A stretch of DNA of 32,000 nucleotides from Crocosphaera subtropica ATCC 51142 (GCF_000017845.1 NC_010546.1:4590001-4622000), one strand, 5' to 3'; positions 1 through 32,000 are shown, counted from the first letter of the stretch. The notes: generated by a model not told the origin, from the letters alone. Numbers and translations: made by a program.

Positions 1-93
1 GCCCTCTACACTTACTAGAATACCTCTGAGCCTTGGGTCATTGCTTCATCCATGTTAGGGGTTATCACTCACCTATTTGGGTGAATATACATA

Positions 94-135
94 GAGTTCG
101 GAGTTTGGGGTTCGGGGTTCGGAGTTCGGAGTGAT
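94..135. repeat. Tandem heptamer repeat (STRR-like), about 6 units of G(A/G)GTT(C/T)G
   Basis: Read directly as gagttcg gagtttg gggttcg gggttcg gagttcg gagtgat. Short tandem heptamers are a known cyanobacterial intergenic repeat class. Confidence 0.7.
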
Positions 136-168
136 GATTTTTTAGATGGTAACTGATGACTGATAACT

Positions 169-202
169 AAAAAAAAGAGAGAGGACAACTATTGTCCCCT
201 CT
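169..202 (-). terminator. Intrinsic terminator downstream of the petN/small-ORF unit
   Basis: On the minus strand there is an imperfect hairpin. Outer stem is agag/ctct and inner stem is ggacaa/ttgtcc with a small bulge. It begins 6 nt after the stop codon at 208-210 and is followed by a T8 run (plus-strand A8 at 169-176). Confidence 0.55.
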
Positions 203-207
203 AGGGT

Positions 208-351
208 TTAGCGTTTGCTTTTTTTATCTCGGTCTCGACGACGACGATCGCGCCATTCTACGGTTGTTAGGTAGAGTATCCCCCCACTGACTAAAATCAG
301 TAAAACAAAGCCAGTGAGAAAGAGTATATTGAGAAAATAAGATGTTTCCAC
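208..351 (-). CDS. Hypothetical 47-aa single-pass membrane micro-protein with a highly basic C-terminal tail
   Basis: The track ORF 208..390 overlaps petN in another frame. A GTG at 351, 4 nt after the petN stop, gives (M)ETSYFLNILFLTGFVLLILVSGGILYLTTVEWRDRRRRDRDKKSKR. It has one hydrophobic helix and is followed by a terminator. I recognise no family. Confidence 0.3.
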   Translation of the reverse strand: METSYFLNILFLTGFVLLILVSGGILYLTTVEWRDRRRRDRDKKSKR

Positions 352-355
352 AGTG

Positions 356-445
356 TTAGAAACCGTTACGTCCCCAGACAACCATAGCAATAGACCAAGT
401 GAATAAAGCTAACACGCTAACCCAACCGAGAGCTAAAATATCCAT
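356..445 (-). CDS. petN: Cytochrome b6f complex subunit VIII (PetN), 29 aa
   Basis: The reverse complement of 356..445 reads ATG GAT ATT TTA GCT CTC GGT TGG ... CGT AAC GGT TTC TAA, which is [29 protein letters not shown]. This matches the conserved cyanobacterial PetN sequence pattern (MDIL.LGWV....[14 protein letters not shown]). It falls below the ORF-track length cutoff. Confidence 0.9.
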
Positions 446-539
446 AGCGATTTATGTCTATAAAATGACGTGAGTATCAAAACGACACAAACTATGATAC
501 TTCTATTTGGTGAGGTTGTGGATAGTAGAATCAATTACA

Positions 540-950
540 ATGTCAAACTTAGAACGTATTGAGTCGGTCAAAGCAGGGTATTTAGGAGGAATGGCTTTTA
601 CGGTTGCTTATGTCTTGATCTTAGCCATTAATTACAGCACTTGGGATGTTTCTGTTGCTGATGTCATTACTTTAGGGGTTAAAGTAGCGATCGCATTTAT
701 TAGCGGTTTTCTCTTTGCTGTTACTTATCGTTACATTATTCGCACGGATAACAATGGTCATTTAAAAGATGGCGCAGTGTTGGCCTTTGGGTTAGTCAGG
801 GGGTTGGTTCCAGTAGAACTCTCTTCTGATATTTTCCATCATTTAGGACAATTCGCTATCTTAGGGATAGAAAGTATTATTTGTTTTATGGTTGCTCGTG
901 TTTGTTTAGAGTTTGCTTTTAAACGGGGTTGGATTAAACTATTTTCTTAA
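540..950 (+). CDS. Hypothetical integral membrane protein
   Basis: The track ORF starts at TTG 507. An ATG at 540 (MSNLERIES...) is the more likely start. It has several hydrophobic helices and I recognise no family. Confidence 0.55.
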   Translation: MSNLERIESVKAGYLGGMAFTVAYVLILAINYSTWDVSVADVITLGVKVAIAFISGFLFAVTYRYIIRTDNNGHLKDGAVLAFGLVRGLVPVELSSDIFHHLGQFAILGIESIICFMVARVCLEFAFKRGWIKLFS

Positions 951-993
951 AACTGAATTATTTAGTTATTAATTACTTATTATTCATTATGTT

Positions 994-1806
994 ATGAAGC
1001 TTCACATCACTATTAAAGGTCAAGGGTATCCGATTTTATGTTTACATGGTCATCCAGGTTCGGGTCATAGTTTATCGGTGTTTACTGACCATCTTTCTAA
1101 GCGGTTCTTAACTCTATCCCCTGACTTACGAGGATATGGAAACAGTCGTTATAGAAAGCAGTTTGACATGAGGGCTCATCTCATTGATTTAAAGGAATTA
1201 TTAGATGACTATAACATCGATCAATGTATTTTGTTAGGATGGTCTTTAGGGGGGATTTTAGCGTTAGAATTAATTTTACAATGTCCTGAAAAGTTCACCG
1301 GTTTGATTTTAATTGCTTCTGCTGCACGACCGTATGGGAATCATCCTAAAGTGAGTAATCAAGAATTAATTTATGCAGGAATAGCAGGGATTTTAAACTC
1401 TTTAAAACCAGGATGGCAATGGAATATTGATACCTTTGCCAAAAAGTCTTTATTTCGTTATTTAATTGGTCAACAAACTCCTGTGGCTTATGAATATTTA
1501 GCAAAGTATGGAGTCAAAGCCTATTTCCAAACATCTCAATTTGCTAATCAAGCTTTATCTAATGCGTTAAAAGCAAGCTATAATCGACTTGAGGAATTAG
1601 AAAAAATAGACATCCCTTGTTTAGTTTTAGCTGGTTCAGAAGATCGACATATTACTGCACAATCAAGCGAAGAAACAGCAAAGAATTTAAGAAAATCCCA
1701 ATATATCTGCTATCTTAATCATGCTCATCTTTTTCCTTGGGAAATACCCGAAAAAGTTCTAAAAGATATTGATCAATGGCTCAGTGAAAATAGAAATTAT
1801 AATTAA
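994..1806 (+). CDS. Alpha/beta-fold hydrolase
   Basis: An HG oxyanion-type motif (LHGHPGSG) near the N-terminus and a nucleophile elbow GWSLGG. The length of 270 aa is typical. Confidence 0.85.
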   Translation: MKLHITIKGQGYPILCLHGHPGSGHSLSVFTDHLSKRFLTLSPDLRGYGNSRYRKQFDMRAHLIDLKELLDDYNIDQCILLGWSLGGILALELILQCPEKFTGLILIASAARPYGNHPKVSNQELIYAGIAGILNSLKPGWQWNIDTFAKKSLFRYLIGQQTPVAYEYLAKYGVKAYFQTSQFANQALSNALKASYNRLEELEKIDIPCLVLAGSEDRHITAQSSEETAKNLRKSQYICYLNHAHLFPWEIPEKVLKDIDQWLSENRNYN

Positions 1807-1863
1807 AAAATACTCCTAACTCAAGTTATGTTATATTTTAATAATTAAAAATAGAGAATTAAA

Positions 1864-2499
1864 ATGATCTCAAAAATTTTTCTGAGTTTACTGTGGATAG
1901 GATTTGTTATTTATGGTTTTTTCTTAGCCCCTCCAGGTCAACCGGATACTATAGAGTTGATTAAAAATCTATCAACTGGAAACTGGGATAATATTAACCC
2001 TTTAATTATTGCTGTATTTAATAGTATTGGTCTGGTTACTGTCATTTATGCTAACCTTTTATTTATTGATGGAAGAGAACAAAAAATCGTCGCTTGGCCC
2101 TTTGCGATCGCTTCTTTAGCAGTGGGAACTTTTGCAGTGATTCCTTATTTAATTTTACGGGAACGCAATCCTAAATTTAGTGGCGAAAAAAATCTACTGA
2201 TTAAACTTGCTGATTCCCGTTTACTTCATATTTTTATAAGTATAACCCTAATAGTTTTCATCAGTTGGGGTGTCATATCTGGAAATGGGTTAGACTTTAT
2301 TCAAGAGTGGCAAACTCGACGATTTATTAATGTGATGAGTTTAGATTTACTCTGTCTTTGTTTGATTTTTCCTTTTATTATTAAGGATGATATGTTGCGG
2401 AGAAATATAAAAAATGATGCCCTATTTTGGACAGTTAGTTTAATTCCTTTATTGGGAACCTTAATCTATTTATGTTTTCGTCCTTCTTTACCTGAATAA
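1864..2499 (+). CDS. Hypothetical multi-pass membrane protein
   Basis: A 211-aa ORF with an ATG start and five or six hydrophobic segments. No family is assigned with confidence. Confidence 0.65.
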   Translation: MISKIFLSLLWIGFVIYGFFLAPPGQPDTIELIKNLSTGNWDNINPLIIAVFNSIGLVTVIYANLLFIDGREQKIVAWPFAIASLAVGTFAVIPYLILRERNPKFSGEKNLLIKLADSRLLHIFISITLIVFISWGVISGNGLDFIQEWQTRRFINVMSLDLLCLCLIFPFIIKDDMLRRNIKNDALFWTVSLIPLLGTLIYLCFRPSLPE

Positions 2500-2934
2500 T
2501 GACTAATAATTAATTAAGTAGAAGCCAACTAATCTTGACTTCTAATCTTTATGTTTCCAGAAAACTTAAGTTATTGATTGGTTAAGGAAGTAATTTTAAC
2601 CGTGATTTTAGACGTTTTTGCACAGGTATAGAAAAAAATAAAACTATTGTCATAAAAATATGATAATAGTTACTTGAATAATTTATTTTATCGATAAATT
2701 ATTATAGATAATTATAGATGATTATCTTGTAAGTGAATCCTGAAAACACAGAGATAATGGGGTTATACAGCTTTTTTGTTAGTCATCAATTATCAAATAT
2801 TATTTCTATATGTACAAATTTGACATAACTTATTTATATTTTTTTAATATTATTGAGGTCGCTAATTTACGAAAAATTTTCTAGAATGTGAGCGATTCAT
2901 TCGCAAATTATTTACTTTTTGGAGATTTTAAATC

Positions 2935-3747
2935 GTGAAACATTTACTAAAGACATTTTCTGTAGCAATTGCTACAGGAATGGTTGCCTTAAGTTTTCCT
3001 AGTGTAGCTAATGCGTTTACCATGTCTTCTACTCCTGGCTTTTATGATGAAGCACTTGACGGTTATGACGACTTATCTGATAATCGGTTAGACCCAACTG
3101 ACTTAGGTTCATTAATACCCGGAGTAAACAAGCTCAGAGCCTCATTCTTTAACGACGGTGGAGTGGGTTTAGATTATTTTACCTTTACCGTAGATAAAGG
3201 ACAGGCCTTAAAAGCGATCGTTCTTAATGATTGGGAGGTAGACCCTTTTGAAGATATTGCTTTTATTGCTATTCAAAAGGGAGATACATTTACCTTTGAG
3301 TTCCCTAATGATAACGTAGCCGACGGATTAGGAGCTTTAGGACTGTTAGGTTGGTCCCATCTGAGAAGTACCCAAGTTGGTACTAATAAAATTTTAGAAG
3401 AGATGGCAATATCTAATCTAACACCAGAAAATGGTGGCATAGATGAGGCTTATTTTCAGGCAGAAGTAGATGAAGGTTTTTATGAAGGGCTAGACAACCA
3501 GGCTGCACTTGAACAGAGCCTGCGTGACTTAGCTTTACCTCGAAACTCGCAAGCAGGAGCAACAGGATTTGATAGACCTTTAAAAGCGGGAACCTATTCC
3601 ATGTGGTTAAGACAAGGTAATGCGAATCCGATTTCTGTAGAATTAGATTTTGAGACAGTCTCAGTACCTGAACCTACCGGGGTTCTTGGCACGACAGTGG
3701 CATTCGGTTTAATGACACTGCTTAGAAAAAAAAGCAAACGCTCCTAG
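2935..3747 (+). CDS. Secreted PEP-CTERM sorting-domain protein
   Basis: N-terminal signal peptide (MKHLLKTFSVAIATGMVALSFPSVANA). The C-terminus VPEPTGVLGTTVAFGLMTLLRKKSKRS is the canonical PEP motif, a TM helix and a basic cluster. GTG start with GGAG upstream. Confidence 0.8.
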   Translation: MKHLLKTFSVAIATGMVALSFPSVANAFTMSSTPGFYDEALDGYDDLSDNRLDPTDLGSLIPGVNKLRASFFNDGGVGLDYFTFTVDKGQALKAIVLNDWEVDPFEDIAFIAIQKGDTFTFEFPNDNVADGLGALGLLGWSHLRSTQVGTNKILEEMAISNLTPENGGIDEAYFQAEVDEGFYEGLDNQAALEQSLRDLALPRNSQAGATGFDRPLKAGTYSMWLRQGNANPISVELDFETVSVPEPTGVLGTTVAFGLMTLLRKKSKRS

Positions 3748-3922
3748 GTAACTTGAGTTCGCCATAAAACAAAATCATACAACACAGGTGTGGGGGGTCG
3801 GAGTCAACCATTCGCTCCTATTTCCTCCCTTTCTTAAACCGAACTCGACTAAGAGCGCATCTCTACTATTAACTTAATTCTACCAGATCAGTAACTATTC
3901 AGTGGTGAGAGAGTCAAATCCG

Positions 3923-4345
3923 ATGAATCAAAGAATTTTCAATGTATTAAACGGTTTTGGAGCCATATCTTTCGTTATTTTTGCTTGGCTACAGCATGAA
4001 GATAACAACGCCGAAATCTATTTCAACCCTAGCCTTGTAGATGTCTGGATGTGGATGATGTTCTATGGACTGGTAGCCCTACTATTTGGGTTGGCCATGA
4101 AGGGGCTTTTTCCGAAACTACTCTATCTCTTGTTTGCTTTTTTTTGTTCCTATCAATTGAGTGTTACCATACCTGGCTTTATGGCTAATTTAGCCAGTGG
4201 AAGTTTTAGCATAACCAATCATAGTATGTCCCCAATCAATCCCCAAGTAGAACTAACAAGGGAATTTTTCGGGGCTTTGATCGCATTAGCTGCAGTGGGT
4301 TTCTTGTGGTGGCAACGAGGTCAAGCCAGAAAAATCTTGAATTGA
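3923..4345 (+). CDS. Small four-helix membrane protein, TMEM220-like (family call tentative)
   Basis: ATG at 3923 (MNQRIFNVL...), with the track ORF starting at GTG 3902. It has hydrophobic helices and an AWLQHEDNN...W.W..Y pattern reminiscent of the transmembrane-220 family. It is co-oriented with eboA and ends 57 bp upstream of it. Confidence 0.5.
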   Translation: MNQRIFNVLNGFGAISFVIFAWLQHEDNNAEIYFNPSLVDVWMWMMFYGLVALLFGLAMKGLFPKLLYLLFAFFCSYQLSVTIPGFMANLASGSFSITNHSMSPINPQVELTREFFGALIALAAVGFLWWQRGQARKILN

Positions 4346-4402
4346 ATACTAGCACAAAATCATTCTGTTTCTTGATAAGTTTTTAGGCGAATTTAAACGA
4401 TT

Positions 4403-5308
4403 ATGATTGCAACTATTCAACACCCTACGGAAACATCAAAAACCAGCAACATTATTAACTATCTTCAAAACTGCTTAGAAAAGCAGTTACATCAGTCCGC
4501 CTTAACCTGGCTGAATTGGACAATAGAGAAGTTGTTAGACAACCCATCATCACACAGCTTATTCATCGGCTTTAGTCAAACCCCTCGCCAAGTGGGTAAA
4601 GCCAACTTAAGTTTGAGCCAAGAAGCGATAAGCACAGCCCGTCAACTGCGCCCAGGATGGATGCCAGAGTATTGGACCGTGGATCAAGCCGTGCGAACCC
4701 TGTTACTGCTCAATTTTCAGACAGACGAGCCTCAAGAGTATCTAGCCTCGGTTGAAAAGCTCTTTTCGGCTGCTGATGTGGCTGAACAGATCGCCTTGTA
4801 TCAAAGTCTTCCCGTATTGCCCTATCCCCAACAATTTAAAGCCAGAGCCATTGAAGGACTACGCACCAATATGGTAACGGTTTTTAATGCGATCGCATTG
4901 CATAATCCCTATCCGAAGGACTATTTTCAAGAAGCCGCTTGGAACCAAATGGTGCTTAAAGCCTTGTTTGTCGAGAGTCATCTCAGTCAAATTCAAGGGT
5001 TGGATTCCCGTGTTAATGCTAAATTAGCCAAAATGCTCTCTGACTATGCCCATGAGCGATGGTCTGCCGGTCGTGGCGTTAACCCCCAACTGTGGCGGGC
5101 TATGGGTTCATTTACCGAGGGTCAAATCCTCGCAGACTTAGAAAAGGTATTAAGGGAAGGGGAAACCTTTGAGCAGCAAGCGGCGGCTTTGGCTTGTTTT
5201 GGGGGTTCTGCAGAGGCACAAACTCTATTAGATAAGGTTCCGACTCTCAAACAAGCCATTGAACAGGGGCAACTCACCTGGGACAGTTTCAGTCAAACCC
5301 ATCTTTAA
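4403..5308 (+). CDS. eboA: EboA-family protein
   Basis: A 301-aa soluble helical protein in first position of a TatD, UbiA, DHQS-like, TIM-barrel, NPP gene string, which is the canonical ebo order. The call rests mainly on context and general resemblance. Confidence 0.7.
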   Translation: MIATIQHPTETSKTSNIINYLQNCLEKQLHQSALTWLNWTIEKLLDNPSSHSLFIGFSQTPRQVGKANLSLSQEAISTARQLRPGWMPEYWTVDQAVRTLLLLNFQTDEPQEYLASVEKLFSAADVAEQIALYQSLPVLPYPQQFKARAIEGLRTNMVTVFNAIALHNPYPKDYFQEAAWNQMVLKALFVESHLSQIQGLDSRVNAKLAKMLSDYAHERWSAGRGVNPQLWRAMGSFTEGQILADLEKVLREGETFEQQAAALACFGGSAEAQTLLDKVPTLKQAIEQGQLTWDSFSQTHL

Positions 5309-5362
5309 ATTAAGTCCCAACTACTTATAAAACTGATTCATAATAAAACAGGAGAAAATACG

Positions 5363-6289
5363 ATGCTAATTGACAATATGATGGTCATTGATCCCCACAT
5401 TCACATGACCTCACGCACTACTTATGACTATCTCGTTATGAAAGAGTATGGCGTAGTTGCTATCATTGAACCCTCATTTTGGCTAGGGCAACCCCGAACC
5501 CATGTGGGAACCTTTCAAGATTATTTTAATAGCTTGATCGGTTGGGAACGATTTCGAGCCGAACAATTTGGCATTCGCCATTACTGCACCATTTCCATTA
5601 ACCCCAAAGAAGCCAATAACGAACCCTTGGCCGAACAGGTGATGGAGTTGTTACCCTTGTATGCTTGCAAAGAAGGGGTGGTGGCCCTAGGAGAAGTGGG
5701 CTTTGATGATATGACCGAGGCCGAAGAAAAATATTTTCGCCTCCAGTTAAAATTGGCCAAGGAACTCGACAAACTGGTTTTAGTCCATACGCCCCACCGT
5801 AATAAAAAAGAAGGAACCAGTCGCAGCATGGACATTTGTCTAGAGGAAGGATTAGATCCGTTACAGGTGATTATTGATCACGCCAATGAAGAGACGGTAG
5901 ACGAAGTGCTGGATCGAGGTTTCTGGTGTGCCTTTTCTATTTATCCCAATACCAAAATGGGGAATGAGCGTATGGTAGAACTGGTGAAAAAATACGGCAG
6001 CGATCGCATTATTATCGATAGTGCAGCAGACTGGGGAATGAGCGATCCTCTGGCAGTGCCGAAAACCGCTCAACTGATGTTAGAAAGTAACATTCGTGAA
6101 GATCACGTTAAAGCAGTTTGTTATGGCAACGCCCTCAAAGCCTATGGTCAAAGTGGAGAAATGAAAGAAGAACACTGGCTCGAACCTACGGCGATCGATC
6201 AGCGACAACTCTATGAGGGTAACTCAGTGCTACGAGGACAAACTCCTATGGTAGAAAAACCCTTTCAAGAATCAATCATTATCCGTTAA
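5363..6289 (+). CDS. eboB: TatD-family metal-dependent hydrolase (EboB)
   Basis: N-terminal IDPHIHM (HxH metal-binding motif), and later GEVGFD and LVHTPH motifs typical of TatD/amidohydrolase folds. AGGAG RBS upstream. Confidence 0.85.
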   Translation: MLIDNMMVIDPHIHMTSRTTYDYLVMKEYGVVAIIEPSFWLGQPRTHVGTFQDYFNSLIGWERFRAEQFGIRHYCTISINPKEANNEPLAEQVMELLPLYACKEGVVALGEVGFDDMTEAEEKYFRLQLKLAKELDKLVLVHTPHRNKKEGTSRSMDICLEEGLDPLQVIIDHANEETVDEVLDRGFWCAFSIYPNTKMGNERMVELVKKYGSDRIIIDSAADWGMSDPLAVPKTAQLMLESNIREDHVKAVCYGNALKAYGQSGEMKEEHWLEPTAIDQRQLYEGNSVLRGQTPMVEKPFQESIIIR

Positions 6290-6291
6290 AA

Positions 6292-6317
6292 GTAGGGTGG
6301 GCAGTGCATCGCCTTAC
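6292..6317. repeat. Degenerate copy of the GTAGGGTGGGCA/TGCCCACCCTAC palindromic repeat family
   Basis: gtagggtgggcagtgcatcgccttac lies 3 nt after the eboB stop. The same family occurs at 24028..24052 and 27180..27204. Confidence 0.6.
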
Positions 6318-6370
6318 AGTAATGTCATAAACGTTCTTGCGACTGATTGCTATATTTTGAAGAGGTATTT

Positions 6371-7303
6371 ATGCAAACACAAGCAATTAACTCACCCTCG
6401 ATCTGGGGTTATTTACAGTTGATGCGACCGGCTAATATTGTGACAGCTTGGGCAGATATTTTAGTGGGTTATGCTGCTGCTGGTGGGATGAGTATGATAG
6501 CGGATGTTTGGCTCGGTAATTTGACCACCTACGAACTTACCCCCTTGTTCTGGCTACTGCTTGCTACCAGTGGGCTTTATGGAGGCGGTGTGGTCTTTAA
6601 CGATGTCTTTGACCTGGAATTAGATCGTGTTGAACGGCCAGAACGACCCCTTCCGAGGGGTGATGTTTCTCTCAGGGCAGCCATCATCTTAGGCAGTGGG
6701 TTATTAGGGATAGGCATTTTAGCGGCCCTCCAAGTAGGGATAGTTAGTGCCGTCATTGCGATCGCTGTTGCTATGGCGGCCTTAATTTATGATGGGTTCG
6801 GCAAGCATCATCAATGGTTAGGACCGTTGAATATGGGTTTATGCCGAGGGGGAAATCTGTTACTCGGTATCAGTGTTATCCCGATAATGCTATGGGAACG
6901 ATGGTTTTTAGTGTTTATTCCCATTGTTTATATCGCTGCGGTTACTGCAGTCAGTCAGGGGGAAGTCGAAGGGGGTAAACAGTCCACAGGATTATTGGCC
7001 ATTATCTTCGCTTTGTTGGTGGTAGCAGGTGTTTTAGGGTTAGGAACCCTAGACGTTTATGACTGGCGTTATTGTTTTCCTTTTGCTCTGTTATTTGCTG
7101 GGTTGGTGTTACCACCTTTTATTAAAGCTACCCAAGATCCTGCTCCCATAACGGTACAGAAGGCCGTGAAATCCGGTGTACTTTCCTTAATTGTCTTAGA
7201 TTCTGCGGTGGCTGCTGGTTTTGCCGGTTGGCTTTATGGTTTAGCGGTTCTCTCTCTGTTGGTCTTATCCCGTTTCTTAGGGAATATATTTGCTATCACC
7301 TAG
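6371..7303 (+). CDS. eboC: UbiA-family aromatic/polyprenyl transferase (EboC)
   Basis: A multi-pass membrane protein with NDVFDLELDRVERPERPLP, the first Asp-rich NDxxDxxxD UbiA motif. ATG at 6371 is preferred over the track's TTG at 6347. Confidence 0.85.
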   Translation: MQTQAINSPSIWGYLQLMRPANIVTAWADILVGYAAAGGMSMIADVWLGNLTTYELTPLFWLLLATSGLYGGGVVFNDVFDLELDRVERPERPLPRGDVSLRAAIILGSGLLGIGILAALQVGIVSAVIAIAVAMAALIYDGFGKHHQWLGPLNMGLCRGGNLLLGISVIPIMLWERWFLVFIPIVYIAAVTAVSQGEVEGGKQSTGLLAIIFALLVVAGVLGLGTLDVYDWRYCFPFALLFAGLVLPPFIKATQDPAPITVQKAVKSGVLSLIVLDSAVAAGFAGWLYGLAVLSLLVLSRFLGNIFAIT

Positions 7304-7416
7304 TTTATCCCCTCTTTAGAGCAATCAGTATATGAAAGCTTAATGATAAGTAAAAATTCTCTTCTTTTCTGTTTATGTTCTGACTCCTGTTTTCTCCAAT
7401 TTCTTAGAGGTTTCTT

Positions 7417-8655
7417 GTGCTTACCAGTTTTTCTAAACCCTTTAAATCATCTATTAATCAAGCTCTTAAATCCGATATTCATTCACCCATTCGACAACAG
7501 TTTGCCGTAACGTTTCAATACGATGTTTATTTCACCGAACAATTATTTCATCCGAACAATACTCTATTTGCTGAAATGATTGCTGCGGATGGTCAAAAAG
7601 GTCCAAGAAAGTTGGTTGTTATTGTTGATGATGGGTTACTCCCTCATCATCCCCATCTACTGGGCCAAATCGAGCAGTATAGCCAGAAATACCCTAACTT
7701 GCTAAAGTTAAAAGCTGCTCCCTTTGTTATTCCTGGAGGAGAAACCGCTAAAAATGAACCAGCCCTGATTAAATATTTACAAAAACAACTGAATCGCACA
7801 GGGTTATGTCGTCACTCCTACGTCGTAGGCATCGGAGGGGGTGCAGTGTTGGATCTGGTGGGTTATATAGCAGCCACCACCCATCGAGGGATTCGTCTGA
7901 TTCGGGTTCCTACAACGGTTTTGGCTCAGAATGACTCTGGGGTAGGGGTAAAAAATGGGGTCAATACCTTCGGCAAAAAGAACTTTTTAGGGACATTTGC
8001 TCCACCTTATGCGGTATTAAATGACTTTACCTTTTTAACCACCCTCGATGATCGGGACTGGCGAGGTGGGGTAGCAGAAGCGGTTAAGGTGGCTTTGATC
8101 AAGGATAGGAGTTTTTTTGAAGCCATAGAAGCACAAGCCAAAGCGATCGCTAATCGACACATGGCTCCGATGCAACAGGTCATTTATCGCTGCGCCCAAC
8201 TCCACATGGCTCATATTGCAGGACAAGGCGATCCCTTTGAAATGGGTTCCTCTCGCCCCCTCGATTTTGGCCATTGGGTAGCCCATCGTTTAGAGTCTCT
8301 CACCCATTATAATCTTCGTCACGGGGAAGCTGTCGCCATTGGCATCGCCCTGGACTGTACTTATTCTTATCTTTCTCAACTGCTTTCAAAAACCGACTGG
8401 GAGCGGATTTGTCACACCTTAAAAACTCTGGGGTTTGCCCTTTATGTACCAGAACTGTCGACCCATCTCGATCACCCTGATCATCCCGACTCTTTATTTG
8501 CCGGGTTAAAGGAATTTCAGGAACATTTAGGAGGTGAACTAACGTTGATGCTGCTTCAAGAAATTGGCACCGGGTTAGAAGTTCACCAGGTTAGTTTTGA
8601 TCGTTATCGAGAAGCGATCGCAATTCTCAAAACTCTGTCGTTAACATCGTCTTAA
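7417..8655 (+). CDS. eboD: 3-dehydroquinate-synthase-like sugar phosphate cyclase (EboD)
   Basis: GIGGGAVLDLVGYIAA (nucleotide-binding glycine loop), RVPTTVLAQNDSGVGVKNGVN and HGEAVAIG motifs of the DHQS/sugar-phosphate-cyclase superfamily. GTG start. Confidence 0.85.
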   Translation: MLTSFSKPFKSSINQALKSDIHSPIRQQFAVTFQYDVYFTEQLFHPNNTLFAEMIAADGQKGPRKLVVIVDDGLLPHHPHLLGQIEQYSQKYPNLLKLKAAPFVIPGGETAKNEPALIKYLQKQLNRTGLCRHSYVVGIGGGAVLDLVGYIAATTHRGIRLIRVPTTVLAQNDSGVGVKNGVNTFGKKNFLGTFAPPYAVLNDFTFLTTLDDRDWRGGVAEAVKVALIKDRSFFEAIEAQAKAIANRHMAPMQQVIYRCAQLHMAHIAGQGDPFEMGSSRPLDFGHWVAHRLESLTHYNLRHGEAVAIGIALDCTYSYLSQLLSKTDWERICHTLKTLGFALYVPELSTHLDHPDHPDSLFAGLKEFQEHLGGELTLMLLQEIGTGLEVHQVSFDRYREAIAILKTLSLTSS

Positions 8656-8661
8656 CTGAAA

Positions 8662-9894
8662 ATGTTGATTTATTCCACTAAAAACCGCGATCGCCCTTAC
8701 CATTTAACTTACTGTAGTAACATTCACCCCGGTGAAGACTGGGAAGATGTCTTTAAGAATTTACAAACTTATATCCCAAAACTGAAAAAAGAACTAGCTC
8801 CCGATGCACCTTTTGGCATTGGACTGCGTTTGGCTAATACAGCGAGTGAGGAACTGCTACGGGGAGATAACTTAGAGCAACTCAAGCATTGGTTAATGAT
8901 TGAAGACTGTTATGTTTTTACGTTAAACGGATTTCCTTACGGTGGCTTTCATCGTCAAGTGGTTAAAGATCACGTTTATCGTCCTGACTGGTCTGAAGGC
9001 GATCGCCTGACCTATACGGAGCGTTTGCTCAAAATACTTGCAGAATTGCTCCCAGAAGCCATAGATGGGGGCATTTCTACCGTACCTTTATCCTATAAAC
9101 CCTGGTGGCAGTCTAACCCCGATCACCTCCCAACGATTTTTGAGGGGAGTAGTTTTCATTTAGCCGAAATTGCTGCACAGATGGCTAAATTAGAAGAGGA
9201 AACAGGAAAGTTGCTACATTTGGATCTTGAACCCGAACCCGATGCCCTCCTAGAAAATACTGATGAAGCGATCGCTTTTTTTGAAAATTGGCTTTTACCG
9301 GTAGGGCAAGGATATCTTCAGCAAAAGTATGGGGTGACATCTACCCTGGCCGAGACATGGTTACGAAGACATATTCGAGTGTGTTATGATACCTGTCATT
9401 TTGCGGTGGAATATGAAGATCCGGCGATCGCCTTAGCTAAGTTCGAGAAGGCTGGTATTGCTATTGGTAAGTTTCAAATTAGTTCAGCCATTCGCATTCC
9501 TATTCCCCCAGAAAAAGCACAGCGACAAGTCTTAAAGCAACATCTAGAGCCGTTTGCTGAGTCTACCTATCTCCATCAGGTCATTGAAAAAGGGGCATCT
9601 GGAACCCTGAACCATTATCAGGATCTTCAGAATGCGCTCCTTGAGTTAATGAACACCTCTGCAACGGAATGGCGGACTCATTTCCATGTCCCTATTTTCA
9701 TCGATCGCTATCCTCCCTTTAATTCCACCCAAGATCATATTACTGACATTCTCCAACAGCTTGATCAAGCTCCCCAGTGCAACCACCTGGAAATTGAAAC
9801 CTACACCTGGGAAGTTTTGCCATCAGAGATGAAACTCGATATTTTTACCTCCATTAAACGGGAATATGAATGGATTTTAAACGCTTTATCCTAA
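8662..9894 (+). CDS. eboE: Xylose-isomerase-like TIM-barrel protein (EboE)
   Basis: A 410-aa ORF starting 6 nt after the eboD stop. The sequence type (YCSNIHPGE..., LDLEPEP..., CYDTCHFAVE) and its position match EboE. Confidence 0.8.
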   Translation: MLIYSTKNRDRPYHLTYCSNIHPGEDWEDVFKNLQTYIPKLKKELAPDAPFGIGLRLANTASEELLRGDNLEQLKHWLMIEDCYVFTLNGFPYGGFHRQVVKDHVYRPDWSEGDRLTYTERLLKILAELLPEAIDGGISTVPLSYKPWWQSNPDHLPTIFEGSSFHLAEIAAQMAKLEEETGKLLHLDLEPEPDALLENTDEAIAFFENWLLPVGQGYLQQKYGVTSTLAETWLRRHIRVCYDTCHFAVEYEDPAIALAKFEKAGIAIGKFQISSAIRIPIPPEKAQRQVLKQHLEPFAESTYLHQVIEKGASGTLNHYQDLQNALLELMNTSATEWRTHFHVPIFIDRYPPFNSTQDHITDILQQLDQAPQCNHLEIETYTWEVLPSEMKLDIFTSIKREYEWILNALS

Positions 9895-9918
9895 TAATAA
9901 AATTTTGGTTTACATAAG

Positions 9919-11313
9919 ATGAAAAGAACAGTTGTTATCAATGTGGTTGGTTTGAGTTCACGATTAATAGGGGAGCAAACCCCCAACCTCAAACGCTGGA
10001 TCAGTCAAGGACAGCTTGCTACCATTGAGCCGGTTCTCCCGGCCGTTACTTGTACCGCCCAAAGTACCTATTTAACGGGACAATGGCCGAACAAAACGGG
10101 TATTGTGGGCAATGGTTGGTACTTTCGGGATGAATGTGAAGTCAAGTTTTGGAGACAGTCTAATAAGCTGGTACAAGCTCCTAAAATTTGGGATGTAGCC
10201 CGAAAAATCGATCCCTCTTTTACCTGCGCTAATTTATTTTGGTGGTACAATATGCATTCTTCGGTGGACTATGGGGTAACGCCTCGCCCTATGTATCCGG
10301 CCGATGGGCGCAAAATTCCTGATATTTACACTCAACCGGCTGATTTTCGCCCCCAACTTCAGGCTGAACTCGGACAGTTTCCCCTGTTTAAATTTTGGGG
10401 GCCAGCAACGTCTATTGAGTCAAGTCAGTGGATTGCTGAATCAGCCAAATGGGTAGAAAATCGGGTGAGTCCTACGTTAACGCTTATTTATTTACCTCAC
10501 CTCGATTATTGTCTACAAAAAATGGGTTGTGATGTAAAGCAAGTGAGTCAAGATTTAAAAGAAATTGATGATCTATGTGGAGAATTAATCAATTTCTACG
10601 AAGAAAGAGGGGTTCAGGTGATTATTCTCTCTGAATATGGCATTACCTCTGTCAATCAACCCATTCACATTAACCGCATCTTGAGAGAAGCCGGACTATT
10701 ACAGGTTCGTGAGGAATTGGGGTTAGAACTGCTGGATGCTGGTGCAAGTCAAGCGTTTGCCGTGGCTGATCATCAACTGGCTCATGTCTATGTTAATGAA
10801 CCGACGATGCTACTTAGAGTGAAAGGTTTGTTAGAAGAGATAGACGGTATTGATTGGGTACTCGATGAGACGGGTAAGCAAAAATACCATCTTGATCATG
10901 AGCGTGCCGGGGAACTGGTAGCAGTGGCTAAACCGGAGGCATGGTTTACTTACTATTACTGGCTAGAGGATCAATACGCTCCCGATTTTGCTAGAACCGT
11001 TGATATTCATCGTAAACCGGGTTACGACCCCGTAGAATTATTTATTGATCCTAAAATTCCCATTCCTCAGGGCAAAATTGCCTTAAAGCTATTGCAGAAG
11101 AAATTAGGATTTCGCTATCTGATGGATGTGATTCCGTTAGATGCTAATTTGGTCAAGGGTTCTCACGGCCACCTCCCCCAGTCTCCTCAAGATTGTCCTG
11201 TGTTTATCACCCATCAGTCACACTTATTACAACAAGACACTATCAACTCAGTGGATGTATTCCAACTGATGCTTAAGCATCTGGGTAGGGAGATGATTGA
11301 AAGTCCCCTTTGA
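9919..11313 (+). CDS. eboF: Alkaline-phosphatase-superfamily nucleotide pyrophosphatase/phosphodiesterase (EboF)
   Basis: N-terminal VVINVVGLS...PAVTCTAQSTYLTGQWPNKTGIVGNGWY (catalytic Thr region of the type I phosphodiesterase/NPP family), and later YLPHLDY and GSHG metal-ligand motifs. Confidence 0.85.
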   Translation: MKRTVVINVVGLSSRLIGEQTPNLKRWISQGQLATIEPVLPAVTCTAQSTYLTGQWPNKTGIVGNGWYFRDECEVKFWRQSNKLVQAPKIWDVARKIDPSFTCANLFWWYNMHSSVDYGVTPRPMYPADGRKIPDIYTQPADFRPQLQAELGQFPLFKFWGPATSIESSQWIAESAKWVENRVSPTLTLIYLPHLDYCLQKMGCDVKQVSQDLKEIDDLCGELINFYEERGVQVIILSEYGITSVNQPIHINRILREAGLLQVREELGLELLDAGASQAFAVADHQLAHVYVNEPTMLLRVKGLLEEIDGIDWVLDETGKQKYHLDHERAGELVAVAKPEAWFTYYYWLEDQYAPDFARTVDIHRKPGYDPVELFIDPKIPIPQGKIALKLLQKKLGFRYLMDVIPLDANLVKGSHGHLPQSPQDCPVFITHQSHLLQQDTINSVDVFQLMLKHLGREMIESPL

Positions 11314-11364
11314 CAAACGCCCCAATTTTCTTTACTCCGAACCCCTAACACCCAACTCAGGTTG

Positions 11365-11784
11365 TTACACTTCCCAGAAGTCAAATGCACCGTCTGGCAA
11401 TTGGGCAAGCACTCGATCAAAGGCTTCCTCATCTACATATCGTCTCAGGACAGTAGCGACATCTCTAATTGCTGTTTCAGTAGAAAAATTATGTTCCCGC
11501 CGTAATGATTTTACTTCCTTCGTCATCTCTTCACGAGTTTCAAAAGGCTTTTGAGGCTCATTCGTGTTCCAGTCCGTGACAAAAAGTGCCTTCAAACAAA
11601 TCGGCAATACATTGGCAAAAGCGATGGCATCTTCTGTCGAAAGCCTACGCCGAAATGTCTGAAAGACCCCTTGGGTCATTGTATAAGTAACGTGTGTACT
11701 CCAGAGTCCTGCTGTGTCCCGTGCATCTATCAAATAGCGATAGAAGTCATCTGAAGCACGCTGGTATTCTACGGGGACTGGCAT
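11365..11784 (-). CDS. DUF2267-like protein (tentative family)
   Basis: A 139-aa soluble ORF convergent with eboF. It has two helical half-repeats, each ending in an LP-containing segment (ANVLPICL, LAQLPDGAFDFW), as in DUF2267. Confidence 0.5.
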   Translation of the reverse strand: MPVPVEYQRASDDFYRYLIDARDTAGLWSTHVTYTMTQGVFQTFRRRLSTEDAIAFANVLPICLKALFVTDWNTNEPQKPFETREEMTKEVKSLRREHNFSTETAIRDVATVLRRYVDEEAFDRVLAQLPDGAFDFWEV

Positions 11785-11957
11785 AATAAACTCTTCTGTT
11801 TTACGTTTGATTTACTCTTGCATAATCCGTTAAATCAATGGTAGAAATTAGGTTGATTAGGGAGATGGGCAGCATTTGCTATCCATCTCTTCCCAAGAGA
11901 CTTGTTTACCCGTTAAGCGAACAAATGTTCACTTCAGGTGTGTACTTTGGAGAAAAT

Positions 11958-12923
11958 TTAGTTCGAGTGTTGACGACGACGTAGACTGTTGCCCAAGAAG
12001 AACAATGCTGCGATCGCTATTAAACCAACCGTGGTGGATGATTCAGGAACGGATACCCTCGTAATGGTCACACGAGCAATGCCATTGGGATAAAGATTCG
12101 CATCATTAAAGTCTAAATTAGCAAAATCTATCTCAAAATTAGCGGGTCTATTGAGGAAATTGGCAAAAGGATCGTTAACAGTGGTGTTCACTCCATTTTC
12201 GTCCGCTCCTTGGTTGCCTCCGGTTTGTCCCCCAGGAATTCCAAATAACCCATTACCAGCAGAGGTATCAAAATCATTGATTTCGGTTCCTGCGTCGTCC
12301 ACAGTTCCAGGAAGTCCGATTTCAAAGGAAATTGAGGTTTCTTCTCCTGTCAATAACGTGGTTAAACTATGGGCTAAAGGATTACCATTAGCAACATAAT
12401 AATCACTGGTAGGAAGAACCATCGATACATAAGAAAAATAACGATTAGAATCATCGGGGGTTATTTTAAATAGATTCATAACCGATGTTCCTGGTGCAAT
12501 AGGACTTCCCCCAATCGAACCATCCACACGAGTTCCCACTTGATTCGATACGAAAATGCCACTGATATCATCACTAGGATCACCAGGAGTGCCATTGTCA
12601 TCGATATAGGTTAAATTATTGAGAAAGTCTTGGGATATAGTGGTAGCATCACCATCTTCGGCAATTTGCTCTAAACCTCGCTGCGACGATAGTCCCCCGT
12701 TATAACTATCAAAACTACCATCATGAAATCCCACCCACACAGGGGTCAGTGCAACACCCCCCAAAGGACTAAGGTTTTCGACTTCAACCTTCAGGGTCAA
12801 TGCTTGAGTAGCTGATGCTGTGGTAGCAACCGAACCAAGGGTTAAAACGGTTAACAATGCTTTGCTATTTTTGAATAAGTTCATCATGGCAGAATTCACC
12901 ATTGAGTTGATAATCTTCCCCAT
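11958..12923 (-). CDS. Secreted spondin-N-like domain protein with a PEP-CTERM-type anchor
   Basis: Signal peptide; the true start may be one of the Met residues at positions 8, 13 or 14 of the ORF. VEVENLSP.GGVALTPVWVGFHDGSFD resembles bacterial spondin-domain proteins. The C-terminus VPESSTTVGLIAIAALFFLGNSLRRRQ is a PEP-variant motif, a TM helix and an Arg cluster. Confidence 0.65.
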   Translation of the reverse strand: MGKIINSMVNSAMMNLFKNSKALLTVLTLGSVATTASATQALTLKVEVENLSPLGGVALTPVWVGFHDGSFDSYNGGLSSQRGLEQIAEDGDATTISQDFLNNLTYIDDNGTPGDPSDDISGIFVSNQVGTRVDGSIGGSPIAPGTSVMNLFKITPDDSNRYFSYVSMVLPTSDYYVANGNPLAHSLTTLLTGEETSISFEIGLPGTVDDAGTEINDFDTSAGNGLFGIPGGQTGGNQGADENGVNTTVNDPFANFLNRPANFEIDFANLDFNDANLYPNGIARVTITRVSVPESSTTVGLIAIAALFFLGNSLRRRQHSN

Positions 12924-12987
12924 AAGTTAGAGAGACTATCTGAGAACTGCCTGAGAAAATACTAAAAGTTTTCTCATCTCAATTTTA

Positions 12988-14799
12988 TTAATGGTTAACC
13001 TTCCCTTGTTCTACCCAATTGTGTAAGGTTTCTACTAGATTTTTGACCTCAATTTCTTGAGATTCTTTGCTTTTTCTAGTGACAACTTCAACTTTACCTG
13101 ATTTTAACGATCGCCCTGTCACCACCCGATAAGGAATGCCGATTAAATCGGCATCTTTAAACTTAACTCCTGCTCGTTCATCCCGATCATCTAATAGGGT
13201 TTCCACTCCCATTTTATTCAATTTGTCGTAGAGATTTTGGGCGACTTCTATTTGATTTTGATCGTTAATATTCGGCACAATAATAATCACCTGATAAGGA
13301 GCGATGGCAACAGGCCAAATAATACCATCTTTATCATAGGATTGTTCGACGGCAGCCTGTGCCAAACGGGAAACACCCACGCCATAACATCCCATGACAA
13401 TGGGTTTTTCTTCGCCATTTTCATCGGTAAAGGTGGCTCCCATTGCCTCAGAATATTTAGTACCTAATTGGAAAATATGACCCACTTCAATGCCTCTAGC
13501 ACTGGCTAAAGTTTGACTGGTATCATGAACAGCGCGATCGCCGATCATGGCGGTTCTAATATCACAAATTAATTGAGGTAATTTAAAGTCTTTGTTCCAG
13601 CTTGCTCCTACTATGTGATAACCGGTTTCATCGGCTCCTGTGACGAAGTTTTCTAAATCAACGGCGGTTTTATCAACGATTCTTAAAAACTTCCCTTCTA
13701 TGTATTCTCCAGAGGCAATATAATCATCTTCTAAGTTAGGGGAAATATAACCGACGGGTAAGGATTTCTTTGCCCATTTTTTCTGGGCGTTTTCATCGGG
13801 AACGGTTAAAGCTAATAAGGTACTTGCTTGGTAGTTTGAAGCAAGTTTAACTAATTCGTTATTTAATTTAACTTCATTAATTTCTTGATCCCCTCGAATA
13901 CTCACTAAAACTAACACTGTTTTTGCGTTGTCATAAACAGCTTCATAGAGAACATTTTTAACGATATTTGTGGGAGAACATTCTAAAAATTGACACAGTT
14001 TTTCGATGGTATTACAATCGGGGGTTTCTTTTTTCTCATAAGTCGTAAAAGGAGATGTTTTGACATCTTTGGGAAGAGAAACAGCCTTTTCAACATTAGC
14101 GGCATATTTACCATCTTCTGTGTATAACACCTCATCTTCTCCTGCTTCTGCTAGAATCATAAATTCTTGAGATGCTGATCCCCCAATGGCTCCAGAATCG
14201 GCTTCTACGGCTCTATAAGCTAATCCGCAACGGCTAATAATATTACGATAAGCTTGATCCATTGCATCGTAACTTCTTTGTAAACTAGCTTCATCTTCGT
14301 TAAAAGAATAGGCATCTTTCATGATAAATTCTCGTCCTCGCATTAAGCCAAATCGAGGGCGAATTTCATCCCTAAATTTTGTTTGAATTTGATACAAATT
14401 AACCGGTAATTGTCGATAGGAACGGATCATATCTTTCGCCACTGTGGTAATCACTTCTTCATGGGTGGGTCCTAACCCTAATTCCCTGTCTTGGCGATCG
14501 ATTAAGGAAAACATAATGCCTTCTGCTTTGGTATAGGTTTCCCATCGTCCCGACTCTTTCCACAACTCCGATGGTTGCAACTGAGGTAAGAGACATTCTT
14601 GGGCCCCGGCTGCGTTCATTTCTTCTCGTACTATTTGAGAAACTTTTTGTAATACACGCCACATCAGAGGTAAATAGGCATAAATACCGCTACCAATCCG
14701 ACGAATATAACCTGCTCGTAACAGCAGTTTATGACTAGGGATTTCTGCTTCGGCAGGATCTTCCCGTAGGGTGACAAAGAGCATCTGAGACAGTCGCAT
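12988..14799 (-). CDS. proS: Prolyl-tRNA synthetase (bacterial type with editing insertion)
   Basis: [34 protein letters not shown]... is the canonical ProRS N-terminus, and class II motifs follow ([27 protein letters not shown]). The ATG at 14799 is preferred over the track's extended start at 14859. Confidence 0.95.
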
Positions 14800-15171
14800 T
14801 CGGGGTTTCCTCGCAATTACCGAATAGATATTATCGCATTTTTTGGGTGTTTTTACCAAGTTGTTAAGAATTATATCCTAACCATGATTAATTATTCAGT
14901 AAAAACCCTGATCTTTTTTAAAAATTATATAAAGTCAACTCTGATTTTTATGAAGATATTATAAAATTAATTTTCCTTAAAAAATAATTGGACAACTTGA
15001 AATAATATGCGTATAATTATGGACAATGAACAATAAAAAAGAACTGGCATCAGTATTTTTTCGTCTTTTTAAATAATGCTGGCTTTATTATCAATTTTGT
15101 TGTCTTTTTAGAGAAATGATTGATAATTCACTATCTTTTCTTTGTATGGATTTTATGTTGAGGATTAACTT

Positions 15172-15735
15172 ATGAGTGCTTCTTTAGACAGTAGGGCTAA
15201 AATTCATGTTAATATCATGGAATTATTAGTTCAAGAAGAGATCGAAAAACAACTAAAATTGTATCCAAAAAACCTCAAAAATTATATTAATAAGGTTGAA
15301 GTTGCTACCTATGCTCTCAATCGTTTACCGCCCCTATATGCTTCTAGTGCTATGGGAAAAGAGTATCAAAAGCGTACAGGGAAGAAACAATATCAATCTC
15401 AAATAAATTTAGCAGTTCGTCGGGCTTTAGCTGCTATTGAAAGAGATCCCATCAAACAATCAGTTCCTATTGTTTTAGATAGTTCTACTGAGTATGAATT
15501 AGCAAAAGTTGCTTTAAATAAATTAGAAGAGTTCTTACAAATACAAGGAATTATTGCTAATTATCAAAAGCTTTCTTGGAATAATTTAAACCGTATTCTC
15601 TATCCATTAATTATCAAAGCTAAGCAACAACAAAAGAAAAGAGAAAATGTAGAATTTGAAGCATTAACCTATGGTTCAAAAAAGCTAAACCAGGAATTAT
15701 CTGAGAATTCTAATTCGTTTCAATTTTGGAAGTAA
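15172..15735 (+). CDS. ComFB-family (late competence development domain) protein
   Basis: NIMELLVQEEIEKQL...VEVATYALNRLPPLYASSAMGKEY matches the ComFB domain signature, followed by a C-terminal extension of about 90 aa. Confidence 0.75.
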   Translation: MSASLDSRAKIHVNIMELLVQEEIEKQLKLYPKNLKNYINKVEVATYALNRLPPLYASSAMGKEYQKRTGKKQYQSQINLAVRRALAAIERDPIKQSVPIVLDSSTEYELAKVALNKLEEFLQIQGIIANYQKLSWNNLNRILYPLIIKAKQQQKKRENVEFEALTYGSKKLNQELSENSNSFQFWK

Positions 15736-15924
15736 AAGGAATAAATAATTTTGAATATTAGTCTAGGTAGAGCAAGAAGAAATTAATTTTTAAATTATAT
15801 CTTCTTCCTACCAATTAACGCTCTAACTAATGATTCTCAAGATTTTCTTAAGTTGATAGGGTAAAAAAAATGTTAATGTTGAAACTGTAGATCGCTATAG
15901 AAATGAAGAGGATTCAATAATCAA

Positions 15925-16200
15925 GTGTTATCATTAACCGTACCCTTCATTGAGTTTATACAATCCCTGATTGTTCCTTTCTGTTTCATAATAGCTTGGG
16001 TGTTTATTGTCATGTTGGGAAGTAGTGTAATCGGAATCATTGTTGATGTTATAAAAAGATCCAAAAAAATGCACGAGATTCCTTGTAGTCACTGCCAATA
16101 TTTTACCAATGATTATCATTTAAAATGTCCAGTTAATCCTTTTCAAGCCAATACAGAAGAAGCGATTAATTGTAAAGATTATCAAATGCGAGAATATTAA
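15925..16200 (+). CDS. Small membrane protein with a Cys-rich C-terminal tail
   Basis: GTG start. One or two TM helices are followed by CSHCQYF...KCP...C. The stop lies 2 nt before the tyrA ATG, which suggests translational coupling. Confidence 0.5.
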   Translation: MLSLTVPFIEFIQSLIVPFCFIIAWVFIVMLGSSVIGIIVDVIKRSKKMHEIPCSHCQYFTNDYHLKCPVNPFQANTEEAINCKDYQMREY

Positions 16201-16202
16201 AC

Positions 16203-17057
16203 ATGAAAATAGGCATTATTGGGTTAGGATTAATCGGGGGTTCCCTAGGGTTTGATTTACGCAATTGCGGACATATTATTTATGGAGTTTCTCGTAAAGA
16301 AAGTACCTGCCAACGAGCCATAGAAAGGGAAGTAGTTGATCATGCAAGTATTAATATTAATTCTCTATCCACTGTAGACCTAATTTTTATTTGTACTCCC
16401 ATTACTTTAATTTCTTCAACTTTAAAACAGTTAACTTCCAATTTAAGACCAGAAGTGATTATTACTGATGTGGGATCGGTAAAAACAGCTATTGTCAAAG
16501 AATGTGAGCCATTATGGTCTAATTTTGTCGGAGGACATCCCATGGCAGGAACTGCGGAACAAGGTATAGAAGCAGCGCAAAAAAACTTATTTAAAGCTGC
16601 GCCTTATGTCATTACTCCCACAGAAAACACCCCAAAAAATAGCATCAAAATTTTAGAACAGTTAGCTCAGTCTTTAGGATCAAAGGTTTATACTTGTTCC
16701 CCAGAAATTCATGACCAAGCAGTGGCTTGGATTTCCCATTTACCTGTCATGGTTAGTGCTAGTTTAATCGCTGCTTGTGTGGGTGAAAAAGAGAAAACCG
16801 TGTTAAACTTAGCCCAACAATTAGCCAGTTCTGGGTTCAAAGATACCAGTCGTGTCGGCGGAGGAAACCCCGAATTAGGGTTAATGATGGCTCAATACAA
16901 TAAAACTGGCTTATTGCACAGTTTGCAGGGTTATCGTCAGCAACTCGATGAGGTTATTGAATACATTAATAGAGAAGAATGGGACTCCCTAGAACAATTA
17001 TTGATGATGACACAAAAAAAGCGACCGCCGTTTATTGGAGGGCAAAAAAATTCTTAG
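16203..17057 (+). CDS. tyrA: Prephenate/arogenate dehydrogenase
   Basis: An N-terminal Rossmann motif IGIIGLGLIGGS, then GSVK and GGHPMAG motifs typical of TyrA-family dehydrogenases. Cyanobacterial enzymes are usually arogenate-specific. Confidence 0.9.
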   Translation: MKIGIIGLGLIGGSLGFDLRNCGHIIYGVSRKESTCQRAIEREVVDHASININSLSTVDLIFICTPITLISSTLKQLTSNLRPEVIITDVGSVKTAIVKECEPLWSNFVGGHPMAGTAEQGIEAAQKNLFKAAPYVITPTENTPKNSIKILEQLAQSLGSKVYTCSPEIHDQAVAWISHLPVMVSASLIAACVGEKEKTVLNLAQQLASSGFKDTSRVGGGNPELGLMMAQYNKTGLLHSLQGYRQQLDEVIEYINREEWDSLEQLLMMTQKKRPPFIGGQKNS

Positions 17058-17123
17058 GTTTTTCAGCAAAAATACTTAAGTGCGTATATAATCGGATAAA
17101 TTTTAGAGAAAATTGTACTCTTA

Positions 17124-17360
17124 ATGAATAACAAAACCAGTATTAACCTTACCCAAAAGATTTTTGTCAATATTAGCTTAATTTTGTTAGGAATTTCTGC
17201 TAATGCTACCTTTTTCTCCCTGATGGTAACATTTCTCTTAGGAACAGTAATTTTAAGCTGGTTGCACGATCAAAAAGATAAATTTAGCTTAAATACAACA
17301 AAAATCAACAAAAAATCTGAAAAAATTGTCACTTCTTCGGTGATCAATCATAATAAGTAA
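17124..17360 (+). CDS. Hypothetical small membrane protein (weak)
   Basis: A 78-aa AT-rich ORF with two hydrophobic stretches and no recognisable family. It could be spurious. Confidence 0.3.
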   Translation: MNNKTSINLTQKIFVNISLILLGISANATFFSLMVTFLLGTVILSWLHDQKDKFSLNTTKINKKSEKIVTSSVINHNK

Positions 17361-17452
17361 TCTGATTTCCCTATAAGCTGCAATTCTGATCAAGCTATTA
17401 AGCTCAAACATTATTCTCTTAACCCCGAACCTTGTGCTGAACGAACTCACTT

Positions 17453-17516
17453 TCAGTAATAACCCTGTTCTCTGCGATACAATACCCCTAGGGTTGTGCT
17501 AGTCAGTAATAACCCT
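17453..17516 (+). repeat. Direct repeat tcagtaataaccct x2, 50 bp apart, upstream of the HerA-like gene
   Basis: Identical 14-mers at 17453..17466 and 17503..17516. Each is preceded by ttgtgct, and the 8-bp palindrome ccctaggg lies between them. Confidence 0.6.
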
Positions 17517-17544
17517 ATATGTAGTGTATCAGTTACTCTTAACG

Positions 17545-19248
17545 ATGACAGATCATCCCCTCGGTGCGGTTGTTCAAGGTTCCCTTTCACAAGGGTTAGA
17601 AGTTCGCTTACATTCTGATGTGTCCGTCGAACAAATGCGAGTGGGAAAATTTTTGGTGGTGCAAGGAGTGCGATCGCGGTTTTTCTGTTTATTAACCGAT
17701 GTCTCCCTGGGAACCGCTAACCCGCGCATTTTAGCCAACCCTCCCAGTTTTCAAGACACTTTTATGAGAGATGTATTGTCTGGGAGTGCTACCTATGGCA
17801 ATGTAGAACTTGCACCCATGTTAATGTTTACCCCTACCGACGAAGAAGAAAACCATAATTCTCACACTGAAGATACTTCTTTAGGATCGTTTCAAGCACA
17901 AACCAACGCTGATATTGAACTGCTTCCCGTCAAAACCATTCCTACCCATTTTAGTCAAGTTTATGAAGCGTCAGAAAGAGATTTTCGAGCGGTTTTTGGT
18001 TGGGAAGATGACCCTACACGGCGCAATTTTGCCATCGGAAAACCTTTAGATATGGATGTACCCATTTGTATTGATTTAGATCGCTTTGTTGAACGGAGTA
18101 ATGGCGTTTTTGGGAAGTCAGGAACGGGTAAATCTTTTTTAACTCGTTTGTTAATTTCTGGGATTATTCGTAAACAAGCTGCCGTTAATTTAATGTTTGA
18201 TATGCACTCAGAATATGGGTGGGAAGCGATGAAAGAAGGGAAAGAAGTTTCTACGGTTAAAGGGTTACGTCAGTTGTTTCCTGGACAAGTCGAAATTTAT
18301 ACTTTAGATCCTGAGTCGACTAAAAGAAGAGGGGTTAGTGATGCTCAAGAATTATATTTAAGTTACGATCAAATTGATATTGAGGATATTCGTTTAGTGG
18401 GTCATGAATTAGGAATTTCTGAGGCAAGTTTAGACAATGCTAATATTTTAGAAGCGGAATATGGTAAGTCATGGATTATGCAATTATTAAACATGACCAA
18501 TGAAGATATTAAGCTATTTTGTCAAGAAAAACAGGGTCATGCTGGTTCAATTATGTCCCTTCAAAGAAAGTTAATGCGGTTAGATAATTTGAAATATTTA
18601 CGCACTGCTTGTCCTCATAATTATATTAATCAAGTGTTAGAATCTTTGGATGCAGGAAAGCACGTCGTGATTGAGTTTGGATCACAATCTAATATGCTGT
18701 CTTATATGTTAGCTACGAATATGATTACTAGGCGTATTCATGGCAGTTATGTCAAGAAAGCTGAGAAATTTTTACAGACAAAAAGTCCAAGCGATCGCCC
18801 TAGACAATTAGTGATTACTATTGAAGAAGCACACCGCTTTTTAGACTCTAAAATTGTCCATCAAACTATCTTTGGAACCATTGCTAGGGAGATGCGAAAA
18901 TATTTCGTTACCTTGTTAATTGTGGATCAAAGACCATCAGGAATTGATAACGAAGTCATGTCACAAGTAGGGACAAGAATCACCTGTTTACTAAACGATG
19001 AAAAGGATATTGATGCTATTTTTACAGGAGTTTCTGGGGGACAAAATTTAAGGTCAGTGTTAGCAAAGTTAGATTCTAAACAACAAGCTTTAATCTTAGG
19101 TCATGCTGTTCCGATGCCTGTTGTTATTAGAACTCGTGCTTATGATCAACAATTCTATGCAGAAATCGGGGAAACGGATTGGTCTGAATTACCTGATGAA
19201 GAGGTGTTTGCAGCAGCTGAAACTGCTAGAGCAGAATTAGGTTTTTAA
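17545..19248 (+). CDS. HerA/FtsK-superfamily (DUF87-type) ATPase with an N-terminal HAS-barrel-like domain
   Basis: Walker A GKSGTGKSFL, Walker B/DEAH-like LVITIEEAHRFL, and VDQRPSGID (the HerA/FtsK Arg-finger region). The N-terminal beta-rich segment GLEVRL...VGKFLVV resembles a HAS barrel. ATG at 17545 is preferred over GTG at 17524. Confidence 0.8.
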   Translation: MTDHPLGAVVQGSLSQGLEVRLHSDVSVEQMRVGKFLVVQGVRSRFFCLLTDVSLGTANPRILANPPSFQDTFMRDVLSGSATYGNVELAPMLMFTPTDEEENHNSHTEDTSLGSFQAQTNADIELLPVKTIPTHFSQVYEASERDFRAVFGWEDDPTRRNFAIGKPLDMDVPICIDLDRFVERSNGVFGKSGTGKSFLTRLLISGIIRKQAAVNLMFDMHSEYGWEAMKEGKEVSTVKGLRQLFPGQVEIYTLDPESTKRRGVSDAQELYLSYDQIDIEDIRLVGHELGISEASLDNANILEAEYGKSWIMQLLNMTNEDIKLFCQEKQGHAGSIMSLQRKLMRLDNLKYLRTACPHNYINQVLESLDAGKHVVIEFGSQSNMLSYMLATNMITRRIHGSYVKKAEKFLQTKSPSDRPRQLVITIEEAHRFLDSKIVHQTIFGTIAREMRKYFVTLLIVDQRPSGIDNEVMSQVGTRITCLLNDEKDIDAIFTGVSGGQNLRSVLAKLDSKQQALILGHAVPMPVVIRTRAYDQQFYAEIGETDWSELPDEEVFAAAETARAELGF

Positions 19249-19273
19249 GTTTTTAATACGAGTAAATAAATTT

Positions 19274-19654
19274 CTAACGGTTATAAGGTTGAATTATTTT
19301 CAGATTAGGAATAACTCTATAATGTTTAACATTAAAAGTACAAAGTGTCCCGTTATTACTAATAACACAATGAGCAATTAAAGCATCTAGTAAACCCACA
19401 CCATCAGATAAATGATACTGACTAAAATCTAATAAAGCTTGGTTGCAATCACTCTCAGTTAACCAGATAATTGATAATGGTGAAATTAATTTAAACACTT
19501 GATTAACTTGTTGTTTATTTTTTGCATTTTGAATAAGTTCCATGACGACAAAACCTGGAATACTTGGGATATCTTGCAACGTTGTAAACCATGTAATTGC
19601 AGGTTGATAACCTCTAAGAACATCAATTAAGATATCAGTATCTAGTACATACAT
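19274..19654 (-). CDS. vapC: PIN-domain toxin (VapC family)
   Basis: MYVLDTDILIDVLRG carries the first acidic residue of the PIN fold. It is 126 aa and starts 9 nt downstream of a small antitoxin-like ORF. Confidence 0.85.
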   Translation of the reverse strand: MYVLDTDILIDVLRGYQPAITWFTTLQDIPSIPGFVVMELIQNAKNKQQVNQVFKLISPLSIIWLTESDCNQALLDFSQYHLSDGVGLLDALIAHCVISNNGTLCTFNVKHYRVIPNLKIIQPYNR

Positions 19655-19663
19655 AAAACTAAT

Positions 19664-19924
19664 TTATATCTGGTGACGATGTTCTGCTTCATAACGTATT
19701 TGACGTGCATATTCTTGACTGTCTTTAATATCAGAACGACAATTAATTAAACCTTCTTGTTGCCAATAAGCGATTAAGTCTTTTCCTGTTTTCGGTGTCT
19801 CATTTAAGACTTTTCTAGCTGAAAGAAGATGTAAAATATAGTCTGATAAAGATAAGTTAATTTGGGATGCTTCTTGAGATAATTCTTGTTCTAATTCTTT
19901 AGGTATTTCAATATTAATTTCCAT
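19664..19924 (-). CDS. Type II antitoxin partner of VapC
   Basis: An 86-aa acidic protein immediately upstream of vapC in the same orientation. It shows the N-terminal LSLSDYILHLL and C-terminal YWQQEGLI...DS.EYAR pattern common in cyanobacterial PIN-associated antitoxins. Confidence 0.7.
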   Translation of the reverse strand: MEINIEIPKELEQELSQEASQINLSLSDYILHLLSARKVLNETPKTGKDLIAYWQQEGLINCRSDIKDSQEYARQIRYEAEHRHQI

Positions 19925-19974
19925 TATTTTTACCTTTTGAATCTAATATCCTAATTATAACAAAAAGTCTTAAA

Positions 19975-20862
19975 CTAATTATAAAAATTTTCTATTCTTG
20001 AATTGATTTTATCAATATATTTTTTTTCTTTTTCAATTCCGATATAATGACGATTGAGATTTAAACAAGCGATCGCAGTGGAACCTGATCCCATAAAAGG
20101 ATCTAAAACTATCATATTTTCCTGACTACTTGCTCTGATAATTCTCTCCATTAATTTAACGGGTTTTTGCGTCGGATGAAACCTTTTTTCTTCATAAAAA
20201 TTGATATCATTCCAAACATCTGTTACACCCATTTCTATATTAAAGGTTGCAGAAATATCTTCATAAGGATAATTAAATTCTAGAATATCTTGTAATTTTT
20301 CCCACATTTCCTTAGTCGGAACTTGTGCCAAGATATTATTACCTGTGTACAGTGACCACATTCCCCCACCATTAGATTTAACTCCCAATCTTTTGTTAAT
20401 TTCTAATGCAGTTAACCCTAATTCTTTTTGTCTTTGTTTAAGAAACTGTTTAATAAAAGGACGACTATTATAAATAAAAAACAATAAACTTTCTGTCACA
20501 TTAGGAAACATCTTATAATTTTTAGTTGCCCTTCCACTAATAGCTTTCATTCCTTTATCTATAATAATTTGTTGTCGAAAATTAAACCCTAAATCAATGA
20601 TGGGTTCGTATAAATAAAATAAGTTTCTTAAGTAACCAAATAAATATAAACTACCTGATAACTTTATCACTCTAGAAATTTCAGAAAGCCACTGTAAACA
20701 CCATTCTTTATAATCTTCTTCTGTACGCCATTGATAGTCCCATTTTTGTTGAATCACTTTCCAATAAGGTGGATCGAGAATAATTAAATCAACACTTTTA
20801 TCAGGTAATTCTTGTAATATTTCAGTACAGTCTCGCTGTATAATTTGATTCAAATATTTCAT
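19975..20862 (-). CDS. Beta-class DNA methyltransferase (N6-adenine or N4-cytosine), solitary
   Basis: Catalytic motif IV ILDPPYW lies near the N-terminus and the AdoMet motif I DPFMGSGSTA near the C-terminus, a permuted beta-class order. No ORF that could be a restriction endonuclease is adjacent. Confidence 0.85.
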   Translation of the reverse strand: MKYLNQIIQRDCTEILQELPDKSVDLIILDPPYWKVIQQKWDYQWRTEEDYKEWCLQWLSEISRVIKLSGSLYLFGYLRNLFYLYEPIIDLGFNFRQQIIIDKGMKAISGRATKNYKMFPNVTESLLFFIYNSRPFIKQFLKQRQKELGLTALEINKRLGVKSNGGGMWSLYTGNNILAQVPTKEMWEKLQDILEFNYPYEDISATFNIEMGVTDVWNDINFYEEKRFHPTQKPVKLMERIIRASSQENMIVLDPFMGSGSTAIACLNLNRHYIGIEKEKKYIDKINSRIENFYN

Positions 20863-20904
20863 GTTTATATATATTGTTTAACTTAATATTGATCTTAAGC
20901 GATC

Positions 20905-21060
20905 GTCATTATGAAGGGGAAGATTAACATTAACCTTTAACTTTCACGCTTCAATACCCCGAAGCAATCCGAAAAACACCACTAAAGTATCAGTGGTCAT
21001 TGCGAGGGGGAAGATCAACATTAACCTTTAACTTTCATTCTTCAATACCCCGAAGCAATC
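20905..21060 (+). repeat. Two tandem copies (period 91 bp) of a 65-bp MITE-like repeat, GTCATT(G/A)(C/T)GA(G/A)GGG...ATACCCCGAAGCAATC
   Basis: Copy A at 20905..20969 and copy B at 20996..21060 align with few mismatches, and the spacers are also similar. A third copy lies at 27483..27546. Confidence 0.8.
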
Positions 21061-21195
21061 TCAGAAATATCACTAAAAACCTTTTAAAATTGTAGAAAAT
21101 GCCTCAAAAAGTTTTGATATTATAAAGAATATAAGCCATTTAACATTCAATCATCAATAATAACTGGTAACTTTTCACTGATCACTGATAAAGCG

Positions 21196-24024
21196 ATGAA
21201 AGCAATATTAAGTAGTCTCATAACTTTAAGTATTTGTTTAACACCCATTACCCCTATATTGACGGTTCAACCTGCAACCGCACAAACTGAAAATTTATCA
21301 GAGCAAGCATTACAATTGCTACAACAATCAATACAATTAGGACAGCAAGATAAATATCAAGAAGCTATAGAAACCCTACAACGGGCATTAGGAATCAGCA
21401 AAAAAATTAAAAATAAAGAATTAGAAATAACTGCACTGCTTGGACTTGGGTTTACTTACCGCAGTATAAATAAACCAACACAAGCATTAGACTACTACGA
21501 ACAAGCCTTATCGATTACGAGGGAAGTAAGTGATTACTTAGGAGAAGCTACTATCCTTATTAATATTGGTTTCGTGTACAACAACATAGACAAACCAACA
21601 GAAGCATTAGATTACTATAAACAAGCTTTACCTATTATGAGGCAACTGGGTGATGTCTTAGGAGAAGCTACTACTCTAAATAATATTGCGTTAGTGTACA
21701 GTAATATAGGCAAACCAACAGAAGCATTAAACCACTATGAACAAGCATTACTGATCGTAAGAGAAATAGGCGATCGATTAAAAGAAGCTACTACTCTAAA
21801 TAATATTGGTTTAGTGTACAATAATATAGGCAAACCAACAGAAGCATTAGATTACTTCAATCAAGCATTACCAATCAGAAGGAAAGTAGGCGATCGCTCA
21901 GGAGAAGCTACTACTTTAAATAATATTGCCTTAGTGTACAACAACATAGGCAAACTAACAGAAGCATTAGATTACTTTAATCAAGCACTACTGATCAGGA
22001 GAGAAGTCGGTGATCGCTCAGGAGAAGCTGCTACTCTTAATAATATTGGTGCAGTTTACTGGAGTATAGGCAAACCAACAGAAGCATTAGGCTACTATGA
22101 ACAAGCATTACCCATCACAAGAGAAGTAGGCGATCGCTCAGGAGAAGCTGCTACTCTCAATAATATTGGTTTACTTTACAACAATATCGGCCAACTCACC
22201 GAAGCATTAGGCTACTATGAACAAGCATTACCTATCGTAAGGGAAGTAGATGATCGCTCAGGAGAAGCTGCTACTCTCAATAATATTGGTTTACTTTACA
22301 ACAATATCGGCCAATTCACTAAAGCATTAGACTACTATGAACAAGCATTACCTATCGTAAGGGAAGTAGGCGATCGCTCAAAAGAAGCTACTACTCTAAA
22401 TAATATTGGCTTAGTGTACAACAACATAGGTAAACCAACAAAAGCATTATACTATTATGAACAAGCATTACCCATCATAAGAGAAGTAGGCGATCACTCA
22501 GGAGAGGCTATTACTCTGAATAATATGGGTTATGTTTATCGAGATACTAATTACCCTATCAAAGCTATTAAACATTTTGAAGATGCGGTTAATATTACTT
22601 TAGAGATGCGTCGGGGGTTGAAAAGGGAAGATAGAAAAACATTTTTAAAACAAAAAGAAAACACAGCTATTGCGCTTATTAAACTTTTAATTGAACAAAA
22701 TCAACCCGAAAAAGCCTTTGAATGGGCTAACCTTACCACAACCTTTGATTTAGCAGACTATAACCGTTTAATTAATGCACAAGTGGCTAACCCTCAAATA
22801 CAAAAAGAGATTGATGACTGGAATCAAAAGAATGAACGATTAAACTTTCTCAGACAACAATTAGAAGAGGAATTTTCTACAGCAAAAGCACAACAAGTTA
22901 ATGAGTTACAAGCAGAATTAAATTTACAAGCAGAAGCTATTGCGGATCAACATCCAGAAGTCGCAGAACTCTTTGAAATTAAACCCACAGATATCGCTAT
23001 TCTCAGAGAAAATATTGCCCCAGATACCGCAATTATTCAACCCGTCATCTTATCGGATAAAATTGCCCTATTTATTCTCACTTCTGAAGATGTAAAAGTG
23101 ATTACCAAAGATATTGATAGTGATGAATTTAATCAATTAATTACTGAATATCGTCAGCAACTCTCACATTACGCAAACGCTGATGTATTTGTTACCAGCG
23201 AAAAGATTTATGATATTTTGATTCGTCCTCTTGAATCAGAAATTAACACTATTGCGCCTGAAAATTTAGCTATTATTGCTACAGGAAAACTGCGTTATAT
23301 TCCCTTTGAAACCCTTTCCGATCCAGAAACAGGAGAATTTTTATTAGAAAAATATCCGATTCACTATTTAACTCGTATTAGTACCCATGCGATCCCCCCT
23401 AACTCCACTTTAGAAAGGGGTGAAAAGACACTATCAGCTTTAGCATTAGCTAACCCAAAACCTACCAATATTAACTTATCAGGAACAGAAAAAGAAGCCA
23501 AACATTTAGAAGATAATTTTCCAGGAAGTGAAGCTTATCTAGGGACAGATGCAACCTTACAAACCTTTAAAGATAATGCGTCACGTTTCCCTATTTTACA
23601 CTTAGGAACTCATGGCTGTTTTGACCCTGATGGTTGTCCAAATTTAGGCATGGAAGCCAATACTATTTTATTTGCAAATAATGAACAATATAATATTGCT
23701 GATGCTGCTTTATTAGGGTTAAAAAACACAGAAATTTTAGTGTTAAGTGCTTGTCAAACTGCTAAAGAAGCTAATGCAAACGGACGAGAATTATCAGGTT
23801 TAGCGTTTGTTTTAGAACGTGCCGGTGCAAAAACTGTTATGGCCAGTTTATGGAATGCAGAGGATGACACCAGTGCTAATATTATGACTAATTTTTATAC
23901 AAATATGAAACAAGGAATGAGTAAAAATGAAGCCATGCAACTAGCAAAATTAAATTACCTTGAAACAGGAGAATATGACCATCCTTATTTTTGGTCGCCT
24001 TTTATTTTAATTGGTAATAATTAA
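21196..24024 (+). CDS. Signal-peptide TPR-repeat CHAT-domain (caspase-fold) protein
   Basis: N-terminal signal-like segment ending ATAQ. About 10 TPR units of 40 aa follow (consensus GEATTLNNIGLVYNNIGKPTEALDYYEQALPI.REVGDRS), then a coiled-coil linker. The C-terminal CHAT domain carries the His/Cys dyad context HLGTHG and LSACQTA. Confidence 0.9.
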   Translation: MKAILSSLITLSICLTPITPILTVQPATAQTENLSEQALQLLQQSIQLGQQDKYQEAIETLQRALGISKKIKNKELEITALLGLGFTYRSINKPTQALDYYEQALSITREVSDYLGEATILINIGFVYNNIDKPTEALDYYKQALPIMRQLGDVLGEATTLNNIALVYSNIGKPTEALNHYEQALLIVREIGDRLKEATTLNNIGLVYNNIGKPTEALDYFNQALPIRRKVGDRSGEATTLNNIALVYNNIGKLTEALDYFNQALLIRREVGDRSGEAATLNNIGAVYWSIGKPTEALGYYEQALPITREVGDRSGEAATLNNIGLLYNNIGQLTEALGYYEQALPIVREVDDRSGEAATLNNIGLLYNNIGQFTKALDYYEQALPIVREVGDRSKEATTLNNIGLVYNNIGKPTKALYYYEQALPIIREVGDHSGEAITLNNMGYVYRDTNYPIKAIKHFEDAVNITLEMRRGLKREDRKTFLKQKENTAIALIKLLIEQNQPEKAFEWANLTTTFDLADYNRLINAQVANPQIQKEIDDWNQKNERLNFLRQQLEEEFSTAKAQQVNELQAELNLQAEAIADQHPEVAELFEIKPTDIAILRENIAPDTAIIQPVILSDKIALFILTSEDVKVITKDIDSDEFNQLITEYRQQLSHYANADVFVTSEKIYDILIRPLESEINTIAPENLAIIATGKLRYIPFETLSDPETGEFLLEKYPIHYLTRISTHAIPPNSTLERGEKTLSALALANPKPTNINLSGTEKEAKHLEDNFPGSEAYLGTDATLQTFKDNASRFPILHLGTHGCFDPDGCPNLGMEANTILFANNEQYNIADAALLGLKNTEILVLSACQTAKEANANGRELSGLAFVLERAGAKTVMASLWNAEDDTSANIMTNFYTNMKQGMSKNEAMQLAKLNYLETGEYDHPYFWSPFILIGNN
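21421..22560 (+). repeat. In-frame 120-bp tandem coding repeats (TPR units)
   Basis: The periodicity is visible directly. Units 22081..22200 and 22201..22320 differ at 8 of 120 positions by manual alignment. Confidence 0.9.
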
Positions 24025-24027
24025 CCC

Positions 24028-24052
24028 GTATGGTGGGCATTGTCCACCTTAC
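24028..24052. repeat. Palindromic GGTGGGCA/TGCCCACC-family repeat
   Basis: gtatggtgggcattgtccaccttac lies 4 nt after the stop of the CHAT gene. Confidence 0.7.
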
Positions 24053-24082
24053 TATAATCTTTACTCTATACTGCTATAGTTT

Positions 24083-24237
24083 GTAGGTTGGGTTGAACCA
24101 GTAGTGAAACCCAACAACACTTTGATGATTATCTTTTTTCTCGTTATTATATTACTATTTTATCCACAATAAAACATATTTTTTGACAAAAACAAGATGG
24201 TTTTTACTGTTGGGTTTCGTTCCTTAACCCAACCTAC
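24083..24237. mobile_element. MITE-like element bounded by inverted GTAGGTTGGGTT...AAACCCAACA arms
   Basis: Arm 1 at 24083..24117 is gtaggttgggtt-gaaccagtagtg-aaacccaaca. The reverse complement of arm 2 at 24208..24237 is gtaggttgggtt-aaggaacg-aaacccaaca. Each arm is itself a hairpin. The core of about 90 bp is AT-rich and has no ORF. Confidence 0.55.
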
Positions 24238-24530
24238 ATTAATATATTAGGAATAAAACGAGCTAACAAGGTTAAGAAAGCAGTTATTACGGCAACAATA
24301 ATGGGAATAACTAAAGATTTAACTCCTTTTAAATCAGCGACTTCATTAACTAAAGTGTTTTGCACTGTTTTGATATCTCTAACATTTTCTTTCAGGTTTC
24401 GCACTTCTGTTTTAACTTCCGTCACCTCTATTTTTAAGTCTGTCACATCTTTTTGTAAAGCTTCTAGTTTTCTATCAATACTTTTTAACATTTCAGCTAT
24501 AGAATAAGTTATGCTACTAGGTTCAGTCAT
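24234..24530 (-). CDS. Tail-anchored coiled-coil membrane protein (XhlA-like architecture, unverified)
   Basis: 98 aa. Heptad-like repeats (LEALQKDVTDLKIEVTEVKTEVRNLKENVRDIK) are followed by a single C-terminal TM helix (LVIPIIVAVITAFLTLLARF). The stop codon lies inside the MITE arm. Confidence 0.5.
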   Translation of the reverse strand: MTEPSSITYSIAEMLKSIDRKLEALQKDVTDLKIEVTEVKTEVRNLKENVRDIKTVQNTLVNEVADLKGVKSLVIPIIVAVITAFLTLLARFIPNILM

Positions 24531-24578
24531 AAGTGAAACTCCTATTTAAAACTGATCTAATATTAGTATAATACAATA

Positions 24579-25493
24579 TTACTTTAACTTAGGAATAGAT
24601 GGAGCTAAAATCATTACTTGTCCTTTTTTATCAGTTTTGATAGCTAAAACAGCAGGAACTTGTTTTTTATCAGCAGTCTTATCTAATCCAAAAAAACAAT
24701 AAATTACGTTATTATTTTCTAGTAATAATCGCCAAATTCTCGGTTCTTTTAAACTGGGATCATTGTCTTCAAGTCCTCGAAGATAATCAAATAAAGACAA
24801 GTCTCCAATAAAACGATAATCTTCTAAACTGGGATCAATAAAAACATCATCTAAATTTCGTCCTAATACTAAATCTTCTTTCGGGAAAATATAGGTAAAT
24901 ACAGGTAAAGTAGAAGTTTCATTAATTGCATCTCGACGGGCATCCTCCCATCCTTGAATTCTTGCTAACCAAAACAAAACGATTAATAACCAAATCACAA
25001 TAATTAAATCTTTTCGTAATGAAACAGGAATAACAGTTACTAATCCTCGGATCAATTTAGATGGGGTACATTGATGAAAATACTTTGCATATCTTCTTAA
25101 ACTACGCTGTACTTTTTGCCATTTTCTACGACGAGATGTAACATTTAACGGTTGAGATAACGGCAAAATAAAATTAACTGTCAAAGGTTCTACAAACCAT
25201 AAAGTAAATTTAATCACAGTTGCCACTAAAAATAATGCTATGATAGTTTTAGTAGATGCCCAACCGTTGCCTACAAAAACTTGAATAGGAACAAACAAAA
25301 AAGAACGCAAGGGAAAAGATAATTGTGTTAATTCTAATTGAAAATAGCTATAATAAGCCCAACGATAGATCCATCCTGTAAAATAAAGAAAGATTCCTAA
25401 CAACCCTAAAACACTAGCAAAGGTTCCTAAAATCTGTGTATTATTTTGAGATGGTTGACTACCAGACATAAATACCCCATTCCTTGATTGCAT
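24579..25493 (-). CDS. Hypothetical membrane protein (N-terminal multi-TM region, C-terminal soluble domain)
   Basis: A 304-aa ORF with an alternative ATG at 25469. It has three to five hydrophobic helices and a highly basic loop (RRRKWQKVQRSLRRYAKY). I recognise no family. Confidence 0.55.
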   Translation of the reverse strand: MQSRNGVFMSGSQPSQNNTQILGTFASVLGLLGIFLYFTGWIYRWAYYSYFQLELTQLSFPLRSFLFVPIQVFVGNGWASTKTIIALFLVATVIKFTLWFVEPLTVNFILPLSQPLNVTSRRRKWQKVQRSLRRYAKYFHQCTPSKLIRGLVTVIPVSLRKDLIIVIWLLIVLFWLARIQGWEDARRDAINETSTLPVFTYIFPKEDLVLGRNLDDVFIDPSLEDYRFIGDLSLFDYLRGLEDNDPSLKEPRIWRLLLENNNVIYCFFGLDKTADKKQVPAVLAIKTDKKGQVMILAPSIPKLK

Positions 25494-25516
25494 AGTTTAC
25501 AGTATCCTATTGAGTC

Positions 25517-26092
25517 ATGATAAAACTTTCAATTAAAATTATTACCATTGCTTCTCTCACTGTCGGTTTAGGACTTTATTTTATCCCCAAAAACGGATTT
25601 TCTTTACCTTCTCGTCCCATTAAATCTATTAAAATACAAAATAATATTATCCCTGTTGCATTACCTTATGATGCCACAGTAACATTAAAAACAAATAGCA
25701 CAATGTCAGGAAAAATTGTAAATTTTGATCAACAAAAATCAGAAATAACTGTAGAAAAAAGTGGAAGATCAAAAGCAATAGCAATTACTGATATTGAAAA
25801 AGTAGAATTTGGCAGAGAAGTTAAACTAATTCACAGTGGAAAACCTGTTATAAGAGGAGAAGACAATAATGCTAATCCAAATACGACAGAAACTTGGCAA
25901 GAACCCTTAACCCATTTTAAAATAACTAACGCTCAAGATGGCAAAGCTGAAGTTATTTTATCTAAACTAAGTAAAGCAGAATTAAGAGGAATTAGGGCTG
26001 TTTCTCAAACTAATACCTATGTGGTTGATGAACTCAGTTTTAATGATAATAATAACCATATAATTTTAACTGTCATCCGTTATTCAGACTAA
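25517..26092 (+). CDS. Hypothetical signal-anchored or secreted protein
   Basis: 191 aa with an N-terminal hydrophobic segment IITIASLTVGLGLYF. It ends 11 nt before aroE, so it is probably co-transcribed with it. Confidence 0.55.
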   Translation: MIKLSIKIITIASLTVGLGLYFIPKNGFSLPSRPIKSIKIQNNIIPVALPYDATVTLKTNSTMSGKIVNFDQQKSEITVEKSGRSKAIAITDIEKVEFGREVKLIHSGKPVIRGEDNNANPNTTETWQEPLTHFKITNAQDGKAEVILSKLSKAELRGIRAVSQTNTYVVDELSFNDNNNHIILTVIRYSD

Positions 26093-26103
26093 TCTTAAAC
26101 ATA

Positions 26104-26970
26104 ATGTCAATTATTACCGGAAAAACGAAATTATTAGGCATCATTGGTCATCCCGTCGAACATTCCTTATCCCCTGTCATGCAAAATGCAGAAATTAAAC
26201 GGTTAGGGGTTGACTACATTTATATTCCTTTTCCTGTCAAACCTGAAAACTTAGAAACTGCTTTAGATGGCTTTGCAACCATAGGCGTGATGGGTTTCAA
26301 CGCAACCATCCCCCATAAACAAGCTATCATCCCCCTACTCTCTGAAGTTACCACAACCGCGAAATTAGTGGGAGCGGTGAACACCGTTTGGCGCACAGAA
26401 ATAGGTTGGAAAGGCACAAACACCGACGTTATTGGCTTTGTCACCCCCCTAAAAGCTTTAAACCGTGACTGGAACACCATTAAACCCATTATCCTCGGAA
26501 ATGGAGGCGCAGCCAGGGCCGTAGTGGTAGGGTTAGCGGAATTAGGTTGCCGTGATATTTGCGTTGTGGGACGAGATAAGGACAAGTTAGGTCAATTTAA
26601 GCAAAGTTGGGACACTAGCGAGCTTCAAGCCTCTATAACCGTTCATTCCTGGGATGAATTATCGGGAATGGTATCAGAAAGCCAGTTAATTGTTAACACC
26701 ACACCTATCGGGATGTTTCCTCATACTCAGAATTCTCCCGTTGACAGTAATTTATGGGAAAAATTGCCTAATAATGCGATCGCTTATGACTTAATTTATA
26801 ATCCCAGTCCTACCCAGTTTCTAAAAGATGCAAAACAGCAAGGTTTAACGGTTATTGATGGTTTAGATATGTTAGTGTATCAAGGGGCTGCAGCCTTAGA
26901 AATTTGGTTACAACAACCCGTCTCAGCAACAGTAATGAGTGAAGCTTTGAAACAATCTCTTTTTTCCTAA
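26104..26970 (+). CDS. aroE: Shikimate 5-dehydrogenase
   Basis: LLGIIGHPVEHSLSPVMQNA, GFNATIPHK and GNGGAARAV motifs are canonical AroE. Confidence 0.92.
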   Translation: MSIITGKTKLLGIIGHPVEHSLSPVMQNAEIKRLGVDYIYIPFPVKPENLETALDGFATIGVMGFNATIPHKQAIIPLLSEVTTTAKLVGAVNTVWRTEIGWKGTNTDVIGFVTPLKALNRDWNTIKPIILGNGGAARAVVVGLAELGCRDICVVGRDKDKLGQFKQSWDTSELQASITVHSWDELSGMVSESQLIVNTTPIGMFPHTQNSPVDSNLWEKLPNNAIAYDLIYNPSPTQFLKDAKQQGLTVIDGLDMLVYQGAAALEIWLQQPVSATVMSEALKQSLFS

Positions 26971-26982
26971 TTTATGTATTAA

Positions 26983-27183
26983 CGTTCTGAATATAGTGTA
27001 TTAGATATTCCTAAATATTGGATTGTTGGTCTGTTGCAGGAAAAAGTTATCATTCTGTCTTTATCTGAAGGGTTTTATGATGAGACAATATTTACCTCAT
27101 CAAATATGGTGAAATCTCCTACTTTTCTTGAATTTAATTATACTGTCTTTCAAATTTTACAAGAGAATTACAAAACCTTGTAA
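26983..27183 (+). pseudogene. C-terminal remnant of a Uma2-family (DUF820) endonuclease gene
   Basis: The frame opens at 26983 with no start codon and reads RSEYSVLDIPKYWIVGLLQEKVIILSLSEGFYDETIFTSSNMVKSPTFLEFNYTVFQILQENYKTL*. This matches the Uma2 C-terminal pattern (EY...GIPEYWIVD...V.V..L..G.Y......G...I.SP.FP.L.L....I). The N-terminal two thirds are absent. Confidence 0.55.
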
Positions 27184-27204
27184 GGTGGGCATTGCCCACC
27201 CTAC
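27180..27204. repeat. Palindromic GGTGGGCA/TGCCCACC-family repeat
   Basis: gtaaggtgggcattgcccaccctac has 12-nt arms with one mismatch and overlaps the remnant's stop codon. Confidence 0.75.
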
Positions 27205-27229
27205 TATATTTGTTATAATATTATTACTC

Positions 27230-27439
27230 ATGAATATTTTTTTTAATTCTTTTTATTTCCTCAATCTTTCCCATAAACTCTATGGAATCTTAAAATCTTT
27301 GCAACGAAATCTAGGTCTAGAAGATGCAGAAATTGATGATGGTTCAGAAAGTTTAATTAGAGAATATGGTTTCTTTTTTCTATTATTCGGTCTTTTATTT
27401 TTATATATCGTTTATTTAAGTTTCAAACAGCGTAAATAA
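27230..27439 (+). CDS. Possible 69-aa tail-anchored micro-protein (weak)
   Basis: This is the ATG-initiated part of track ORF 27128..27439, whose upstream part is a TTG-started read-through of the palindromic repeat. It has a C-terminal hydrophobic helix GFFFLLFGLLFLYIVYLSF, and an intrinsic terminator follows at 27538..27578. AT-rich and unconfirmed. Confidence 0.25.
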   Translation: MNIFFNSFYFLNLSHKLYGILKSLQRNLGLEDAEIDDGSESLIREYGFFFLLFGLLFLYIVYLSFKQRK

Positions 27440-27482
27440 AACGGGACAATCCAAGTAATACCAATTGTCAAAACTCATTAGC

Positions 27483-27546
27483 GTCATTGCGAGGGGTACA
27501 ATTAACCTTAACCTTTGACGTTCACTGAAAATACCCCGAAGCAATC
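27483..27546 (+). repeat. Third copy of the GTCATTGCGAGGGG...CCCCGAAGCAATC MITE-like repeat
   Basis: gtcattgcgaggggtacaattaaccttaacctttgacgttcactgaaaataccccgaagcaatc aligns with the copies at 20905 and 20996. Confidence 0.75.
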
Positions 27547-27578
27547 TACCACATACGGGAGAGATTGCTTCATTTTTT
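27538..27578 (+). terminator. Intrinsic terminator (10-bp perfect stem followed by T6)
   Basis: gaagcaatct (27538..27547) pairs with agattgcttc (27562..27571) across a 14-nt loop, followed by attttttaa. The left arm is supplied by the end of the MITE-like repeat. Confidence 0.55.
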
Positions 27579-27594
27579 AAGAACTGATATGAGA

Positions 27595-27634
27595 AATTAA
27601 TAATGAATAATTTCTGGATTATTCATTATTAATT
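27595..27634. terminator. Perfect 17-bp A/T-only inverted repeat overlapping the stop codon of the Get3d-like gene
   Basis: aattaataatgaataat-ttctgg-attattcattattaatt. It could act as a terminator for the minus-strand gene, but the all-A/T stem is weak. Confidence 0.35.
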
Positions 27635-28826
27635 AACTTTTAACAGCCACGCCACTACTAAAACGAATTTTTAAGAAATCTTCTTCCATTTTAGCCCCCG
27701 AGGGATTCAATGCGGCCAACGCTTGAGGTAACACTAAATTACGGCGATGATTACCGATTCTAATATTCAATTCATCCCCTGTTTTATTCAGTTGTACCTT
27801 TTCTTTAGGAATACCCGGTAAGTACAATTCTAAACTATAGTCTTGACCATTTTGTACCACCCTAATCGTATCTTCTTGATGGTAAACTTGTGCCGGATCT
27901 TCATCTTTATAGAGGGTTTCTTTTAATCTTTCTAAAGCTTCCATCCCACACATTTCTTCAGAGAATAAAGGCACTTCTTTAACAGGTAAAGGATGGAAAT
28001 TTTCGTGAATTTCTTGCTTATAAACTTGTTGATTATTTTTCCATTTTTCAAAGAAGGGATCATTAACCGTATCAGGAATAATACGGTTAGCAATCACTAA
28101 ATCGGTAGAAACATTATACAAACTCAGATAAGCATGGGCCCGCAAAGATTCTTTAATAACCATTCTTTCAGGATTTGTCACCAAACGAACAGAAGTTTGC
28201 TTATTATCCGTCAAAACCTTCTCTAATTCTTCGATTTGCTCGTAAAATTCATAGGGTGCGTCCATTACCTCCTTATCCGGTAGAGAAAATCCTGCGATCG
28301 GTCTAAACAAGGGTTCTACCAAAGGACGTAAGGCTACAGACATCCCTTGTAACGGTTTATAAAATCTTCTCATATACCAGCCGCCCACTTCAGGAATACT
28401 CAGGAGACGTAATGCTGTTCCGGTTGGGGCCGAGTCAATGATTAAAACGTCGTATTCTCCTTCGTCGTAGTGTCTTTTCATGCGAACTAAGCCAAAAATT
28501 TCGTCCATTCCTGGTAAAATAGCTAATTCTTCTGCTTGTACGCCGTCGAGTCCTCTTGCTTGCAATACCTGGGTAATATACCGTTTAACTGCCCCCCAGT
28601 TCCCTTCAAGTTCCATTAATGCGTCCAGTTCGGCCCCCCACAGGTTAGGACGCACGGAACGAGGTTCGTGGCCCAATTCTAAATCAAAACTATCTGCTAA
28701 GGAATGGGCCGGGTCCGTACTTAAGACCAAGGTTTTGTACCCTAACTCAGCACATCTGAGGCCAGTGGCCGCAGCGACGGAAGTTTTCCCAACTCCCCCT
28801 TTACCAGTCATGAGGATTACACGCAT
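27633..28826 (-). CDS. ArsA/GET3-family ATPase with a C-terminal alpha-crystallin (HSP20-like) domain (Get3d type)
   Basis: [22 protein letters not shown] is a deviant Walker A/P-loop; STDPAHSL and DSAPTG motifs follow. The C-terminal segment of about 90 aa ([26 protein letters not shown]...LKIRF) looks like an HSP20/ArsA-HSP20 domain. ATG at 28826 is preferred over the track start at 28904. Confidence 0.88.
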
Positions 28827-28861
28827 GATTTTTTCAGAAAAATTTACATTACTTATTCTTA

Positions 28862-29248
28862 TTATGAAGGATTTAGGACAAAATGTTGTTTTAGTACATC
28901 CCAACGAGAACAGTTCCAGTAGTCAATATGGGAAATAATCAGGTTTTGGTCATTAAAGGTCAGTTCACTGCGGCCTGGGATGGAAATAGGGGGTTTCCAG
29001 GGTAACGGGGTGATCCAGTGTAGCGTCCATTCTGTATGAATAATGTTATCGCTTTGATAGATATTGTGTAATTCTAAATCAACATTTTTGAACCAAGTTG
29101 ACATAAATTGGATCATCTCTTGATAACGTTTAACTCCTGTAAATTCATTAACGGGATCTTTAAAATAAACATTATCTGCATACACTGAATAGGTTTGATT
29201 CTTCGGAAAGGTTTGATAGTCGTTTTTGATAGTTTCTAGAAGCTTCAT
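28862..29248 (-). CDS. DUF2358-like (NTF2/SnoaL-fold) protein
   Basis: 128 aa. [21 protein letters not shown]...PWKP...GRSELTF...ISHIDYW matches the pattern I associate with DUF2358. It ends 35 nt upstream of the Get3d-like gene on the same strand. Confidence 0.65.
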
Positions 29249-29464
29249 TATGTCAAATTTTGTATCTTTAACTTGGTATATACTGTATTATAGAAATAAT
29301 ATTGAATCGGTTGTGCTAAAGTACGGATAAAAAGTTATATTTTTCTATAAAATTTATCCTTTTAGCTAACCCATCTTGCGAAATAGAAGATTTTCTTATC
29401 ACCATAATTGGAGGAGCATTATTAAAATTGTTAATTGTGTTAAATAATTACTAAGTTTAATAAC

Positions 29465-29665
29465 ATGAATGATTTGGAAAGAATCGGAAATTTTGTACTG
29501 CATTTATTCATTTTTTTAAGTTTTGTTTATATGCTAAAGTCTTCAATGGGGATTAATTTCGTCCAGAATTGTCATGCTGAAGAAATTTTATTAGGAAACT
29601 GTAAATCTTCAGTTCCTACAATTATAGATAAAATGTATGAAACTTATCAGTTTATTACTGATTAA
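29465..29665 (+). CDS. Hypothetical 66-aa single-TM protein (weak)
   Basis: An ATG ORF with one hydrophobic helix (FVLHLFIFLSFVYML). No family is assigned. Confidence 0.3.
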   Translation: MNDLERIGNFVLHLFIFLSFVYMLKSSMGINFVQNCHAEEILLGNCKSSVPTIIDKMYETYQFITD

Positions 29666-29791
29666 ACTAAAATGGTACGGAGTAATTGGTTTTCTGTTTG
29701 GAAAATAAGGAAGCGAAGATACTTCAAATCATTTAAACTAATATTTATCCGATCATAATTAAAAATTATTATATGGAAAGGAGGAAAATAA

Positions 29792-30331
29792 ATGACCCAA
29801 TCAAATCACACCCTTTGGAATATTTCTGAAGAAATGATTGAACTAGAAAACTTAATTAATCAACTTCAAGACTCAGAAGAATTAAGCGAAGAAGAAAAAG
29901 AAGTTAAAATTAATGAACTATTTTCTGAGTGGTTAACTGCCGATACCAACTTTGAAGAAAAAGCCGAAAAAGTAGCCCATTATATTAAGTATTTAGAAGC
30001 GATAACAGAAGCAAGAAAAGCAGAAGCAAAACGCATCAGAGTCTTAGCAAGTATGAGTGAAAAACAAGGGGATAAATTACGAAACTATCTAATTAGGGAA
30101 ATGCAACGAGTTAATAAAACAAAAATAGAGGGTGTAACTTGTAAATTATCCATGCGAAAAAAACAACCGAGTATCTGTTTAAAAGTAGAACCCGAAGAAC
30201 TTCCCGATGAATTTAAACGAGTAAAAATTGAACCTAATTTAACAGAAATTAGAAAAGCCCTCAAATCTCAAAAAGACCTTGATTGGGCTTTTCTTAGCGA
30301 TGATGAAGACTATAGCTTAACCATTAAATGA
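29792..30331 (+). CDS. Siphovirus Gp157-family protein
   Basis: An acidic coiled-coil N-terminus is followed by AHYIKYLEAITEARKAEAKRIRVLA...KLRNYL...LPDEF...IRKALK, which fits the Sipho_Gp157 family layout. A strong SD AAGGAGG at 29778..29784 lies 7 nt before the ATG. Confidence 0.7.
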   Translation: MTQSNHTLWNISEEMIELENLINQLQDSEELSEEEKEVKINELFSEWLTADTNFEEKAEKVAHYIKYLEAITEARKAEAKRIRVLASMSEKQGDKLRNYLIREMQRVNKTKIEGVTCKLSMRKKQPSICLKVEPEELPDEFKRVKIEPNLTEIRKALKSQKDLDWAFLSDDEDYSLTIK

Positions 30332-30449
30332 ATCTTTAATTGTCATTCCGAGGAAACGAGGAATCTGCGTAACGTCTTAATCATAATTAATAGTGTTAGA
30401 AAGGCAACAGGATAGAAAAAGTCTTGCTTTGCCTATTGCCTATTGCCTG

Positions 30450-32000
30450 TTATATTTTTGTGCCACATTCAGGACAAAACTTGTTAGTAACAGGGTTATC
30501 CGTACCACAGTAAGTACAACGAATTAACTCTGTCATCAACTCGGAAGACTTTAACTCAGGAAGTCCGATCATTTGAGCATTACTCTTACCAGGGGCAACC
30601 ATCGGATAACAATTTTCATCCCGTTTCACATGAACATCCATCAAAACAGGGCCATCATGGGCTAACATTTCAGCCACTGCACCAGCCAACTGAGAATGCT
30701 CTGTAACAGTGATTCCTTTAACACCGAACGCTTTAGCCAATAATTCAAAATCAGGCATTCCCGTCTGCATATTAGACGAAGAATAACGCTCACCGTAAAA
30801 GGTTTGTTGCCATTGGCGTACCATTCCCTGCCAACCATTATTAATAATGACGGTTTTCGCAGCAATGTTATACTGTGCGAGGGTTGCCAACTCTTGGAGA
30901 TTCATCTGAAAACTCGCATCACCGCTAATACAGATTACCTCTTCTTCGGGTAGCGCCACTTTAACACCCATCGCTGCCGGCATTCCATAACCCATTGTGC
31001 CTAACCCTGCGCTAGAAATCCAACGACGGGGCCCGTTATTTAAGAATTGCGCCGCCCACATTTGATGCTGTCCCACATCCGTCGTATAGTAGGCGTGAGG
31101 AGCTTGACGACCCACTTCGACGATCACCTCTTGAGGGGAGATGCGATGGTCATAATGGGGAGCAACGAGGGGATATTGTTCACGCCAACGATTAATACGG
31201 TTTAACCAAGGTGTGGTTTTTTCAGCATCCAGAGGAACATCAATTTCTCGCGATCGCTGTAATAATTGTTCTAATACCTGACGCACATCTCCGACGATGG
31301 GAACTTCAGGGAGTCTATTTTTACCCACTTCCGCCGGATCAATATCAATATGAATGACCCTAGCACGGGAAGCAAACTCATCCAATTTACCCGTTACCCG
31401 ATCATCAAATCTGGCTCCCACCGCGATCAATAAATCACACTCACTCACCGCAAAGTTAGCGTAAGCAGTGCCGTGCATTCCCAACATTCCCACCGATAAC
31501 GGGTGATGTTCATCAAAGGAACCAATACCCATTAACGTGGTGGTGACAGGAATTTGAAACCGTTCAGCCAATTCTTGGACTTGAGCGTGGGCATTAGCGG
31601 CGATCGCTCCACCCCCAACATACAATAAAGGACGTTCTGAGGTTTCGATTAAGGATAAGGCTGCATTAATTTGACGGGGGTTTCCTTTCACCGTAGGACG
31701 ATACCCTGGTAATTTCACTTGGCCAGGTTCAACGGGAATATAGTCACATTCTTCAAGGCCGACATCTTTGGGAACATCAATTAAGACCGGTCCTGGTCGT
31801 CCCGTACTGGCGATATGAAACGCTTCAGCCACGATTTTAGCCATATCTTCGGCATGACGCACCACATAGGAATGTTTAACAATAGGTAGGGTAATCCCAA
31901 AAATATCCGTTTCTTGGAAAGCGTCGCTACCAATGGCCGCCCTTCCCACTTGTCCCGTTACCACTACCATCGGAATTGAATCCAGGTGTGCCGTGGCGAT
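30450..32000 (-). CDS. ilvB: Acetolactate synthase (AHAS) large subunit, 5' end outside the window, with a C-terminal zinc-ribbon extension
   Basis: Canonical AHAS motifs [13 protein letters not shown] and the ThDP motif [14 protein letters not shown]...GDASFQMN. The frame stays open to the window edge (..[13 protein letters not shown]). The extra tail [22 protein letters not shown] carries CxxC...CxxC. Confidence 0.93.

Follow-up and report, generated by a model that had tools for sequence, protein, structure and literature searches.

A TMEM220-like membrane gene at the head of the ebo cluster of Crocosphaera subtropica ATCC 51142 as a proposed accessory component of a thallusin/saccharoquinoline-type pathway

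The ebo locus of the marine cyanobacterium Crocosphaera subtropica ATCC 51142 comprises seven co-directional genes on the + strand, at positions 3923-11313 of the window (i.e. the whole 32,000-nt stretch of DNA that was analysed), with a small TMEM220-like membrane gene preceding eboA to eboF. It seems reasonably likely that these genes form a seven-gene operon for a thallusin/saccharoquinoline-type meroterpenoid, with the TMEM220-like protein as an accessory membrane component that varies between lineages. The ebo operon itself had already been catalogued for this organism, under the name Cyanothece ATCC 51142, by Yurchenko et al. 2016, so the word "orphan" in the original prediction was an overstatement; the new point is that the TMEM220-like gene is probably an overlooked accessory ebo component. 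What was observed here comprises the identities of the genes, their motifs and operon-like spacing, and the repeated adjacency of ebo and TMEM220, while the enzymology and the thallusin link are taken from the literature.

Gene content and layout of the locus

The features of the locus are as follows (scores are given with their cut-offs):

3748..3922, + strand: conserved non-coding leader with a 7-bp inverted repeat, GAGTTCG ... CGAACTC
3923..4345, + strand: TMEM220-like (PF15071) membrane protein, cce_4451, 140 aa; Pfam 63.9 bits (cut-off 27)
4403..5308, + strand: eboA, 301 aa; NF035937 EboA_family 334.8 bits (cut-off 320)
5363..6289, + strand: eboB, TatD-like metal-dependent hydrolase, 308 aa; TatD_DNase PF01026 65.8 bits (cut-off 27), HIH at residue 12
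6371..7303, + strand: eboC, UbiA-type membrane prenyltransferase, 310 aa; NF035940 equivalog 400.8 bits (cut-off 250), NDVFDLELD at residue 77
7417..8655, + strand: eboD, DHQS-like sugar phosphate cyclase, 412 aa; PRK06203 604.3 bits (cut-off 333)
8662..9894, + strand: eboE, xylose-isomerase-like TIM-barrel protein, 410 aa; NF035939 TIM_EboE equivalog 512.3 bits (cut-off 250)
9919..11313, + strand: eboF, NPP / alkaline-phosphatase-superfamily phosphodiesterase, 464 aa; Phosphodiest PF01663 219.2 bits (cut-off 23), TCTAQ at residue 44

If the ATGs at 3923 and 6371 are taken as starts, the intergenic gaps are 57, 54, 81, 113, 6 and 24 nt. The ORF listing offers alternatives for two genes (3902/3923-4345 and 6347/6371-7303), of which homologues and the gene calls for identical contigs favour the starts at 3923 and 6371. 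The six co-directional ORFs of the original prediction, their gaps and the membrane gene 57 nt upstream agree exactly with these coordinates, and every motif that it had named was found, including GGGAVLD at residue 140 and RVPTT at residue 163 of EboD, which carries DHQ_synthase and DHQS_C domains. The HMM searches that it had suggested as a check place all six Ebo proteins and the TMEM220-like protein above the respective cut-offs, i.e. the cluster is a complete eboABCDEF set. EboA has a further precomputed Pfam match (PF28008 EboA) on an identical contig, and EboB is 86-99% identical to EboB from other cyanobacterial ebo clusters. In families, order and orientation the six genes equal the ABCDEF-type ebo cluster of Bacteroidota and Cyanobacteria (Yurchenko 2016), for which the curated Ebo HMMs were all passed, whereas the Crocosphaera operon is headed by the extra PF15071 membrane gene.

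The spacing suggests that the TMEM220-like gene and eboABCDEF are co-transcribed as one seven-gene operon; promoter and terminator scans at the locus performed no better than on shuffled sequence. Across three Crocosphaera genomes the leader shows 87-88% identity, which is on par with coding DNA, and the 57-nt spacer between the TMEM220-like gene and eboA is conserved too. By comparison, identity among the same genomes drops to 11-63% in the spacers between eboB and eboC and between eboC and eboD. The leader had no Rfam match, and its fold is not more stable than that of shuffled sequence (z = 0.13). This leader probably represents the operon's promoter or 5' UTR, and a regulatory function may be inferred.

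As predicted, scytonemin genes are absent from the window: no scyA-F adjoin ebo, and no scy families occur among the ORFs of the 32,000 nt. The neighbours encode PEP-CTERM proteins, DUF2267, proS, tyrA, a HerA-like ATPase, a methyltransferase, a TPR protein, aroE, an ArsA/Get3-type ATPase and ilvB. The ebo genes of Nostoc punctiforme (Npun_F5232-5236, in the scytonemin locus; Klicki 2018) encode homologous Ebo proteins in a host that is likewise cyanobacterial, but the Crocosphaera cluster has neither scy genes nor the tyrA, dsbA or glycosyltransferase inserts, and its eboD lies in-line, whereas that of Nostoc punctiforme is separate and opposite. In the context of this window, scytonemin export is ruled out as the role of ebo. 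A third arrangement is the nematode-repelling EDB cluster of Pseudomonas fluorescens NZI7, which, as far as PMC12904256 describes it, combines six ebo homologues with three extra genes of unknown function, in a gene order different from that of Crocosphaera.

Recurrence of PF15071 genes beside ebo

Directly next to ebo, same-strand PF15071 genes are present in the window and in two further Crocosphaera genomes (L018 and L019), and similar arrangements recur elsewhere. Upstream of eboA, PF15071 is found on the same strand in Ferruginibacter (L026 and L027; Pfam 92 bits), with an 11-nt overlap into the eboA ORF, and in two metagenome loci (L088 and L089). It follows eboC on the same strand in a Chitinophagaceae MAG (L025), and it follows eboF, again on the same strand, in four metagenome loci on marine or saline contigs (L072, L076, L078, L080). 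Three named Bacteroidota chosen blind from the homologue list were all ebo-linked, with PF15071 on the ebo strand, upstream of eboA in Flavihumibacter profundi and Pedobacter frigoris, and after eboF in Cyclobacterium sp. In total, PF15071 occupies three positions relative to ebo, in at least five arrangements and two phyla. The Crocosphaera copy belongs to subfamily A and the Bacteroidota copies belong to another subfamily, and the adjacency to ebo must therefore have arisen more than once.

The linkage is tight where it occurs, and it is far from general. An eboA-centred survey gave PF15071 at 11 of 90 loci; every match lay at most 170 nt from an ebo gene, and none was found elsewhere in the 460 kb of flanking DNA of the surveyed loci. 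Among complete clusters with adequate flanks PF15071 was present in 7 of 27, i.e. about three quarters of the complete clusters sampled are without it. The closest cyanobacterial clusters outside Crocosphaera (L020-L023, L028-L032) have no adjacent PF15071, nor do Leptolyngbyaceae-type clusters or the ebo genes of Verrucomicrobia, and the PF15071 homologues included no other named cyanobacteria. Outside Crocosphaera, the nearest homologues (identities of 60% and 53%) lie away from ebo, as do four homologues from Verrucomicrobia. The recurrence of TMEM220-like genes next to eboA across cyanobacteria, which the original prediction had proposed to check, was thus not borne out by the survey. Of the suggestion that the membrane gene is an unrecognised seventh component, the part that stands is that PF15071 flanks ebo repeatedly and in two phyla; among cyanobacteria, it does so only in Crocosphaera. 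Neither Yurchenko 2016 nor the 2026 preprint discussed below, with its supplement, mentions the family, and "conserved seventh ebo component" is a proposal made here rather than an established family.

These distributions bear directly on the possibility that a membrane gene unrelated to ebo came to lie upstream of eboA by chance in Crocosphaera, its conservation merely reflecting the close kinship of the three genomes. The whole region is syntenic in these genomes, the unrelated upstream PEP-CTERM gene included, and they are therefore not independent observations; moreover, the other subfamily A members sampled show no ebo linkage, and other cyanobacterial ebo clusters lack a TMEM220-like gene. 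However, PF15071 is very rare (307 representatives among 1.84 billion proteins), yet at least four further arrangements with ebo are seen in clusters of the Bacteroidota type, with gaps of -11 to ~+50 nt. The chance that a single gene adjoins this cluster is estimated at ~10^-3 for a genome of ~4,000-5,000 genes, and the conservation of the 57-nt spacer and of the leader, unlike that of the other cluster spacers, is also difficult to reconcile with coincidence, which makes a fortuitous neighbour unlikely.

The product of the pathway

The original prediction took the molecule made by ebo to be undefined, which is outdated. The product of EboD, DEI, was published in 2024, as cited in PMC12904256, which also summarises the activity of EboD orthologues. 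In addition, a preprint by Kallscheuer et al. (May 2026; 10.64898/2026.05.21.724671) proposes ebo as the thallusin/saccharoquinoline biosynthetic gene set. According to this preprint, ebo genes occur in 27 of 27 tested thallusin producers and in none of 8 non-producers, deletion of eboB, eboC, eboE or eboF abolishes thallusin, EboC farnesylates a 6,7,8-trihydroxyquinaldic acid ester, and hydroxylated quinolines serve as farnesylation substrates for the EboC orthologues of three phyla. It also reports isotope labelling by which aspartate enters the quinoline core, as well as secretion of thallusin by Nostoc punctiforme and Nostoc PCC 7120. Thallusin is an algal morphogen.

Given the orthologue activity described in PMC9235831 and in the same preprint, the Crocosphaera EboC is predicted to be a farnesyltransferase acting on hydroxyquinaldic acid. 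Production of thallusin by C. subtropica ATCC 51142 may likewise be inferred from homology with characterised orthologues, the link to thallusin itself being made through the preprint. In the proposed scheme, a cyclitol and L-aspartate would be converted to trihydroxyquinaldic acid, probably through EboA, EboB, EboE and EboF, after which the membrane enzyme EboC would add a farnesyl group that is then cyclised to a drimane. The product would leave the cell and could serve outside as an Fe(III) chelator and as a signal. Confirmed producers such as Maribacter and Nostoc have six-gene ebo operons in the papers, and the PF15071 protein therefore cannot be needed universally, unless other parts of their genomes encode it.

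The original prediction of a membrane-anchored prenylated cyclitol(-phosphate) restates the hypothesis of Klicki 2018, in which such a carrier lipid ferries metabolites over the cytoplasmic membrane, with the TMEM220-like protein in this case as a flippase or partner. The scytonemin monomer is indeed kept in the cytoplasm of N. punctiforme ebo mutants (PMC6282210), the cluster does encode two phosphoester hydrolases along with a cyclase and a membrane prenyltransferase, and a flippase-like role would be in keeping with a four-helix membrane protein that is small and has its polar cluster facing outwards. However, the substrates that EboC farnesylates are hydroxyquinaldic acids and not a cyclitol, which makes the carrier lipid the weaker model. 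The labelling of the quinoline core by aspartate and the loss of a soluble, secreted meroterpenoid upon ebo deletion also speak against it; Klicki et al. found no lipid-linked intermediate (PMC6282210), and the scytonemin phenotype may be indirect according to the authors of the preprint. With ebo tied to thallusin/saccharoquinoline by the preprint, the carrier lipid is no longer the best model, and we regard it as quite improbable.

The role of the TMEM220-like protein

The membrane protein encoded at 3923..4345 is 100% identical to cce_4451. Its assignment to PF15071 follows from a score above the gathering cut-off and from the four-helix membrane topology of the AF2 model (pLDDT 90.8; helices 3-28, 38-59, 65-91 and 107-139). 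The invariant polar residues are Q24, D27, D40, E110, R113 and E114, of which D27, E110, R113 and E114 form a cluster that is predicted to lie at the non-cytoplasmic membrane face. It is this placement that suggests a function at the outer leaflet, where the protein may handle the amphipathic prenylated product or an intermediate (through export, release or late modification), as an accessory to the thallusin/saccharoquinoline-type pathway. Searches with the model gave no PDB fold match (best E 0.9; sigma-2/EXPERA E 7.8, TM 0.41), and no sequence match pointed to an activity.

A catalytic role would be a more specific variant, i.e. a membrane-embedded enzyme for either the protonation-initiated cyclisation of the farnesyl group to a drimane or the conversion of saccharoquinoline to thallusin. 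The thallusin scheme has room for such an enzyme, as the preprint did not find a dedicated terpene cyclase or an enzyme for ring cleavage. The invariant acidic residues D27, E110 and E114 are, moreover, grouped at one membrane face. A buried Asp or Glu is used by small integral-membrane meroterpenoid cyclases of the Pyr4 type and by the four-helix EXPERA sterol isomerases. However, the TMEM220-like protein shows no detectable similarity in fold or sequence to a known cyclase or isomerase, most ebo clusters have no adjacent TMEM220-like gene, and the family also has members in animals and Verrucomicrobia that are not accompanied by neighbouring ebo genes, so that catalysis of either step appears very unlikely.

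Animal TMEM220 (PF15071) shares with cce_4451 a significant Pfam match, four transmembrane helices and a similar size, but it is a Golgi protein, whereas cce_4451 is bacterial and encoded within a biosynthetic operon. Work on human TMEM220 has yielded a secretion or Golgi-morphology phenotype only, with no biochemical activity to transfer (PMC6979480). It is a long shot that PF15071/TMEM220 represents an unrecognised class of small membrane proteins acting on prenylated aromatic or cyclitol-derived metabolites, which in ebo operons would provide the membrane step still missing from thallusin synthesis (either drimane cyclisation, or oxidative rearrangement at a late stage with release on the outer side of the membrane). 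If true, animal TMEM220, an orphan protein, would thereby gain its first biochemical lead.

Gene content of the ebo block

Seven co-directional ORFs on the forward strand span 3902-11313 in the ORF table of the window, and when ATG 3923 and ATG 6371 are taken as starts (homologue lengths and the genes called on identical contigs in public data back both) the spacers measure, in gene order, 57, 54, 81, 113, 6 and 24 nt. The first ORF encodes a TMEM220-like (PF15071) protein with 100% identity to cce_4451 from Crocosphaera subtropica ATCC 51142 (formerly Cyanothece sp.), and eboA to eboF follow. In GenBank, cce_4451 comprises 147 aa from GTG 3902, but independent gene calls and homologues favour ATG 3923 and a protein of 140 aa; an exact look-up of the GTG form gave no match, and that start was rejected. 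Products were identified through Pfam and NCBIfam scans, in which all seven proteins exceed the curated cut-offs.

Products of the block at 3923-11313 (+), with model, score and curated cut-off
TMEM220-like membrane protein: PF15071, 63.9 bits, cut-off 27
EboA: NF035937, 334.8 bits, cut-off 320
EboB, TatD-like hydrolase: PF01026, 65.8 bits, cut-off 27
EboC: NF035940 equivalog, 400.8 bits, cut-off 250
EboD, DHQS-like cyclase: PRK06203, 604.3 bits, cut-off 333
EboE: NF035939 equivalog, 512.3 bits, cut-off 250
EboF, NPP-type phosphodiesterase: PF01663, 219.2 bits, cut-off 23

Since the ORFs, the spacers, the family scores and the quoted motifs (HIH in EboB, NDVFDLELD in EboC, GGGAVLD and RVPTT in EboD, TCTAQ in EboF) all agree, the seven-gene block described in the original prediction is fully confirmed. 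Its six ebo genes are no new discovery, because Yurchenko et al. 2016 (PMC5133447), who named the ebo operon, already name ATCC 51142 among the carriers of ebo and note that it has an additional, distant copy of eboB. A literature search with the locus tags cce_4451 to cce_4456 found no paper.

Scans for consensus promoters and terminators between 2700 and 12000 gave counts equal to those in shuffled sequence and are therefore uninformative on transcription units. Non-coding segments were also compared among three Crocosphaera genomes.

Identity of leader and spacers among three Crocosphaera genomes
3748-3922, the leader (175 nt) before the membrane gene: 87-88%
57-nt spacer between the membrane gene and eboA: 81-84%
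eboB-eboC and eboC-eboD spacers: 11-63%

Conservation in the leader and the eboA spacer is about that of coding DNA, and the eboB-eboC and eboC-eboD spacers have diverged. Transcription from a promoter or leader that precedes the membrane gene, with read-through into eboA, would fit this comparison, which is short of proof. The leader holds an inverted repeat (GAGTTCG ... CGAACTC, ~78 nt apart), and the Rfam scan of the whole window, leader included, returned no match. The predicted fold of 3748-3925 is not unusually stable (z = 0.13), so that there is no sign of a structured RNA in the leader; the possibility that it is a repeat element was discarded, its motifs being unique within the window.

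Proposed product of the ebo genes and scytonemin context

The view that the ebo product is undefined, taken in the original prediction, has been overtaken by the characterisation of EboD and by a thallusin preprint of May 2026 (10.64898/2026.05.21.724671). EboD, as its 2024 characterisation (Tanoeyadi 2024) is summarised in PMC12904256, is a new sugar phosphate cyclase that converts mannose-6-phosphate to the cyclitol DEI. According to the preprint, ebo genes are present in 27 of 27 confirmed thallusin producers and in 0 of 8 non-producers (four phyla), Stieleria maiorica loses thallusin when eboB, eboC, eboE or eboF is deleted singly, the quinoline core incorporates L-aspartate, and a 6,7,8-trihydroxyquinaldic acid ester is farnesylated by EboC of three phyla, which extends earlier Ubi-297 work (PMC9235831). 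Its supplement lists Nostoc punctiforme and Nostoc PCC 7120, and not Synechocystis, as secreting thallusin, and its authors suggest that the effect on scytonemin export seen by Klicki et al. 2018 may be an indirect one. The prenylated cyclitol-phosphate carrier lipid that had been proposed for this cluster, essentially the hypothesis of Klicki et al. (PMC6282210), is now the weaker model compared with the thallusin pathway. Judged by homology, the six ebo genes are best read as a predicted saccharoquinoline/thallusin-type meroterpenoid pathway, and it can be expected with good confidence that they act as their orthologues do. The ebo cluster was already known, as were its presence in ATCC 51142 and the fact that it occurs without scy genes, and with a product very recently proposed as well, the cluster itself therefore opens no new question.

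The predicted lack of a scytonemin context holds within the window, as none of its remaining ORFs is a scytonemin gene. These ORFs include DUF2267, proS, tyrA, a HerA-like ATPase, an adenine methyltransferase, a TPR protein, aroE, an ArsA/Get3-type ATPase and ilvB, and two probable PEP-CTERM (exosortase-sorted) secreted proteins bracket the ebo block.

Selected features around the ebo block
2935-3747, +, probable PEP-CTERM protein (TIGR04155, TIGR02595)
11958-12923, -, probable PEP-CTERM protein with a spondin domain (weak PEP-CTERM end)
16203-17057, tyrA (prephenate/arogenate dehydrogenase), 5 kb downstream of the ebo cluster
17524-19248, +, HerA-like ATPase
19975-20862, -, adenine-specific DNA methyltransferase
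26104-26970, aroE (shikimate dehydrogenase), 15 kb downstream of the ebo cluster

The protein at 2935-3747 scores 21.2 bits with the cyanobacterial PEP-CTERM model TIGR04155, just below its cut-off of 21.6, and 16.6 bits with TIGR02595, exceeding the cut-off of 16; a 2025 paper ties cyanoexosortase B to scytonemin production in Nostoc. Some Nostocales have tyrA inserted within the ebo/scy locus (Yurchenko 2016). The tyrA and aroE of the window, parted from ebo by unrelated genes, look like housekeeping copies. The stretch 17524-20862 (with the HerA-like ATPase and the methyltransferase, GC ~30-36%) might form an islet for defence or restriction-modification.

Recurrence of the TMEM220-like gene at ebo loci

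The linkage was surveyed both ways, i.e. from homologues of the TMEM220-like protein and from eboA loci. Among the contexts of the homologues, the arrangement was repeated only in Crocosphaera chwakensis; two relatives that are 60% and 53% identical (P0006 and P0009), as well as the verrucomicrobial-type members P0016, P0017, P0022 and P0027, lie in contexts without ebo genes. From the other side, 90 eboA loci (10 from a scan of GTDB species genomes and 80 from a metagenome scan with an EboA profile) were scanned in six frames with a PF15071-type HMM, ebo genes being mapped by tblastn. A PF15071 gene was found at 11 of the 90 loci, and at 7 of the 27 that combine a complete cluster with at least 450 nt on both sides. 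None of these matches is more than 170 nt from an ebo gene, and the other 460 kb of flanking DNA around the surveyed loci gave zero matches.

The gene takes up three positions relative to the cluster, each time directly beside an ebo gene and on the strand of its operon. It stands upstream of eboA in C. chwakensis, in Crocosphaera sp. BG0011 and on two metagenome contigs (L088 and L089), and also precedes eboA in two Ferruginibacter MAGs (11-nt overlap with the eboA ORF; Pfam score 92 bits). In a Chitinophagaceae MAG (L025) it sits between eboC and a convergent eboF, and in four marine/saline contigs (L072, L076, L078 and L080) it follows directly downstream of eboF. A profile of the Bacteroidota-type proteins matched 2,057 clusters, the named matches being Cyclobacterium, Segetibacter, Flavihumibacter, Pedobacter, Puia and Ilyomonas. 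In all three named genomes chosen blind to context the PF15071 gene abuts the ebo cluster, 11 nt before eboA in Flavihumibacter profundi, 3 nt before eboA in Pedobacter frigoris and 47 nt after eboF in a Cyclobacterium sp. PF15071 is a very small family: at E <= 0.001, a search of 1.84 billion proteins yields 307 representatives (50% identity). In a neighbour-joining tree the Crocosphaera protein groups with a verrucomicrobial subfamily that bears an extra loop (IYxNPSxxD), and all Bacteroidota-type ebo-linked proteins make up a second subfamily.

The spread over three positions, two subfamilies and two phyla speaks for a functional association, and for one that arose or was rearranged more than once and is no single inherited accident. 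The TMEM220-like gene is probably functionally tied to the six ebo genes. The linkage is clearly not universal. Recurrence across cyanobacteria, for which a survey was proposed in the original prediction, was not found: the clusters closest to that of Crocosphaera (Leptolyngbyaceae and relatives; L020-L023, L028-L032) are without PF15071, and the profile search returned no other named cyanobacterium with the gene. Confirmed thallusin producers are described in the ebo literature with six-gene operons, and the flanks of ebo clusters without PF15071 yielded no convincing analogous, non-homologous small multi-helix partner (the sole candidate, an Ala-rich partial ORF of L102, proved unrelated). 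Of the suggestion that the membrane gene is a seventh ebo component, the recurrent adjacency in two phyla stands, but a component of every cluster it is not. Extra genes in or near ebo operons were declared beyond the scope of Yurchenko et al. 2016 (PMC5133447), and the term TMEM220 is absent from that paper and from the 2026 preprint and its supplement, so that the recurrent linkage, a variant seven-gene architecture, appears to be new to the literature searched.

Some of the surveyed loci deserve separate mention. Verrucomicrobial genes of subfamily A (which includes the Crocosphaera protein) have a conserved context of their own, divergent from a low-molecular-weight phosphatase (LMWPc) gene (L004 9468-11532; L016 575-2629; L005 9541-10498; L008 3111-4040), with no ebo genes within 10 kb; in two of the verrucomicrobial loci a GH10 xylanase gene comes next, with a 4-nt overlap. 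In Cyclobacterium sp. SYSU L10401 (L110 911-11468) co-directional genes extend the ebo cluster on both sides, with an AP_endonuc_2 TIM-barrel gene and a GFO_IDH_MocA oxidoreductase gene before eboA, and the TMEM220 gene and a PfkB-family sugar kinase gene after eboF. Nine metagenome loci (L037-L041, L047, L049, L062 and L083) have eboD divergent and upstream of eboA, followed by A-B-C-E-F, an arrangement that resembles that of Nostoc punctiforme (Klicki 2018); none of them has a PF15071 gene nearby. In L051, L053, L057 and L084, 2-4 kb of non-ebo DNA separates eboC from eboD, which may be the glycosyltransferase/tyrA/dsbA insert of scytonemin-type loci.

The TMEM220-like protein and its possible place in the pathway

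A confident AlphaFold2 model built from 29 homologues (pLDDT 90.8, pTM 0.83) has four helices, at residues 3-28, 38-59, 65-91 and 107-139. The subfamily-A alignment has among its invariant residues Q24, D27, Y33, D40, W44, G85, N89 and, within a 'VELTREFFG' motif, E110, R113, E114 and G117; the D, E-x-x-R-E and G positions are likewise invariant in the Bacteroidota-type alignment. If the positive-inside rule is applied, the cytoplasmic parts would be the N terminus, the K-rich loop at 60-65 and the R/K-rich C terminus, and the cluster of conserved polar residues would then lie at the membrane interface on the non-cytoplasmic side. Foldseek gave no match below E 0.9 for the model against the PDB, and a profile search of PDB sequences gave none. 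Secondary Pfam matches (PMT, YwiC, Acyl_transf_3, Wzy_C) were set aside as weak, differing between members and typical of hydrophobic composition. There are no informative gene fusions in PF15071, the extensions of its few long members being uninformative. To our knowledge no molecular function has been established for the TMEM220 family in any organism. For animal TMEM220 only a Golgi or secretion phenotype is described (PMC6979480).

In the proposed pathway, EboD would convert mannose-6-phosphate to DEI (as in the literature), after which DEI and aspartate would yield trihydroxyquinaldic acid via some combination of EboA, EboB, EboE and EboF. EboC would then farnesylate this acid in the membrane (as reported for orthologues), cyclisation and oxidative rearrangement would lead to saccharoquinoline and then thallusin, and the product would be secreted and bind Fe(III), again following the literature. 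The 2026 thallusin model is without a terpene cyclase, a ring-cleavage enzyme or an exporter. Being rare, built of four helices and repeatedly found beside ebo genes, the TMEM220-like membrane protein is an obvious candidate for an unassigned membrane step; placed at the membrane, it might act at the outer face on an amphipathic, prenylated compound, either an intermediate or the product. Export or release seems the most likely role and a catalytic one less likely; confidence in any specific activity is low.

The linkage is a modest addition to the thallusin pathway, though a concrete and testable one, and it gives a first genomic-context clue for the TMEM220 family. From its gene content, Crocosphaera, a marine unicellular nitrogen-fixer, is predicted to make an iron-binding algal morphogen, which, if true, would bear on open-ocean iron acquisition and on signalling between phytoplankton and bacteria.
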